This document shows, piece by piece, positions 1 through 64,000 of a stretch of DNA of 64,000 bases. This DNA comes from Novosphingobium sp. (lineage in GTDB: Bacteria > Pseudomonadota > Alphaproteobacteria > Sphingomonadales > Sphingomonadaceae). Location: assembly GCA_027311705.1 (NCBI GenBank), contig DAICYJ010000133.1, positions 2,217 through 66,216 on the forward strand, read 5' to 3'. Numbering within the stretch: position 1 is the first letter of the stretch; every line of letters begins with the position of its first letter. A model generated the notes under the pieces. It ran no database searches, was not told where the DNA came from, and worked only from the letters and a program-made list of their open reading frames with translations. A program made the translations under genes and the position numbers.

Positions 1-1749
1 CCGGGCTTCATCGCCAACCGCGTCGGCACGTTCTGGATCCAGGCCGCGCTCAATGCCGCGTTCGATCTGGGGCTGACGGTCGAGGAAGCCGACGCCATTG
101 CCGGCAGGCCGATGGGCGTGCCGAAAACGGGTGTTTTCGGGCTGGTCGATCTGGTGGGTATCGATCTGATGCCGCACTTGCAGAAAAGCCTGACGGGCAC
201 GCTGCCAAAGGATGATCCCTATCAGGCGATTGCCCGCACCGCGCCGCTGATCGAGAAGATGATCGCGGAGGGCTACACCGGCCGCAAGGGGAGGGGCGGG
301 TTCTACCGCATCAACCGCGAGGCCGGAAAACGCAAGGAAACCATGGACTTGGCGACCGGCGAATACCGGCCGACGATCAAGCCCGCGCCGCTGGCAGGCG
401 ATCTTGCCAAGGACCTCGGCGCGCTGATCGCTGCGCCCGGCAAGACCGGTGCCTATGCCTGGGCCATCCTGGGGCCGACCTTGTCCTATGCCGCGTCGCT
501 GGTGCCCGATGCGGCGGCGGATGTGCTGGCGGTCGATACGGCGATGAAGCTGGGCTATAACTGGACCTTCGGACCGTTCGAACTGATCGACCGGATCGGC
601 GCGGCTACCTTTGTCACGCGTTTGAAAGACGAGGGTAATCCCGTGCCGCCGATCTTCGACGTGGTCGGCGATCGCACGTTCTATCGCATCGAAAACGGCG
701 TTCGGCAGGTCCTCGACCTGAACGGCACCTATCGTGACGTGAGGCGCCCGGAAGGCGTTCTGCTGCTGGCCGATATCAAGCTGGCGGGCAAGCCGCTGCT
801 CAAGACCGCATCGGCCGCATTGTGGGATGTTGGAGACGGCGTTGCCGCCATCGAATTCACCGGCAAGATGAACGCGCTCGATGGCGAGGTGATGAAACTG
901 ATCGAGCAGGCGATCCCGCTCGTCGCCGAAAAGTTCAAGGCGCTGGTCGTCTACAACGAAGGCAGCAATTTCTCCGCCGGGGCCAATCTGGGCCTCGCCA
1001 TGTTCGCGGTGAACATCGCGGCCTGGAGCGAGATCGAAAAGCTCGTGAAGGGTGGGCAGGATGCCTACAAGGCGCTGAAGTATGCGCCGTTCCCGGTGGT
1101 TTCCGCGCCGTTCGGCACGGCGCTGGGCGGCGGGTGCGAGATCCTGCTGAACAGCGATGCGGTGCAGGCCCATGCCGAAAGCTATATCGGACTGGTCGAA
1201 TGCGGCGTGGGGCTGGTGCCGGGCTGGGGCGGGTGCGGCGAGATGCTCGACCGCGCGCGCAGCAATCCGATGATGCCCAAGGGGCCGATGCCGGCAGTGG
1301 TGAAGGTGTTCGAGACTGTTTCGACCGCGACCGTTTCCAAATCGGCGGCGGAGGCCAAGGAGATCGGCTTTCTGCGCGCGACGGACGGGATTACGATGAA
1401 CCGTGACCGTTTGCTGGCCGATGCCAAAGCGCGGGCGCTGGCGCTGGTCGAGGGGTATCAGCCGCCCAAGCCGCCGGAGTTCCGCCTGCCCGGCGCATCG
1501 GGACGTGCCGCGCTGTCCATGGCGGTCGAGGGCTTTCAGGCGCGCGGCATGGCCACCCCCTATGACGGGGTGGTTTCCGCCGAACTGGCCAATGTGCTGA
1601 CGGGCGGTGAGGCCGATGTGGTCGATGTCGTGACCGAGGCCGACCTGCTTGCGCTGGAACGCAAGGCCTTCATGAAACTGGTCCGCGATCCGCGCACGCA
1701 GGCGCGGGTCGAACATATTCTCGAAACCGGCAAGCCGCTGCGCAACTGA
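1..1749 (+). CDS. 3-hydroxyacyl-CoA dehydrogenase / enoyl-CoA hydratase fusion (FadN-like), 5' end outside the window
   Basis: Frame is open from base 1 (PGFIANRVG, a 3HCDH motif); GRKGRGGFY; crotonase motifs NFSAGANL and ALGGGCE. Confidence 0.9.
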   Translation, partial: PGFIANRVGTFWIQAALNAAFDLGLTVEEADAIAGRPMGVPKTGVFGLVDLVGIDLMPHLQKSLTGTLPKDDPYQAIARTAPLIEKMIAEGYTGRKGRGGFYRINREAGKRKETMDLATGEYRPTIKPAPLAGDLAKDLGALIAAPGKTGAYAWAILGPTLSYAASLVPDAAADVLAVDTAMKLGYNWTFGPFELIDRIGAATFVTRLKDEGNPVPPIFDVVGDRTFYRIENGVRQVLDLNGTYRDVRRPEGVLLLADIKLAGKPLLKTASAALWDVGDGVAAIEFTGKMNALDGEVMKLIEQAIPLVAEKFKALVVYNEGSNFSAGANLGLAMFAVNIAAWSEIEKLVKGGQDAYKALKYAPFPVVSAPFGTALGGGCEILLNSDAVQAHAESYIGLVECGVGLVPGWGGCGEMLDRARSNPMMPKGPMPAVVKVFETVSTATVSKSAAEAKEIGFLRATDGITMNRDRLLADAKARALALVEGYQPPKPPEFRLPGASGRAALSMAVEGFQARGMATPYDGVVSAELANVLTGGEADVVDVVTEADLLALERKAFMKLVRDPRTQARVEHILETGKPLRN

Positions 1750-1760
1750 GAGTTTGAGCC

Positions 1761-3551
1761 ATGCAAGTCTATCAAGCCCCCTTGCGCGACATGCGCTTTG
1801 TTCTCGACGAGTTGCACAGCGACGATGGCTTCGGCGATCTTCCCGCGCTTTCCGAATTCACGCCCGAACTGACCACCGCCGTGATGGAGGAAGCCGCGCG
1901 CTTCGCCCAGGAGGTGCTGGCCCCGCTCAACCGGTCTGGCGACGAGCAAGGTTGCGTCCACGAAAACGGCGTGGTCCGCACCCCGGAAGGGTTCAAGGAT
2001 GCCTATCGCCAGTTTGCGGCAGGCGGCTGGACCGGGCTTGCCTCCGATCCCGCATGGGGCGGGCAGGGCCTGCCTGAAACCGTGAACAAGCTGGTCGAGG
2101 AGATGACCTGTTCGGCCAACCTGTCGTTCGGGCTCTATCCCGGCCTGTCGCACGGCGCGGCGACGGCGCTGGAAAGCCACGGCAGCGAGGATCTGAAGCG
2201 GCGCTATATGCCCAAGCTGGTGAGCGGCGAATGGTCGGGCACGATGTGCCTGACTGAGGCGCATTGCGGCACAGATATTGGCCTGCTGCGCACCCGCGCG
2301 GTGCCGCAGGCGGATGGCAGCTACAAGGTGACCGGATCGAAGATCTTCATTTCGGCGGGCGAGCATGACCTGACGCAGAACATCATCCATCTGGTGCTGG
2401 CGCGCATGCCCGATGCCGCGCCGGGCATTCGCGGCATCAGCCTGTTTCTGGTGCCCAAGTTCCTGCCGAACGAAGACGGCTCGCTTGGGCCATCCAACGG
2501 CGTTTCGTGCGGGGCGATCGAGCACAAGATGGGGCTGAAGGCCTCCGCCACATGCCAGATGAATTTCGACGAGGCCACCGGCTGGCTGATCGGCGAGGCG
2601 GGCAAGGGCATGGCAGCGATGTTCACGATGATGAACACCGAGCGTGTTTCGGTGGGCATTCAGGGCCTTGGAGTGGGCGAGGCGGCCTATCAGGCGGCGG
2701 TGTGGTATGCCAAGGACCGGCTGCAGGGCCGCTCGCTTTCAGGAACGAAGAACCCCGGCGGGCCTGCCGATCCGATCATCGTGCACCCCGATGTGCGCCG
2801 CATGTTGATGACGATGCGCGCCTTTAACGAAGGGTGCCGCGCGCTTTCGGGCTGGGTCTCGCGCGCGCTCGATGCCGAAAAGCATTCGACCGATCCCGAA
2901 GTGCAGCAGCGCGCCGCCGATTTCGTCGCGTTGATGACGCCGGTGGTGAAGGCGCTGTTCACCGATCTGGGCCACGAGAGCGCGCAACTGGCGATCCAGG
3001 TCTATGGCGGGCACGGCTACATCCGCGAAAGCGGGGTGGAGCAATATGCCCGCGATGCCCGCATCGCGATGATCTATGAAGGCACCAACGGCATTCAGGC
3101 GCTCGATCTGGTGGGGCGCAAGCTGGGAGCCAACACCGGACGCCTCCTGCGCAGCTTTTTCCACCCGGTTGCCAAGTTCATCGAGGAATCCGGCGGCGAA
3201 GGGCCGATGAAGCCGATGATCGACGCGCTGGGCAAGGCCTTCGGCGCGCTGCAGCTTTCGACCGCGACGATCGCGCAGCGCGGCATGGCAGACCCCGAAG
3301 AAGCGGGCGCGGCGGCGAGCGATTACCTGCGCCTGCTGGGGCTGGTGGCGATGGGATACTGCTTCGCCCGCGCCACCCGGATTGCCGGGCTGCAGCTGAT
3401 GTTCGGCAAGGAGGATAAGGCGTTCTACGATGCCAAGATCAAGACCGCGACCTTCTACTTCGAACGCATCCTGCCCGATGCGACGGCGCGTTTTCTGGCG
3501 ATCAAGGCCGGGAAGAAGTCGATGATGGCGCTGGACGCGGAGGCATTCTGA
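1761..3551 (+). CDS. acyl-CoA dehydrogenase
   Basis: GTMCLTE, GSKIFIS, EHKMG, GGHGYI and IYEGTNGIQALDL motifs. Confidence 0.95.
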   Translation: MQVYQAPLRDMRFVLDELHSDDGFGDLPALSEFTPELTTAVMEEAARFAQEVLAPLNRSGDEQGCVHENGVVRTPEGFKDAYRQFAAGGWTGLASDPAWGGQGLPETVNKLVEEMTCSANLSFGLYPGLSHGAATALESHGSEDLKRRYMPKLVSGEWSGTMCLTEAHCGTDIGLLRTRAVPQADGSYKVTGSKIFISAGEHDLTQNIIHLVLARMPDAAPGIRGISLFLVPKFLPNEDGSLGPSNGVSCGAIEHKMGLKASATCQMNFDEATGWLIGEAGKGMAAMFTMMNTERVSVGIQGLGVGEAAYQAAVWYAKDRLQGRSLSGTKNPGGPADPIIVHPDVRRMLMTMRAFNEGCRALSGWVSRALDAEKHSTDPEVQQRAADFVALMTPVVKALFTDLGHESAQLAIQVYGGHGYIRESGVEQYARDARIAMIYEGTNGIQALDLVGRKLGANTGRLLRSFFHPVAKFIEESGGEGPMKPMIDALGKAFGALQLSTATIAQRGMADPEEAGAAASDYLRLLGLVAMGYCFARATRIAGLQLMFGKEDKAFYDAKIKTATFYFERILPDATARFLAIKAGKKSMMALDAEAF

Positions 3552-3579
3552 GGCGGGTTGCCGGGGATTGCGGACATAG

Positions 3580-3704
3580 CCCTCTCCCCTTCAGGGGAGA
3601 GGGTTGGGAGAGGGGCAAGCGCGTTTCAGCCGGCCCTTCCCCTCTCAACTCCGGCTAGCCACTTCGTGCCAAGCCTGCGTATCTCTCCCCTGAAGGGGAG
3701 AGAG
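3580..3704. repeat. REP-like palindromic element: two inverted copies of a CTCTCCCC-N4-GGGGAGAG hairpin
   Basis: CCCTCTCCCCTTCAGGGGAGAGGG (3580-3603) and its near reverse complement TCTCTCCCCTGAAGGGGAGAGA (3682-3703). Confidence 0.8.
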
Positions 3705-3768
3705 CAAATCTCCGAAATCCTGTTACATCCTCGGCGTCGGCTTGTGGTGGGAAGCCGTCATTGCCCCT

Positions 3769-4242
3769 TTAGATCCTGAGGTGGACTGGCAAACTTTGAA
3801 GGATGTTAAGAAGCTCTCGGTTTCGAACGCTGTTACGTTCGAAGTCGCACTCAAAGTCGGCGAAGTAGTGGCGGTTGTAATTTGGTCCTTGCCAGTGGAT
3901 CCAGAACCCTCCGGCATCCGTGACCGTTGGGACGCCCTTTGGACAAGTTCTCTCGAAAATTCTTTTGACGCTTTTGAAGTTGAACGGCTCAGCCTCCCGC
4001 TGGAATCGCTCCAAACGCTTCAGCAAGGCTGCGAACTGCGGCTTAGTTAGGAGGAAGGTGCCTGTTTGCCCATTAGGAAAATCACTCAACTTATAGCGGC
4101 CTTCACCTTGGCTATTGACTTCAACATCCAATGAACTCTCACCAGATTTGCGCATCTCGATGTGCTCCACTGCGGGAAGCGGTGCAGCGACCGTGCAGCT
4201 AAGTGTGAAGAGGACTATGGTTGGTGTAAATTGAAACCTCAT
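3769..4242 (-). CDS. hypothetical exported protein, low GC
   Basis: 157-aa ORF with a hydrophobic N-terminus ending LSC; GC visibly lower than the flanks. Confidence 0.65.
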   Translation of the reverse strand: MRFQFTPTIVLFTLSCTVAAPLPAVEHIEMRKSGESSLDVEVNSQGEGRYKLSDFPNGQTGTFLLTKPQFAALLKRLERFQREAEPFNFKSVKRIFERTCPKGVPTVTDAGGFWIHWQGPNYNRHYFADFECDFERNSVRNRELLNILQSLPVHLRI

Positions 4243-4356
4243 AACCGCAGGATCTCAGATAGTACCAACGTCCGCAACGTCGTTGTGACCGGAGCAGCGA
4301 CCTTTGACTGGACTTGGTGGGAAGCGGACGTCAACAAGCTATGCTATTCCTCGACC

Positions 4357-4704
4357 ATGATGACAGACACTGAAATCGCCAATGGGTGGATCGCTGAAAT
4401 TTCGGCCAACAACGGCGTTGTTGATCCGGACCGCTGCATTGATGTGGCTATGGTGCTCGACGACGTCATCTACTCGAACCCAGAGCGGGCTTGGGCGATC
4501 ATTACGATGATGTCGCAGACCACGATGTCGCAATGGGCCTTAGAAAATTACAGCGCGGGCCCACTGACCACCTTTGTCTCGCAGCATGGGAAACAGTTCG
4601 CTGAGCGGATTAGGTCCTATTGTCGCTTGCATTCTGAATTCCGCTACCACCTTCTTGGCGTGGTTTTTCAGGACGATGTCTCAGCGATACTCGACGGAGG
4701 ATAA
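4357..4704 (+). CDS. small hypothetical protein (DUF6869-like), low GC
   Basis: PERAWAII...AGPL...HG..F.ERI...FR..L.GV pattern recalled for this family; ATG at 4357. Confidence 0.6.
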   Translation: MMTDTEIANGWIAEISANNGVVDPDRCIDVAMVLDDVIYSNPERAWAIITMMSQTTMSQWALENYSAGPLTTFVSQHGKQFAERIRSYCRLHSEFRYHLLGVVFQDDVSAILDGG

Positions 4705-4839
4705 GCGAACGTCCACAACTGGGCGCAAACGGTAATGCGAATTTGTCCACGTGCCCTCGAATTCGCTCGGGATGAACGGGTAGTGTGATCCATACCGCTC
4801 CGAACGCTGTGCCGCCTGAACCGGCGAAGCGCCGGTCCG

Positions 4840-5178
4840 TCAGCGCTTTTTCTTGGCCGTGGTGGCGGTGAAATCGGGTTCCTTGTTCGCCACCCAATCG
4901 ACGAACTTGCGCACGGTGGGATTGGCCAGCAGGCCTTCAACGTCCATCCCATAGCGTTGCAGTTCGGAATTGGTGAAATTGGCGATCAGGGTCTGCTGGC
5001 AGATGGGGTGCATGGGCACCACATCGCGCCCGCCCCGGCTTTTGGGCACGGGGTGGTGCCACACGATGGTCTTGCCGGTGGGGCGGCTGCACAGCCAGCA
5101 GGAGACGGCGACCGCCGGGGCCTCGTCATCGTTGTCGATATCGTCGACCGGACCGTGTTTGGAATGTTTGCGCGCCAT
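4840..5178 (-). CDS. small HNH endonuclease-like protein
   Basis: CxxC...HHPVPKSRGG...HPIC signature. Confidence 0.8.
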   Translation of the reverse strand: MARKHSKHGPVDDIDNDDEAPAVAVSCWLCSRPTGKTIVWHHPVPKSRGGRDVVPMHPICQQTLIANFTNSELQRYGMDVEGLLANPTVRKFVDWVANKEPDFTATTAKKKR

Positions 5179-5267
5179 GACTCTGCCTGATGTCCCGTGC
5201 TTTGGGGGATGCGTCTAGACGGAAGCAGGCGGCGTGGCCAGACCGGTGCGGGATGGGGCGAGGGGGC

Positions 5268-6203
5268 CTATTTCCCCGGCTTGGCCAAGGCGGCCTTCGG
5301 CCACCATGTCAGCGTGTGCTTGTCGTGTGCGGAGGTCCACAGGCCGGATCTGGTATAGCGCAGTGCGCCGCTGCCCACGGCGCTGCCGAACCGGCCCTCG
5401 ATCGCCAGCGATTGCGGATTGATCACGACGAATTCCTGATCATCGGTGGTGCGCAGCCACACTTTGCCGGCGCCGGTATCGATGTCGCCCCACTTCAGGT
5501 TGTCGCCCACTTTCACGCGTCCGGTGACTGCGCGCGAAACTGGGTCGATGCGCGCGACCGTGCCATCGCCTTGTTCCTGCACCCACACCGCGCCTTCGCC
5601 GGCAGCGAGGAAGCCGGGTTGGGTGCCCAGCGGTGTCTTGCTCGCCACGGCATTCATCGCCGGGTCGATGCGTTGCAGCGATTGCTGCTTCGCGCTGACG
5701 GCCCAGACCGAACCGAAACCGAACGCGAGATACCATGTGCCCGGATCAACCGGCACCGATGCGATCACGCGGTTGCTGGCGGGATCGACCCGCGCGACCA
5801 CGCCCTTGTCGTCGCTCGCAACCCAGATCGATCCGTCCCCCGCGACGACATTCAATTCGCCGTCCGGATTGGCTATGCCGGTGGGGATGGTGGCGATGAT
5901 CTTTGCGGTGCGGATATCGATGCGGTTGAGCGTGCCGTCCTTGCAATCGGCGACCCACAGCGCGCCGTGGGCAATGGTCATCGCACCGCAGGGATGGGCC
6001 ATCGGCACTTCGGCCAGCTTGCCCTTGCGCGACCAGTGTTCGACGCGGCCCTTGTTGGTGGCCCACACCGTTTTGCCATCGATGGCGAGGAAATCGGCAA
6101 AGCCGGGGACGGGGATGACCTGCGCGCCTTTGGCCTGCGCGGCATAGGGGAGGAGCGCGCATGTGGCGACGGCGGCGGCGAGCAAAATCCGTAGGTTTTT
6201 CAT
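5268..6203 (-). CDS. secreted beta-propeller protein (Vgb/YncE-like)
   Basis: Signal peptide (AQA); repeated G-x-VWV...RID blades. Confidence 0.8.
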   Translation of the reverse strand: MKNLRILLAAAVATCALLPYAAQAKGAQVIPVPGFADFLAIDGKTVWATNKGRVEHWSRKGKLAEVPMAHPCGAMTIAHGALWVADCKDGTLNRIDIRTAKIIATIPTGIANPDGELNVVAGDGSIWVASDDKGVVARVDPASNRVIASVPVDPGTWYLAFGFGSVWAVSAKQQSLQRIDPAMNAVASKTPLGTQPGFLAAGEGAVWVQEQGDGTVARIDPVSRAVTGRVKVGDNLKWGDIDTGAGKVWLRTTDDQEFVVINPQSLAIEGRFGSAVGSGALRYTRSGLWTSAHDKHTLTWWPKAALAKPGK

Positions 6204-6228
6204 GCTGTTCCCCTGTGCAGGTCGGTGT

Positions 6229-7992
6229 CTAGCCGCGCTGGGCGATGAAGGCGCGCCAGCCGCCGAGCGCGGTGATATCCTGCGCGCCCGCCAGTGCGCG
6301 CGGTTCGGCGACGAAGCCTTTCACGCTGGTGCCATCCGAAAGCGTGACCGTGCCGATGGCCAGCGGCGGCGGCACATCGACGACGAAGCTGCCGAATTCG
6401 GCGACGCCCAGTTCATAGACTTCGAGCGCGATGGCGGCGCCGGTCTCGTCATAAATTAGCGCGGGCTTGGGCGGCACGCTGTCTGCCATGGCGTAGAGCT
6501 TGTAGGTGGGCGCGGTTTCGAAGGCGCCGACGAAGGTCGCGTTGCGCGAGGTCAGCTGCCAGTGCAGCGGCATGTCCTTCAGATGCGCGCCGACGACGGC
6601 GAGTTTCACGGTCTGCATTTTGCCCTCCAGATCGAGCGGGGGCGGGGGCGGAAGGTCCGCCACCGCGAGATAGGCGTCTGCCACATCGAGCAGCGCGCGG
6701 TCGCTGTCGGCAGGGCCGATCAGGGTGATGCCGAAGCCGGTGGCATTGGCGCGCTGCCCGGCGGGCACGCCAAGCGCCGCCATATCGAGCAGGTTCACGA
6801 AGTTGGTGTAGAACCCCAGGTTGCTGTTGAGCGCCACCGGGGCGGCGAGCAGTTCGGCGACGCGGTAGGTCGTGCCGGTGGTGGGGAAGGCGAGCAGGTC
6901 GAGCGAGGCCCACAGCGTATCAGCATGGCGCTTGATTTCGGCGAGGCGGTAGATGCCGTTGAACACGTCGACGCCGCTTTTGGCCCAGCCCTGTTCCACC
7001 ACGGTGCGTACCGTGGGGTCCACCGCATCGGGGTTGTCGGTTAGGATGGCAGACATCGCGGCCGTGCGTTCGGCCACCCATGGGCCGCCATAAAGCAGCT
7101 GCGCCGCCTCTTGCAGCGGGGCGATGTCGATCTCCACGATATCGGCCAGACCGGCAAGCATTTCCAGCGCGCGGTCATATAGGTATTCGGACTCCGCATC
7201 GCCGAACCACACGCGCTGGTCGCGGCGCGGCACGCCGATGGTCTTGCGGGCGATGGGGCGGTCGGCGAGTTCCTTTGACCACGGATCGGCGGGATCGAAA
7301 GCTGCCGCCACCTGATCGACGAGCCGGGCATCGGCCGTATCGTCGGTGAACACGGTGATGCAATCGAGCGTGCGGCAGGCGGGCACGAGGCCGCTTGTGC
7401 TCCACCGGCCCTTGGTGGGCTTGAAGCCGATCAGGTGGTTGAACGCGGCGGGAACGCGGCCCGATCCGGCGGTGTCCGTTCCCAGCGCGAAGGGCACCAG
7501 CCCGGCGGCGACGGCGATGGACGAACCGGAACTCGATCCGCCGCTGACGTAGGCGAGATTGCTGGCGTTGCGCGGAATGCCATAGGGGCTGCGCGTGCCG
7601 ACAAGGCCGGTGGCGAACTGATCCAGGTTGGTCTTGCCGACGCAGATCGCGCCTGCCGCCAGCAGTCGCTCGACCACGGTGGAGGACGTTTCGGGCGTGT
7701 AGGCGAAGACGGGGCAGGCGGCGGTCGTCTGGAACCCGGCGACGTCGATATTGTCCTTGGCGGCAAAGGGAACGCCGGCCATCGGCAGGACTTCGCCGAC
7801 CGCAACGCGCGCATCGATGGCGGTGGCGGCGGCCAGCAGGGTTTCGGGCGAGGCGCGGCTGATCCAGATTTGCGGCTGGACGGCATCATAGGCGGCGATG
7901 CGGGCCAGTGTTTCCTGCATCGCTGCGACGGCGCTGGTCCGCCTTGCGTTCACGGCGGCGGCCATGGCGGTGGCGCTCAGGCGCGCGGTCAT
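6229..7992 (-). CDS. atzF: allophanate hydrolase
   Basis: Amidase signature (KDNID, GKTNLDQFATGLVGTRSPYG, GGSSSGS, GTDTAGSGRVP) plus C-terminal AVVGAH domain; ATGA overlap with uca. Confidence 0.95.
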   Translation of the reverse strand: MTARLSATAMAAAVNARRTSAVAAMQETLARIAAYDAVQPQIWISRASPETLLAAATAIDARVAVGEVLPMAGVPFAAKDNIDVAGFQTTAACPVFAYTPETSSTVVERLLAAGAICVGKTNLDQFATGLVGTRSPYGIPRNASNLAYVSGGSSSGSSIAVAAGLVPFALGTDTAGSGRVPAAFNHLIGFKPTKGRWSTSGLVPACRTLDCITVFTDDTADARLVDQVAAAFDPADPWSKELADRPIARKTIGVPRRDQRVWFGDAESEYLYDRALEMLAGLADIVEIDIAPLQEAAQLLYGGPWVAERTAAMSAILTDNPDAVDPTVRTVVEQGWAKSGVDVFNGIYRLAEIKRHADTLWASLDLLAFPTTGTTYRVAELLAAPVALNSNLGFYTNFVNLLDMAALGVPAGQRANATGFGITLIGPADSDRALLDVADAYLAVADLPPPPPLDLEGKMQTVKLAVVGAHLKDMPLHWQLTSRNATFVGAFETAPTYKLYAMADSVPPKPALIYDETGAAIALEVYELGVAEFGSFVVDVPPPLAIGTVTLSDGTSVKGFVAEPRALAGAQDITALGGWRAFIAQRG

Positions 7993-10900
7993 GCGTGCCT
8001 CCGCAGCGCGAGCATCGGCGCGCCGGGTTGCAGCGACTGCTTTTCTTTCATGTAAAGCGCGGCGATGGTCCCGGTGCCGGGGCTGTGCACGGCGCATTCC
8101 ATCTTCATGGCTTCCAGCACGGCGATGGTATCTCCTGCCTGAACCTCGTCGCCCGCGGCCACGAGCAGTTTCCACACGCTGCCTCCGAACGGCGCTTCGA
8201 CAAGGTCGGAGCCTTCGGGCACCAGCACCGATCCGGCGGGCGGGGCATCGGCTTCGGCAAGGTCGGTCACGCGGTCGAATTCGCCGCGCCGCTGCCATTC
8301 GGCGCGCTCCTCGTCGAACGCTGCCTTGCGCCGTTCCTCGAAGGCGGTGATGCTTTCGGCATTATCGGCGAGATAGGCGCGATAATCGGCGAGGCGGAAT
8401 TCCGATGGCTCGATTGTGATGGAGCGGCGGCCAGAGGGGAAATCGCGCCGCCATTCGGTGAGTTCATCCGCGCTGACCGGATGAAAGCGAATCTGGTCGA
8501 AAAAGCGCAGCAGCCACGGCTTGCCTTCGATGAAGGCGTCGGTCTGGCGGTGGGTGTTCCACACCTGGATGGTGCGGCCGAACAGCTGGTATCCCCCGGG
8601 GCCTTCCATGCCATAGATGCACATATAGGCACCGCCGATGCCGACCACGTTGGGCGGGGTCCAGGTGCGGGCCGGATTGTACTTGGTGGTGACCAGCCGG
8701 TGGCGGGGATCAACCGGCGTGGCGACGGGCGCGCCCAGATAAACGTCGCCGAGGCCCATGACGAGGTAGTTGGCCTCGAAGATCAGGTTCTCCACCGCCG
8801 CCACATCGGGGAAACCATTGATGCGGCGGATAAATTCGATGTTGTCAGGGCACCACGGCGCATCGTCGCGCACGGCGCTCATGTATTTTTCGATCGTCTC
8901 GATCGTGGCGGGATCGCGCCAGCTGAGCGGAAGGTGGACGATGCGCGACGGGATGGTGAAATCGGCAAGGTCGCCCAGCCGTTGTTCTGCATCGATCAGG
9001 TTCGCGAGTGCGGTGGCCTGATCGAGTTGGGCGCCGTCGAAGTGCAGTTGCAGCGAGCGGATGCCGGGAACGATATCGATCACGCCGGGCAGGGCCAGCC
9101 GCTCCAGCTCGGTCATCAGCGCGTGAACGCGGATGCGCAGCTCGATATCGAGCACGATCTGGCCGTACTCGACGAGGATATTGCGGTCGCCCTGCTGGCG
9201 ATAGATCGTGCGCGGGCGGCCACCGGCTTCGGGCAGTTCCGCAAGGATCGGCGACAGCGCGGCGATGGGTGTTGTGGACATGATGCTGCACGGTGCGCCC
9301 GTTTCCAGCAGGCTATGCTGCGCAGCATCGGCCAAAGCTGCGTCGGCAATTGTGACCGGCACGAACCGCAACCGGTCGCCCGGAACCAGCTGTCCGAGTT
9401 TCCAGCGATCCGCCGCTATGACCACGAAAGGACAGACGAAACCGCCCAGCGAAGGACCGTCCGGGCCGAGGATGATCGGCATGTCACCGGTGAAATCGAC
9501 CGCGCCGACGGCATAGGGATTATCGTGGATGTTCGACGGGTGCAGTCCCGCTTCGCCACCATCGGTACGCGCCCAATGCGGTTTCGGGCCGGTCAGGCGC
9601 ACGCCGGTGCGGTTGCTGTTGTAGTGGACCTGCCAATCGGCGCTGACGATCATGTCGATATCTTCGGGTGTGAAGAAATCGGGCGCGCCGTGCGGGCCGT
9701 ACATTACGCGCACGGTCCAATCGTTCGGTAGGTCCGGCAGGGTCGTGGCTGCGAGCGCGGGGCCGGTGGGCACGTCGCCGAGATGGAGGACGTCCCCCGC
9801 CACCAGCCGCCGCGCGGCGTGGCCGCCGAACTGGCCAAGCTCGAACGTGGCGCGGCTGCCGAGATAAGGCGCAATGTCGAACCCGCCCGCGAACAGGATG
9901 TACCCGCGCATACCGCCGCCCGATGTGCGGGCAAGCGACAGCGTCTGTCCGGCAGTCACTTCCACCGCTACGCCGCGAGCCACCGGCACGTCGTCCAGCG
10001 TCGCGCCGAAATCCGGGCCCGTCAGGCAGATGCGCGCGGGTGCGGTGAAGGACAGCGTCGGGCCGGTGTGGGTCACTTCGAGGCCCGCCGTGCCCTCTGC
10101 ATTGCCGAGCAGCCGGTTGCCGAGCCGGAACGACTGGTCGTCCATCGGCCCCGATGGCGGCACGCCGATGGCCCACAGCTTTTGCCGGCCCGGCCAATCC
10201 TGCACCGTCGTCGCCGTGCCGCCGCTGACCACGCGGACGCTGCGGGGCGTGTAGGCGATGTCGTCCAGCACGCGGGTCGAAACCTCGCCGGTCACGAAGG
10301 CGGGCGTGCGCACCACGTTGCGCAACCAGCGCAGGTTCGTTTCGAGTCCGTCGACGCGCGTCTGGTCGAGGGCCACCTGCATGGCGATGACCGCTTCGGC
10401 GCGGGTGGGTGCGTGGACGATCAGCTTGGCGAGCATGGGGTCGTACCATGCGCTGACCGTGCTGCCCGACATCACCCACGTTTCGGTGCGGATATCGGCT
10501 GGAAATTCGACGGCGGTGAGCGTGCCGGAAGTGGGGCGATAATCGAGTGCGGGGTCTTCGGCATAGAGCCGCACCTGCACCGAATGGCCGGTGGGGCGGG
10601 GCGGTGCCGCATCGAGGAAAGCGAAATCCCCCGCAGCGCCCCGCACCATCCATTCGACGAGGTCGATGCCCATGACCGCCTCGGTCACGCCGTGCTCCAC
10701 TTGCAGGCGGGTGTTCATTTCCAGGAAGAAAAAGCTCTCGCGCTCGGCATCGTAAAGGAATTCGACTGTGCCGGCGGAGCGATAGCGCGCGGCCTGGCCC
10801 AGCCGCACGGCGGCGGCAGAAAGATCGCGGCGCACGGAATCGGGCAGCAAGGGGGCGGGGGCCTCCTCCACCACTTTCTGGTTGCGCCGTTGCAGCGAGC

Positions 10901-11585
10901 AGTCGCGCTCACCCAGCGCCACGATCCGGCCCTCGCCATCGCCGAATATCTGCACTTCGACATGGCGTGCGCGGCGCACATAGCGTTCGAGGAACACGCC
11001 TGCGTCGCCGAAGTTGCTCATGCCAAGGCGGGCCACGGCAGCAAAGCCTTTAGCGACATCGGCCTCGTTTTCGCACACGCGCATGCCGATGCCGCCGCCT
11101 CCAGCGGTCGCCTTCAGCATCACCGGAAAGCCGATGGAGCGCGCGCCCTCGATTGCCTCGTCTACATTAGTGAGCAGTTCGGTGCCGGGCGCGAGCGGCA
11201 CGTCATGCTCGGCGGCCAGCGCGCGCGCGCTGTGCTTCAGGCCGAAGGTGCGGATGTTGTCGGTCGTAGGGCCGATGAACACGATTCCGGCAGCTGCGCA
11301 GCTTTCTGCAAACTCGACATTTTCGGCAAGAAAGCCATAGCCGGGATGGATCGCGCCGGCACCCGTCTTGCGCGCGGCATCGAGGATGGCTTCGATGTTG
11401 AGATAACTTTCCGATGCCCGCGCGCCGCCGATGCACACGGCTTCGTCGGCTTCGGACACGTGGAGCGAGGCCTCGTCCGCCTCCGAATAGACGGCGACCG
11501 AGCGCAGGCCCATGCGGCGCAACGTGCGAATGATGCGGGTGGCGATGGCTCCGCGGTTCGCAATCAGGACAGTATCGAAGGTCAT
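7989..11585 (-). CDS. uca: urea/guanidine carboxylase
   Basis: Biotin carboxylase (IANRG, EMNTRLQVEH), carboxyltransferase (HPSNIHDN, TTKYNPARTWT) and biotin carrier (EAMKME) domains. Confidence 0.96.
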   Translation of the reverse strand: MTFDTVLIANRGAIATRIIRTLRRMGLRSVAVYSEADEASLHVSEADEAVCIGGARASESYLNIEAILDAARKTGAGAIHPGYGFLAENVEFAESCAAAGIVFIGPTTDNIRTFGLKHSARALAAEHDVPLAPGTELLTNVDEAIEGARSIGFPVMLKATAGGGGIGMRVCENEADVAKGFAAVARLGMSNFGDAGVFLERYVRRARHVEVQIFGDGEGRIVALGERDCSLQRRNQKVVEEAPAPLLPDSVRRDLSAAAVRLGQAARYRSAGTVEFLYDAERESFFFLEMNTRLQVEHGVTEAVMGIDLVEWMVRGAAGDFAFLDAAPPRPTGHSVQVRLYAEDPALDYRPTSGTLTAVEFPADIRTETWVMSGSTVSAWYDPMLAKLIVHAPTRAEAVIAMQVALDQTRVDGLETNLRWLRNVVRTPAFVTGEVSTRVLDDIAYTPRSVRVVSGGTATTVQDWPGRQKLWAIGVPPSGPMDDQSFRLGNRLLGNAEGTAGLEVTHTGPTLSFTAPARICLTGPDFGATLDDVPVARGVAVEVTAGQTLSLARTSGGGMRGYILFAGGFDIAPYLGSRATFELGQFGGHAARRLVAGDVLHLGDVPTGPALAATTLPDLPNDWTVRVMYGPHGAPDFFTPEDIDMIVSADWQVHYNSNRTGVRLTGPKPHWARTDGGEAGLHPSNIHDNPYAVGAVDFTGDMPIILGPDGPSLGGFVCPFVVIAADRWKLGQLVPGDRLRFVPVTIADAALADAAQHSLLETGAPCSIMSTTPIAALSPILAELPEAGGRPRTIYRQQGDRNILVEYGQIVLDIELRIRVHALMTELERLALPGVIDIVPGIRSLQLHFDGAQLDQATALANLIDAEQRLGDLADFTIPSRIVHLPLSWRDPATIETIEKYMSAVRDDAPWCPDNIEFIRRINGFPDVAAVENLIFEANYLVMGLGDVYLGAPVATPVDPRHRLVTTKYNPARTWTPPNVVGIGGAYMCIYGMEGPGGYQLFGRTIQVWNTHRQTDAFIEGKPWLLRFFDQIRFHPVSADELTEWRRDFPSGRRSITIEPSEFRLADYRAYLADNAESITAFEERRKAAFDEERAEWQRRGEFDRVTDLAEADAPPAGSVLVPEGSDLVEAPFGGSVWKLLVAAGDEVQAGDTIAVLEAMKMECAVHSPGTGTIAALYMKEKQSLQPGAPMLALRRHA

Positions 11586-12220
11586 GCGGCCACGATCATG
11601 CGCACGGGGGTGGGGTTGAAGGCGTTGCACGGGTTGTTGATTTGTGGGCAGTTCGAAACAACCACGATCACATCCATCTCCGCGTGCAGGTCCACGGTCA
11701 GTCCGGGCGCGGAAATGCCGTCGACAATGCCCAGCGCGCCGTCCGATTCCACCGGCACGTTCATGAAGAAGTTGATGTTGGGCACGATGTCGCGCTTACC
11801 CCGGCCTTCCCAAAGGTTCGCCTCAAGGAAATTCTCGACGCAGGCGTGCTGCGATTTGGTGTGATGGCCATAGCGCAAGGTATTGGATTCGCACGAACAG
11901 GCCCCGCCGATGGTATCGTGATATTCGACCGCCGTGGCGGCGATGGTCATCATCGCGCGGCCTTCGTTCGATCGCAGCACGGTTCCCTGGCGCAGGAACA
12001 GGTTGCCCTGCGCCGCCACGGTATCCTGCGCGCTGTAGCGTTCGCTGTCGTCGGCCGCGGAATAGAGCAGGAAATCGACGGCCTGATTGCCTTCCAGATC
12101 GACGATGCGCAGCGTCTGGCCCTTGGCAATATGGTGCAGCCACGGGGCGCGGGCCGGCACGATCTCGTCGTGGACGATGTCGTCCGAAAGGCCGGACAGA
12201 TGGGGGTCGGTATTGATCAT
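11582..12220 (-). CDS. cgdB: urea carboxylase-associated protein 1 / carboxyguanidine deiminase subunit (DUF1989)
   Basis: GNQAVD, HDTIGGACSCESN, SNCPQINNPCN; adjacent to uca. Confidence 0.85.
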   Translation of the reverse strand: MINTDPHLSGLSDDIVHDEIVPARAPWLHHIAKGQTLRIVDLEGNQAVDFLLYSAADDSERYSAQDTVAAQGNLFLRQGTVLRSNEGRAMMTIAATAVEYHDTIGGACSCESNTLRYGHHTKSQHACVENFLEANLWEGRGKRDIVPNINFFMNVPVESDGALGIVDGISAPGLTVDLHAEMDVIVVVSNCPQINNPCNAFNPTPVRMIVAA

Positions 12221-12232
12221 GGCCTGACCTTT

Positions 12233-13060
12233 TCAGCGGCGGAAATAGTCTTCGACGTTCAGGAAGGCGCGCAGTCCTTCCGGCGTCGAGGTACGGATCG
12301 GATCGCCTTCGAGCGTCACTTCGCCGCGCCATGCCGAAAGGCGCAGCGGCGTGACGGTGTATTCCCCGCGCGGATCAAGCACGTGGGGGCAATTGGCGAT
12401 CACCACGATCAGGTCCATTTCCGCGCGCAGAACGATGGTGCGCCCCGCCTCGAACGGGCCGACCAGCGGCGTGATGGTGCCATCGGGTTCGATCCGGGTG
12501 CCCTTGAACAGATTGATGCAGGGGTGAACATCGCGGCGACCGAGGCCATGCTTGGCGGTGCCGAGCAGGAAGCGATCACGCCCGTTGGGGTGCGGGCCGA
12601 AATTGCTGCCCTCGCCATATTTTGCAGCATTGGTTGCGGCATTGGAGGTGCCGGAAAAGCAATCGTGCGTTTCGGCGGTGTCTTCCACAATGCTCATCAG
12701 CACGCGGCCCATGTCGGAAAGCAGCAGCTTGCCCGCGCCCAGATAGGCGTTCCATTGCACCTTGACGGTATCCGCAATGTTCAGTCGTTCCGTGGGCATT
12801 TCGGCGTTGAAGACCAGCAGCGAGGCACAGGCATCGCACTTCAGATCGATCAGCCGCAGCCGGCTGCCGCGCGGGATGCGGCGCGTGGCATAGCCGCCGG
12901 CGGCCACGGTTTCTTCCCACAGCAGGTCGTTTTCCGGAACGCCGGCGGGAAGGTCGCCCGCCACGGGCGGCAGCACCGGCATTGCTTCGACCACCGTGCC
13001 CGCCATGCTGCGCGCATGATCGCGCGCGGCGAGCGGACTGGCCAGAGTGTCGGTCATCAA
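12233..13060 (-). CDS. cgdA: urea carboxylase-associated protein 2 / carboxyguanidine deiminase subunit (DUF1989)
   Basis: ERLNIADTVKVQWNAYL, LLSDMGRVL, NCPHVLDPR. Confidence 0.85.
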   Translation of the reverse strand: MMTDTLASPLAARDHARSMAGTVVEAMPVLPPVAGDLPAGVPENDLLWEETVAAGGYATRRIPRGSRLRLIDLKCDACASLLVFNAEMPTERLNIADTVKVQWNAYLGAGKLLLSDMGRVLMSIVEDTAETHDCFSGTSNAATNAAKYGEGSNFGPHPNGRDRFLLGTAKHGLGRRDVHPCINLFKGTRIEPDGTITPLVGPFEAGRTIVLRAEMDLIVVIANCPHVLDPRGEYTVTPLRLSAWRGEVTLEGDPIRTSTPEGLRAFLNVEDYFRR

Positions 13061-13533
13061 GACGCTCCTTCGAGAGTTCTTTTGCCCGTTTGCGGCTCGT
13101 AAAGCGGCGGAAGCAGGGCGGTTGTGGTGACGAGTTCGAGCTGCTGGACCCCGCGCACGCGCCGCAGCGCGTCGGACAGTTCCTTCAGGCGGATGGCCGG
13201 CCCTTGCACCAGCAGTACTTCGAGAGACTGATCGCCTTCCAGAAACACGTGCTGCGTGGAAATTACCTCCTTGAGGTAATGCGCCTGCGTCTGCGCCAGC
13301 TGGTGACGCACTCGGCCGCGATCTCCGCGATACACCAGCGTGATGGTGCCGGCGAGCATCTCGTCGGGACGGGTGAGGGCTTCATGCGCGGCAAGCGCGT
13401 GGCGGATCAGTTCTGCGATCAATTGCGAGCGTGACGGCAGCTCGCGTTCGGCCACCATCATATCCAGCTGGCGGAACAGGTCTGCCGGAAGGCTCATGCT
13501 CAGCCTTGCAAGGCTCGTGCTTTCGGAACTCAT
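13057..13533 (-). CDS. NikR-like ribbon-helix-helix transcriptional regulator
   Basis: RLSMSLP...SRSQLIAELIR RHH domain plus NikR-type C-domain (GTITLVY...SLEVLLVQG). Confidence 0.85.
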   Translation of the reverse strand: MSSESTSLARLSMSLPADLFRQLDMMVAERELPSRSQLIAELIRHALAAHEALTRPDEMLAGTITLVYRGDRGRVRHQLAQTQAHYLKEVISTQHVFLEGDQSLEVLLVQGPAIRLKELSDALRRVRGVQQLELVTTTALLPPLYEPQTGKRTLEGAS

Positions 13534-13546
13534 GGGGTGCCCTCTC

Positions 13547-14329
13547 TCAGCTGCTGCAAGTCGTTTCGCTTGCAATTTCGGCTTCCGCCTGCGCCACGGG
13601 TGCGACCCGGTCGCGCAGCGGAAGGTCATAGACGGCGGTCGCGCCATAGCGGTGCGGAGCGTGCGGATCGTGGCGGCGCTTGTCGATCGCCAGCACCCGT
13701 GTGCCCAGCGTAAAGGCCTCGCGCAGATCGTGCGTGACCATGATGATGGTCAGCGCATAATCCCGCCACAGCTTGACGATCAGGGCATGCATATCGGCGC
13801 GGATGCCGGGATCGAGCGCGCCGAATGGCTCGTCCAGCAAAAGGATGCGAGGTCGCTTGACCAGCGCCTGCGCGATGGCGAGGCGCTGCTGCATCCCGCC
13901 AGAAAGCTGCGCTGGGTAGACGTGCAGGCTGTCGCCAAGGCCCACGGCTTGCAGCATCGCGGTTGCCTCTCCCATCGCGGCACGACGCGCCGATCCGTAA
14001 AGCCGCGTCAGGAACGGGGCCTTTGCGCATTCCAGACCGAACACCGTGTTTTCCAGTGCGGTGAGGTGCGGGAACACCGAGTAGCGCTGGAACACCACGC
14101 CCCGGTCCGGCCCGCATTCGGGGGCCAGCGGCTGGCCATCGAGCAGGATCGAGCCTTGGGTTGGCGCTTCCTGACCCAGGATGACCCGCAGCAGAGTGCT
14201 TTTGCCCGCGCCCGATGGTCCGATGATCGAAACGAACGCCCCGGCCTCGACCCCAAGGTTGACCTTTTCGAGCACGACCTTGTCGCCATATTCGACCCAC
14301 ACGTCGCGCAGGGTGAGGAGCGCGCTCAA
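13547..14329 (-). CDS. ABC transporter ATP-binding protein (NitT/TauT type)
   Basis: GPSGAGKS, LSGGMQQR, LLLDEPFGALD; TTG start overlaps the permease stop. Confidence 0.92.
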   Translation of the reverse strand: MSALLTLRDVWVEYGDKVVLEKVNLGVEAGAFVSIIGPSGAGKSTLLRVILGQEAPTQGSILLDGQPLAPECGPDRGVVFQRYSVFPHLTALENTVFGLECAKAPFLTRLYGSARRAAMGEATAMLQAVGLGDSLHVYPAQLSGGMQQRLAIAQALVKRPRILLLDEPFGALDPGIRADMHALIVKLWRDYALTIIMVTHDLREAFTLGTRVLAIDKRRHDPHAPHRYGATAVYDLPLRDRVAPVAQAEAEIASETTCSS

Positions 14330-15141
14330 TGTCCGGCTCCATGCGCCCAGGGGAACGCTTTGCGGCTGAGGGTTGAGAGGGCGACGTCCATCGCAATCGC
14401 CAGCAGCGCGATCCACGCGACGTAGGGGATGATCACGTCCATCGACAGATAGCGGCGGACGAGGAAGATGCGGTAGCCGAGGCCGACGTCGGCGGCGATG
14501 GCCTCTGCCGAGATCAGGAACACCCACGCCGGGCCAAGAGACAGGCGGATGGCGTGCAGCAGGCGCGGCATGGCTTGCGGCAGGGCGACGCGGATCAGGA
14601 TCTGCCAGCTGCTGGCGCCCAAGGTCTGCGCCTTGATGATCTGTTCGCGCGGCAAGGCGGCGACATGGGCGGCGATATCGCGGATCATCACCGGCGCGAT
14701 GCCGATCACGATCAGCGCGACTTTCGAAGTTTCGCCAAGGCCCAGCGCGATGAACAGAATGGGCAGCAGCGCGATCGGCGGGATCACGGCGATGCCGGTA
14801 ATCAGCGGGCCGAAGGTAGCGCGCACCGGGGGCAGCAGGCCGACCACCAGTCCCACCAGCAGGGCCATCAGCGTGGCGATGCCGAGGCCCAGGCCAAGCC
14901 GCTCAAGGCTGGCCAGCGTATCCGCCCAGAACACGAAATTGCCTGAAAGCTGGTCCGGTTCGAACAGCAGCGCGGCCATCGCCTTGGCCATGCCATCCGG
15001 CAGCGGCAGGATCTTGTCGAACGGGTTGGCAGCGTGCCTTTGCGCGGCGAGCACCAGATAGACCAGGACCAGCAGCAGGATCGGCGCTGCACCCAGCAGC
15101 AAGCGGTCCTTGCGGTCGATTTGACGGTTCACCCACCGCAT
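14326..15141 (-). CDS. ABC transporter permease
   Basis: Multiple TM segments; KAQTLGAS EAA-like loop. Confidence 0.92.
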   Translation of the reverse strand: MRWVNRQIDRKDRLLLGAAPILLLVLVYLVLAAQRHAANPFDKILPLPDGMAKAMAALLFEPDQLSGNFVFWADTLASLERLGLGLGIATLMALLVGLVVGLLPPVRATFGPLITGIAVIPPIALLPILFIALGLGETSKVALIVIGIAPVMIRDIAAHVAALPREQIIKAQTLGASSWQILIRVALPQAMPRLLHAIRLSLGPAWVFLISAEAIAADVGLGYRIFLVRRYLSMDVIIPYVAWIALLAIAMDVALSTLSRKAFPWAHGAGH

Positions 15142-15207
15142 CAGCGTGGCACCTTGATAAGGCCGGTTGGGATTAAGCCTGTCGGGATAGAGCCGGTTTC
15201 CACGGGA

Positions 15208-16290
15208 TCAGAGCTTTCCGTCGGCGGCCATTTTCATGAAGCTTTCGTCGAACCGCAGCGTGACGTGGGCGGGGTCGCCCAGTGTCTTTCCGCCGGGAAA
15301 CGACATGCCGACCGCGTCGGCGGACGTTGCGCCCTTGAACAGCCCCTGCGAAAAACTGAAATCGCGCACGCGGGTCATGGTGGTCACCAGCCCGGCGTCT
15401 GACGTGGCGGCAACCGCCGCCTTGGGATCGGTGTAAAGGAACGTGGTGCCAAGCTGGCTGTCGAAATCCTCGGGCTTGGCGCCGGCGAGCTTGGCCATCG
15501 CCGCGCGTGCTTCCTTGCCCTGTGCGTCCTGCCGCTTCATCAGCGCCACGGTTTCGTACCAGATGCCGGCCAGCGCCTTGCCCAGATCGGGATTGGCTTT
15601 CAGCGTGGCGGTATCGACGACCAGCAGGTCGAGGATTTCGCCGGGAATGTCGGCAGAACTGAACACCTGCTTCGCGCCGGCTTGCGAGCGCATGACCGAA
15701 AGCTGCGGGTTCCAAGCGACGGCGGCTTTCACATCCGGACTGGCGAAAGCGCCTACGATATCGGCGTCGGCCGTGTTCACGGTCTTGATGTCGCGCATGG
15801 TCAGGCCGGCGGAGCTGAGCCCGCGCGCCAGCAGGTAGTGCGAGACCGAAAGCTCGACCAGATAGACCTGACGGCCCTTGATTGCGGCCATATTGTCCGC
15901 GTCCTTCAGCATGATGCCATCGTTGCCGTTGGAATAATCGCCGACGATGATGGCGCTGGTATCCTTGCCACCGGCGGCGGGGATCGTCAGCGCGTCCATG
16001 TTGGCCACGGTCACACCGTCGAACTTGCCGGCGGTGTACTGGTTCACGGACTCGACGTAGTCGTTCACCTGAACAACGTTGATCTTGATACCGTACTTGT
16101 CGGCCCATTTCTTCACGATGCCGGCTTGCTGCGCGTAAGGCCACGGCATCCAGCCAGCATAGATCGACCAACCAATGCTGAATTCGTGCCGCTTTTCAGG
16201 AGGACCACTGGAAGATTGCGAACACGACGCGATAAGCAGCGTCGAAGCCATCAATGCGATCCGGGTCGCCTTGCCAATCATGTTGAGCAC
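15208..16290 (-). CDS. ABC substrate-binding protein, urea-carboxylase-associated (probably guanidine), predicted lipoprotein
   Basis: WSIYAGWMPW, NDYVES, DYSNGNDG, ELSVSHYLL; IASC lipobox-like. Confidence 0.88.
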   Translation of the reverse strand: MLNMIGKATRIALMASTLLIASCSQSSSGPPEKRHEFSIGWSIYAGWMPWPYAQQAGIVKKWADKYGIKINVVQVNDYVESVNQYTAGKFDGVTVANMDALTIPAAGGKDTSAIIVGDYSNGNDGIMLKDADNMAAIKGRQVYLVELSVSHYLLARGLSSAGLTMRDIKTVNTADADIVGAFASPDVKAAVAWNPQLSVMRSQAGAKQVFSSADIPGEILDLLVVDTATLKANPDLGKALAGIWYETVALMKRQDAQGKEARAAMAKLAGAKPEDFDSQLGTTFLYTDPKAAVAATSDAGLVTTMTRVRDFSFSQGLFKGATSADAVGMSFPGGKTLGDPAHVTLRFDESFMKMAADGKL

Positions 16291-16350
16291 GATTCCGTCC
16301 CCTTTCGCAGTGCAGCATCATGGCAAACTTTCGGCTTGTCCACCCTAAAA

Positions 16351-16376
16351 TATTACGTTTCGCCACCTTTGTAATA
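16351..16376. promoter_or_regulatory. palindromic operator 1, TATTAC-N14-GTAATA
   Basis: Perfect inverted repeat (7-bp arms with the flanking A/T) 60 bp upstream of the operon; second copy at 16581. Confidence 0.7.
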
Positions 16377-16580
16377 TCGAGCGATCGACCTGCGGCCGGC
16401 GGTACTCGCTTAGATTGCTCGCGAATCGCCGGCAATGTGCGCTTTGTGACACCATCGTGCATCGTCCGGGCAGGGGGAGGCGCAAGAGGGTGATGTGTGA
16501 TTTGCGCCGCCCTGCAACGTTGGAAATGGCGGAATTCCGCAGTGCAGCACACCATTTTTCATACTGACTCACCCCGAAAT

Positions 16581-16606
16581 TATTACGCTTGACGCAATAG
16601 GTAATA
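16581..16606. promoter_or_regulatory. palindromic operator 2, TATTAC-N14-GTAATA, overlapping a possible sigma70 promoter (TTGACG-N16-TAGCGT)
   Basis: Same arms and spacing as operator 1. Confidence 0.65.
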
Positions 16607-16969
16607 TTGATAGCGTTACTGCAATCGCTGACAAGGCGAAGAACGAAATCAAAATGGGTCGCCAATGCCAGTCCGGATAACGATCTGACTTGGCGCAATC
16701 CCTTGGACCGACGCTTGTTGTAATCCCTATGCTTTGAAAAAGTCGAGATTTTGGGATCGATAATGTGGGCCTGCGGGGTGATGCTCTCAATATGCATGCA
16801 ATTCGCTTTGGCTCTATTTGTCAAAGTGGCTGTTACCGAAGAATAGCTTCAGGGATTTGATTGCAATGCCGGGCCAGAAACTGGTCGGCAGGTGCCGTGC
16901 GACATGCGCGGTGCCGATGGGGTGGATGTCACGGAACGGCAGGCTTTAAAAAACAAAGCGAGGGCTGAC

Positions 16970-19420
16970 GTGACCAAGCGAACTTTCCGGATGAAACTGT
17001 TCTGCGCGACCATGCTGATGGGAAGCATGGCATCGCCCGCTTTGGCACAGACCGCGCCGGAGGCTCCCGCCCCCGTGGATGCGCCCGATGCCATGAGCGA
17101 GAACAATGCGATCGTGGTGACCGCCACCCGCCGCGCCACGACGCTGCAGGACGTGCCGATCAACATCAGCGCCGTGAGCGCCGACGAGCTTGCGCGCCAA
17201 CGGATCGACGACGTGCGCGACATCGCCGATTTCACGCCTGGCCTGACCATTGCCGATACCGGCCCCGGATCGACCGGGTCTATCGTGATGCGCGGCCTCA
17301 ATGCTTCGGACACGGACACTACTGGCGCTTCCTACGACAACGCCCTTGGCGTCTACCTTGGCGAAGTGCCGGTCTATTATGACTTCAAGATGCTCGATAT
17401 CGCGCGCGTCGAGACGCTGCTGGGGCCGCAAGGTACGCTCTATGGCCTCGGCACGCTCGCCGGCGCCATCCGCAACATTCCTAACCGGCCCAACCTGACC
17501 GACTATGAAGGCGACATGCACGGCCGCCTTTACGGCAAGGCCCACGCCAGCAAGGCCGGTTACCAGATCGACGGGGTGATCAACATCCCCATCATCAAGG
17601 ACCGCGTCGCCTTCCGTTCGGCCACCGGGTATTACTACGATCCGGGATTCATCGACTACACGCGGATTCTGCAAACGCCCGGCGTATCGCTGCCGCAGCC
17701 GGAAGGGGCAGGCGTAGTTACCCCTGCGTTCTACGACGCCAACCTCACGACGCGCAAGGATCTCAATTTCGAGCGAACCTTCTCCACGCGAAACCAGTTG
17801 CTGTTCCAGCTTACCGACGACCTGTCGGTCGATTTTACCTATGCCTACCAGCGCACGAAAACCGAAGGTGGCCAGTACAACAGCAATGGCGTGCTCGGCA
17901 CCGGCAAGTACGAAAGCGCAGCACGCTATTCCGAGCCGGTCGACCGCCATGCGCACCTGGCCAGCATGGAAATCAACGCCAATGTCGGCAACGTTTTCGA
18001 TCTCGTGGCGACCACCGCCTATACCGAGGTGAAGAACAGCCGGCGCGGCGACAATACCGATCTCCTGCTCGATCTCGATTATGGATACGAGACGTTCCCG
18101 GCCTTTTCGAGCTGGAACGAGAGCCAGGACGAGCGCAAGCAGTTCAACCAGGAAATCCGGCTGGTCTCGCGTCACGGCGGCCCGTTCAGCTGGGTTCTGG
18201 GTGGCTTCTTCAACGAGCAGAAACTGCAACGCGATTATATCGAGCACCTGCCCAATCATCCGTGGGTTGAATTCGGCACGCAGCCCAATCCTGACGAAGT
18301 CGAATACGCATCCTACGTGACTTCGAAGGTTACTGAAAAGGCGGTATTCGGCGAAGGCACTTTCCGGATTACGCCGCAGTGGCAGTTGACTGCGGGCGGT
18401 CGATATTTCAGCTACGATTCAAAGATCGCGGGCGCACTGGTGGTGCCGCTGATCGGCGATCCGGTAAGCCCCTATGATCTGCCCGCGGCCGGTGGCCTGG
18501 CGAAAAAGTCCGGCGGGGTGTGGAAATTCAACAGCTCGTACAACTTCACGCCCAACTTCATGGTCTATGCCACCTACAGCAAGGGCTATCGCATTGGCGG
18601 ACCCAACAGCGTCGCGCCGTGTCCCGATCCGCTGCCCAACGATCCCGATGGCGATAACATCAATAACACCCAGCTGCCCTGCGGCCTGCCGAACGAAGTG
18701 CAGTTTGGCCCGGATACCACCAAGAACGCCGAAATCGGTATCCGCGCTCAACTGTTCGACCGCAAGTTGACGTTCAATGTGAACGTTTACCAGATCAAGT
18801 GGGACGGCATCCAGGTCGCGTCCACAACGCTCAACGGTATCGTCGGCATCACCGTCAACGGCGGCAAGGCGAAATCCGAAGGGTTTGAAACGTCGTTCCA
18901 GCTGCGTCCGATCGATCATCTGTCGATCCAGGGCACCTATTCCTACGTCAACGCACGGCTGACCGAGGACGTGCCCGACAACATCGCGGTCAATTCGCCG
19001 GCCGGCAGCTATCCCAGCGTGCCGATCAAGCTGGATGCGCTGGCAGGTGACCGTCTGCCGGGCTCTGCCAAGCATAGCGGCAGCTTGGGTGTGACCTACA
19101 CGGTGCCGTTCAAGGACGGCAATGTGATCGCCGACTGGACGGCGACCTATCGCGGCGATGTGGTCACGCGGCTCGGCTGGGATCGCGCGTTTGGCGACAA
19201 GTTGCCGGGCTTTGTCCTCCACCGGGCATCGCTGGCCTATGAAGCCGACCAGTTCAGCATCGGCCTGTTTGCAAACAACATCTTTGACAAATTTGCCGTG
19301 GCCTCGGTCGCCCAGGATCGCTCGCGGGTCGGCCTGAACGACGGCGTGCTGCTGCGCTACTACCGAAAAACAGTCATCAATCCCCGCACGTTCGGCATCG
19401 AAATGCGGGTCCACTATTGA
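16970..19420 (+). CDS. TonB-dependent receptor
   Basis: Signal peptide; IVVTATRR; LLGPQGTLYG plug; C-terminal PRTFGIEMRVHY; GTG start with GAGGG RBS. Confidence 0.95.
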   Translation: MTKRTFRMKLFCATMLMGSMASPALAQTAPEAPAPVDAPDAMSENNAIVVTATRRATTLQDVPINISAVSADELARQRIDDVRDIADFTPGLTIADTGPGSTGSIVMRGLNASDTDTTGASYDNALGVYLGEVPVYYDFKMLDIARVETLLGPQGTLYGLGTLAGAIRNIPNRPNLTDYEGDMHGRLYGKAHASKAGYQIDGVINIPIIKDRVAFRSATGYYYDPGFIDYTRILQTPGVSLPQPEGAGVVTPAFYDANLTTRKDLNFERTFSTRNQLLFQLTDDLSVDFTYAYQRTKTEGGQYNSNGVLGTGKYESAARYSEPVDRHAHLASMEINANVGNVFDLVATTAYTEVKNSRRGDNTDLLLDLDYGYETFPAFSSWNESQDERKQFNQEIRLVSRHGGPFSWVLGGFFNEQKLQRDYIEHLPNHPWVEFGTQPNPDEVEYASYVTSKVTEKAVFGEGTFRITPQWQLTAGGRYFSYDSKIAGALVVPLIGDPVSPYDLPAAGGLAKKSGGVWKFNSSYNFTPNFMVYATYSKGYRIGGPNSVAPCPDPLPNDPDGDNINNTQLPCGLPNEVQFGPDTTKNAEIGIRAQLFDRKLTFNVNVYQIKWDGIQVASTTLNGIVGITVNGGKAKSEGFETSFQLRPIDHLSIQGTYSYVNARLTEDVPDNIAVNSPAGSYPSVPIKLDALAGDRLPGSAKHSGSLGVTYTVPFKDGNVIADWTATYRGDVVTRLGWDRAFGDKLPGFVLHRASLAYEADQFSIGLFANNIFDKFAVASVAQDRSRVGLNDGVLLRYYRKTVINPRTFGIEMRVHY

Positions 19421-19546
19421 TTGCAAGCGGCGCCCGATCCCAAAATACGGCGGATCGGGACGTTGCTCTTTCGCAGTTACGCCAAATGACGTACCTTGCC
19501 GAAGGAATTTTGCGCCTACTCTCTCGCGACAAAGGCTGTGAGAACC

Positions 19547-20440
19547 ATGGGTAAAAGCTTCAAGGACACCCTGTTCGATCTGGTGCCGCCGGCGATGGTG
19601 GCACTGGTCGTGGCGTTCTGGGCCTATGCGCCTGCCGCCTGGGTGGAAAACACCTGGACGCTGATCATCGTCAGCTCGTCTATCACGGCGATCGTGCTCG
19701 GCCTCGAATTCGTTCATGAGCGCCACCCCGGCTGGAGGATGAACTGGCGCGAGTTTTTCACCGACCTGTTCTACGTGGTGCTGATGGCGACGGTCATTTC
19801 GAAGGCCGCCAATTTCCTGGCCGAAGATCCGTTGAAGGCGGCCAAGGAATCGCTGGGTATCGCCACGCCGTGGATCGAGCATTCGCCGTGGTTGTTGCAG
19901 GTGGCGCTGGTCGTGTTTCTGGTCGAATTCGGCCAATATTGGATGCACCGGCTGATGCACAATTCCACGCCATTCTGGCTCACCCACGCACCGCATCACC
20001 ACCTTACCCAGCTGAACGCGATGAAGGGCGCGGTCGGCAATCCGATCGAGCTGTTCCTCATCAGCTTGAGCGTGATTGCGCTGATCGATTTCCAGACGAG
20101 CGCTGTGTTTGCCGCATTCGGCGTAACTGGCGTGGTATCCACCTTTGCCCACGCCAACGTGCGCTCCGATCCGCCGCTGTTCTATTCCTACATTTTCACC
20201 ACGATCCGCCATCACAGCCTGCATCATTCGGTGCCGTATGAGGATACGCGCTGCAATTACGGCAATTCGCTGATCCTGATCGATCGTGTGTTCGGCACCT
20301 ATCGCGAAGGTGAGGCCGATGTCGTCGGGCAGGAAGAACGCAAGCGGTTGTCGATCCGCGAACAGTGGATGTTCCCGTTCATGCCCGTGATCGCGATGCT
20401 GAAGAACCGGCAGGGCAAGTCCGCCGCGGCAGGAAACTGA
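19547..20440 (+). CDS. sterol desaturase / fatty acid hydroxylase family protein
   Basis: His boxes HRLMH, HAPHH, HAN, HHSLHH; TM helices. Confidence 0.9.
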   Translation: MGKSFKDTLFDLVPPAMVALVVAFWAYAPAAWVENTWTLIIVSSSITAIVLGLEFVHERHPGWRMNWREFFTDLFYVVLMATVISKAANFLAEDPLKAAKESLGIATPWIEHSPWLLQVALVVFLVEFGQYWMHRLMHNSTPFWLTHAPHHHLTQLNAMKGAVGNPIELFLISLSVIALIDFQTSAVFAAFGVTGVVSTFAHANVRSDPPLFYSYIFTTIRHHSLHHSVPYEDTRCNYGNSLILIDRVFGTYREGEADVVGQEERKRLSIREQWMFPFMPVIAMLKNRQGKSAAAGN

Positions 20441-20453
20441 CCTGCTGGGCACC

Positions 20454-22046
20454 GTGGACGACAGCGCCGTTCTGACCCGCCACCGCGACATGATCGCGGC
20501 GGCCAGACAAGCGCTGTCGCACGGGGACTTTCCGGAGGCTGGACGGCTGGCGGCTTCCGCCGTCGCGCAATATCCGGATGCGGCGGAGGGCCACTTCCTC
20601 CTCGGCGTGGCAGAGGCGGGCGTCGGCCGCATTCAGGTGGCGATGGGGCATATTGCCCGCGCGATCGGCAACGACCCGCAAGGCGAATATCGCGCCCAGC
20701 TCGCCAAGTTGCAGATCCTTACGCGGCAGGATGGGGAAGCGGCAGCCACGCTGCAACAGGCGGAAAGCGCGCCTCCCGCCGATGCCCTCAGCCGCGACAC
20801 GATGGGCTGCGTCTATGCCCGGCTGGGCGATCACGCCGCCTCGCTGCCGCACTTTGCCGAAGCGGTGCGGCTGAAGCCGGCGAACGCCGAATATCGCTAC
20901 AACCATGCCGTCGCGCTGAATTTCCTTGGCCGCGTGGACGAAGCCGAAGCCGCGCTAGATGCCCTGATCACACTAGCACCCGGCGATGCCCGCGCGCACC
21001 ATCTGCTTGCCAGCCTGCGCACCCAGACCCCGATGCGGAACCACATCGCGCAACTGGGTGATGCCTTGGGCAGGGCGAAGGCACCGCGTGACCGGCTGTT
21101 GCTGGGTTATGCCTTGTCCAAGGAGCTGGAGGATACCGGTGATCGCGCTGCCGCCTTTGCGCGGCTGGCCACAGCGAACGCGGAGCACCGCGCTGCGCTG
21201 GCTTATACCTTCGCCACCGATGCGGCCAATTTCGATGCGGTGGAGCGGGCTTGGCCCGCTATTGCCGAGGCACCCGCCGGCGAACCCGCGCCCGATGCGC
21301 CGATTTTCATCATCGGCATGCCGCGCACGGGCACCACGCTGGTCGACCGCATCCTGTCTTCGCACCCCGATGTGGAAAGCGCAGGCGAATTGCAGGCCAT
21401 GCCGCTGGCGGTGAAAATGGCATCGGGCACGCGCAGCCGGACGGTGCTTGATCCCGAAACCATCGCGGCTGCCGCACAGGCCGACATGTCTGCCATCGGC
21501 GGCGATTACCTGCGCCGCGCCCGTTCGCACCAGCGCGATGAGGACCGGCGCTTTACCGACAAGTTTCCGGGCAATTTCCATTATGCCGGCTTCATCGCGC
21601 AGGCGCTTCCCAGTGCGCAGATCGTGTGCCTGCGCCGCCACCCGCTCGACACGGTGCTCGCCAATTTCCGCAATTTGTTCGCCGTCGGCTCGCGCTATTA
21701 TGACTACAGCTACGACCTGATGGACATTGCGCGCTATTATGCGCGGTTCGACCGCCTCATGGCCTTCTGGCAGCGCGCCCTGCCGGGGCGCATCCTCGAA
21801 GTGCGCTATGAAGACCTTGTGGCCGATCAGGAAGGGGCAAGCCGCCGGCTGGTTGCCCACTGCGGCCTCGCATGGGCGGACGAGTGCCTGGCATTCCATA
21901 CCAACGCAGCCCCCGTTTCGACCCCCAGCGCGGCGCAGGTACGACGGCCCATCTATGCGGATTCGGTTGCCCGCTGGAAAAGCCACGAAGTCGAGCTCAA
22001 GCCGGTCATCCGGTTTTTCGAGCAGGCCGGCATCCCGCTCGATTGA
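20454..22046 (+). CDS. TPR-repeat sulfotransferase family protein
   Basis: N-terminal TPRs; PIFIIGMPRTGTTL PAPS-binding loop; DKFP, RHPLD, YEDLV, STPSAAQVRRPIY. Confidence 0.9.
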   Translation: MDDSAVLTRHRDMIAAARQALSHGDFPEAGRLAASAVAQYPDAAEGHFLLGVAEAGVGRIQVAMGHIARAIGNDPQGEYRAQLAKLQILTRQDGEAAATLQQAESAPPADALSRDTMGCVYARLGDHAASLPHFAEAVRLKPANAEYRYNHAVALNFLGRVDEAEAALDALITLAPGDARAHHLLASLRTQTPMRNHIAQLGDALGRAKAPRDRLLLGYALSKELEDTGDRAAAFARLATANAEHRAALAYTFATDAANFDAVERAWPAIAEAPAGEPAPDAPIFIIGMPRTGTTLVDRILSSHPDVESAGELQAMPLAVKMASGTRSRTVLDPETIAAAAQADMSAIGGDYLRRARSHQRDEDRRFTDKFPGNFHYAGFIAQALPSAQIVCLRRHPLDTVLANFRNLFAVGSRYYDYSYDLMDIARYYARFDRLMAFWQRALPGRILEVRYEDLVADQEGASRRLVAHCGLAWADECLAFHTNAAPVSTPSAAQVRRPIYADSVARWKSHEVELKPVIRFFEQAGIPLD

Positions 22047-22053
22047 GGTCTCG

Positions 22054-24042
22054 TCAATTGCCCCCCGGAGGGTGCAGGCCGGCAATGCGTTCGGCAAGCT
22101 CGGCATTGCGGAACGGCTTGGTCAGGCGTGGGAGGTCCGCCGCGATGCCCGTCGCTTCGGCATAGCCCGACACAATCAGCACCGGGATGCCGGGCCAGCG
22201 CGAACGGACGTTGCGGGCCAGCTCGTCGCCGGTCATGCCCGGCATGAGGTGGTCGGTGACGAGAATGTCGGGCACCGCGCCTGCGTCCATCTGCTTCAGC
22301 GCTTCCTCGGCCGATCCGGCCTCGAGCACTTCATAGCCAAGATCCATCAGCATATCGGCCGTGCTCATGCGGATCAGGGGTTCATCGTCGACCAGCATTG
22401 CGGTGCCGCGCGCGGCGGCCTTGGGCGCTTCAGCTGGGCGGGCGACAGCGCCGGCCATCGCCTCTCCACTGATCGGAAGCCAAAACTCGACCGTGGTACC
22501 CTGTCCCGGCGCGCTGTGAATGACCAAGCCGCCGCCAAGCTGCGCTGCCAGCCCGTGTGCCATCGACAGGCCAAGGCCGGTGCCCTTGCCAATGCCTTTG
22601 GTCGAAAAGAACGGTTCGATAGCCCGCTCGCGCGTCTCTTCATCCATCCCGATCCCGGTGTCGCGAATGGCCAAGCGGATATAGTGGCCCACTGGCAGAC
22701 CTGCAGATTGGGTCATGTCGATGCTTTCGCGCGATGCCGAAATGGTCAGCTTGCCGCCGTTGGGCATCGCATCCCGCGCATTCACACTCAGGTTGAGGAT
22801 GGCCATTTCAAGCTGGTTTGCATCGGCCCTGGCAGGCGGCATATCGGACGCGATTGCGACCCGCACATCGATGGCGGGGCCAAGCGTGCTGCCTATCAGG
22901 CCGGCCATGCCATCGACCAGTTCCCAGATATCGACGGCGGCGGGTTGCAGCGGCTGGCGGCGCGCGAAGGCGAGCAGACGTTGCACCAGCACCTTGGCCC
23001 GCTCGGCGGACTGGAGCGCGCCGTCGATCAGCCTCCGTTCGCGCTCATTGCCCACGCCGCGCCGCATCAGCATATCCAGCGATCCGATGATCGGGGTGAG
23101 CAGGTTGTTGAAATCGTGCGCCACGCCGCCCGTCAGTTGCCCCATGGACTCCAGCTTCTGCGATTGGCGCAGCGCCTCCTGCGTGCGCAACAATTCGGCA
23201 TCGCGCGCCTTTTCGGTGCTGAGATCGCGGCCGATGGCGATGAAATTGCCGTCGTCCGGCTCTGGCGAAACGGTCCATCCGATCGGCTTCCATCCGCCGG
23301 ACGCGGTGGCAATCCTGTTTTCGAAGCGGGTGGGCAATCCCGATTGCGCCATGTCGGCAATGGCGGCGAGCGTCACGGCCGCGTCTTCGGGGTGCATCAA
23401 CTCGGAATAGGGGGTGGCCAGAAGGTGGCCTTCCGACCAACCCAGCACCGTCGTCCAGGCCGGGCTGACGGCCGACATCATGCCTTCGAAATTGGCGCGC
23501 GCCAGCATGTCTTCCGAAAGCACCCACAGGCGGTTGCGCTCCGAAGCTTCGGCTTCGCGCCGCGCCCGTTCGGCAAGGTAATGATCGGACGTTTCGATGC
23601 AGGCGCAAAACAGCCCGGCCACCGCTCCCGCCTCATCGCGAACGGGTGTGTAGGAAAACGCAAAGTGCGATTCATCCGGTCTGCCGGGGCGATGTAGCGT
23701 GAGCTTGATATCGCGCATATGCACGGGAATGCCCGAAGATACCCGATCGAACAGGGGCTTCACATCGACCAGCACTTCGGGCCAAACATCGAAAAACGGC
23801 CGTCCGATCGCCGCCGGATGCCGATCGGCGAGCATCTCCCCGTAGCCATCGTTATAAAGCAGGATGTGGTCCTGGCCCCAGCCGATGAACATGGGTTGCT
23901 TTGCGGCAAGGATCAGCGCGATCAACGTCTTGAGCGGCTGCGGCCAATCCGCAGGCGGACCAAGGGGCGATGCCGACCAATCCGTCGATCGCAAAACTTC
24001 GCCTGCATGCCCGCCACCTGCGAGGAAATCCAGGTCTTCCAT
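22054..24042 (-). CDS. cytoplasmic PAS-PAS hybrid sensor histidine kinase/receiver
   Basis: H-box GGVAHDFNNLL, NARDAM, EPFFSTKG, GTGLGL; C-terminal receiver (LVDDE, TDHLMP, KP). Confidence 0.93.
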   Translation of the reverse strand: MEDLDFLAGGGHAGEVLRSTDWSASPLGPPADWPQPLKTLIALILAAKQPMFIGWGQDHILLYNDGYGEMLADRHPAAIGRPFFDVWPEVLVDVKPLFDRVSSGIPVHMRDIKLTLHRPGRPDESHFAFSYTPVRDEAGAVAGLFCACIETSDHYLAERARREAEASERNRLWVLSEDMLARANFEGMMSAVSPAWTTVLGWSEGHLLATPYSELMHPEDAAVTLAAIADMAQSGLPTRFENRIATASGGWKPIGWTVSPEPDDGNFIAIGRDLSTEKARDAELLRTQEALRQSQKLESMGQLTGGVAHDFNNLLTPIIGSLDMLMRRGVGNERERRLIDGALQSAERAKVLVQRLLAFARRQPLQPAAVDIWELVDGMAGLIGSTLGPAIDVRVAIASDMPPARADANQLEMAILNLSVNARDAMPNGGKLTISASRESIDMTQSAGLPVGHYIRLAIRDTGIGMDEETRERAIEPFFSTKGIGKGTGLGLSMAHGLAAQLGGGLVIHSAPGQGTTVEFWLPISGEAMAGAVARPAEAPKAAARGTAMLVDDEPLIRMSTADMLMDLGYEVLEAGSAEEALKQMDAGAVPDILVTDHLMPGMTGDELARNVRSRWPGIPVLIVSGYAEATGIAADLPRLTKPFRNAELAERIAGLHPPGGN

Positions 24043-24091
24043 TCGATCTTGCCCCACCAGTTCCATCGGCCACACGGATCATTCGACTGCG

Positions 24092-24116
24092 AACCCCGAA
24101 GGGCGATTACGGTTCC
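24092..24116 (-). promoter_or_regulatory. EcfG-type ECF promoter GGAAC-N17-GTT for the hybrid kinase
   Basis: Minus strand GGAAC (24116-24112), 17 nt, GTT (24094-24092). Confidence 0.6.
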
Positions 24117-24142
24117 TGTCGCCTGCCCTTGCCATCCTTGAT

Positions 24143-24167
24143 GGAACCGACGGCGACCACTGCCATT
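24143..24167 (+). promoter_or_regulatory. EcfG-type ECF promoter GGAAC-N16-CATT for the FdhF/YdeP gene
   Basis: GGAAC 24143-24147, CATT 24164-24167. Confidence 0.55.
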
Positions 24168-24232
24168 GGGAGAGCTGTTGCTCAATCGATTTCCGGCGAC
24201 GCGCAGTTCATCCCCGAAGGAGTGCCAAGGCC

Positions 24233-26521
24233 ATGCCGAAAAGTCCAGAAGCCGCGGCGCAGGACATCGAAGTGCCAGAGGCGGCCGGCGGCTGGGGATC
24301 GTTGCACGGAATTCTCAATACCGAATTGTCGCAGAAAGCCGGGCCGGGCGCACTCGATACGCTGCACCACCTGAACAAGCCCGATGGATCGGCCTGCACA
24401 TCGTGCGCCTGGGTAAAGCCGCCCAATCCTTCGGCGTTCGAGTTTTGCGAAAACGGGGCGAAGGCGACGCTGTGGGATCTTACATCGGACCGGTGCACCC
24501 CGGAATTTTTCCAGGGACACACTGTTACGGAGCTGCGGGCATGGAATGCCTATGACCTAGAGCGCGAGGGCCGGCTGACCGAGCCGATGCGGTATGACGC
24601 TGGAACCGACCGCTATGTCCGCACCAGCTGGGCAGAGGCATTCGCCGCGATCGGTGCGCAGTTGCGCGTGATGGACCCCCAATCGGTCACGTTTTACGCC
24701 AGCGGCAAGGCGGCGCTGGAGCCGAGCTATCTCTACGCGCTGTTCGCCCGGATGCTGGGGCACAACAACCTGCCCGACAGCTCGAACATGTGCCATGAAA
24801 CCACGTCGGTCGGCCTCAGGAAAGCGATTGGATCGTCGGTCGGCACTTGCCAGATCGAAGACTTCGAGCATTGCGATGCGATCTTCTACCTCGGCCAGAA
24901 CCCCGGCAGCAACTCCCCGCGCATCCTTCATCCTTTGCAGGAGGCGGTGAAGCGCGGGTGCCGGATCGTCAGCTTCAACCCGCTGAAGGAGGCGGGGCTG
25001 GTCGAATTCGTCAACCCGCAAAGCCCGGTGCAGATGCTGACCGGCAAGGGCACGCGGCTCAGCCACCTGTACCTGCAGGTAAAACCCGGCGGCGACATCG
25101 CGGCGCTGATGGGTGTGTGCAAGCACGTGTTCGGGCTGGATGCGGCGGCGCGGGGCAAGGGCGACGCGCCCTTGCTCGACGACGGCTTTCTCGCTCAGCA
25201 TACAAATGGTTTCGATGCCCTGCGTGCCAAAGTGGACGCGACCGGATGGGACGCGCTGGAAGCGGCGAGCGGGGTCAGCCGTGCCGAAATGGAAGCGGCG
25301 GGCGACGTCTATGCTCAGGCGAAGGCCGTCATCGGCATCTACGGCATGGGGCTGACCCAGCAGGTCCATGGCAGCGAGGCGATCGGGATGCTGGTCAACC
25401 TGCTGCTTTTGCGCGGAAACATCGGCCGGCAGGGGGCGGGGTGCTCGCCCATCCGCGGGCATTCCAACGTGCAGGGCCAGCGCACTGTTGGCATCACTGA
25501 AAAGGTCGCGCTGGCCCCGGTCGACAAGTACCGCGAACTGTTCGAACTCGATACTCCGGCTGAGGATGGACACAATACCGTGCGCTTCCTCGAAGCAACC
25601 ATGGCCGGCACCAACAAGGCCTATATCGGGCTGGGCGGCAACCTTGCGATGGCCGTGCCCGATCATGGACCGGTCCACGCCGCATGGCGGCAGATGGACC
25701 TGACCGTACATATTGCCACCCGGCTGAACCACACGCACTTGCTGCCGGGCAATGATAGCTGGCTGCTGCCCTGCCTCGTCCGATCGGAAGAGGATATGCA
25801 GGAGGCCGGCAACCAGTTCGTCAGCGTGGAAGACAGCTTCAGCCATATCTATTGTTCCAAGGGCAGGCGCACACCTGCCAGCCCGCACCTGCTGAGCGAA
25901 ACGGCGATCATCTGCGAACTGGCCAAGGCGACGCTGCCGTTCCACCCGCGCTGGCTGTGGGATGAATGGCGCGGCGATTATGCCCGCATCCGTGATCTGA
26001 TCGCGCAGACATTCCCCGATCAGTTCGCCGATATGGACCGCCGCATGCACCAGCCGGGCGGCTTCTTTCGCGGCAACGATGCGCGCGAACGGCGCTGGCT
26101 GACGCCAAGCGGCAAGGCCGAGTTCACCGATCCCAGCGTGCTCAATGCCGGCTCGCAAGATGCGCCGGCCGATGCGCTGACGCTCATCACCCTGCGATCG
26201 AACGACCAGTTCAACACGACGATCTACGGCCTTTCAGACCGGTTGCGCGGGCTTGAGGGGAACCGGATGATCGTGCTGCTTTCGCCGTCGGAGATCGCGC
26301 GGATCGGCCTAGCCGAAGGGCAGACGGTTACGCTGGTAACGGCGGTGGACGAAGGCACGCGCCGCGCTGTGTCGGGGTTGCAGGTGGTGGCCTATGACCT
26401 GCCATCCGGCACCGTCGCAGGCTATTTTCCTGAACTCAATCCGCTGGTGCCGCTGTCGCTCAACGAAAAGCTTTCGAACACGCCGGCCAGCAAGGGCGTG
26501 CCGGTCAGGATCGAGGCCTGA
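24233..26521 (+). CDS. FdhF/YdeP family molybdopterin oxidoreductase
   Basis: AGGWGSL, CTSCAW, EFCENGAKA, NNLPDSSNMCHE, RGHSNVQG, TLRSNDQFNTTIYG; AAGGAG RBS. Confidence 0.92.
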   Translation: MPKSPEAAAQDIEVPEAAGGWGSLHGILNTELSQKAGPGALDTLHHLNKPDGSACTSCAWVKPPNPSAFEFCENGAKATLWDLTSDRCTPEFFQGHTVTELRAWNAYDLEREGRLTEPMRYDAGTDRYVRTSWAEAFAAIGAQLRVMDPQSVTFYASGKAALEPSYLYALFARMLGHNNLPDSSNMCHETTSVGLRKAIGSSVGTCQIEDFEHCDAIFYLGQNPGSNSPRILHPLQEAVKRGCRIVSFNPLKEAGLVEFVNPQSPVQMLTGKGTRLSHLYLQVKPGGDIAALMGVCKHVFGLDAAARGKGDAPLLDDGFLAQHTNGFDALRAKVDATGWDALEAASGVSRAEMEAAGDVYAQAKAVIGIYGMGLTQQVHGSEAIGMLVNLLLLRGNIGRQGAGCSPIRGHSNVQGQRTVGITEKVALAPVDKYRELFELDTPAEDGHNTVRFLEATMAGTNKAYIGLGGNLAMAVPDHGPVHAAWRQMDLTVHIATRLNHTHLLPGNDSWLLPCLVRSEEDMQEAGNQFVSVEDSFSHIYCSKGRRTPASPHLLSETAIICELAKATLPFHPRWLWDEWRGDYARIRDLIAQTFPDQFADMDRRMHQPGGFFRGNDARERRWLTPSGKAEFTDPSVLNAGSQDAPADALTLITLRSNDQFNTTIYGLSDRLRGLEGNRMIVLLSPSEIARIGLAEGQTVTLVTAVDEGTRRAVSGLQVVAYDLPSGTVAGYFPELNPLVPLSLNEKLSNTPASKGVPVRIEA

Positions 26522-26533
26522 CCGGCACCGTGC

Positions 26534-27616
26534 TTAGGTGGCCGCCGGTTCGCTGGCGGCCATCGGGCAACCGTTCGTTTTCACACGGAAATCGGCGGAA
26601 TGCCGATAGGCGCGGCGGCGCGCGCGGTTGATCCCGCCCAGCGGGCGGTGCGCAGAAAGCCCGTTCCACGGCGAGAAATGCAGCGTCTCGTCGATGCGGA
26701 GGACCTTGTCGTCGGTCCAGCTGTCCTGCGGTTCGATCCGCAGCGTCGCCACCTGCACGAACGGCGCCTCGGCCTCGTCCCATTCGACGCTGGCATCCTC
26801 GATCGGCTGCTTGTCGATGTCGCGGGCGAGTTGCACCTCGAACGCCCATTCGCCGGTCAGCGTGCGCGCATCCTCGCGCAGGGTTTCGCGCAGTCCGTCG
26901 GGCTTGCCCGATGTATCGATGATCGTTCCCGTCAGCACGGTGAGCGACGGCGACAGCGGGCGCAGGCGAAACTTCGCCACGTGATCGCCATAGCGGAACG
27001 GCGTTGTCGTAAAATAGGTCTCGCCCAGCGGGTGAACCTGCGGCGATCCGCCCATCCCGGCCAGCGCGCTCGATTCAAGCCCCACCTTGCCCAGCGCGCC
27101 GTTGATGAAACCAAGCACTGTCGATAGCGCGACCTTGGCACCTTCCGCGCGATCGGTTGTCGCGGCCAGCAGCTTGAGCTTGCCGGCAAACTTGTCGGGC
27201 GAGGGCACCGCAAAGACCGGGCCGTTGACGAACAGGAAGTCCTGCACCTGGCCCTCGGTGCCGGGCAGCATGTCGCCCGCGACCTGTTCGATCTTCAGCG
27301 CCAGCCCGCGTGGCAACACAACATTGTCGTCAAGGATATCGCCGGGGTTGGTCGAGATGCGCATGGCGGCCGAATAGCTGCCCGCATGTGCGAACAGCCC
27401 TTGCGCCAGTTCCGCAGGCAACGTGCCGTCGACGGTGAACGTGCCTTCGAACAATCCATGCGCCTTGGCGTGAACCGCGCGAACGGCGAAGCCATAGTCG
27501 TTGGCGGTCGTTTCCAGAATGTGGTCGAAGGATTTCTCCAGCGAAGCATCGGTTTCCGCCTCGTCTGGCTGAACCTGTTCCAGATCGTCGGCATAGCGGA
27601 TCGGGGGTGGCAGCAT
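26534..27616 (-). CDS. catalase-like heme protein (short catalase family)
   Basis: RAVHAKAHG (distal His), FSPW, RPLGGINRARRRAY (proximal Tyr); start is 27616 or 27634. Confidence 0.85.
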   Translation of the reverse strand: MLPPPIRYADDLEQVQPDEAETDASLEKSFDHILETTANDYGFAVRAVHAKAHGLFEGTFTVDGTLPAELAQGLFAHAGSYSAAMRISTNPGDILDDNVVLPRGLALKIEQVAGDMLPGTEGQVQDFLFVNGPVFAVPSPDKFAGKLKLLAATTDRAEGAKVALSTVLGFINGALGKVGLESSALAGMGGSPQVHPLGETYFTTTPFRYGDHVAKFRLRPLSPSLTVLTGTIIDTSGKPDGLRETLREDARTLTGEWAFEVQLARDIDKQPIEDASVEWDEAEAPFVQVATLRIEPQDSWTDDKVLRIDETLHFSPWNGLSAHRPLGGINRARRRAYRHSADFRVKTNGCPMAASEPAAT

Positions 27617-27630
27617 CGGGAATTCCTTGG

Positions 27631-29880
27631 TCATGCCGCAGTGGCAAAGGGATCTGGGGCAAAGGGATCGGGCAGGTGCGGCAACACCTTGTCGAGCGTG
27701 ATCGGGAAGCTGCGCACGCGCACGCCGCAGGCATTGTGGATGGCATTGGCGATGGCCCCGGCCGCGCCGCAGATGCCTAGTTCGCCGACGCCCTTGGCCT
27801 GCAGCGGACTGGCGGCGGCGTCGCGTTCCTCCAGCAGGATCACCTCGATGGCCGGCACATCGGCGTGCACAGGCACGTGGTATTCGGCCAGATCGTGGTT
27901 GACGAGGTGCCCGTCGCGCAGGTCGAACGCCAGTTCCTCGGTCAGTGCGCTGCCGATGCCCCACACCATCCCGCCAAGGCACTGCGATCGCGCGGTCTTG
28001 GCGTTCAGCACCCGGCCGAACCCGAACGCGCCCGTCATCCGGCGCACCCGCGTTTCGCCGGTAAAGGCATGAACCGCCACTTCGGCAAAGAACGCGCCAT
28101 AGCTCGCCTGCGCATAATCCAGCGCGGTCTTGCCCGGTTTGATCGAACCGATCTCCGCGATATCCCCACCGTCCAGCAGATGTTCGAGCGGGCTCGAAGT
28201 GTCGCCGCTAGAAGCGACCCCGTCCTTCAGGTCGAGCGCCTCCGCGTCGCAACCCAGCTTGTCCGCGAGCTTGGCACGGATCGCCTCGCAGGCGCGCATC
28301 ACGGCAGAGCCGGTGGAGATCGCGCCGAAACTGCCGCCCGATCCAGCGCCTGCCGGCAGGCTGGTATCGCCCAGCACGACCGTGACGCGCGCAATCGGCA
28401 GCCCCAGCATCTCGCCGGCGATCTGGCCCAGAATGGCATAGGAACCGGTGCCGATATCGGTCTGGTCGGTTTCGACCAGTGCCGTGCCATCGGCCTTGAG
28501 CGTCACCCGCGCTTCTGCCGGGATGAGCATGTTGACCCGCGCCGCGCTGGCCACGCCCATGCCGATCCACCAGTCGCCCTCGCGGCTTTGGCATGGCTGC
28601 GCGTTGCGCTGATCCCACCCGAACGCCTGTGCGCCCTGTTCCAGCGCCTCGACCAGCATGCGCGAGGAATAAGCGGTGCCTTGCACCGGCACCTTGCCCG
28701 GCAGGTTGCGCTTGCGCAGTTCGATGGGGTCGATGCCGATCTTTTCCGCCAGCTCGTCCATCGCGGCTTCCAGCACCTGCATACCCACCGCTTCGCCGGG
28801 TGCGCGGACCGATCCCGCGGTCATGCGGCTGATGCGCGCAACGTCGACCTTCAGCAGCCGGTTGTCGCCGCCATAAAGGAATTCGGTGGCCTGGGTCACC
28901 GGCTCGGCAAACTGTTCCTTGGGCAGGTTGGAGACCAGCGCCTCATGCCCCAGCCCGATCAGCTTGCCACCCGCGTCGCAGGCCAGCCGCACGCGCTGCC
29001 GAGTTTCGGAACGGCGCATCACGGCTTGGAAAACCTGCTGCCGCGTCATCACCACCCGCACCGGACGGCCCAGTTCCTTTGCCGCAATCGCCGCGGCAAC
29101 AGCCTCGTGCGTGATGCCCAGCTTTGACCCAAATCCACCGCCAACGTAGGGCGAGAGAATGCGCACTTTCTTCGGCGAGATCGACAGGCAATCCGCGATC
29201 TCCTTCACATTATAGGCCAGCATCTGATAGCTGCCGCGCAGGATCAGTTTGTCATCCTGCCACTCTGCAATTGTGGCATGTGGCTCCATCGCCGCGCTGG
29301 CATGTCCGGGCGTGTCGTATTCCACGTCGACGCTGAACGCTGCGTTTTTCATAGCCTTGTCGAGGTCGCCGCCCTTCACCGCCTTGCGGTCGGGCGCTTT
29401 CTCCACCTTGGCGTCGGGGCTTTCGGGATCGAACGGGATCGGCGATTTCGCCGCCTTGTATTCCACCTTCAGTGCCAAGGCCGCATCGCGGGCCTGTTCA
29501 AAGGTTTCGGCCACCACGAGTGCCACCGGCTGGCCGAAGTATTCCACTTTCGCCACGTCTTGCGCGGGTGCCTTGCCAGCCGTCCCCTGCGCGGGGCGGC
29601 GCAGCATGGCCTTGTCGGCCAGCACGGCGAGCACGCCCGGCATCGCCAGCGCGGCTTTGTCGTGGATCTTCGTCACCTTGCCTTGTGCGATCGAGGCGAG
29701 CACCAGCACACCGTCCACACATCCGGGCAGTTTCCATTCGGCAGCATAGGTCGCCGAACCGCTGACCTTGAGCGGACCTTCGGGTCGATCGAGCGGCTTG
29801 CCGATGATGCCCTGCCGCGTGTGATCGAGCAGGTTGCGTTCGTCGGGCTTGTTGTACAGGTCCGCAAGGGGGAGGCGCAT
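27631..29880 (-). CDS. paoC: xanthine dehydrogenase family Mo-binding subunit (PaoC/YagR-like aldehyde oxidoreductase)
   Basis: KVSGSATYAAE, VGGGFGSK, RAPGE, DIGTGSY, KGVGELG. Confidence 0.88.
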   Translation of the reverse strand: MRLPLADLYNKPDERNLLDHTRQGIIGKPLDRPEGPLKVSGSATYAAEWKLPGCVDGVLVLASIAQGKVTKIHDKAALAMPGVLAVLADKAMLRRPAQGTAGKAPAQDVAKVEYFGQPVALVVAETFEQARDAALALKVEYKAAKSPIPFDPESPDAKVEKAPDRKAVKGGDLDKAMKNAAFSVDVEYDTPGHASAAMEPHATIAEWQDDKLILRGSYQMLAYNVKEIADCLSISPKKVRILSPYVGGGFGSKLGITHEAVAAAIAAKELGRPVRVVMTRQQVFQAVMRRSETRQRVRLACDAGGKLIGLGHEALVSNLPKEQFAEPVTQATEFLYGGDNRLLKVDVARISRMTAGSVRAPGEAVGMQVLEAAMDELAEKIGIDPIELRKRNLPGKVPVQGTAYSSRMLVEALEQGAQAFGWDQRNAQPCQSREGDWWIGMGVASAARVNMLIPAEARVTLKADGTALVETDQTDIGTGSYAILGQIAGEMLGLPIARVTVVLGDTSLPAGAGSGGSFGAISTGSAVMRACEAIRAKLADKLGCDAEALDLKDGVASSGDTSSPLEHLLDGGDIAEIGSIKPGKTALDYAQASYGAFFAEVAVHAFTGETRVRRMTGAFGFGRVLNAKTARSQCLGGMVWGIGSALTEELAFDLRDGHLVNHDLAEYHVPVHADVPAIEVILLEERDAAASPLQAKGVGELGICGAAGAIANAIHNACGVRVRSFPITLDKVLPHLPDPFAPDPFATAA

Positions 29881-29885
29881 GGGGG

Positions 29886-30857
29886 TCAGCCCTTCGTAGC
29901 TTCGTGGAGTGTGGCGGCGAGCGCCCGGCGGGCGAGGGCGATCTTGAAGTCGTTTTTGCCAAAGCCGCGGGCGTCGCGCAGCAGCACATCGGCCGCTTTG
30001 TCGAACAGCGCGGGCGAGGGGCGCTCGCCGACGAGGACGGCTTCCACCGCCGGATCGCGCCAAGGCACGGTCCCCAGGCTGCCGAAGGCGAGGGCACAGC
30101 GCGCGATGCGATCACCCTCCATCGACAGGTCGATAGCGACGGAAATGAGCGCAAACGCGTAAGAGGCGCGATCCCGCACCTTGCGATAGATCTGCCGCCC
30201 GCCGGTGGGGGCGGGCAGGGTCACCGCCGTAATCAGTTCGCCGCGTTCCAGCACGTTGTCACGCCCCGGATCGTCGCCGGGTTGCCGGTGGAATTCCCCG
30301 ACCGAAATCGTCCGCGCGCCCTGCGGTCCCTCCACATGCACCACGGCATCCAGCGCGAGCAGCGCCACCGCCATGTCGCCGGGATAAGTGGCGATGCAGG
30401 CGTCGCTGGTGCCCAGCACTGCATGGATGCGGTTGAACCCTTCGCGCGCTGCACAGCCGCTGCCCGGTTCGCGCTTGTTGCAGGCCTGCGTCGTGTCGTA
30501 GAAATAGCCGCATCGCGTGCGCTGGCACAAGTTGCCGCCAGTGGTCGCGCGATTGCGCAGTTGCGGGCTCGCCCCCGCCAGGATCGCCTTGGCCAGCAGC
30601 GGCCACGACTTGCGCACCCGCAGGTCGGCCGCGCAATCGGCGTTGGTCACCAGCGCGCCGATACGCAGCCCGTCGTTTTCGGGCGTTATTGCATCCAGTC
30701 CGGTGCGGCGAATCGAAACCAGTTCGTCCGGCGTAGCAATCTGCAGCTTCATCAGGTCGACGAGATTGGTGCCGCCGGCAATGGCGGTCGCCCCGCCCGC
30801 CAGCGACGCTAGCGCTTCGTTCGCCGATTGCGCATGGTTCAGCGTAAACGGTTTCAT
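29886..30857 (-). CDS. paoB: FAD-binding subunit (PaoB/YagS-like)
   Basis: AGGTNLVDLMK, GASPQLRNRAT, Cys-rich insert, KVRDRASYAFA. Confidence 0.88.
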   Translation of the reverse strand: MKPFTLNHAQSANEALASLAGGATAIAGGTNLVDLMKLQIATPDELVSIRRTGLDAITPENDGLRIGALVTNADCAADLRVRKSWPLLAKAILAGASPQLRNRATTGGNLCQRTRCGYFYDTTQACNKREPGSGCAAREGFNRIHAVLGTSDACIATYPGDMAVALLALDAVVHVEGPQGARTISVGEFHRQPGDDPGRDNVLERGELITAVTLPAPTGGRQIYRKVRDRASYAFALISVAIDLSMEGDRIARCALAFGSLGTVPWRDPAVEAVLVGERPSPALFDKAADVLLRDARGFGKNDFKIALARRALAATLHEATKG

Positions 30858-31396
30858 GCGTCCTGCCTCCCCGCCGGCGTTCCCGGCGCTTCGGCGATCA
30901 TCTCCTCGATGGCGGCGATGATGTTCGAATAGGCGCCGCACCGGCACAGGTTGCCGCTCATGCGCTCGCGCAATTCCTCGCCGGATATCGGTGGGTGTGC
31001 AGCAACATCCTCGCTCACCGCACTGGGCCAGCCTTCGGCCAGTTCGCGCATCAGCGCCTTTGCCGAACAGATCTGGCCGGGCGTGCAATATCCGCACTGG
31101 AACCCGTCATGCGTGACGAACGCCTTCTGCAGAGTGGACAGGCTGTCGGCACCACCAATGCCTTCGATCGTCTCGATTTCATCGCCTTCATGCAACTGTG
31201 CCAGCGACAGGCAGGAATTGATCCGCCGCCCGTCGACCAGCACCGTGCACGCGCCGCACTGCCCATGATCGCAGCCTTTCTTGGCTCCCGTGAGGCCAAG
31301 ATCCTCGCGCAGCCAGTCGAGCAGCGTGCGCCGACTGTCCTGCGGCAGGGGATGCTCCGTGCCGTTCACGCGGGCGAATATCTGAACCATAGTCAT
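30854..31396 (-). CDS. paoA: 2Fe-2S subunit (PaoA/YagT-like), no Tat leader
   Basis: KKGCDHGQCGAC, QCGYCTPGQ, GNLCRCGAY. Confidence 0.88.
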   Translation of the reverse strand: MTMVQIFARVNGTEHPLPQDSRRTLLDWLREDLGLTGAKKGCDHGQCGACTVLVDGRRINSCLSLAQLHEGDEIETIEGIGGADSLSTLQKAFVTHDGFQCGYCTPGQICSAKALMRELAEGWPSAVSEDVAAHPPISGEELRERMSGNLCRCGAYSNIIAAIEEMIAEAPGTPAGRQDA

Positions 31397-31435
31397 GTCC
31401 CGCTGCACACCTCGTTTTGGGAATCACCGCCACCG

Positions 31436-31460
31436 AACGTGCGAAGCGCCGCATTGATCC
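31436..31460 (-). promoter_or_regulatory. possible EcfG-type promoter GGATC-N16-CGTT for paoABC and the catalase-like gene
   Basis: One mismatch to the consensus, correct spacing, about 40 bp upstream of paoA. Confidence 0.45.
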
Positions 31461-31548
31461 AGTCCAATCCGGATCGGGTTATTTCTTCTCAAGACCGGTC
31501 GGTTCCCCACTATGGGCATCGCCCGGTTCCCGGTGTATCGGCAAAGCG

Positions 31549-32130
31549 ATGCCAATCGTGGTCAACAGGGAAGAACGGCGCGCCGAGGTGGTGGCGATGG
31601 CCTTCGAACTCGTCGCCGACAAAGGCGTCGAAGCGCTGACGTTTCGCGAAATCGCTGCCGCTGCCGGGTGCAGCACCTCGATCGTGTCGCACTATTTCGG
31701 CAACAAGAACGAACTGCTGTTCAGCGTCTATCAGGTCGCCAACCAGCGTGCCACCGATCGCCTGATGGCCACCCATCAGGCCGGCGCGCCCTTATCCGCC
31801 TGCTTCGAAACGATTCTGCCGTTTACCGATGAGGCACGGCGCAACTGGCGCGTATGGCTGGCATTCTGGGCGCGCGCGCATCTCGATCCCGCCTATTTCG
31901 ATGAACGCCGCCGCGCCGCACAGGCCAGCCTTGCGCTGTACCAGGGGATGATTGCCGAACGACTTGGCGCCTGTGCCGATGAAGCGGGTGTAGAGCTCGC
32001 CGCGCGCCGGCTGATCGCCGCGATTGCGGGGATAGGTCTGGAGGCCGTATTCGCGCCCGGCGACTGGCCGCCGGAAAAGATGCGCGATGTATTGCAGGCC
32101 GAACTCGTGGCGCTTTGCATCGCCGGATGA
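31549..32130 (+). CDS. TetR family regulator (BetI-like C-terminus)
   Basis: HTH TFREIAAAAGCSTSIVSHYFGNKNELL; WRVWLAFW. Confidence 0.9.
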   Translation: MPIVVNREERRAEVVAMAFELVADKGVEALTFREIAAAAGCSTSIVSHYFGNKNELLFSVYQVANQRATDRLMATHQAGAPLSACFETILPFTDEARRNWRVWLAFWARAHLDPAYFDERRRAAQASLALYQGMIAERLGACADEAGVELAARRLIAAIAGIGLEAVFAPGDWPPEKMRDVLQAELVALCIAG

Positions 32131-32151
32131 AATCGTCCGGCACCTGCTTAA

Positions 32152-32167
32152 TATGACAGGCATCATA
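32152..32167. promoter_or_regulatory. candidate TetR operator TATGA-N6-TCATA
   Basis: Palindrome in an AT-rich spacer upstream of the Dabb gene. Confidence 0.4.
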
Positions 32168-32256
32168 AATCCCCGCGAGAGTTAGTCTCCGCGCCGAAAC
32201 AACAGCCAGTACCCGTCGGCAGCAGGCGGGTGCGCAAGGCTCATGGGAGAAAAGCG

Positions 32257-32892
32257 ATGATCCGCCACGTGGTCATGATCAAGTTCAAGAAGGATGCTCC
32301 GCAGGACAAGATCGATACCTTCCTCACCGAAGTGAAGAAGCTGTCGCACCTCAACCGCGAAGTGCGCGATTACAGCCACGGCCTGTGCGTCAAAACCCGC
32401 TATCATTCGGGCGATTTCGATTTCGCCAATTGCTGCGACATCGATACGTACGAAGCGATGGACCGCTACATGTCGCACTGGTCGCATTTGCGCATGACGC
32501 CATTTCTGCCCGACATCCTGGAAAACATGATCTCGTTCGATTGGGAAATCGATTATCACGGCCCCGAATTCGACGAGAAACTCGCCGCCGAGGAAGCCGC
32601 GCGCGAAGCGGCCCGCGTGCTGCCGATCCACGCCGATCCCGCCAAGGCCTTTGTCCCCGAACTGCGCGGACAGACCCGTGAACGCGCGCGCGAAATGTGC
32701 GAAACCGTCGGCCTTGTGCTGTCGGGCGACGAGGAGGAGATTATCGGCTCGGTCTGGGCGCCCAACCGCATCATGTTCCTCACCCCGGATGCCGGCACCG
32801 AAGTGGCCAAGGGCAGCGAAGTGAAGATCGGCATCACCGGCAACTGGCTCACCGGCCCGGCCGTGCCAGCGGGTGATGGCCCCGCCTGGTAA
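32257..32892 (+). CDS. Dabb (stress-responsive A/B barrel) protein fused to a C-terminal PASTA-like domain
   Basis: MIRHVVMIKFK...Y..H..H Dabb pattern; VPELRGQT...GL...PDAGTEVAKGSEVKI PASTA pattern. Confidence 0.75.
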   Translation: MIRHVVMIKFKKDAPQDKIDTFLTEVKKLSHLNREVRDYSHGLCVKTRYHSGDFDFANCCDIDTYEAMDRYMSHWSHLRMTPFLPDILENMISFDWEIDYHGPEFDEKLAAEEAAREAARVLPIHADPAKAFVPELRGQTRERAREMCETVGLVLSGDEEEIIGSVWAPNRIMFLTPDAGTEVAKGSEVKIGITGNWLTGPAVPAGDGPAW

Positions 32893-33007
32893 GCGCGCTC
32901 ACACCGCCGAATGCACAAAACGCGATGTGTCGCAACGCGCCCGGAGACCAGTAGGCTTCTCGGCTGCCCGCGTATTATCGTGCCGAAAACCACGGAGAGA
33001 CCCTGCC

Positions 33008-33307
33008 ATGATCATTCTTGCCGGCCACCTCAAAACCAGCCCCGACCTCGTCGAGGAACTGGCGGCCGCGCTCCAGTCGCTAGTCGCCGGCACCGTTTTG
33101 GAAGACGGCTGCCTCGATTACCACTTCGCCATCGACAGCAAGGCGGAAGGCAGCATCCTCGTCTATGAACGCTGGCGCGATCAGGATGCGCTGAGCACGC
33201 ATCTGGCACTGCCCGCCATCGGCGCGGTGCTGGGCGGCTGGGCCGATCGGATCGAGATCACCGTGCGCAAATTCGATGCCGCCAACGAACGCGGCTTCAC
33301 CGACTGA
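33008..33307 (+). CDS. putative quinol monooxygenase (ABM domain)
   Basis: EDGCLDY...YERWRDQDALSTH. Confidence 0.85.
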   Translation: MIILAGHLKTSPDLVEELAAALQSLVAGTVLEDGCLDYHFAIDSKAEGSILVYERWRDQDALSTHLALPAIGAVLGGWADRIEITVRKFDAANERGFTD

Positions 33308-33340
33308 ATTTCAATAGATAAAATCCGGAGAGTTACCGCC

Positions 33341-34402
33341 ATGGCCATCACAAATCGCCGCATCGTCCTGCAATCGCGCCCAACCGGCCTGCCGGTGCCT
33401 GAAAACTTCCGGATCGAGGAGGTTGCCGTGCCCGACCTCGAGGAGGGCCAGGTTCTCATTGAAAACCGCATTTTCGCGATCGATCCGGCGGTCCGCGGCA
33501 TGCTCGATGATGTGAAAAGCTACATGCCGCCGGTGCAGATCGGCGCCTTGATCCCGACAATGGTGCTGGGGCGCGTGCTGGCGTCGCGCAATCCCGATTT
33601 CCGCGAAGGCGATTATGGCCGCTCGTTCATCGGCTGGGAGACCCACTCGGTCATTTCGCCGGGCAGCGTCGGCTTTGAAAACGTCTCCGTTGCCGATGAT
33701 CTTCCGCTCACCGCCTACATGGGCGCATGCGGCTGGTCCGGCATCACGGCTTATGTCGGCCTGAAGCGCTATGGTGAAATGCGCGAAGGCGACGAAGTGC
33801 TGATCAGCGCGGCCGCCGGCGCGGTCGGTTCGGTAGCGGGGCAGGTCGCCCGGCTTTCCGGCTGCCGGGTGGTCGGCACGGTCAGTTCGGACGACAAAGC
33901 CAAGATCGTCACCGACCTGCTCGGCATGGATGCGGCGATCAATTATCGCAGCTGCGACAGCCTCGAAGACGAAATCGACCGGCATTTCCCGAACGGCATC
34001 GACCTTTACTTCGACAATGTCGGCGGCGCGACGCTCGATGCGGTGTTGCCCCGAATGAAGGCGTTCGGCCGCATTCCGGTGTGCGGCATGATCGCCAACT
34101 ACAACAACCAGACCGATCCCTATCGCCTGCGCAACATCTGGCAGGTGCTGGTGAACCGCATCACGATGCGCGGATTTCTGGCCTACGAAGCACCCGACAT
34201 GCTGCACGAAGCCGAGACTGCGCTTGCAGACTGGGTGCGCTCCGGCCAGCTGGTAGCGACCGAAAACGTCGCGACCGGGCTCGATTCCACGCCCGATGCC
34301 TTCATCCGCCTGATGACCGGTCAGACCACCGGCAAGACGCTGGTGCGGCTCGACGAGAACGTCTCGACCCTGGCCGACTGGACGGTGGCGCGGAATGGAT
34401 GA
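33341..34402 (+). CDS. NADP-dependent alkenal/enone reductase (CurA/PTGR-like MDR)
   Basis: SAAAGAVGSVAGQVA, YFDNVGG, CGMIANYN. Confidence 0.9.
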   Translation: MAITNRRIVLQSRPTGLPVPENFRIEEVAVPDLEEGQVLIENRIFAIDPAVRGMLDDVKSYMPPVQIGALIPTMVLGRVLASRNPDFREGDYGRSFIGWETHSVISPGSVGFENVSVADDLPLTAYMGACGWSGITAYVGLKRYGEMREGDEVLISAAAGAVGSVAGQVARLSGCRVVGTVSSDDKAKIVTDLLGMDAAINYRSCDSLEDEIDRHFPNGIDLYFDNVGGATLDAVLPRMKAFGRIPVCGMIANYNNQTDPYRLRNIWQVLVNRITMRGFLAYEAPDMLHEAETALADWVRSGQLVATENVATGLDSTPDAFIRLMTGQTTGKTLVRLDENVSTLADWTVARNG

Positions 34403-34919
34403 AGCGGGCCTCGACGGGCTCGTCTCACGGGCCTGCCTGCAAGATCTTGTCGCCGATTATGCCGGCCTGATCGACTGGATCGACTGGGATGCGCTGGACA
34501 AGGTGTTCTGGCCCGATGCGCAGTTCGATTTCGGCATGTTCAAGGGCGATCTTGCCGCCTACCGCAGCTTCGTTTGCAGGCTGGAGGAGCCTTATGCACG
34601 GCGGCTGCACCTGTTCGGCCTTCCCGTGATTCGCATCGATGGCGACCGCGCAAGGGTCGATGCCGGCAGCCTCATCACCTGCCGCACCGATGCGCCCGCA
34701 CCGGGCATCGACGATACGTTCTGGGGCCGTTACCTGTTCGAAGCCGAACGCCGCGACGGCGAATGGCGCTTTTCGAGCCTCACTTACCTGCTCAATCTGG
34801 CCGAGCGGGTGGAACGCACCGCCGACGATCGCGCCGGCCCCATGAACTTCGGCGAAGGCCTGTCGCCCCACCACCCCTTCGCCCCGCGCCTCACCATTGA
34901 CGAACGCCCAAAAACCTAG
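34395..34919 (+). CDS. SnoaL-like / NTF2 family protein
   Basis: Y...ID..DW..L..VF.PDA...GRY...ERRDGEWRF. Confidence 0.8.
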   Translation: MDEAGLDGLVSRACLQDLVADYAGLIDWIDWDALDKVFWPDAQFDFGMFKGDLAAYRSFVCRLEEPYARRLHLFGLPVIRIDGDRARVDAGSLITCRTDAPAPGIDDTFWGRYLFEAERRDGEWRFSSLTYLLNLAERVERTADDRAGPMNFGEGLSPHHPFAPRLTIDERPKT

Positions 34920-34943
34920 CAATAGCCCGCCTTCCGCGCACGT

Positions 34944-35019
34944 GGGCGGTTAGCTCAGTTGGTAGAGCATCTCGTTTACACCGAGAGGGTCGGGGGTTCG
35001 AGCCCCTCACCGCCCACCA
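34944..35019 (+). tRNA. tRNA-Val (TAC)
   Basis: 76-nt cloverleaf: GGGCGGT/ACCGCCC acceptor stem, anticodon loop TTTACAC, GGTTCGA T-loop, encoded CCA. Confidence 0.97.
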
Positions 35020-35028
35020 TTTTCCGAA

Positions 35029-35634
35029 CTATTTTGCCAGTGTATCCGCCAGCATCGCATCGGTGCGCGCGCTGGACCAGTCGTGGGCGCCGACCATGCG
35101 CCACACTTCCTTGCCGGCGGCATCATAAAGCACCGTCGTGGGCAGCAGGCCGGTGTTGTAGTGGAAGCCGAGGTCGTTAGATGGGTCGAGCCAGGGTTTC
35201 AGGTGGCGGAACTGCTTCTCGGCAAAAAAGCGCGCGACCTTTTCGGCGTTGCCCGAATCCTGCGAGATGGTCAGCACCGTCACCCTGCCGCGAAATTTCT
35301 CGGCCAGCCCGTCGAGCATCGGCATTTCGAGGACGCAGGGGCCGCACCATGTCGCCCACAGGTTGATCAGCACCGGCTTGCCCTTCAGCTCGGCGGAGGA
35401 CAGCGACTGGCCGGCGGGATCGGAAAACTTGAAATCGGGCATGGCGGCACCGCGACTGGCGATGTCCAGCGTGCCGTTGAAGCTCTTCGTGTCGTCCTTG
35501 GTGTCGCTCGGGGCGGATTGTGTGGCGCTGGGCGGTTGCGCCTTATCCGGGGTTTGCCTATCGCACCCCGCAAGAACGAGCGCCAAGGACAGCGTCAGGG
35601 GCGACAGCAACAGAACGGACGAGCGCAGGGACAT
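35029..35634 (-). CDS. tlpA: TlpA-like thiol:disulfide oxidoreductase lipoprotein
   Basis: [10 protein letters not shown]; LAGC lipobox; divergent from argH. Confidence 0.88.
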
Positions 35635-37036
35635 GACGGGCAATACGGGCTCCAACCAGATGTGGGGCGGGCGTTTCGCGGCCGGCCCGTCGGCAATCAT
35701 GCGCGAGATTAACGCCTCGATTCCGTTCGACAAGGCGCTGTGGCGGCAGGATATCGCAGCGTCAAAGGCCCATGTGGGCATGCTGGGCGCGCAAGGCATT
35801 GTTTCTGCGGAAGATGCTGCCGTCATCGCCGGCGGGCTGGATGCGGTTGCGGCCGAATATGAAGCCAATGGGGTGCCGGAAAACTGGGACCTCGAAGATA
35901 TCCACATGACCACCGAAAGCCGGCTGGCCGAACTGGTCGGCCCTGTGGCGGGCCGGCTTCACACCGCACGCAGCCGCAACGATCAGGTGGCGACCGATTT
36001 TCGCCTGTGGGTGCGCGATGCCATGGACCAGGCCGAAGCCGGCTTGCGCGATTTGCAGGTCGCTTTGGTCGGGCGCGCCAGCGAACATGCCGACAGCATC
36101 ATGCCCGGCTTCACGCACTTGCAGACGGCGCAGCCCGTCACGCTGGGGCATCACCTCATGGCCTATTACGAGATGGCGCAGCGTGATCGCTCGCGGTTTG
36201 CCGCCGCTCGCACCCGCATAAACCAGTGCCCGCTGGGCGCGGCGGCGCTCGCCGGCACCGGCTTTCCGATCGACCGTTTCCGCACGGCCGAAGCGCTGGG
36301 TTTCGAGCGCCCGACCGACAACAGCCTGGATTCCGTGAGCGACCGAGATTTCGCCATCGATTACCTGATGGCGGCGGCGCAATGCTCGCTCCACCTGTCG
36401 CGACTGGCGGAAGAATTCATCATCTGGGCGAGCCAACCCTTTGGTTTCGTTACCTTGCCGGACAGTCTTTCCACCGGCAGCTCGATCATGCCGCAGAAGA
36501 AGAATCCCGATGCGGCAGAGCTGGTGCGCGGCCATTCGGGCCGGATCGTCGGCTGCCTGACGGCGCTGATGATCACGATGAAGGGCCTGCCGCTCGCCTA
36601 TTCGAAGGACATGCAGGACGACAAGCCGCCGGTGTTTGAGGCGGCCAGCCTGCTGGCACTGTCGATCGCGGCAATGACCGGCATGGTCGCCGAGGCGACG
36701 TTCCGCACGCCCCGCATGCGCGCCGCCGCCGAACTGGGCTATGCCACCGCGACCGATCTGGCCGACTGGCTGGTGCGGCAGGCGAACATCCCGTTCCGCG
36801 AGGCGCACCACATCACCGGCAGCGCGGTGAAACTGGCGGAAAGCCGGGGCGTGGCGCTCGATGCGCTGCCGCTGGCGGACCTTCAGGCCATCGACGCGCG
36901 TATCGACGATCGGGTTTATTCGGCGCTTTCGGTGGAAGCGAGCGTGGCCGCGCGCGCCAGTCATGGCGGAACCGCGCCGGCTGAGGTAAGGAAGCGCGTG
37001 ACGCAGGCGCGCATCGCGCTGGGCCTTGAGGAGTAA
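35633..37036 (+). CDS. argH: argininosuccinate lyase (start 35633 or 35660)
   Basis: [32 protein letters not shown]. Confidence 0.96.
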
Positions 37037-37292
37037 GCGGTTGGTTCGTCGGCATGCCATTGTCTTGCTCGGCCTCACGGCCGTCGCCCTAGCGGGCTGC
37101 GGCAACCGGCGTCCGCTGAAAACAGAGGCGGGGCAATCGCTGCCCCCCGCACCTTATGGCCGGGCGGAGAAACCCAATGCGGACGATCTTCTGAGCGCAC
37201 CCGTTCAGGCCCGTCCGCAACGCAGCGTAGAGCTGCGCAGTCGTTCGCAGGACCGCGAGGACGATCCTTTCGACCTGCCGCCCGAAAACTGA
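37026..37292 (+). CDS. small lipoprotein (LptM/YifL-like), start uncertain
   Basis: LAGCG...PL lipobox; sits between argH and lysA. Confidence 0.7.
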
Positions 37293-37311
37293 TCTTTTTC
37301 AAGAGTTTTTC

Positions 37312-38574
37312 ATGGACCATTTCCATTATGTCGACGGCGTCCTGAGCGCCGAGGACGTGCCGCTGCCGGCCATTGCCGCTGCTGTAGGCACGCCCGTCTA
37401 TGTCTATTCGCGCGCCACGTTGACGCGCCATGCCCGCGTTTTCCGCGATGCGCTGGGCATCCTGCCCGCTGCGCGTATCGCTTTTGCGGTCAAGTCCAAC
37501 CCCAATCTTGCGGTGCTGAGGGTGCTCGCAGCCGAAGGCTATGGCGCCGACGTGGTTTCGGTCGGCGAACTGGAACGCGCGCTGGCGGCGGGCATGGACC
37601 CCGAAGCCATCGTGTTTTCGGGCGTGGGCAAGACCGCCGCCGAACTGGCGCGCGCGCTGGAAGTCGGGATCGGCCAGTTCAACCTCGAAAGCGAGGAAGA
37701 AGGCCTGGAACTGGCGGAAATCGCCGTGCGGATGGGCAAGGTTGCGGCCTGCGCGCTGCGCGTCAACCCGGATGTCGATGCCGGCACCCACGGCAAGATC
37801 TCTACTGGCAAGGCCGAGAACAAGTTCGGCGTGCCGTTCGATCGCGCCGCCGCCATCTATGGCCGGCTGGCGCAGACCCCCGGTCTCGCCATGCGGGCGC
37901 TGGCGCTGCATATCGGCAGCCAGCTTTCCAGCCTCGATCCGCTGGAAGCCGCGTTCACCAAGGTCGGCGGGCTTATGCATGCGATCCGTGGCGCTGGCCA
38001 TGCGGTCACCCACATGGATCTCGGCGGCGGTATCGGCGTGCCCTACAAGACCGGCGACGTGTTCCCACAACCGGCGGAATATGCCGCGATGGTCGCTCGT
38101 GTCACCGGCAACTGGGGCGTCACGCTGATGTTCGAACCGGGCCGCGTGATCACCGGCAACACCGGCGTGCTGATGACCGAAGTGGTGCGGGTGAAGGAAG
38201 GCGCAGGCGCGCCGTGGGTGGTGATCGATGCCGCCATGAATGACCTCGCCCGCCCGGCGCTTTACGATGCCTGGCACGATTTCGCGGCAGTGCAGCCCGA
38301 TGGCGAGCGGTTTGTCGCCAACATCGTCGGCCCGATCTGCGAATCGAGCGACACCTTTGCGATGGCGCGCGACATCGACCTCGTGAAGCGCGGCGATCTG
38401 GCGGTTTTCCGCACGGCAGGTGCCTATGGCGCGACGATGGCCAACACCTACAATTCGCGGCCGCTGGTGCCCGAAGTGATGGTTGATGGCGAAAAGTGGG
38501 CCGTGGTGGCCGACCGAATCGATCCCGCGACAATACTGGCCGCAGAGCGCGTGCCTGACTTTTTGGCAGGATAA
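37312..38574 (+). CDS. lysA: diaminopimelate decarboxylase
   Basis: FAVKSN, HIGSQ, DLGGG, EPGR, GPICESSD. Confidence 0.96.
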   Translation: MDHFHYVDGVLSAEDVPLPAIAAAVGTPVYVYSRATLTRHARVFRDALGILPAARIAFAVKSNPNLAVLRVLAAEGYGADVVSVGELERALAAGMDPEAIVFSGVGKTAAELARALEVGIGQFNLESEEEGLELAEIAVRMGKVAACALRVNPDVDAGTHGKISTGKAENKFGVPFDRAAAIYGRLAQTPGLAMRALALHIGSQLSSLDPLEAAFTKVGGLMHAIRGAGHAVTHMDLGGGIGVPYKTGDVFPQPAEYAAMVARVTGNWGVTLMFEPGRVITGNTGVLMTEVVRVKEGAGAPWVVIDAAMNDLARPALYDAWHDFAAVQPDGERFVANIVGPICESSDTFAMARDIDLVKRGDLAVFRTAGAYGATMANTYNSRPLVPEVMVDGEKWAVVADRIDPATILAAERVPDFLAG

Positions 38575-38580
38575 GCCACA

Positions 38581-39354
38581 ATGCAAAGCCTGCCCTTGTT
38601 CCACCGCATCGCCGGCCAGCCGGTGATCGTGCTGGGGCAGGGCGAGGCGGCAGATGCCAAGCGCCGGCTGGTCGAGCGGGCCGGGGGGAGGGTGGTCGAA
38701 GAACTTGCCGAAGGCATCGACATCGGCGCGCGGCTGGCGTTCATCGCGCATGAGGACGAGGCTGCGGCGCAGGCCGATGCCATTCGCGCGCGCTGCGCCG
38801 GGCTGCTCGTCAACGTCGTCGACCGCCCGGCGCTGTGCGATTTTACGGTGCCTTCGCTGGTGGACCGCGATCCGGTGATCATCGCCGTGGGCACCGGTGG
38901 CGCGTCTGCAGGGCTGGCCAAGGCGCTGCGCCTGCGGCTGGAACGCCTGCTGCCGCAGCGATTGGGTGCCTTGGCCGAGGCGCTGTTTGCCGCGCGCCCC
39001 GCAATCCGCGAGCGTTGGACCGGGGGCAGCGATCGCCGGCGTGCTCTCGATGCCGCGCTGGATGAAGGCGGAGCGCTTGATCCCTTTCGCGAAGGAGCGG
39101 CGCAACAGGTGCCTGCGTGGCTGGCGGGTGACGATGGCGCTCTGGCAGGACGCTTCACCATCCGCCTGCGCTCGAATGATCCCGACGACCTGACGGTACG
39201 CGAAGCGCGCCTTTTGGGTCAGGCCGACGCGGTCATTGTCAAAGGGGCAGTTTCGCCCGCCATCCTTGCACGCGCCCGCGCCGATGCCGCGCGGTTGCTG
39301 CCGGACGATCCTGCGCCGCAAATCGGAATTGTGGTCGCAATTGAAGCGGCTTAG
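38581..39354 (+). CDS. precorrin-2 dehydrogenase / sirohydrochlorin ferrochelatase (CysG N-terminal-like)
   Basis: SLPLF, VNVVDRPALCDF, GTGGAS; truncated DPDDLT methylase-like tail. Confidence 0.85.
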   Translation: MQSLPLFHRIAGQPVIVLGQGEAADAKRRLVERAGGRVVEELAEGIDIGARLAFIAHEDEAAAQADAIRARCAGLLVNVVDRPALCDFTVPSLVDRDPVIIAVGTGGASAGLAKALRLRLERLLPQRLGALAEALFAARPAIRERWTGGSDRRRALDAALDEGGALDPFREGAAQQVPAWLAGDDGALAGRFTIRLRSNDPDDLTVREARLLGQADAVIVKGAVSPAILARARADAARLLPDDPAPQIGIVVAIEAA

Positions 39355-39752
39355 GCCTTCTTCGGCGCCAACAGAAAGTTGATCCAGCCGCTGGCTACCA
39401 GCTTGTCACGGTCGGCCTGCCACGCCTCGACCCGCACGTTGGCCACGCGCCGTCCGGTGCGGATCACCTGCCCCAGCGCGAATGTCCGCTGGGGGGTGCC
39501 GCCGCGCAAGAATTCGATGGTGATGTTCACCGGCTTCAACTGCATGCCCTGCGCATCCTCCGCCAGTTCGGCGTAGAGTGCGACGTAGGCTGCGATTTCA
39601 AGCATTCCGCCAATCGCGCCGCCGTGGAGATAGCCGGGCCGCCCCTGCGCCCGCACTGCGAAATCCATCGCCACCACGGGCGTGCCGTCTGCAAGCCGGT
39701 CGATTTCCATGCCCATGGCGCGGGCATACGGAGGAAGCTTGCTCTGGCTCAT
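39351..39752 (-). CDS. PaaI family thioesterase
   Basis: GYLHGGAIGGMLE hotdog-fold motif. Confidence 0.85.
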   Translation of the reverse strand: MSQSKLPPYARAMGMEIDRLADGTPVVAMDFAVRAQGRPGYLHGGAIGGMLEIAAYVALYAELAEDAQGMQLKPVNITIEFLRGGTPQRTFALGQVIRTGRRVANVRVEAWQADRDKLVASGWINFLLAPKKA

Positions 39753-40228
39753 GCGCGGGCGGCCTGTTCGCTGTCGATCAGCATGAAGATGCCGGCGGCA
39801 TGAGCGACCGGATCGGTCGGATCGCCATCGTGCGCCACGCCGCGCACGAACGCCATGCTGCGGCGCACCTGATAACATTCGCAGCGGGCGACCACGGTCT
39901 TGCCGGGCTGTGCCGCGCGAACGTAGTCGATCCGCAAGTCCAGCGTGACATGCGGGGTAAAACCGCCACGCCGCGCCCAGACCGACAGCGACGTGCAGTT
40001 ATCGAGCAGGCTGATGACCGGCCCCGACGCCAAAACGCCGGTTTCCTCAACGCCGACAAGATCTTCACGCCACGGCAGCGCGGTTTCGACCCAGTCGTCA
40101 CCATGCGCCAGATACGTCAAGCCCAGGAATTCGTTGTGGCCAAGCTTGCATGCCAGCGCGGCAATCCCGGCAAGGTCGAACGGTGCCTTTTCAATGGCAG
40201 GCGACGGGCGTTCGGGTGCATCATCCAT
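39749..40228 (-). CDS. PaaI family thioesterase
   Basis: GVLASG...LLD, TLDLRIDYVR. Confidence 0.85.
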   Translation of the reverse strand: MDDAPERPSPAIEKAPFDLAGIAALACKLGHNEFLGLTYLAHGDDWVETALPWREDLVGVEETGVLASGPVISLLDNCTSLSVWARRGGFTPHVTLDLRIDYVRAAQPGKTVVARCECYQVRRSMAFVRGVAHDGDPTDPVAHAAGIFMLIDSEQAARA

Positions 40229-40346
40229 GGCGCCTTGGTGCAGTTCACGCGGGCCGATTACAACCTTTTAATTTCCCAGCGCAGGCCATGCGACGCACAT
40301 TCCAGAGGCCGGCAGGACGCCGGTTTTTCCATGGAGGACCAAAGGG

Positions 40347-40496
40347 ATGGAATTACCCAAGCTTTCACTTGCGGCGCTGCCGCAGCTCGCCACCGCGACC
40401 GGCGTTTACGGCAGCACCGCCGAACGAAAAGGTCCGCTCGCGCTGGCCAGCGACCTGATCATCGTGATGATGGTCTATTCCTACAAGAAACCGTGA
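40347..40496 (+). CDS. 49-aa small peptide, candidate RiPP precursor (MELPKLSLAALPQLATATGVYGSTAERKGPLALASDLIIVMMVYSYKKP)
   Basis: GGAGG RBS at 40333-40337, ATG 40347, TGA 40494-40496; 19 bp before the next gene; below the ORF-track size cutoff. Confidence 0.75.
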   Translation: MELPKLSLAALPQLATATGVYGSTAERKGPLALASDLIIVMMVYSYKKP

Positions 40497-40515
40497 CCTT
40501 CGGGGAGCCGGCATT

Positions 40516-41463
40516 ATGCGCATCGACACCACCCTTGCTGCCTTGCGCGATGATCCGGCTCCTGTAATCCGCGCCGCCGATGCGGCAGACGCGGCACTGG
40601 CCCGATGGCGCACCACACCCGCTGCGGCGCGCCTGCTGGCGGAACTTGCCGCCTATGGCGCGGGCGGGGATCTGCGGGAATGCCCGCACCTGTCGAACTT
40701 GATGGGCAATGGCGATGCCGGGGCAGTCCACACGATGCTGGCGGACTTGTGCACTGTGTTGGCGGATCATCCGCTGGGCCAGCCGGCGCTGGCTGCCACG
40801 CGTTCGGCGGGGGCGTGCCGGATGACGCTGGCGTCCGCAGGCCGGGCCTCGCTGTCACTGGCGCTGGCGGAGCCGACACGTTGCGATGCCGATGCGCCCG
40901 ATCATGCCGTGTTCGGTGGCGGCCAGATGCAACTTCGCGTCCTTGCCGGCGCGGCGCGGGGATTTCTCGCCAGTCGCGATGGCGAATTGGTGCCGGTTCA
41001 ACTGGCCACCGGGTTCGCCTGCGCGCTCGATCTCGATCGGCGGACGCTGGAACTGGCGGAGGTGGACAGCCCGCTGGTGACGCTGCGGCTGCACCGGCGT
41101 GCAGCGGATGCAGGCGTGCTTCAGGACATTGCGCTCACCGATGGAGCGGTGCTGGCGCAATCGGCGGACGACCCGCGCGAAAGCCGGATCGAGATGGCGA
41201 TGGCTCTGCTGGGCCGCATGGGCCGCACCGATGCGGCCCCGATACTCGCCGCCTGTTCGCGTGAAGGCAGCGCGCCGCGCCGCTGGCAGGCGCTGCGCGA
41301 ATGCCTCGCGCTCGATACCGCCACAGGATTTGCCGCGCTGCTGGAAACGATGGAGCGGCCGGACGATCCCCTGCGCGCCGATGCGCGCGCGCTGGCTGAA
41401 GCGTTGGCATCGCAACACCCCGCGCTCGCGCGCATGATGGAGGATGTCACATGCCCCGCGTGA
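40516..41463 (+). CDS. degenerate cupin-like + HEAT-repeat protein
   Basis: GGGAG RBS; beta-rich core without HxH; HEAT-like C-terminus (MALLGRMGR...RWQALRECLAL). Confidence 0.75.
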   Translation: MRIDTTLAALRDDPAPVIRAADAADAALARWRTTPAAARLLAELAAYGAGGDLRECPHLSNLMGNGDAGAVHTMLADLCTVLADHPLGQPALAATRSAGACRMTLASAGRASLSLALAEPTRCDADAPDHAVFGGGQMQLRVLAGAARGFLASRDGELVPVQLATGFACALDLDRRTLELAEVDSPLVTLRLHRRAADAGVLQDIALTDGAVLAQSADDPRESRIEMAMALLGRMGRTDAAPILAACSREGSAPRRWQALRECLALDTATGFAALLETMERPDDPLRADARALAEALASQHPALARMMEDVTCPA

Positions 41464-42347
41464 TCGATTTCGCCACGCCGCCCGCATCCATCAGCCTTGC
41501 CGAATGCGCAAACCGGCTCGCCACGCGCGGGTTCGATCCTGCCGACGAGGACAGCCTGCTGGCCGGGGCGGAAGCGCTCAAGGCGCTGGGCGGCAACCCC
41601 ACATTCCTGGGCGATCTGCTGATCGACAACCTCAAGGCAGGATATCGCGACGAAGCCACCAACGCCTATGGCCCCCAAGTGGTCATGCTGGCCAATCCCG
41701 CCGACGACTGTTTCCTGCGCGCGAACATCTGGCCCTCTCGCGAAGACGGGATGCTGGCAGCCAGCGGCGGCGATGCATTTGCCTTCGCCATGCCGCACGA
41801 TCACAACTTCAGCTTCCTGACGCTGGGCTATTTCGGCCCCGGTTATTGGAGCGACTATTACGAGTTCGACTACGAGGATGTGGCGGGCTGGACCGGCGAG
41901 CCGGTCGACCTGCGCTTCACCGAACGCGCGCGGCTCTCGCCCGGCAAGGTATTGCTTTATCGCGCGCACCGCGACGTCCACGTGCAGCACCCGGCCGACG
42001 CGCTTTCTGTGTCGATCAACGTGATGCACACCGCGCCGCATCAGAACTGGTTCGACCAGTACTCCTTCGACACCAGTACCCGCACCGTCAGCGGGATCGT
42101 GACGCAAGGCGCGAGCGAGGTGGCGCTGCGGCTGGCCGTGGCGTTGGGGATAGGCGAGGGGCAGGACGTCGCGCGCGACTTAGCCCGCCATCATCCCAGC
42201 GACCGGATGCGGCTGGCGGCGTGGGAAGCGCTTGCGGGCGGAGCGCCCGATCTTGCATCTCGTGATGCGGTGTGGCGCGATGCCGAACGTACCGGCAACC
42301 GCATGGTGGCGGGCGAGGCCGCGCGGCGGCGGCGGGAACTGGCCTAG
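41451..42347 (+). CDS. cupin metalloenzyme (cysteine-dioxygenase-like 3-His site) + HEAT repeat
   Basis: PHDHNFSFLT...DVHVQHP...SVSINV; C-terminal HHPSDRMRLAAWEAL; GGAGG RBS, overlaps the upstream gene. Confidence 0.8.
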   Translation: MPRVIDFATPPASISLAECANRLATRGFDPADEDSLLAGAEALKALGGNPTFLGDLLIDNLKAGYRDEATNAYGPQVVMLANPADDCFLRANIWPSREDGMLAASGGDAFAFAMPHDHNFSFLTLGYFGPGYWSDYYEFDYEDVAGWTGEPVDLRFTERARLSPGKVLLYRAHRDVHVQHPADALSVSINVMHTAPHQNWFDQYSFDTSTRTVSGIVTQGASEVALRLAVALGIGEGQDVARDLARHHPSDRMRLAAWEALAGGAPDLASRDAVWRDAERTGNRMVAGEAARRRRELA

Positions 42348-42811
42348 AACGCACTGCCCATTAGCGCGTCGATCGCGCCTTGCAGGATCAGTGCAGCAGC
42401 GTGCGAATCGATGCGTTCGGCGCGGCGGGCACGGCTGAAATCCTGTTCGATCATCGCGCGTTCGGCGGCCTGCGTGCTCCAGCGTTCGTCCCACATCAGG
42501 ATCGGCAGGCCAAGGTCTTCCAGATTGCGCGCCATCGCCCGCGCGCCCTGGCTGCGCGGGCTTTCGCTGCCGTCCATGTTGAGCGGCAGGCCCACGACCA
42601 TGCCGGCCACACCGCGTTCGATAATCTGCTCGCGGATCAGCGCCTTGTCCGCAGTGAACTTGCGCCGCATGATCGTCTTGCCGGCGGTGGCAAAGCGCCA
42701 GCCCGGATCGCATATGGCCACGCCGATGGTCTTCGTGCCGGTATCCAGCCCGATCAGCGCACCGCGTTGCGGCAGCGCGTCGCGCATTTCAGGCATGGAT
42801 GTAGTGATCAT
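42344..42811 (-). CDS. ruvX: RuvX/YqgF nuclease
   Basis: GLDTGTKTIGVA, VGLPLNMDG, WDERWST, IDSHAAALILQ. Confidence 0.93.
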   Translation of the reverse strand: MITTSMPEMRDALPQRGALIGLDTGTKTIGVAICDPGWRFATAGKTIMRRKFTADKALIREQIIERGVAGMVVGLPLNMDGSESPRSQGARAMARNLEDLGLPILMWDERWSTQAAERAMIEQDFSRARRAERIDSHAAALILQGAIDALMGSAF

Positions 42812-43926
42812 TTGGAGCGCGCGGCGACCCATGCCGCTTCGCGCCGGGCCACATCGGCGCGAACATCGGTCCAGAACAATGGGTAGTCGTAAACGTGGTA
42901 GTTGTTGCCGGGCAGCACATAGGGACCCATGTCCGGCCCGTTGCCCAGCATCAGCAATCCGGTTTTGGCGTCGCAACGCGCGCCCACGGCCTGGGCCACG
43001 ATCTTGCCGCTCTTGAGGTCGGGCGAGGGCACCATCGTGCCCAGATTGGCCTGCGCCGGGGCATCGGGCGCCGCGCCGCCATTCAGCGGATTGGTGCAAA
43101 CCACCGCCTCGGTGCCGCGCGGCTTGCCATCCAGGCCAACGCTTGCGTGATAGGCATTGAGCATTACCGCCGAATCGGCCGGTTCGGCAAAGCTGAGCCA
43201 GCTCAACAGGCATCCTGCCTGATCCGGGCCCTTGCAAGCCGAAACGCCCATTGCGGACAAGTCGTGCTGCGGGGAGACTGGCCAGCCGACGGCATAGATG
43301 GCGACGATCCGCTTTTCGAGGGCGGTGCCCTTCACCTTTTCCTTCACCAGCCGAAGCAGGTGCAGCGATCCCTGACTGTGGCCGGCCAGCACGATCGGCG
43401 CGTCGGCGGGCACCTGTTTCACGAACGCGTCGAAGGCCTGCGCCACATCGGCATAGGCGATGGCGAGGGCCTGGCGCGATTCGGGCCGATCGACGAGGAA
43501 GCTGCCGAACGCGGCCTGGCGATAGCGCGGCACCCAGATCGCGGAACTGCCGTTGAATGCGCTGGCCATGCCCTGCACGAACAACTGCGCGCGCATATGC
43601 GAATCGCGGTCGTCTATGGGGCCGTTCCAGCGGTCACGGGCGAGGTAGCTCGACGGATGGATGAAGAACACCCACGCCTTGCCCGGCATGTCGGCCCGCG
43701 CGCCTTCGGGCAGGTATCGCGAGGGATCGTCGGCGATGCCGGGGCGCGAAATCCACATCGCCGGATCGTCATAGGCATTGGCGGCCAGCGGCGGCAATTG
43801 TTCGAACGATCCGCGCGGCACGAAGGTAAACTCGGTCAATTCCTTCGACCAGATGCGCAGCACCAGCAGCGCTGCGATGATCAATCCGACGAGGATCGCC
43901 ACGAAATAGAGGAACTTGCGCGCCAT
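42808..43926 (-). CDS. DUF3089 alpha/beta hydrolase
   Basis: FFIHP, PRYRQA, AGHSQG, NYHVYDY. Confidence 0.85.
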   Translation of the reverse strand: MARKFLYFVAILVGLIIAALLVLRIWSKELTEFTFVPRGSFEQLPPLAANAYDDPAMWISRPGIADDPSRYLPEGARADMPGKAWVFFIHPSSYLARDRWNGPIDDRDSHMRAQLFVQGMASAFNGSSAIWVPRYRQAAFGSFLVDRPESRQALAIAYADVAQAFDAFVKQVPADAPIVLAGHSQGSLHLLRLVKEKVKGTALEKRIVAIYAVGWPVSPQHDLSAMGVSACKGPDQAGCLLSWLSFAEPADSAVMLNAYHASVGLDGKPRGTEAVVCTNPLNGGAAPDAPAQANLGTMVPSPDLKSGKIVAQAVGARCDAKTGLLMLGNGPDMGPYVLPGNNYHVYDYPLFWTDVRADVARREAAWVAARSK

Positions 43927-43931
43927 GGGTG

Positions 43932-45023
43932 TTAGGGTGCGTCAACCGCAGAACCAGAGCGGTCGTTACGTTCCGCCTGCCGTTCCAGCGCGATTTTTAA
44001 CATGGCGACCAGCGGGTCGGCGAGCGCCAGACCAAGGATGCCGAACATCACGCCGAAGATGAGCTGCGCGCCCAGCACCAGCGCGGGGGCAAGGTCCGCC
44101 GTGCGCTTGGCCACCATCGGCACGATGATGTTGCCGTCCACCGTCTGCACCACAAGGTAGACCGCGATGCAGTAGATCCCCATCGTCGTGCCGCCCGAAA
44201 AGCCCACCAGCACCATCAGCAAGCCTGAAATGGGCGCGCCGATATTGGGCAGGAACGCCAGCAACCCGGTCAGGATGCCCAGCAAGGCCGCCATCGGCAC
44301 GCCGTAAAGCGCCAGCGCGATCCACGTCGCCACCCCTTCGGTCGCCATGCCGATCAGGCGGCCGAACAGCAGCATGCGCAGCGAACGGCCCATGCGGTGG
44401 GCGGTGCCGTGCCAGTTTTCGCGCGTCGATTCGGGCAGCATCCATGCCAGCCCGCGCTGGTAGATATCGGGTTCGAGCACGAAATAGATGCCCAGAATCA
44501 TGATCAGGAAAGCTGTGGTGAACCCGCCCAATATACCGCCGAGAGCCTGCGTGACGGGGCCAACGCCGCCGATGGCCTGTTCGGCAAGCTTCGAAAAGTC
44601 AGGCTCGCCCACCAGAAGGCCCTTGGTGTGCGCATAGTCCAGCAGGCGCTGCGATTGCGCCTGGATAATGGCGGGGAACTGTGCGGCCTGTTCGGCAATC
44701 TGGTTGCCGGCAAACATGAAAAGCCACACCATCAGCCCGACCGCGCACAGCAACACGATGGTAATGCGCAATCCCCGACCAACCGGCAGAACCCGGCGCA
44801 GCAGGCGCTGTCCGCCATCAATGAGTGCGGCAAAAACCACGCCGCCGAAGATCACCAGCAGCGGCTGCGCCAGGAACACCGCGAGCGCCACGAAAGCCAC
44901 CATGCCGATCCACACGGCGGCCTTCTTGGCCTCCTTGCGCACGATGTCGTCGCGAATGTCGGTTGGACCCGGGTTGGCCGCCGTCGTTGGCAAACCGGCA
45001 TTCTCGCCAGCACTTTCCATCAT
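43932..45023 (-). CDS. AI-2E family transporter
   Basis: Polytopic; LLAFLPNIG, VQTVDGNII.P, GILGLALA.P. Confidence 0.88.
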   Translation of the reverse strand: MMESAGENAGLPTTAANPGPTDIRDDIVRKEAKKAAVWIGMVAFVALAVFLAQPLLVIFGGVVFAALIDGGQRLLRRVLPVGRGLRITIVLLCAVGLMVWLFMFAGNQIAEQAAQFPAIIQAQSQRLLDYAHTKGLLVGEPDFSKLAEQAIGGVGPVTQALGGILGGFTTAFLIMILGIYFVLEPDIYQRGLAWMLPESTRENWHGTAHRMGRSLRMLLFGRLIGMATEGVATWIALALYGVPMAALLGILTGLLAFLPNIGAPISGLLMVLVGFSGGTTMGIYCIAVYLVVQTVDGNIIVPMVAKRTADLAPALVLGAQLIFGVMFGILGLALADPLVAMLKIALERQAERNDRSGSAVDAP

Positions 45024-45958
45024 TACTTCCCTGCCGGCTTCGTCACGATTGTCGGTGCGATCATGGGGCGCAGTCTGGTCCACGAACGGTTCGTGCGCAA
45101 GGCACCCCACCAGCTTGCGGGAGACCAGCTTTCGCTACCATTGAATGAAAATGTCACGAACTCAGCACGTCCGCCAACGTCCGAGAGCGGAACTGGACCG
45201 CCAAGCCCCTCTTCCTCGGTGGGCACGCGGCTGTCGGCCGAATGATCGCGATTGTCGCCCATCAGGAACACGCGGCCAGCCGGAATGCGCAGTTCGGCCA
45301 TGTTGTCGAACCGCTGCTGCATGTGGTCGATCACGCGATAGGTCGCGCCATTGGGCAGCGTTTCGCGCAGAATCGGCAGCTCGCAATAAAAGCGCCCATC
45401 TGCGGCGCGGAAACGCAATCCGGGAAATTCCTCCGGCGCGCACGGCTGGTTGGCGTCGACCGGCAGTTCCAGCGGCGGTTCCACCACTTGCGGCACCGGC
45501 TTGCCGTTCAACACGACCTGCCCATTGATCACGGCGATGCGGTCGCCCGGCAGGCCGATCACCCGCTTGATGTAATCGTCCTCGCGGCCTTTGGGCACCA
45601 CGATCACGATGTCGCCATATTCGGGCGTGCGGCCCAGCAGCTTGGCGTTTGATCGGGGCAGGACGTGGAACGAGGCGGAAACCCACGACCAGCCATAGGG
45701 ATACTTCGACACCACCAGCCGGTCGCCCACCAGCAGGTTGGGCATCATCGAGATCGAGGGGATGTAGAACGGCTTGGCGATCAGGCTGTGGAACGCGATC
45801 ACGGCGAGCAGCATCATCGCCAGCCCGCGCAATTCGGCCAGCCAGTTGGTGCTGCGCGCATCCGCATCGCCTGGATCGCTCGCAGGAATGTCGATCGGTG
45901 CCAATGCTTCGGGAGTGGGCGGTGCGCCGGTTTCAACCGTTATCCGGTCTTCGCTCAT
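45023..45958 (-). CDS. lepB: signal peptidase I
   Basis: [34 protein letters not shown]. Confidence 0.95.
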
Positions 45959-46371
45959 GCGGCACCCGGCGAAAGCGGCCGCGCCTCGATCACCACGAAG
46001 GCCTGCGCCCAGGGGTGATCGTCGGTCAGCGTCAGGTGGACGACCGCCTCGTGCCCTGCGGGGGTAATCGCCGCCAGCCGCGCGGCCGCCCCGCCGGTCA
46101 GCGCCAGGGTCGGCGCGCCGGATCGGGCATTGACCACGCCGATGTCCTTCATGAACACGCCCGCCTTGAACCCGGTGCCAACCGCCTTGGAAAACGCCTC
46201 CTTGGCAGCGAATCGCTTGGCCAGCGTGCCTGCCTTGGTGAACGGCCGCCGCGCCGCCTTGGCGCGCTCGATCTCGGTAAACACGCGATTCTCGAACCGC
46301 TCGCCAAACCGGTCGAGTGACGCCTGGATACGCTCGATGTTGCAGAGGTCTGATCCGATGGCGACGATCAT
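45955..46371 (-). CDS. acpS: holo-ACP synthase
   Basis: [21 protein letters not shown]. Confidence 0.95.
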
Positions 46372-47129
46372 CCCGCAGCCGCCGCCGGGCGCGCATCGTC
46401 CATCAATTCCCGCATCCGCCGCACCGCGCTTTCCAGCCCGACGAAGATCGCCTCGCCGATCAGGTAGTGCCCGATGTTCAGCTCGGCCAGCTGCGTAATG
46501 GCGGCGACCGCCTGCACATTGTCGTAGGTCAGGCCGTGTCCGGCATGGGGCTCGATGCCGTTGCGCGCGGCCAGCGCGGCCATGTCGGACAAGCGTTGCA
46601 GTTCATGCGCGCGCGCTTCGCCCTCGGCATGGGCGTATTCGCCCGTATGCAGTTCCACCACCGGCGCGCGCAGCTTCATCGCCGCTTCGATCTGGCGCGG
46701 TTCGGGCGCGATGAACAGGCTGACGCGGATGCCGGCATCAGTCAGCCGCGCGACAATGGGGGCCAGCCGGTTGTGCAGCCCTGCCGCGTCGAGCCCGCCT
46801 TCGGTCGTGCGCTCCTCGCGCCGTTCGGGCACGATGCAGGCGGCGTGAGGCTTGTGACGCAGCGCAATCGCCAGCATCTCGTCGGTTGCGGCCATTTCGA
46901 AGTTCAGTGGCAGGTTCGTCGCTGCCTGAATTCGGGCAATATCCTCGTCGCGGATGTGTCGGCGATCCTCGCGCAAGTGCGCGGTAATGCCGTCGCCGCC
47001 CACCGCCGCCACGATCTCCGCCGCCCGCACCGGATCGGGATGGTCCCCGCCGCGCGCGTTGCGGATGGTGGCGACGTGATCGATGTTCACGCCCAGCCGC
47101 AGCCGCGCCGGGGTCAGCGCACTGGTCAC
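46368..47129 (-). CDS. pdxJ: pyridoxine 5'-phosphate synthase
   Basis: [31 protein letters not shown]. Confidence 0.97.
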
Positions 47130-47710
47130 GCCTGCGCCCGGCTGCCGGGCTTGATCGCCGGAGTGGCGGCGAGGCTGGCGGGCACTTCTTCGGGTGCGTA
47201 GGTCGGGAAATTGAACGCCACCAGCGGGAAGAACGGCACGCCCAGATCGACCGTCCCGGCAGAACGATCGATGAGCGCTGCCCCGGCGACCACTTCAGCC
47301 CCCGTCGCTTCGATGGCCTTGATCGCCTCACGGCTGGAAAGCCCGGTGGTCACCACGTCCTCCACCATCAGCACCTTGTCGCCCGGCGCCAGTGCAAAGC
47401 CCCGGCGCAGTTCGAACGTGCCGGTCGGCCGTTCGACGAACATGGCCTCCACGCCCAGCGCGCGGCCCATTTCATGGCCGATGATCACCCCGCCCATTGC
47501 GGGCGAAACCACCTTTGTTATCTGCTGGCGAATGTCGCGCGGCAGCTTTGCCGCCAGCGCCCCCGCCAGCCGCGCGGCGCGCGTCGGCTCCATCAGCACG
47601 CGGGCGCATTGCAGGTAATGTGCGCTGTGCCGGCCTGACGAGAGCAGGAAATGCCCTTCCAGCAGGGCTTGGCTGGCCCGGAATTCGGCGAGAATTTCGT
47701 CTTCCTGCAT
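47126..47710 (-). CDS. pyrE: orotate phosphoribosyltransferase
   Basis: [19 protein letters not shown]. Confidence 0.95.
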
Positions 47711-47965
47711 GGCGTGTTCCATCATCGACCGGCGCAGCCGCCGTGACTCTATAATACAGGGGCGTGCAAATGGCCCGTGCCTGCACCATCGGCAAGTGAT
47801 TTTAGCAAGGTGTCCCATAGGGCTTGCCGGGGGTGGAAAAATATGCGCAACGCTGCTTGAGGCTTGGGGCGACCGCGCGTATAGGCCGGTCAATTCAGGG
47901 TACCAATGGGGTTGCACGTGCGCCATCCGGCCGGGTGCAAACAGGGAAAAGCGGAACATTTGACG

Positions 47966-49024
47966 ATGAGTCTTGCCGAGAACGCCCGTCGCATGGGCAA
48001 AGCGATCCGCCACTTCGGCCTTGCCACTTTTGGCATGGCTGCTGCGCTCTCGATCGCTCCGCAAGCGATGGCGGCACAGGCCGCTGCGCCTGCACCCGTC
48101 GCTGCCGAGCCGGTTGCAGCCGCGCCTGCCGCTCCGATGGCTCCGGCCGTCACTGCATCGCCCGCGGCGCAAGCTGCCGCGACGACAGCCGCTGCCGACA
48201 AATACGTGCCCATGAAGCCCACGCCGGGCAAGGGTCAGCCAGTCGACGGTGGAATTGGTTTCCAGGACCAGTATTCGCCCACCGGCAAGCAGGCGCTGGC
48301 GATGCACGATTACCTGCTGATGCCGGTCATCACCGTCATCACGCTGTTCGTGCTGTTCCTGCTGCTTCTCGTCATGGCCAAGTTCCGCCGCGCCAAGAAC
48401 CCGGTCGCTTCGAAGACCAGCCACAACACGCTGATCGAAGTCGTGTGGACGCTGGTTCCGGTGCTGATCCTCGTGGTCATGGCGGTTCCTTCGATCCGCC
48501 TGCTCGCCCAGCAGTACAAGCCCGCACCCAAGGGCGCGCTGACCGTGAAGGTCACCGGCTACCAGTGGTACTGGGGCTACACCTATCCCGACAACGGCGG
48601 CTTCGAAGTCGTTTCGAACATGCTGTCCGATGCCGACGCGGTCAAGAACGGCGAGATGCCGCAGCTTGCCGTCGACAACCGCATGGTCGTTCCCGTTGGC
48701 GAACCGATCCGTCTGCAGACCACCGGTTCGGACGTGATCCACTCGTTCTCGGTTCCGTCGCTGTGGTTCAAGCTTGATGCCGTGCCCGGTCGTATCAACG
48801 AGAAGGTGCTGATCATCAACGAGCCCGGCGTGTATTACGGCCAGTGTTCGGAACTGTGCGGCGTTCGCCACGGCTACATGCCGATCGCGGTCGAGGCTCT
48901 GCCCCGTCCGAAGTTCGAGGCCTGGGTGAAGGAACAGGGCGGCACCGTTGGCCCCGCGGCAGCAGCACCTGCAGCCGCCGCTCCGGCACCCGCCGCCGCT
49001 GCTTCGCCGGCCCCGGCCGCTTAA
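47966..49024 (+). CDS. ctaC: cytochrome c oxidase subunit II
   Basis: QWYW, DVIHS, CuA motif CSELCGVRHGYM. Confidence 0.96.
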   Translation: MSLAENARRMGKAIRHFGLATFGMAAALSIAPQAMAAQAAAPAPVAAEPVAAAPAAPMAPAVTASPAAQAAATTAAADKYVPMKPTPGKGQPVDGGIGFQDQYSPTGKQALAMHDYLLMPVITVITLFVLFLLLLVMAKFRRAKNPVASKTSHNTLIEVVWTLVPVLILVVMAVPSIRLLAQQYKPAPKGALTVKVTGYQWYWGYTYPDNGGFEVVSNMLSDADAVKNGEMPQLAVDNRMVVPVGEPIRLQTTGSDVIHSFSVPSLWFKLDAVPGRINEKVLIINEPGVYYGQCSELCGVRHGYMPIAVEALPRPKFEAWVKEQGGTVGPAAAAPAAAAPAPAAAASPAPAA

Positions 49025-49051
49025 GACTTATCAGGACAAGGTTCGACCGTC

Positions 49052-50740
49052 ATGGCCACCATTCCCGCCGATCACGAACACTTCGATGCGCATCACGATC
49101 ATGCGCACGATCATGACCACAAGCCGGCGTTCTTCGCTCGCTGGTTCATGTCGACCAACCACAAGGACATCGGCACGATGTACCTGATCTTCGCGATTTT
49201 CGCGGGGATCGTCGGCGGTGCCGTTTCGGGCATCATGCGCGTCGAACTGGCGCAGCCGGGCATTCAGTACCTTGGTGCCGTCGCCCAGTTCCTAGGTGAA
49301 AAGAACCCCAGCTTCGACCAGCAGCTCCACCTGTGGAACGTGCTGATCACCGCGCACGGCCTGATCATGGTGTTCTTCATGGTCATGCCCGCCATCATCG
49401 GCGGCTTCGGCAACTGGTTCGTGCCGCTCATGATCGGCGCGCCGGACATGGCGTTCCCGCGCATGAACAACATCTCGTTCTGGCTGACGGTAGCGGGCTT
49501 CTTCTCGCTGATGTTCTCGGCCTTCGTGCCGGGCGGCACGGGTAACGGCGCAGGCATCGGCTGGACGGCTTACGCTCCGCTTTCCACGTCTGGGTCGACC
49601 GGTCCTGCGGTAGACTTCGCGATCTTCTCGCTCCACCTTGCAGGCGCTGGCTCGATCCTGGGTGCGGTCAACTTCATCACCACCATCTTCAACATGCGCG
49701 CGCCGGGGATGACCCTGCACAAGATGCCGCTGTTCGTGTGGTCGGTGCTGGTCACCGCGTTCCTGCTCCTTCTGGCGCTGCCCGTCCTTGCCGCCGCGAT
49801 CACCATGCTGATCACCGACCGCAACTTCGGCACCACCTTCTTCGATGCGGCTGGCGGCGGCGATCCCGTCCTGTTCCAGCACCTGTTCTGGTTCTTCGGT
49901 CACCCCGAAGTGTACATCATGATCTTGCCGGGCTTCGGCATCATCAGCCAGATCATCTCGACCTTCAGCCGCAAGCCGGTGTTCGGCTATCTCGGCATGG
50001 CTTACGCGATGGTCGCCATCGGTGTCGTCGGCTTCATCGTGTGGGCGCACCACATGTATACGACCGGCCTCGACGTTAACACGAAGATGTACTTCACCGC
50101 CGCCACCATGGTCATCGCGGTGCCCACCGGCATCAAGATCTTCTCGTGGATCGCCACGATGTGGGGTGGCAGCCTTGAATTCAAATCGCCGATGATCTGG
50201 GCGATCGGCTTCATCTTCCTGTTCACGGTCGGCGGCGTTACCGGCGTCGTGCTCGCCAACGGCGGCATCGACGACAACCTGCAGGACACCTATTACGTGG
50301 TGGCGCACTTCCACTACGTGCTGTCGCTGGGCGCGGTGACCTCGCTCTTCGCCGGGTTCTACTACTGGTTCCCCAAGATGAGCGGCCGGATGCACTCCGA
50401 GTTCCTCGCCCACCTGCACTTCTGGGTGTTCTTCATCGGTGTGAACACGCTGTTCTTCCCGATGCACTTCCTGGGCATGCAGGGGATGCCGCGTCGCTAT
50501 CCCGATTACGCTCCGGCATTCGAAATGTGGAACAAGATCGCGACCGACGGCTACATGATCATGGCCGCCAGCATGGTGATCTTCTTCGTGAATGTCGCCT
50601 ACTCGCTGTTCGCCGGCAAGAAGGCCGTCGGCAACTATTGGGGCGAAGGCGCGACGACGCTGGAATGGACCCTGTCGAGCCCGCCGCCGTTCCACCAGTT
50701 CGAAACGCTGCCCGTCATCGACGACAACGCGCACCACTGA
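49052..50740 (+). CDS. ctaD: cytochrome c oxidase subunit I
   Basis: [28 protein letters not shown]. Confidence 0.98.
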
Positions 50741-50759
50741 TCGGTCCGCGCTGGCAAAC

Positions 50760-50791
50760 AAAAGAGGCTCCGGGAAACCGGGGCCTCTTTT
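50760..50791 (+). terminator. intrinsic (possibly bidirectional) terminator after ctaD
   Basis: AAAAGAGGCTCCGG-GAAA-CCGGGGCCTCTTTT. Confidence 0.85.
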
Positions 50792-50844
50792 GCTTTTGGG
50801 GTTATGAAGTTTGCGACCGCAACCGCTGAATTCCCATAACAACC

Positions 50845-50940
50845 CGCTCATGGTGAGCCGGTCGAACCACCAAAGCACCACGGCCGAAAACCATGCAACC
50901 TTCCCCCCTCCCGCAGGCGGGAGGGTCGGGGGTGGGCGGG
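50845..50940. repeat. REP-like palindromic remnants
   Basis: GCTCA-TGG-TGAGC hairpin near 50846 and CCCTCCCGC-AG-GCGGGAGGG near 50906-50925, followed by a G-rich tail similar to the 3580 element. Confidence 0.5.
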
Positions 50941-51018
50941 CCGCAGCCACGATGCTCGAATGCCGGCCCCGAGACCCAAAACTTTCCTACATCGCCAAAA
51001 TCTGCCTTATCCTGTCGA

Positions 51019-51549
51019 ATGAAGACCTACCCCCGCACCACACTGCGCCGCCGCCCCGCCAGGGTGCCCGCTTTCGTCCCGGTCCCCACCCGCACCCGTG
51101 CCGATGGCTGGTCCACGCTTCGTCAGGCCCGCTTCCTCGTCGCGCTCGCCCGCACGCGGTCGGTAAGCGCGGCTGCCCGGCATGTCGGGATGTCGCGGGA
51201 GACGGCTTACCGGCTGCGGCAGCGGCCCGGCGCGGAAAGCTTTGCGGCGGCATGGGACCACGCAATCGGGCACGGCGCGGCGGTGAAACGGAAGGTCACA
51301 CCCGCTGAAATCGCCACGCGGGCAGTGGACGGCCTTGTCCGTCCGGTCGTCCACCACGGCGAATGCGTCGCGCTCGCCGAAAAGGCCGACAATTCAGCGC
51401 TTCTGCGGTTCCTCGCCCAGCTCGACCGGATACGGGAAGGGGGCGGCACGGGCTTCGGAAGGTCACAGGTGTCAAATGATGCTTCCGCGTCAACTTCGGC
51501 TAGCGATCATCCCTTTCCCCGCAGCGCGCCGCAGCCTATAGGCCGCTGA
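51019..51549 (+). CDS. hypothetical HTH-like DNA-binding protein
   Basis: R.DGW...RQ..FL..LA...[20 protein letters not shown]...FAAAWD. Confidence 0.7.
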
Positions 51550-51554
51550 TTATC

Positions 51555-52475
51555 ATGACTCAGCCAGCCATTTCACCCGCATTGCCCGCCGATTGGCGCG
51601 ATTTCTTCGCGCTGACAAAGCCCCGCGTCATGTCGCTGGTGATCTTTACCGGCCTATGCGGCCTGCTGGCCGCGCCGGGCAGCCTGCATCCGGTGCTCGC
51701 CTTCACCGCTATCCTGTGCATCGCGGTGGGCGCCGGCGGCGCTGCCGCCTTGAACCAGTGGTGGGAGGCCGATCTAGACGCCGGCATGAAGCGCACGGCG
51801 CAGCGCCCGCTTCCGGCAGGGCGCATGGACCGCGAATCCGCCCGCGATTTCGGCTTTGGCCTGTCGGGTGCCGCCGTCGCCATCATGGGCCTTGCCATCG
51901 GCTGGCTGCCCGCCGCCATCCTCGCGCTGTCGATCTTCTATTATTCGTGGATCTACACCGTCTGGCTCAAGCCGCGCACGCCGCAGAACATCGTGATCGG
52001 TGGCGGGGCAGGGGCCTTTCCTCCCTTGATCGGCTGGGTCGCGGTAACGGGTGACATCACCCTGATGCCGGTCCTGCTGTTCCTGATCATCTTCATGTGG
52101 ACCCCGCCGCACTTCTGGGCACTCGCCCTGTTCGTGAAGACCGACTACGCCAAGGTCGGCATCCCGATGATGCCTGTTGTTGCAGGAGAAAAATCGACCC
52201 GGCGGCAGATCCTCGCCTACACCGTTCTGCTGGTGCCGCTGTCGGTGGTGCCGTGGTTCATCGGTGGCACGGGCATGATCTACGGCGTATCGGCGCTGGT
52301 GCTGGGCGGCGTGTTCATCGTTCTGTCTACGGAAGTCGGGCTGCGGAGCTCGGTGCCCGATGATGCGATGAAGCCGGAAAAGCGCCTGTTCGCCTTTTCG
52401 ATTCTCTATCTTTTCATCTTGTTCGCGATGCTGGTCGCAGACCGCTTTGCGACAATCTATGGTTGGCAAGCATGA
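51555..52475 (+). CDS. ctaB: heme o synthase (protoheme IX farnesyltransferase)
   Basis: [33 protein letters not shown]. Confidence 0.96.
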
Positions 52476-52657
52476 TTGACGATCCCCGGACGCACGACCT
52501 CGAACTGTTCCGCGCCCGCCAGAAATCGCGCAACAGGGTGCTGGGTTCCATCCTAGGCGCACTGGCCGTCCTGTTCTTCGCGATCAGCATCGTGAAAATC
52601 AGCAATCAATCGCACAAAAAGGCCGAAGCGGCGGCGGCAATGGCTGGGCAGCACTGA
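52472..52657 (+). CDS. small single-TM protein of the cox operon
   Basis: RQKSRN + TM helix; overlaps the ctaB stop and ctaG start. Confidence 0.7.
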
Positions 52658-53274
52658 TGTCTGTCGTGCTCACCGCCGAAGCGCGTCGCAACCGCCGCAC
52701 GGGTCTGCTGGTGGGCAGCATTGCCTTGGCCATGCTGGGGCTGGGATACGCCTCGGTGCCGCTTTACCGGATGTTCTGCCAGGCCACGGGCTTCAACGGC
52801 ACCACCCAGCGCGCCACGGCGGCGCAGGCAGCCGGCGTCAAGGCCACCCTGCGCCCAATCACTGTGCGCTTCGATGCCAATGTCGCGCCGAACCTGCCGT
52901 GGGTCTTCAAGCCCGAACAGGTGACGCAGGATGGCCGCATCGGCGAGCGCAAGATGGCGTTCTTCACCGCGAAGAACACGTCGGATCACGCGATCATCGG
53001 CCGCGCCGTGTTCAACGTGACGCCCGAACAGACCGGGGCCTATTTCCACAAGATTCAGTGCTTCTGTTTCAATGAGCAGCGGCTGGAGCCAGGGCAGGAA
53101 GTGCGCATGCCGGTGATCTACTACGTGGATCCCGCCATGCTCGATGATGCCAACGCGCGCGACACGCCGGAAATCACGCTTTCATACACTTTCTTGGAAG
53201 CGGCGGGCACCGCAGGAACCGCGACTGTCGTTAAGGCTGCAAAGCCACTGGACCGCATCGCATCTGCTCGATAA
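52657..53274 (+). CDS. ctaG: cytochrome c oxidase assembly protein Cox11
   Basis: VPLYRMFCQATG, KIQCFCF. Confidence 0.96.
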   Translation: MSVVLTAEARRNRRTGLLVGSIALAMLGLGYASVPLYRMFCQATGFNGTTQRATAAQAAGVKATLRPITVRFDANVAPNLPWVFKPEQVTQDGRIGERKMAFFTAKNTSDHAIIGRAVFNVTPEQTGAYFHKIQCFCFNEQRLEPGQEVRMPVIYYVDPAMLDDANARDTPEITLSYTFLEAAGTAGTATVVKAAKPLDRIASAR

Positions 53275-53343
53275 AGGCGCATCTGAAATGTTTCCCGGGC
53301 GCTCGCCCGGATACCGGATCTGACCTGGGGGAATACGACGACC

Positions 53344-54168
53344 ATGGCCGGCGCTAAGAACCACGATTACCATATCCTTCCGCCCGATATCTGGCCGTTT
53401 GTCGGCGCTATCTCGGCGCTCACGCTCACCACTGGCGGCGTGTTCCTCATGCACAAGATGGCTGGCGGGCACGCTCTGTTCTTTGCCGGCCTTGCGGGCG
53501 TGATTCTCACGTTCTTCTCGTGGTGGGGCAAGGTCATCAAGGAAGCGCATGCGGGCGATCACACGCCGGTCGTGCAACTGCACCAGCGTTACGGCATGAT
53601 CTTGTTCATCGCTTCGGAAGTGATGTTCTTCGTTGGCTGGTTCTGGGCCTTCTTCGATTTCTCGCTGTTCCCGTCGCAGGTTGCGACCGAGGTGATCGGT
53701 GGCCAGTGGCCGCCAAAGGCGATCGAAGCGGTGATGGATGCGTTCGACCTGCCGCTGCTCAACACGCTCATCCTGCTGTGCTCGGGCTGCACGCTCACCT
53801 GGGCGCATCATGCGCTCATCCACGGTGATCGCGATGGCCTGAAGAAGGGCCTGTGGGCCACGATCCTGCTCGGCATCCTGTTCAGCGCGATCCAGGCGTA
53901 TGAATACGCTCACGCGCCGTTCGCGTTCGGCAAGAACACCTATGGCTCGTCGTTCTACATGGCGACCGGGTTCCACGGCTTCCACGTGATCGTCGGCACG
54001 ATCTTCCTGATCGTCTGCCAGATCCGCGCCTACAAGGGCCACTTCACGCCGCGCCAGCACTTCGGCTTCGAAGCGGCCGCGTGGTACTGGCACTTCGTCG
54101 ACGTGGTGTGGCTGTTCCTGTTCCTCTCGATCTACGTGTGGGGCAACTGGGGCGCTGTGGTCGAATAA
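53344..54168 (+). CDS. ctaE: cytochrome c oxidase subunit III
   Basis: LFIASEVMFF, TGFHGFHV, WYWHFVDVVW. Confidence 0.97.
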   Translation: MAGAKNHDYHILPPDIWPFVGAISALTLTTGGVFLMHKMAGGHALFFAGLAGVILTFFSWWGKVIKEAHAGDHTPVVQLHQRYGMILFIASEVMFFVGWFWAFFDFSLFPSQVATEVIGGQWPPKAIEAVMDAFDLPLLNTLILLCSGCTLTWAHHALIHGDRDGLKKGLWATILLGILFSAIQAYEYAHAPFAFGKNTYGSSFYMATGFHGFHVIVGTIFLIVCQIRAYKGHFTPRQHFGFEAAAWYWHFVDVVWLFLFLSIYVWGNWGAVVE

Positions 54169-54536
54169 TGACCACTGGCGAGAGCCGGAATTCGAAGGGG
54201 CAGCCGGGGATAACCTAGGCTGCCCTTTTCGGTTTGTGCCCCCGCTGCGGGGCAAAAGGCCTGTGGGCCGGCCCGGCGCAGTTCGCTGAGAAGTGCGGCA
54301 ATTGCAGCCAGGAACTGGCCAGGCATGAGCCTTCAGGCCGGCTGCTCTACCTTGCGGTGCTGCCCGTCACCGTGCTGCTGATCCTCGCGGCGCTGAAACT
54401 GGACGAAACGCTCCGCCCGCCGCTGTGGCTCCACGCGCTGCTGTGGCCGCCAGTGGTGGCGCTGGCGATGATCGGCACCGTCCGCCTCGCCAAGGCGGCC
54501 GCCCTCATCACCCGCCTTCGCAAGGAAACACCATGA
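54168..54536 (+). pseudogene. DUF983 family gene with an in-frame TAG at codon 17 (or a shorter protein from TTG 54234)
   Basis: ATG 54168 coupled to the ctaE stop; reads KGQPGIT*AALFGLCPRCG...CGNC + 2 TM. Confidence 0.6.
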
Positions 54537-55108
54537 TCCGCCGCATCCCGATCCTGCCGACCCTGCTGGTGCTGATCGCGGTGGGTGTGATGATCCGACT
54601 CGGCTTCTGGCAGCTGGAACGGCTGCACGTGAAAGAAGCGATGCTGACCGGCGTCGAGGCGGCCGAGGCAGATACCACGGTCCGTGCCTGGCGGGGCGAT
54701 TTGCCCGCGCCACGTGCGTACAGCCAAATATCCACCGAATGCAGCAAGGTGACCGGCATGGCACCACAGTCCGGTCAGAACGCGTCGCACCAGTCAGGAT
54801 GGGCGCAAGTGGCGGATTGTGTGCTGCCCTCCGGTACCAGAGCGCAAGTCGTGCTGGGCTGGTCGTCACAGCCTTTACCGGCCAATTGGAGCGGTGGAGC
54901 CGTTACCGGAACATACCTCGCGCGCGGCAAGGATGGCAGCGCCATCGTCGCCGATCCCCCGCTTGCCGGCCTCCAGCCCAACGCCACGCCTGATCCGCGC
55001 AACATCCCCAACAACCACCTTGCCTATGCAGTGCAGTGGTTCCTGTTCGCAGGGGTGGCGCTCATCATCTACGCGATCGCGCTGCGCAAGCGGCTGCGCG
55101 CGGATTGA
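54533..55108 (+). CDS. SURF1 family cytochrome oxidase biogenesis protein
   Basis: LGFWQLERL..K, PNNHLAYAVQWF. Confidence 0.9.
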   Translation: MIRRIPILPTLLVLIAVGVMIRLGFWQLERLHVKEAMLTGVEAAEADTTVRAWRGDLPAPRAYSQISTECSKVTGMAPQSGQNASHQSGWAQVADCVLPSGTRAQVVLGWSSQPLPANWSGGAVTGTYLARGKDGSAIVADPPLAGLQPNATPDPRNIPNNHLAYAVQWFLFAGVALIIYAIALRKRLRAD

Positions 55109-55158
55109 AGCCCCAAATCCTTGCCAGTGCGCGCCGCTGCCGCTAACCGCCCATTCCC

Positions 55159-56565
55159 ATGAAGTACGTCAGCACGCGCGGCCAAGCCCCTTCGCTCGAT
55201 TTTGAGGGCGTGACCCTCGCCGGCCTCGCCAGCGATGGGGGCCTTTACGTGCCCGAACGCTGGCCCACCTTTACGGCGGACGAGATCGCCGCGATGGCCG
55301 GGCTGCCCTATGCGCAGCTGGCGCAGAAGATCATGCAGCCTTTCGTCGGCGATTGCCTGACGCCCGAGCGCCTGCTGGAACTGTGCGAGCAGGCCTATGG
55401 CCGCTTCGCCCACGCCGCCGTCACCCCGCTGATCCAGCTCGACGAACAGCAGTGGGTGCTTGAACTGTTCCACGGCCCGACGCTGGCGTTCAAGGACGTG
55501 GCGCTGCAATTGCTGGGCCTGCTGTTTGAGGAATTCCTTGGACGCCGCGACGATCACCTGACCATCGTCGGCGCAACCAGCGGCGATACCGGATCGGCCG
55601 CCATCGATGCGGTCGCGGGCCGTGCCAAGGTCGATATCTTCATGATCCACCCGCATGGCCGGGTCAGCGACGTTCAGCGCCGCCAGATGACGACGGTGCT
55701 GGCGCCCAACGTCCACAACATCGCCATCGACGGCAGCTTCGATGATGCGCAGGCGATGGTGAAGCGCATGTTCAACGATCCGGCCATGACCGGGCGGTTC
55801 GGCATCGCTGCGGTCAATTCGATCAACTGGGCGCGGCTGATGGCGCAAGTGGTCTACTATTTCGCCGCCGCGCTTCAACTGGGCGCGCCGCAGCGCAAGG
55901 TGGCATTCAGCGTTCCCACCGGCAATTTTGGTGACGTGTTCGCAGGCTACGTGGCGGCGCAGATGGGCTTGCCGATCGAGCGGCTGATCGTGGCGACCAA
56001 TGTCAACGACATCCTCCACCGCGCGCTGTCGACCGGCGATTATTCGGCCAGCACCGTCACGCCCACCGCCGCGCCTTCGATGGACATTCAGGTCTCGTCG
56101 AACTTCGAACGCCTGCTGTTCGATGGCTGCGGCCGCGATGGTGCGGCCTTGGTCGCACAGATGAAGCAGTTCGAAGCGACCAAGGCGATGCAGCTCAGCA
56201 ACGCCCAGCGCATCAGCGCCGCCGCCCTGTTCACCAGCGAACGTGCCGATGCGGCTGACATGGCCCACGCCATGCGCTGGGCGCACGAAGCCTGCGGCGA
56301 AGTGCTCGATCCCCACACCGCCATCGGCCTGCATGCTGCGCGCGTTGCCGAGGGCATTCCGGCCGGCGTGCCCATCGTCACGCTGGCAACCGCACACCCG
56401 GCGAAGTTCGTCGATGCGGTGGAGCGCGCCACCGGCGTCCGCCCGCCGCTGCCGGCGCGCGTGGGCGACCTGTTCGAACGCGAGGAAGCCTGCACGCACC
56501 TTTCGGGCGATTACGACTCCATTGCCGCATTCATCGCCGAACGCGCGACGCCGAAGGCCGGCTGA
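55159..56565 (+). CDS. thrC: threonine synthase
   Basis: YVSTRG, ELFHGPTLAFKD, ATSGDTG, TAHPAKF. Confidence 0.97.
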   Translation: MKYVSTRGQAPSLDFEGVTLAGLASDGGLYVPERWPTFTADEIAAMAGLPYAQLAQKIMQPFVGDCLTPERLLELCEQAYGRFAHAAVTPLIQLDEQQWVLELFHGPTLAFKDVALQLLGLLFEEFLGRRDDHLTIVGATSGDTGSAAIDAVAGRAKVDIFMIHPHGRVSDVQRRQMTTVLAPNVHNIAIDGSFDDAQAMVKRMFNDPAMTGRFGIAAVNSINWARLMAQVVYYFAAALQLGAPQRKVAFSVPTGNFGDVFAGYVAAQMGLPIERLIVATNVNDILHRALSTGDYSASTVTPTAAPSMDIQVSSNFERLLFDGCGRDGAALVAQMKQFEATKAMQLSNAQRISAAALFTSERADAADMAHAMRWAHEACGEVLDPHTAIGLHAARVAEGIPAGVPIVTLATAHPAKFVDAVERATGVRPPLPARVGDLFEREEACTHLSGDYDSIAAFIAERATPKAG

Positions 56566-57456
56566 ATGGCCGCGCTCGACCTCCAGCCCAAGCTGATGGT
56601 GGGCGAGGGCTGGGGCGACTTTGCCCTGCTCGATTGCGGTCACGGGCGAAAACTGGAAAGCTACGGCAAGCACCGCTTCATCCGCCCCGAACCGCAGGCG
56701 ATGTGGTCGCCCCGGCAGGCGGAGTGGAAGGCCGATGGCGAGTTCGTGCCCGGTTCGGACGAGGACGGCGGCGGACGCTGGCAGTTCGACGGCCCCGTGC
56801 CGCGCGATGGTTGGGAGCTTGGCTGGAACGACGTACGCTTCACCGCCAGTTGCACACCGTTCCGCCACCTCGGCTTCTTTCCGGACATGGCCCCGGTGTG
56901 GGACTGGATGGGCGGACAGCTGGCCGGGCGGACCGATGCAGCCACCCTCAACCTGTTCGGCTACACCGGCGTCGGCACCTTGGCCCTGTCGGACTACGGC
57001 CCGGTCACCCATGTCGACGCCTCGAAAAAGTCCGTGGCGCAGGCCCGAGCCAATGCCGCGCTTTCCGGCATGGAGCAGCGCCCGGTGCGCTGGATCGTCG
57101 ACGATGCCGCCAAGTTTGCCGCCCGCGAAGTGCGCCGCACCAAGCGCTATGACGGCATTATCCTCGATCCGCCCAAGTTCGGACGTGGGCCGGAAGGCGA
57201 AGTCTGGCGGCTGGAGGAAAGCCTGCCCGGCCTGATCGCCGATTGCGGCAAGCTGCTGACGGCGGAAAGCCGGTTCCTGTTCCTCACGGTCTATGCGGTG
57301 CGCATGTCGTCGCTCGCCATCGCAGGGCTGCTGGCAGAGGCGCTGGCGCACTTGCCCGGTACGATCGAGCACGGGGATCTTGCCATCCGCGAGGCCGGCC
57401 CCGATGGCCGCGTCCTCCCCACCGCCATTTTCGCGCGCTGGTCGAACCCGGCATAA
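56566..57456 (+). CDS. class I SAM-dependent methyltransferase (RlmI/YwbD-like)
   Basis: LNLFGYTG, VDASK, ILDPPKFG. Confidence 0.88.
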   Translation: MAALDLQPKLMVGEGWGDFALLDCGHGRKLESYGKHRFIRPEPQAMWSPRQAEWKADGEFVPGSDEDGGGRWQFDGPVPRDGWELGWNDVRFTASCTPFRHLGFFPDMAPVWDWMGGQLAGRTDAATLNLFGYTGVGTLALSDYGPVTHVDASKKSVAQARANAALSGMEQRPVRWIVDDAAKFAAREVRRTKRYDGIILDPPKFGRGPEGEVWRLEESLPGLIADCGKLLTAESRFLFLTVYAVRMSSLAIAGLLAEALAHLPGTIEHGDLAIREAGPDGRVLPTAIFARWSNPA

Positions 57457-57527
57457 GCAAGACTGATGGCGCGTCCGGCGGGGGCTGTGCTGGACAATTC
57501 AGTGCACAAATGCGAGAGGCCCGCCGC

Positions 57528-57902
57528 GTGCAAGACAGCCTTATCCTCGAAGTCGCCAACATCGAAACCGATGTCCTCACCGGGATCTATTCCGAGGAGA
57601 CCGGCAAGCCGCAGCCCTTGCGCATCTCCATCGAAGTCGCGCTAGCGCCGATGGATTTCTACACGCCCGATTGCCCGCTGACGGCGAGTAAGAACTACAT
57701 GGACCTGAAGTTCGCGGCGACCGAGGGCCTGCCGCGCGGCGTCCACTTCAAGCTGATCGAATCTGTCGCCGATCACATTTGCGAAACGCTGTTCCTGCAG
57801 GACGAGCGGGTGCAACGGGTGAAGGTGAAGATCGTCAAGCTGGCGATCAGCGAGGCAGGCGAGGACATCGGCATGACCCTGAACCGGCAGCGGCGCGGAT
57901 GA
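57528..57902 (+). CDS. folB: dihydroneopterin aldolase (start 57510 or 57528)
   Basis: GIYSEE...QPL, NY, HFKLIESVA, VKVKIVK. Confidence 0.8.
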   Translation: MQDSLILEVANIETDVLTGIYSEETGKPQPLRISIEVALAPMDFYTPDCPLTASKNYMDLKFAATEGLPRGVHFKLIESVADHICETLFLQDERVQRVKVKIVKLAISEAGEDIGMTLNRQRRG

Positions 57903-58663
57903 CGGCGCAACGCCCGCTCGCATTGGTGACCGGGGGCTGGCGGCGCATCGGCGCGGCCATCGCGCGCAAGCTGGCGGCGGTGGGCTGGGATCTGGCGCTC
58001 CACGCGCACCATGCCGAATCGATCGACGATGCCTTTGCCGAAGAATTGCGCAGCCTGGGTGCGGCGGTTCACCCGCTGACCGGCGACCTGGACGATCCCG
58101 CTTACGCGCCGAAACTGGTGGATGAGGCCCAGACCAGTGCCGGCCGCGCCCCCACGCTGCTCGTCAACTGCGCCTCGGTGTTTCACGAAGACACCATCGC
58201 AACGCTGGCGGCCGACGAACTGGCGCACCATTTCCGCGTCAATCTGTTCGCGCCGATTCTGCTGACGCGCGCCTTTGCCTATGCGTTGGGTGACAGCGAA
58301 GGCTGCGTCGTCAACATTCTCGACCAGCGGGTTGTAAACCCCGTGCCGGACCAGTTGAGCTACACCCTGAGCAAACAGGCTCTCCACGCGTCGGTGCGCA
58401 CGCTGGCCCGCGCGCTCGCCCCTCGCATCCGCGTGAACGGCGTGGCCCCCGGCCTTACCCTGCCGACCGACGACTATGACAGCGCCCAATGGCAGCGGCT
58501 TGAAGCGCTGATGCCGCTTCAGCGGCTCGCCGCGCCCGACGAAATCGCCACCGCCGTCCACTATCTCGCCACGTCCAAATCGGTCACCGGACAAACTATT
58601 TTCGTCGATGCCGGCGCAAACCTTGAATCTTTTCCCAGAGACTTCGTATACTTGGCGAAGTGA
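57899..58663 (+). CDS. SDR oxidoreductase, pteridine reductase (FolM/PTR1)-like
   Basis: TGGWRRIG (Arg-type cofactor motif), NCASVF, YTLSK; next to folB. Confidence 0.8.
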   Translation: MTAQRPLALVTGGWRRIGAAIARKLAAVGWDLALHAHHAESIDDAFAEELRSLGAAVHPLTGDLDDPAYAPKLVDEAQTSAGRAPTLLVNCASVFHEDTIATLAADELAHHFRVNLFAPILLTRAFAYALGDSEGCVVNILDQRVVNPVPDQLSYTLSKQALHASVRTLARALAPRIRVNGVAPGLTLPTDDYDSAQWQRLEALMPLQRLAAPDEIATAVHYLATSKSVTGQTIFVDAGANLESFPRDFVYLAK

Positions 58664-59679
58664 ACGTCCCCACCGCCTTGCGCGACCAGCCGCTGATCGA
58701 CCGCTTTGCGCGGCGCATCAGCTACCTACGGCTTTCCGTGACGGACCGCTGCGATCTGCGCTGCACTTATTGCATGCCCGAACGCATGGAGTTTTTGCCC
58801 CGCGCCGAAGTGCTGACGCTGGAGGAATTGCATCAGATCGCACTCGCCTTCATCGATCGCGGCGTCACCAAACTCCGGCTGACTGGCGGAGAACCGTTGG
58901 TTCGGCGCGACATGATGGACCTGGTTCGCGCTTTGGGGCGCAAGCTCGGCGACGGGCTGGAGGAATTGACGCTCACCACCAATGGCACCCGTCTGGCGGA
59001 GTTCGCTGACGATCTGGCAGCGGCGGGCGTGAGGCGGATCAACGTATCGCTCGATACGCTCGACCGCGAGAATTTCAAACGACTCGCCCGGCGCGATTCG
59101 CTGCCACAAGTGCTGGAAGGCATCGCGGCGGCCAAAGCGGCCGGCCTGAAGGTCAAACTGAACACCGTGGCGCTCAAGGGCCTGAACGAGGATGGCATTC
59201 CCGACCTTATCGCCTGGGCACACGGGCAGGGGCACTCGGTCACTCTGATCGAGGTCATGCCGCTGGGTGAAGTGGAGGGCGACCGTTTCGATCATTATCT
59301 CCCGCTGGATGCCGTGCGCCGCGATCTGGAGTCGCGCTGGACGCTGACGCCGAGCGACGCGCGCAGCGGTGGCCCGGCGCGTTATGTCGATGTCGCCGAA
59401 ACTGGCGGACAGCTGGGCTTCATCACCCCGCTGACCGGCAATTTCTGCGAAGGCTGCAACCGCGTACGCCTGACCGCGACCGGGCAGCTGTTCATGTGCC
59501 TTGGCGGCGAGGGCAAGGTCGATCTGCGCGCCGCCGTACGCTCGGATGATCCTGACGCGGCGATGGCTGAGGCCTTTGCCCGCGCGATGGGTGAAAAGCC
59601 CGAAAAGCACAGCTTCGCAATCGACCGCGCCGGTGCCGCACCCGCGCTGGCGCGCCATATGTCGACCACCGGCGGCTGA
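58660..59679 (+). CDS. moaA: GTP 3',8-cyclase
   Basis: CDLRCTYC, CEGCNRVR, C-terminal GG. Confidence 0.97.
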   Translation: MNVPTALRDQPLIDRFARRISYLRLSVTDRCDLRCTYCMPERMEFLPRAEVLTLEELHQIALAFIDRGVTKLRLTGGEPLVRRDMMDLVRALGRKLGDGLEELTLTTNGTRLAEFADDLAAAGVRRINVSLDTLDRENFKRLARRDSLPQVLEGIAAAKAAGLKVKLNTVALKGLNEDGIPDLIAWAHGQGHSVTLIEVMPLGEVEGDRFDHYLPLDAVRRDLESRWTLTPSDARSGGPARYVDVAETGGQLGFITPLTGNFCEGCNRVRLTATGQLFMCLGGEGKVDLRAAVRSDDPDAAMAEAFARAMGEKPEKHSFAIDRAGAAPALARHMSTTGG

Positions 59680-59681
59680 AC

Positions 59682-59921
59682 ATGTCGGCAAAGCTGGTGT
59701 TTCTGGGGCGGCTGGAAGACGTGGCCGGAACCCCCGACCTCGATGTAGAGCCTGGACCGCTCGAAGCCCTGCTCGCCCGCCTCGATCCGGCGCTGGCGGT
59801 CGAGCTGCTGGGCGAACGGGTGCGGTTGGCGCTCAACGGCCGTCTGCTGAACGATCCGGGCGGGATCGTGCTGGCCGATGGCGACGAATTGGCCTTCCTG
59901 CCTCCGGTGAGCGGTGGCTGA
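59682..59921 (+). CDS. moaD: molybdopterin synthase sulfur carrier
   Basis: DELAFLPPVSGG. Confidence 0.93.
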   Translation: MSAKLVFLGRLEDVAGTPDLDVEPGPLEALLARLDPALAVELLGERVRLALNGRLLNDPGGIVLADGDELAFLPPVSGG

Positions 59922-60366
59922 TATGCAGAACGTGCGGCTGCTGGCCGAAGCCTTCGATCCGGCGGCCGAACTCGCCACCTTCACCGCTGCCCACCCGAAT
60001 GCGGGCGGCATTGTCAGCTTCCTTGGACAGGTTCGCGCCGAAGGCGATGTCGAGGCGCTGGAACTGCGGCATTACGGTCCGATGACCCTGCCGGGAATGC
60101 AGGCGCTTGCCGCCGAAGCCGCGCGGCGCTGGGCACTCGATGGCCTGCTGATCGTGCACCGCCACGGGGCAATGGGGCCGGGCGATCCGATCGTGCTGGT
60201 CGCCGCCGCATCACGCCACCGCCGCGACGCATTCGCCGCCGCCGATTTCGCGATGGATCACCTCAAAAGCGAAAGCTGGTTCTGGAAGCGCGAGAAAACC
60301 GCCGCCGGGTGGCACTGGATCGAGCCACGCGCCGAAGATCACAGCGACAAGGCGCGGTGGGGCTGA
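59914..60366 (+). CDS. moaE: molybdopterin synthase catalytic subunit
   Basis: HR.G, SRHRRDAF, MDHLK...FWKRE. Confidence 0.93.
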   Translation: MADMQNVRLLAEAFDPAAELATFTAAHPNAGGIVSFLGQVRAEGDVEALELRHYGPMTLPGMQALAAEAARRWALDGLLIVHRHGAMGPGDPIVLVAAASRHRRDAFAAADFAMDHLKSESWFWKREKTAAGWHWIEPRAEDHSDKARWG

Positions 60367-60369
60367 GCC

Positions 60370-60927
60370 TTACCCGGCGATTTGTCCGCGTAAATTGGCA
60401 ATCGTGCGGTCCTCGTCCGCGATCAATCCGCTCACTTCTTCCTGCGCCGCTCTGATCACGATCAGGTCGTCGTTCGGCTCGACAGCTGCTGCCTGTTCCG
60501 CCACGATCAACATGCGATCGAGATCGGCCATCGGCACCATCCCCTGGCTGCGCGCCGAATCGAGCCGGGCGAGCGCCACTTGGGCAACCGACCAGGCTTC
60601 GCCGCCCACGGCAGCGCCCCGTGCCGCGCCGGCAGCGCGCGCGGCAATGGGCTGGCGCGATTCGAACGTGCGGTGCGCGCTGCGGGCCTGCTCGCGCAAG
60701 GCAGTGATGCGGGCAGCAACGTCGGCGGAAGGCGGCAATGGTGCGGTCGCATCGGGCACCACCGGCACATTCACCGGCTGCGCTGTTCCGAAGGCCCGCT
60801 CTGCCGGGCGCTTGGCCAGCGACGGAAAGCGGCCGCGATCCGAAGTGCATCCGCCCACAAGCAACGCAAAGGCGACGAGAGTGAGCGCGGGAGCGCGGGC
60901 GGATGATGAGAGTGACAAGCAGGCCAT
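60370..60927 (-). CDS. hypothetical lipoprotein
   Basis: VGGC lipobox followed by FPSLAKRPAE. Confidence 0.75.
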   Translation of the reverse strand: MACLSLSSSARAPALTLVAFALLVGGCTSDRGRFPSLAKRPAERAFGTAQPVNVPVVPDATAPLPPSADVAARITALREQARSAHRTFESRQPIAARAAGAARGAAVGGEAWSVAQVALARLDSARSQGMVPMADLDRMLIVAEQAAAVEPNDDLIVIRAAQEEVSGLIADEDRTIANLRGQIAG

Positions 60928-61152
60928 GGTGCTGCCATAGCATGCCGAGCGGCCGCTGCCAGCGTCACCATGGCCGATGCCGGTTCGCGCCCGATTTTCT
61001 ACCCTGCACGGCGTTGACATGAAGTCGTCATTCGACTATCCGCGCCCCTCTTTCCGGGCCTTTGCAATCCTGCACTGGGCCGGTGTGCTGTCTGCATTTC
61101 GCGATTCGCGCGGGGCCGGGCAGCCAGGCTTTTGAAACGGATAGCAGGTACC

Positions 61153-61449
61153 ATGTTCGCAATCGTGCGCACGGGCGGCAAGCAATATCGGGTCGCCCCC
61201 GGAGACAAGATCGCAGTCGAGAAGCTGGCGGGTGAAGCCGGCGACACGATCACGCTGGGTGATGTTCTCATCGCCGGGCAGGATGGCGAACTGGCCGACG
61301 CCGCCAGCATCACGGTTTCGGCCGAGATCATCGCGCAGGCGAAGTCCGAAAAGGTCGTGGTGTTCAAGAAGCGCCGCCGCCACAATTATCGTCGCAAGAA
61401 CGGCCACCGCCAGCAGATGACTCTGCTGCGCATCGTGTCGGTCGCCTGA
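61153..61449 (+). CDS. rplU: 50S ribosomal protein L21
   Basis: [18 protein letters not shown]. Confidence 0.98.
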
Positions 61450-61472
61450 GCGAACAGCCGGAGTAGTCTGAT

Positions 61473-61742
61473 ATGGCACATAAGAAAGCAGGCGGCTCGT
61501 CGCGCAACGGTCGCGACTCGCAGTCCAAGCGCCTCGGCGTGAAGAAGTTCGGCAGCCAGGAAGTTATTGGCGGCAACATCATCATCCGCCAGCGCGGTAC
61601 GCGCGTATATCCCGGCGCCAACGTCGGTATGGGCAAGGATCACACGCTGTATTCGCTCGTCGAAGGCCGCGTGCGTTTCCACGGTGGCAAGCTCAACCGC
61701 AAGTATGTTTCGGTCGACGTGATGGCCGAAGCCGCCGAATAA
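61473..61742 (+). CDS. rpmA: 50S ribosomal protein L27
   Basis: [16 protein letters not shown]. Confidence 0.98.
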
Positions 61743-61809
61743 CGGATGGTCTTTGATAAAGGGCCATCCGGACTGGATGGCCCCCGCCGGACTTAGGTTC
61801 GGACGAACG

Positions 61810-61841
61810 AGGGAGAGGGGCCAACCCGTCTCCCTTTTTTT
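61810..61841 (+). terminator. intrinsic terminator after rpmA
   Basis: AGGGAGA-GGG...CCC-G-TCTCCCT stem followed by a T run. Confidence 0.75.
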
Positions 61842-61972
61842 GTTTTCCCTCGCCCGATGCCCGCCAAATGCACTGATCATCTCGAATTCAGAGACATCTG
61901 GCGCGCTCCGAAATATGCTTGTCACTACCGGAAGTTAAGCGCCGGCGGTGACAGGGGCTCGAGGAGAGACAC

Positions 61973-62548
61973 ATGTTCATTCGCAGCGAACGCCTGTTCC
62001 TGAGGCCGGGTTGGCCAGAGGACTGGGCCGAACTTCTGGCTTTGATCGATGACGAAGCTGTTGTCCGCAATCTGTCGCGCGCTCCGTGGCCGTTCCGGCC
62101 CGATGATGCCCGCGCACTGGCCAGCCGGGCCACGCCCGGCCGCTTTCCCGATTTCATCATAACGCTGCCAGGGGCCCACGGCACCAGGCTGATCGGCATG
62201 GTCGGCATGGTGGACCATCAGGGTGAGGCAGAGCTGGGCTTCTGGATCGCGCAGCAGCACTGGAACCGGGGCTACGCCACCGAAAGCCTGCGCGCTGCGC
62301 TGGCGGTCGCCCGCACGCTGGGCCACGCCCGCGTCACCTGCTGCCACTTCGTCGACAATCCAGCTTGTGGCCGCGTGCTGGCCAAGCTGGGTTTTGCCCC
62401 CACGGGCGACGTCCGTCTGCGGTTCTGCGCAGCGCGCGGCGGCCTTGAGCCGACCGTCGTGTATGCGCTCGAACTGGCGCAAGCGGGCAACTGCGATTCC
62501 GGCGATGATGGCAACGGCAGCGGCGGCAAGGTGATGCGCGCGGCCTGA
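61973..62548 (+). CDS. GNAT N-acetyltransferase (RimJ/RimL)
   Basis: SERLFLR, ELGFW...WNRGYATE, DNPA..RVLAKLGF. Confidence 0.88.
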   Translation: MFIRSERLFLRPGWPEDWAELLALIDDEAVVRNLSRAPWPFRPDDARALASRATPGRFPDFIITLPGAHGTRLIGMVGMVDHQGEAELGFWIAQQHWNRGYATESLRAALAVARTLGHARVTCCHFVDNPACGRVLAKLGFAPTGDVRLRFCAARGGLEPTVVYALELAQAGNCDSGDDGNGSGGKVMRAA

Positions 62549-62630
62549 TCGGCACGCCACTTGCCCGCTGGCGGCCCGCGCCCTACAGTTTGCGGATAGC
62601 AGCGTTTTTCGCGCCATCCAGGGTTCTGCC

Positions 62631-63212
62631 ATGTCATTGAGAAAGCGCCTGACGCCCGTGGAAAGCCGCATTGCGGCACTGGAAGCTGCACGGGCGCTGC
62701 TGATCGAGACCGGGCCGCAAGGCGTCACGCTGAAGGCCGTGGCCGGCCGCATTGGGCGTACCCATGCCAACCTGCTGCACCATTTCGGATCGGCTTCAGG
62801 TCTGCAAAAAGAACTGGCGCGCCACCTCGCCGAAACGATCTGTGCCTCAATCGGCGAGGCGGTGATCGCCAGCCGCTCGGGCTTCGGATCGCCGCGCGAT
62901 GTGGTTGATCTCACGTTCGACGCCTTCGACCGCGAAGGCGCGGGCGCGCTGGCATCATGGATGCTGCTTTCAGGCAACGAAGATGCGCTCGATCCGATTG
63001 TCGACGCCATCCACGATCTCGTCGTCGATCTGGGCGATTACGGTTCCGACACGCAACGCGGCACCACCTTGACGCTCACCCTCATGGCGCTCGGTGATGC
63101 TTTGATGGGTGGCCCGCTGTCGCTGGCGCTCGAATTGCCGCGCACTGCCGCGCGCGATCGTGCCGAAGCGATGCTGGTCGAGGGTTTGCAGAAATCGCGG
63201 GTCGATCAGTAG
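62631..63212 (+). CDS. TetR family regulator
   Basis: VTLKAVAGRIGRTHANLLHHFGS HTH. Confidence 0.88.
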   Translation: MSLRKRLTPVESRIAALEAARALLIETGPQGVTLKAVAGRIGRTHANLLHHFGSASGLQKELARHLAETICASIGEAVIASRSGFGSPRDVVDLTFDAFDREGAGALASWMLLSGNEDALDPIVDAIHDLVVDLGDYGSDTQRGTTLTLTLMALGDALMGGPLSLALELPRTAARDRAEAMLVEGLQKSRVDQ

Positions 63213-63215
63213 GCG

Positions 63216-63950
63216 TCAGTCGGTCAGTGCCATCCAAGCCGGCACAAGCTCAGCCGGGATGTTTTCCACTCGAAGGTGATCCACCGCCAGCCCCAGATCG
63301 GGATAGGCCACGCGCTGCCGCGCCGGATCCGATCGATCCAGCGGCACCACCATCAGCCGGCGATTGACCTTTTGTCGCCAGTTCATCCGCGCGGTGTTTT
63401 CCTGCCCGACGTAACAGCCCTTGGTAAAGCTGACGCCGTTCAGTTCCACCGCATTGGCTTCCAGCCACAACGTCGCGTCGCTACCGAGTTCCGTTACGCC
63501 CTCGGTTATGCCCAGTTTCAGCCGGTGCGCGCGCCATGCGTCATCAACGGCAAGGTCGTTATCGCTGACCGAACCGACCCACCGCTGGCCCAAGGCCGAC
63601 AACCGCGGATCGCGTGCGCCGCCATCGCCGGGATGATCTTCCCAGAACACACCAAGCGATGGAATCCTCTCGATCGTGATCTTGCGGCGCAGGCGATACA
63701 TCGACAGCCGCCGGACCAGCGCATCGGCGCTCGCGGCCTCACAATCGATCAGCAGCCCAGTTGCTCCATCGGGCCAGACGATGAAATCGAACAGGGCTTT
63801 GCCTTGTGCCGACAGCAGCCCCGCCCACACCGGCAGCGGACCCTTCACATCGTTCGTCACCAACCCCTGCAGGAACGTGGGCACATCCTCGTCCGGGTGG
63901 TCGGAGGAAAGGCGAATCAGCGCGCGATGGAACAGTCGGGGTGCGGTCAT
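63216..63950 (-). CDS. ygfZ: folate-binding YgfZ/GcvT family protein
   Basis: FLQGLVTND, KGCYVGQE. Confidence 0.92.
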   Translation of the reverse strand: MTAPRLFHRALIRLSSDHPDEDVPTFLQGLVTNDVKGPLPVWAGLLSAQGKALFDFIVWPDGATGLLIDCEAASADALVRRLSMYRLRRKITIERIPSLGVFWEDHPGDGGARDPRLSALGQRWVGSVSDNDLAVDDAWRAHRLKLGITEGVTELGSDATLWLEANAVELNGVSFTKGCYVGQENTARMNWRQKVNRRLMVVPLDRSDPARQRVAYPDLGLAVDHLRVENIPAELVPAWMALTD

Positions 63951-64000
63951 GTGCCGTTAGGTGGCGTTCGGGTGCGCTTATGCAACCCTCGGAACCGCAT

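Follow-up and report, generated by a model that had tools for sequence, protein, structure and literature searches.

The question raised by this locus is what a very small reading frame does at the head of a compact gene pair, and whether the peptide that it encodes is acted on by the two proteins that follow. We analysed a stretch of 64,000 nucleotides from Novosphingobium sp. (the window), in which three plus-strand reading frames lie in close succession. The first (40347..40496), an ORF read from the sequence, encodes a bipartite peptide of 49 amino acids and is preceded by a Shine-Dalgarno sequence, GGAGG (40333..40337, plus strand), which is visible in the sequence itself, 9 nt ahead of the ATG. 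After a gap of 19 bp comes gene 2 (40516..41463), encoding a 315-residue protein composed of N-terminal helices, a cupin and a C-terminal helical-repeat (HEAT-like) domain. Gene 3 (41451..42347), which overlaps gene 2 by 13 bp and is translationally coupled to it here, encodes 298 residues predicted to form a thiol-dioxygenase-fold 3-His cupin and a C-terminal five-helix domain. The coordinates, the GGAGG, the gap, the overlap and a PHDH...DVH motif in gene 3, all reported in a preliminary description of this DNA, were found again in the sequence. The flanking genes, a hotdog thioesterase gene (39749-40228) and ruvX (from 42344), both lie on the minus strand and the order of the three genes is conserved across loci, supporting the earlier view that the peptide gene, gene 2 and gene 3 constitute a conserved, self-contained unit. 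No leader protease or exporter was found at this locus, again as first described.

Upstream of the peptide gene we located an AT-rich box of 20 bp (40256..40275, plus strand), which reads GATTACAACCTTTTAATTTC here and lies 71 nt before the peptide ATG. Its consensus across related loci is GATTACAATCTTTTAATTTC. The box was present in 66 of 75 related loci at a distance of 66-86 nt from the ATG (mode 70), and four of the nine loci without it had less than 100 nt of upstream DNA. A search of the genome at up to 3 mismatches returned this single copy, and the box was rejected as a regulon motif for want of a second one. Consensus scans revealed neither a sigma-70-like promoter nor an intrinsic terminator, and no Rfam family matched the box. 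The box is probably a promoter or operator that serves either the operon or the divergent thioesterase gene.

We then asked whether the small ORF is a gene. A homologous small ORF stood ahead of the gene 2-gene 3 pair in 16/16 genomes of the same genus that carry gene 3. The preliminary description had proposed checking whether such an ORF always precedes the pair, and it did so in all 75 related genome-contig loci that had enough upstream DNA to be counted, once in each and always with an ATG start. A purine-rich Shine-Dalgarno sequence preceded it in 74 of these orthologous loci, and the same synteny was seen in other genera. Nei-Gojobori dN/dS values were 0.14 for the N-terminal block of the peptide, 0.74 for the linker, 0.25 for the C-terminal block and 1.2 for the tail. 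Together, the conserved synteny, the constant start codon and the low values in the two conserved blocks bear out the claim that the short ORF is a gene, and this pattern strongly supports its being translated, selected and co-inherited with genes 2 and 3. The peptide had also been called hidden, which is true of its size only: 883 database clusters already contain the peptide gene, and those named by their source are all 'hypothetical protein'. Gene order was unchanged even at loci where gene 3 is only 29-34% identical. The small gene of these distant loci encodes 37-55 amino acids and has diverged in sequence, retaining a polar or acidic N-terminal half and an aliphatic C-terminal run. At one AT-rich locus (L121), no small ORF abutted gene 2.

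In the peptide family, residues 1-23 form an N block with the consensus MNLPKIDxSALPDLDTLTGxFGS; a variable linker leads to a C block in which an acidic residue is followed by an aliphatic and aromatic run (consensus SDDxIxIxMVFxYE), and the tail is again variable. Two residues put forward earlier as modification targets did not survive this comparison. Most orthologues lack the Y-x-Y seen in this copy, their consensus showing one aromatic residue only, a Y with E or D after it, and the motif was rejected as a site because it is not conserved; Met oxidation fell away in turn, as the Met is lost in distant loci. The C block keeps no single residue family-wide, only its overall character, and this counts against peptide modification. 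Nor does the orthologue alignment contain a conserved Cys, although the enzymes nearest in fold to gene 3 act on thiols, and this too counts against peptide modification. The G-S at the end of the N block raised the possibility of a double-glycine leader exported by a PCAT; this was rejected, as a search for C39 peptidases in this genome (83.6% complete) found none.

An aliphatic run ends every version of the peptide and reaches approximately 21 hydrophobic residues in one distant copy, and at some distant loci the genes downstream of gene 3 encode a 2-4-TM protein and an SDR. These features would suit a membrane-active or membrane-anchoring hydrophobic peptide, for which the two proteins would serve as chaperone or immunity factor, or which would tether them to the membrane. 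The Novosphingobium run, however, spans only about 11-12 residues between charged flanks, and a transmembrane anchor was rejected since no 19-residue window of this peptide reaches the hydropathy threshold. A chaperone role would, moreover, leave the invariant 3-His site of gene 3 unexplained, and we regard the membrane peptide as very improbable.

What, then, is the product of gene 3? Its AF2 model (pLDDT 87) matched thiol dioxygenases in all of the top 50 VIA matches, the best being 4tlf (Z 13.5, rmsd 3.2 Å, 158 residues aligned, 22% identity), and Foldseek likewise returned the thiol-dioxygenase fold (E 7e-8). Residues 9-219 superposed on whole thiol dioxygenases, N-terminal helices included. 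The motif residues are PHDH at 115-118 and DVH at 175-177, and H116, H118 and H177 were retained in 124, 123 and 123, respectively, of 125 family representatives. In an alignment with CDO-family proteins from relatives, the three residues are collinear with H97, H99 and H150, and PHDH...DVH lines up with IHDH...DIH. The fold matches and the near-invariance of the motif uphold the earlier assignment of HxH...H to a 3-His cupin of cysteine-dioxygenase type, and we presume gene 3 to be the catalytic subunit, with a predicted 3-His metal site. In the same collinear but statistically non-significant alignment, the positions of the Ser-His-Tyr triad of CDO/3MDO are occupied by S188, N190 and M192, so the triad is not kept. 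Sequence searches did not reach this fold: gene 3 had neither an NCBIfam match nor, at E up to 1, any Pfam match, PF05995 (CDO_I) had zero matches in this genome, and a sequence-profile search against the PDB gave chance matches only. Relatives of gene 3 are named 'transposase' in NCBI/nr. This identity was rejected, as no Pfam or NCBIfam transposase model matched and the fold is a cupin with helical repeats.

The oxygen-sensing enzymes PCO and ADO were among the fold matches of gene 3 (Z 10.4-11.7), and one relative, a protein of 901 amino acids found on contigs from two runs, joins the gene 3 domain to TPR-S and adenylate/guanylate cyclase domains and has a homologue of gene 2 upstream. By analogy, the module might be a sensor, its signal arising from an O2-, iron- or redox-dependent change at the metal site of gene 3 or from peptide oxidation. 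We consider this improbable: the 901-aa protein is the sole output-domain fusion among the fusions seen, this locus has neither a regulator nor an output domain, and the peptide does not carry the N-terminal Cys of PCO/ADO substrates.

Analysis of gene 2 pointed to a cupin of similar build without conserved metal ligands. Its AF2 model (pLDDT 86) had CDO as best VIA match (Z 9.8, rmsd 3.8 Å, 153 residues aligned), both models finish in 5-6 helices, and the gene 2 family contains no invariant His, Cys or Glu. Model and family alignment together strongly support the view that gene 2 has the same architecture as gene 3, with the metal ligands lost. None of the three proteins matched a Pfam or NCBIfam model above cut-off; gene 2 scored 15.4 bits against HEAT_2, below the cut-off of 27.7, and weak matches to this model recur in distant homologues. 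Because the hhalign comparisons of gene 2 with gene 3 (E 0.34) and of gene 3 with CDO-family proteins (E 0.33) were both non-significant, paralogy and family membership rest on fold, architecture and motifs. Five proteins were found in which genes 2 and 3 are fused, one of which (655 aa, 5 member sequences, 2 contigs) still follows a separate 48-aa peptide gene. A further candidate of 520 aa (P0199) was left out of this count, as it looks like a frameshifted read-through. With translational coupling here and fusion in some relatives, there is strong support for genes 2 and 3 acting together. In some lineages the gene 2 score drops to 49-77 bits, as against 228-335 elsewhere, and the peptide there is undetectable or partial, whereas gene 3 still scores 303-309 bits, down from 411-442. 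Peptide and gene 2 diverge jointly in these lineages and much faster than gene 3, a pattern that we count in favour of a peptide-directed module.

Structure prediction of the three-chain complex placed the N block of the peptide on gene 2. The prediction scored 0.86, as against 0.00 for the best of three controls. Of 80 solved complexes 58 had reached that mark, and of 110 mismatched pairs 2; these counts apply only approximately here, where the prediction used three chains and alignments of our own. The runs agreed in at least 69% of contacts, with a partner pLDDT of at least 63. In the contacts of lowest error, residues 6-21 of the peptide meet residues 215-223 and 254-268 of gene 2. Gene 2 carried most of the confident contacts, and when it was replaced the score fell to 0.00. 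In the model the peptide also contacts gene 3 at residues 74-76 and 100-109. Predicted contact residues were only marginally more conserved than the rest in gene 2 (p = 0.05), the tests overall giving p = 0.05, 0.10 and 0.27. We describe the gene 2 product, on the strength of the model, as a predicted peptide-binding pseudo-enzyme. The co-folding suggested in the preliminary description was meant to show whether the C-terminal segment enters the metal site; the N block was placed on gene 2, but the C-terminal segment was not confidently docked, with only residues 39 and 44 listed among its contacts. The N-terminus had also been called leader-like, and its conservation and predicted docking on gene 2 agree with that description, binding being a feature of the model.

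The explanation that we favour, to which we would give slightly less than an even chance, is that the three genes form one peptide-directed non-haem-iron oxygenase module. The N block would dock on the C-terminal helical repeats and cupin edge of gene 2, as a leader does on a recognition subunit, and the flexible linker would present the C block, with its acidic residue and its Ile/Val/Met/Phe/Tyr run, to the iron site of gene 3. There the C block would be oxidised with O2, with hydroxylation, cross-linking or cleavage as options. The modified peptide would stay intracellular in Novosphingobium and may be exported in those relatives that add ABC or membrane genes, as some distant loci carry an ABC ATPase and a polytopic membrane protein downstream of gene 3. 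Besides the points already named, the missing triad, the C block without confident placement, the marginal conservation of contact residues and the absence of a protease or exporter from this locus weigh against it. Of the RiPP-like reading proposed at the outset, the logic of enzyme, dead partner and peptide fits; the Y-x-Y target and a conserved Cys do not, and modification of the peptide is what we infer.

The same model can be read differently, and a subunit role was also raised in the preliminary description: the peptide would stay unmodified as the permanent third component, whether clamp, lid or assembly factor, of a heteromeric enzyme of thiol-dioxygenase type. The true substrate would be a small molecule, possibly a thiol, with cysteamine/pantetheine, 3-mercaptopropionate and a persulfide as candidates. 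The N block would bind the gene 2 product and the hydrophobic C block would be buried in or against the gene 3 product, which the peptide does touch in the model. The closest folds to gene 3 all act on thiols, mostly small molecules, and the peptide has no conserved nucleophile or Cys. Moreover, the peptide gene is single-copy, with no protease or exporter nearby, and in many genomes the module occupies a stable chromosomal position adjoining ruvX, a placement that suits a housekeeping gene better than a secondary-metabolite cluster; this position counts against peptide modification. Several genera, among them those whose peptides have diverged strongly, share the hotdog thioesterase gene in divergent orientation upstream, and thioesterases release the CoA thiol, which would link this neighbour to thiol chemistry. 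Against a packed subunit, hypervariable linker and tail sequences around conserved blocks are more typical of a tethered substrate, the C block has no confident docking, ABC or membrane genes are added in distant loci, and gene 3 has not kept the triad by which CDO/3MDO handle carboxylate and thiol. We regard the subunit reading as a serious alternative that is nonetheless rather less than probable.

How does the proposed oxygenase module compare with known systems? Thiol dioxygenases (CDO, 3-mercaptopropionate and mercaptosuccinate dioxygenases, PCO/ADO) resemble gene 3 in fold and in the order of HxH...H at similar spacing, the third His lying some 50-60 residues on. PCO and ADO are N-terminal-cysteine dioxygenases, and the fold is thus able to act on peptides. 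Gene 3 differs from them in matching no Pfam CDO_I model, in lacking the triad and in its added C-terminal five-helix domain, and the module differs in its obligate ligand-less, paralogue-like partner and dedicated Cys-free peptide. In some RiPP pathways the leader is held by a non-catalytic partner of the enzyme, examples being MNIO and its partner (MbnBC, TglHI) and YcaO with an inactive E1-like protein. The order of precursor gene, recognition protein and metallo-oxidase would be the same here, and here too the N block is predicted to sit on the non-catalytic protein. The folds differ, with no RRE, DUF692 or YcaO, and the recognition protein looks like a degenerate copy of its own enzyme. 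PQQ, made from PqqA, and mycofactocin, made from MftA, are peptide-derived intracellular cofactors; as in the module, a small precursor gene heads a compact, exporter-less operon, and the product is intracellular, as that of the module would be, whereas those pathways use radical-SAM enzymes, dedicated peptidases and strictly conserved target residues.

Cupin-fold oxygenases that act on ribosomal peptides, as proposed for gene 3, have been described. TcaO, an accessory enzyme in a YcaO-containing thioamitide cluster, is a hydroxylase responsible for Ile dihydroxylation in thiocupinamide (bioRxiv 10.64898/2026.01.07.698260), while PbsQ, which belongs to an MNIO/rSAM cluster, and BpmG hydroxylate Orn (PMC12257519). 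The side chain oxidised by TcaO is an unactivated Ile, and Ile-type residues dominate the C block here. Unlike gene 3, these enzymes are of JmjC/2-oxoglutarate type (pfam08007 or JmjC-related), and they lack the combination of a 3-His thiol-dioxygenase fold with a dedicated partner and precursor. Our search of the literature on cupins or thiol dioxygenases with RiPPs or precursor peptides found no description of the module. It may represent a new class of ribosomal-peptide modification, in which a 3-His thiol-dioxygenase-fold enzyme, guided by a dead-paralogue leader receptor, oxidises a Cys-free aliphatic/aromatic segment, with the product intracellular in Sphingomonadaceae and exported in relatives with ABC or membrane genes; in this full form we think the proposal unlikely, if far from negligible.

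The module spans no fewer than 575 genome loci and 897 clusters at 50% identity. It escapes annotation: no Pfam or NCBIfam model covers it, the peptide gene is below common ORF size cut-offs and the enzyme is named 'transposase', a database name that should be corrected whether the peptide is substrate or subunit. The predicted complex is open to direct, cheap experimental follow-up on either reading. If the peptide is a subunit, the module would be a heterotrimeric form of thiol dioxygenase, of which we found none in the literature searched. If it is the substrate, a new class of substrate, and probably new chemistry, would be added to the thiol-dioxygenase fold, oxidation of a Cys-free peptide segment not being known for this fold, and RiPP mining would gain an enzyme-plus-pseudo-enzyme search signature. 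The module is thus widespread and uncharacterised, and may make a new kind of modified peptide.

The preliminary description had proposed a RiPP-like system in which a precursor peptide is modified by a cupin (gene 3) together with a partner protein (gene 2), and each detail of its gene arrangement was verified in the ORF list and the raw sequence. The small ORF (40347-40496, plus strand) comprises 49 codons and has a GGAGG motif 9 nt ahead of its ATG. Gene 2 (40516-41463, plus strand; 315 aa) begins 19 bp further on, and gene 3 (41451-42347, plus strand; 298 aa), whose product carries PHDH at residues 115-118 and DVH at residues 175-177, overlaps gene 2 by 13 bp. Both flanking genes lie on the minus strand, a hotdog-fold thioesterase gene (PF03061) upstream and ruvX downstream. 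Upstream of the peptide gene, hotdog-fold thioesterase genes form a divergent tandem pair (39351-40228, minus strand). The first of them also adjoins the module in other genera, including two loci with very divergent peptides (L026 and L027), and may thus be functionally linked to the module. Within the GC-rich intergenic region lies a 20-bp AT-rich box, GATTACAAYCTTTTAATTTC (40256-40275), 71 nt ahead of the peptide ATG. Among 75 related loci, 66 have this box, its distance to the peptide ATG being nearly constant (66-86 nt); of the nine loci where it was missed, four have less than 100 nt of upstream DNA. The window's genome has no second copy, and neither known promoter consensus sequences nor Rfam families matched the box, which probably acts as promoter or operator for the operon.

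Of 24 other genomes in the same genus, 16 carry gene 3, and in every one of these loci homologues of the small ORF and of gene 2 lie upstream in identical order, with genes 2 and 3 overlapping or abutting in nearly all of them. A wider scan, in which each species was represented by one genome, yielded at least 575 loci; among the best 80 examined, the small ORF occurs exactly once in all 75 with enough upstream DNA. All 75 begin with ATG, 74 have a purine-rich Shine-Dalgarno sequence, and 74 of 76 peptide sequences are distinct. In a codon alignment, dN/dS was 0.14 for residues 1-23 (N block consensus MNLPKIDxSALPDLDTLTGxFGS), 0.74 for the linker, 0.25 for the second conserved block (C block consensus SDDxIxIxMVFxYE) and approximately 1.2 for the tail. 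Conserved synteny, start signals, sequence diversity and this dN/dS pattern together indicate, at the level of sequence, that the small ORF is a real gene whose peptide is translated and has two blocks under selection. The window's copy is among the most divergent of the family, and its Y-x-Y motif, previously put forward as the target of modification, is not characteristic of the family. The peptide is unlikely to serve as a membrane anchor, as its hydrophobic run is too short in the window. Public protein sets already hold it in 883 clusters, none with a Pfam domain and, where source names are given, called 'hypothetical protein'. About a dozen of the 76 peptides (those of loci L043, L063, L087, L092, L094, L100, L115, L116 and others) share a P-x-x-G-L-(F/L/I) tail after the C block; the window peptide ends in KKP.

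Neither the gene 2 nor the gene 3 protein matched Pfam or NCBIfam. In the AF2 model of gene 3 (pLDDT 87), a cupin barrel stands between three N-terminal and five C-terminal helices, and residues 9-219 superpose on full-length thiol dioxygenases by Foldseek and VIA-align. All of the top 50 VIA matches are CDO, 3MDO, MSDO, PCO, ADO or ergothioneine dioxygenases, the best being 4tlf (Z 13.5, rmsd 3.2 Å over 158 residues, 22% identity). Among 125 full-length family representatives, H116, H118 and H177 are retained in 124, 123 and 123, respectively, and W94, G131, Y132, D175, Q179 and S186 are likewise near-invariant. CDO-family proteins from related genomes carry IHDH...DIH...SISIHVY, collinear with PHDH...DVH...SVSINVM of gene 3 in an alignment that alone is not statistically significant; from this collinearity the three histidines appear to correspond, whereas the CDO-family Ser-His-Tyr triad is not matched in gene 3. 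Relatives of gene 3 (P0004, P0007, P0020 and P0021) are named 'transposase' in NCBI/nr and in Atlas cluster names; this is a propagated misannotation, since the fold is a cupin with helical repeats and contains no transposase domain. The gene 2 model (pLDDT 86) repeats this three-part architecture, and thiol dioxygenases head its structural matches as well, at a weaker Z of 9.8. No His, Cys or Glu is invariant in the gene 2 alignment, and conservation is highest in the last strands and the helical domain, at the motifs LRLQRR, DSRxEL, LLGRMGR and RWQALRE. Since a profile-profile comparison of the two proteins was not significant, it is from shared fold and architecture that we infer paralogy.

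The three chains were co-folded using our own alignments, with the peptide as the scored partner and three controls. The prediction favoured binding, with a score of 0.86 against 0.00 for the best control; 58 of 80 solved complexes and 2 of 110 mismatched pairs reach this mark, which is only a rough guide for three chains and our own alignments. Contact agreement among runs was at least 69%, partner pLDDT was at least 63, and replacing gene 2 by an unrelated protein abolished the score. In the contacts predicted with the lowest error, residues 6-21 of the peptide meet two parts of gene 2: residues 215-223, which cover its last strand and first helix, and residues 254-268, in the RWQALRE helix. 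Residues lining the gene 2 barrel belong to the confident interface too, as do gene 3 residues 74-76, 100-109, 194 and 198. The C block received no confident placement. Contact residues are conserved only marginally above the remainder. At the level of prediction, the model supports binding of the peptide to the gene 2/gene 3 pair, and, as we know of no similar complex, a pass through memory of a solved structure seems unlikely.

A gene 3 profile search returned 897 clusters at 50% identity. When 400 genomes were sampled across the phylum, gene 3 was found in 9 of 15 of the same family and in only two outside it. In other genera, gene 2 continues to be preceded by an ORF of 37-55 aa, and metagenomic loci with a gene 3 of only 29-34% identity are no exception. 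This ORF has lost its sequence similarity, and what persists is a polar, acidic N-terminal half, a Gly-containing middle and, on the C-terminal side, an Ile/Val-rich run headed by an acidic residue; peptide and gene 2 co-diverge, much faster than gene 3. Three distant loci (L032:4561-5436, L130:5895-6734 and L131:3926-4471) have a protein of 2-4 transmembrane segments and no known family after gene 3, followed in L032 and L130 by an SDR gene; at L123:1494-2889, an ABC ATPase gene overlaps the gene 3 end and precedes a polytopic membrane protein. L121, from an AT-rich complete genome, has the gene pair with no adjacent small ORF; around it are three paralogous 43-52-aa ORFs (2200-2331, minus; 3161-3319, plus; 6117-6272, minus) sharing LENNxSIxxNGTPVF, with differing, partly Pro/Arg-rich tails, and a trypsin-like protease and an ABC exporter are encoded nearby on the other strand. 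At L035:2574-6931, in a genome of another class, a small ORF and gene 2-like and gene 3-like genes stand directly downstream of, and co-directional with, an HlyD/AcrB-type RND efflux pair, with a 2OG oxygenase gene and a catalase-like gene further downstream.

Five longer proteins are gene 2-gene 3 fusions. One, of 655 aa (five member sequences, two contigs), has the lysA/NAD_binding_7 neighbourhood of the window, and ahead of it a 48-aa peptide gene still stands on its own, which is independent evidence that genes 2 and 3 function as one unit while the peptide stays apart. In P0132 (L125:1041-3746; 901 aa), the gene 3 domain is fused to TPR-S and adenylate/guanylate cyclase catalytic domains; a gene 2 homologue lies directly upstream, the protein was seen in two sequencing runs, and the contig stops short of any peptide-gene position. 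Only this single fusion hints at a sensor role for the module.

Cupin oxygenases occur in RiPP pathways, namely TcaO (bioRxiv 10.64898/2026.01.07.698260) and PbsQ/BpmG (PMC12257519). These belong to the JmjC/2OG type of tailoring enzyme; TcaO comes from a cluster that contains YcaO, and PbsQ from one of the MNIO/rSAM kind. Gene 3 has the thiol-dioxygenase fold instead, and we found no system in the literature joining such an enzyme to a pseudo-enzyme partner and a dedicated peptide. In the main rival reading, which we consider less likely, the peptide would instead belong permanently, as a subunit, to a thiol dioxygenase acting on small molecules. That reading would fit the thiol specificity of all structural relatives, a C block with no universally conserved residue, a window locus with neither protease nor exporter, and a stable chromosomal site beside ruvX with the divergent thioesterase gene upstream. 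A conserved block of the peptide that would dock on a ligand-less receptor protein (gene 2), a freely evolving linker, a second selected block and an adjacent putative oxygenase with an intact 3-His site (gene 3) make up a four-part anatomy, and on this anatomy a leader-guided peptide-modifying system is the best, if tentative, explanation of the module.
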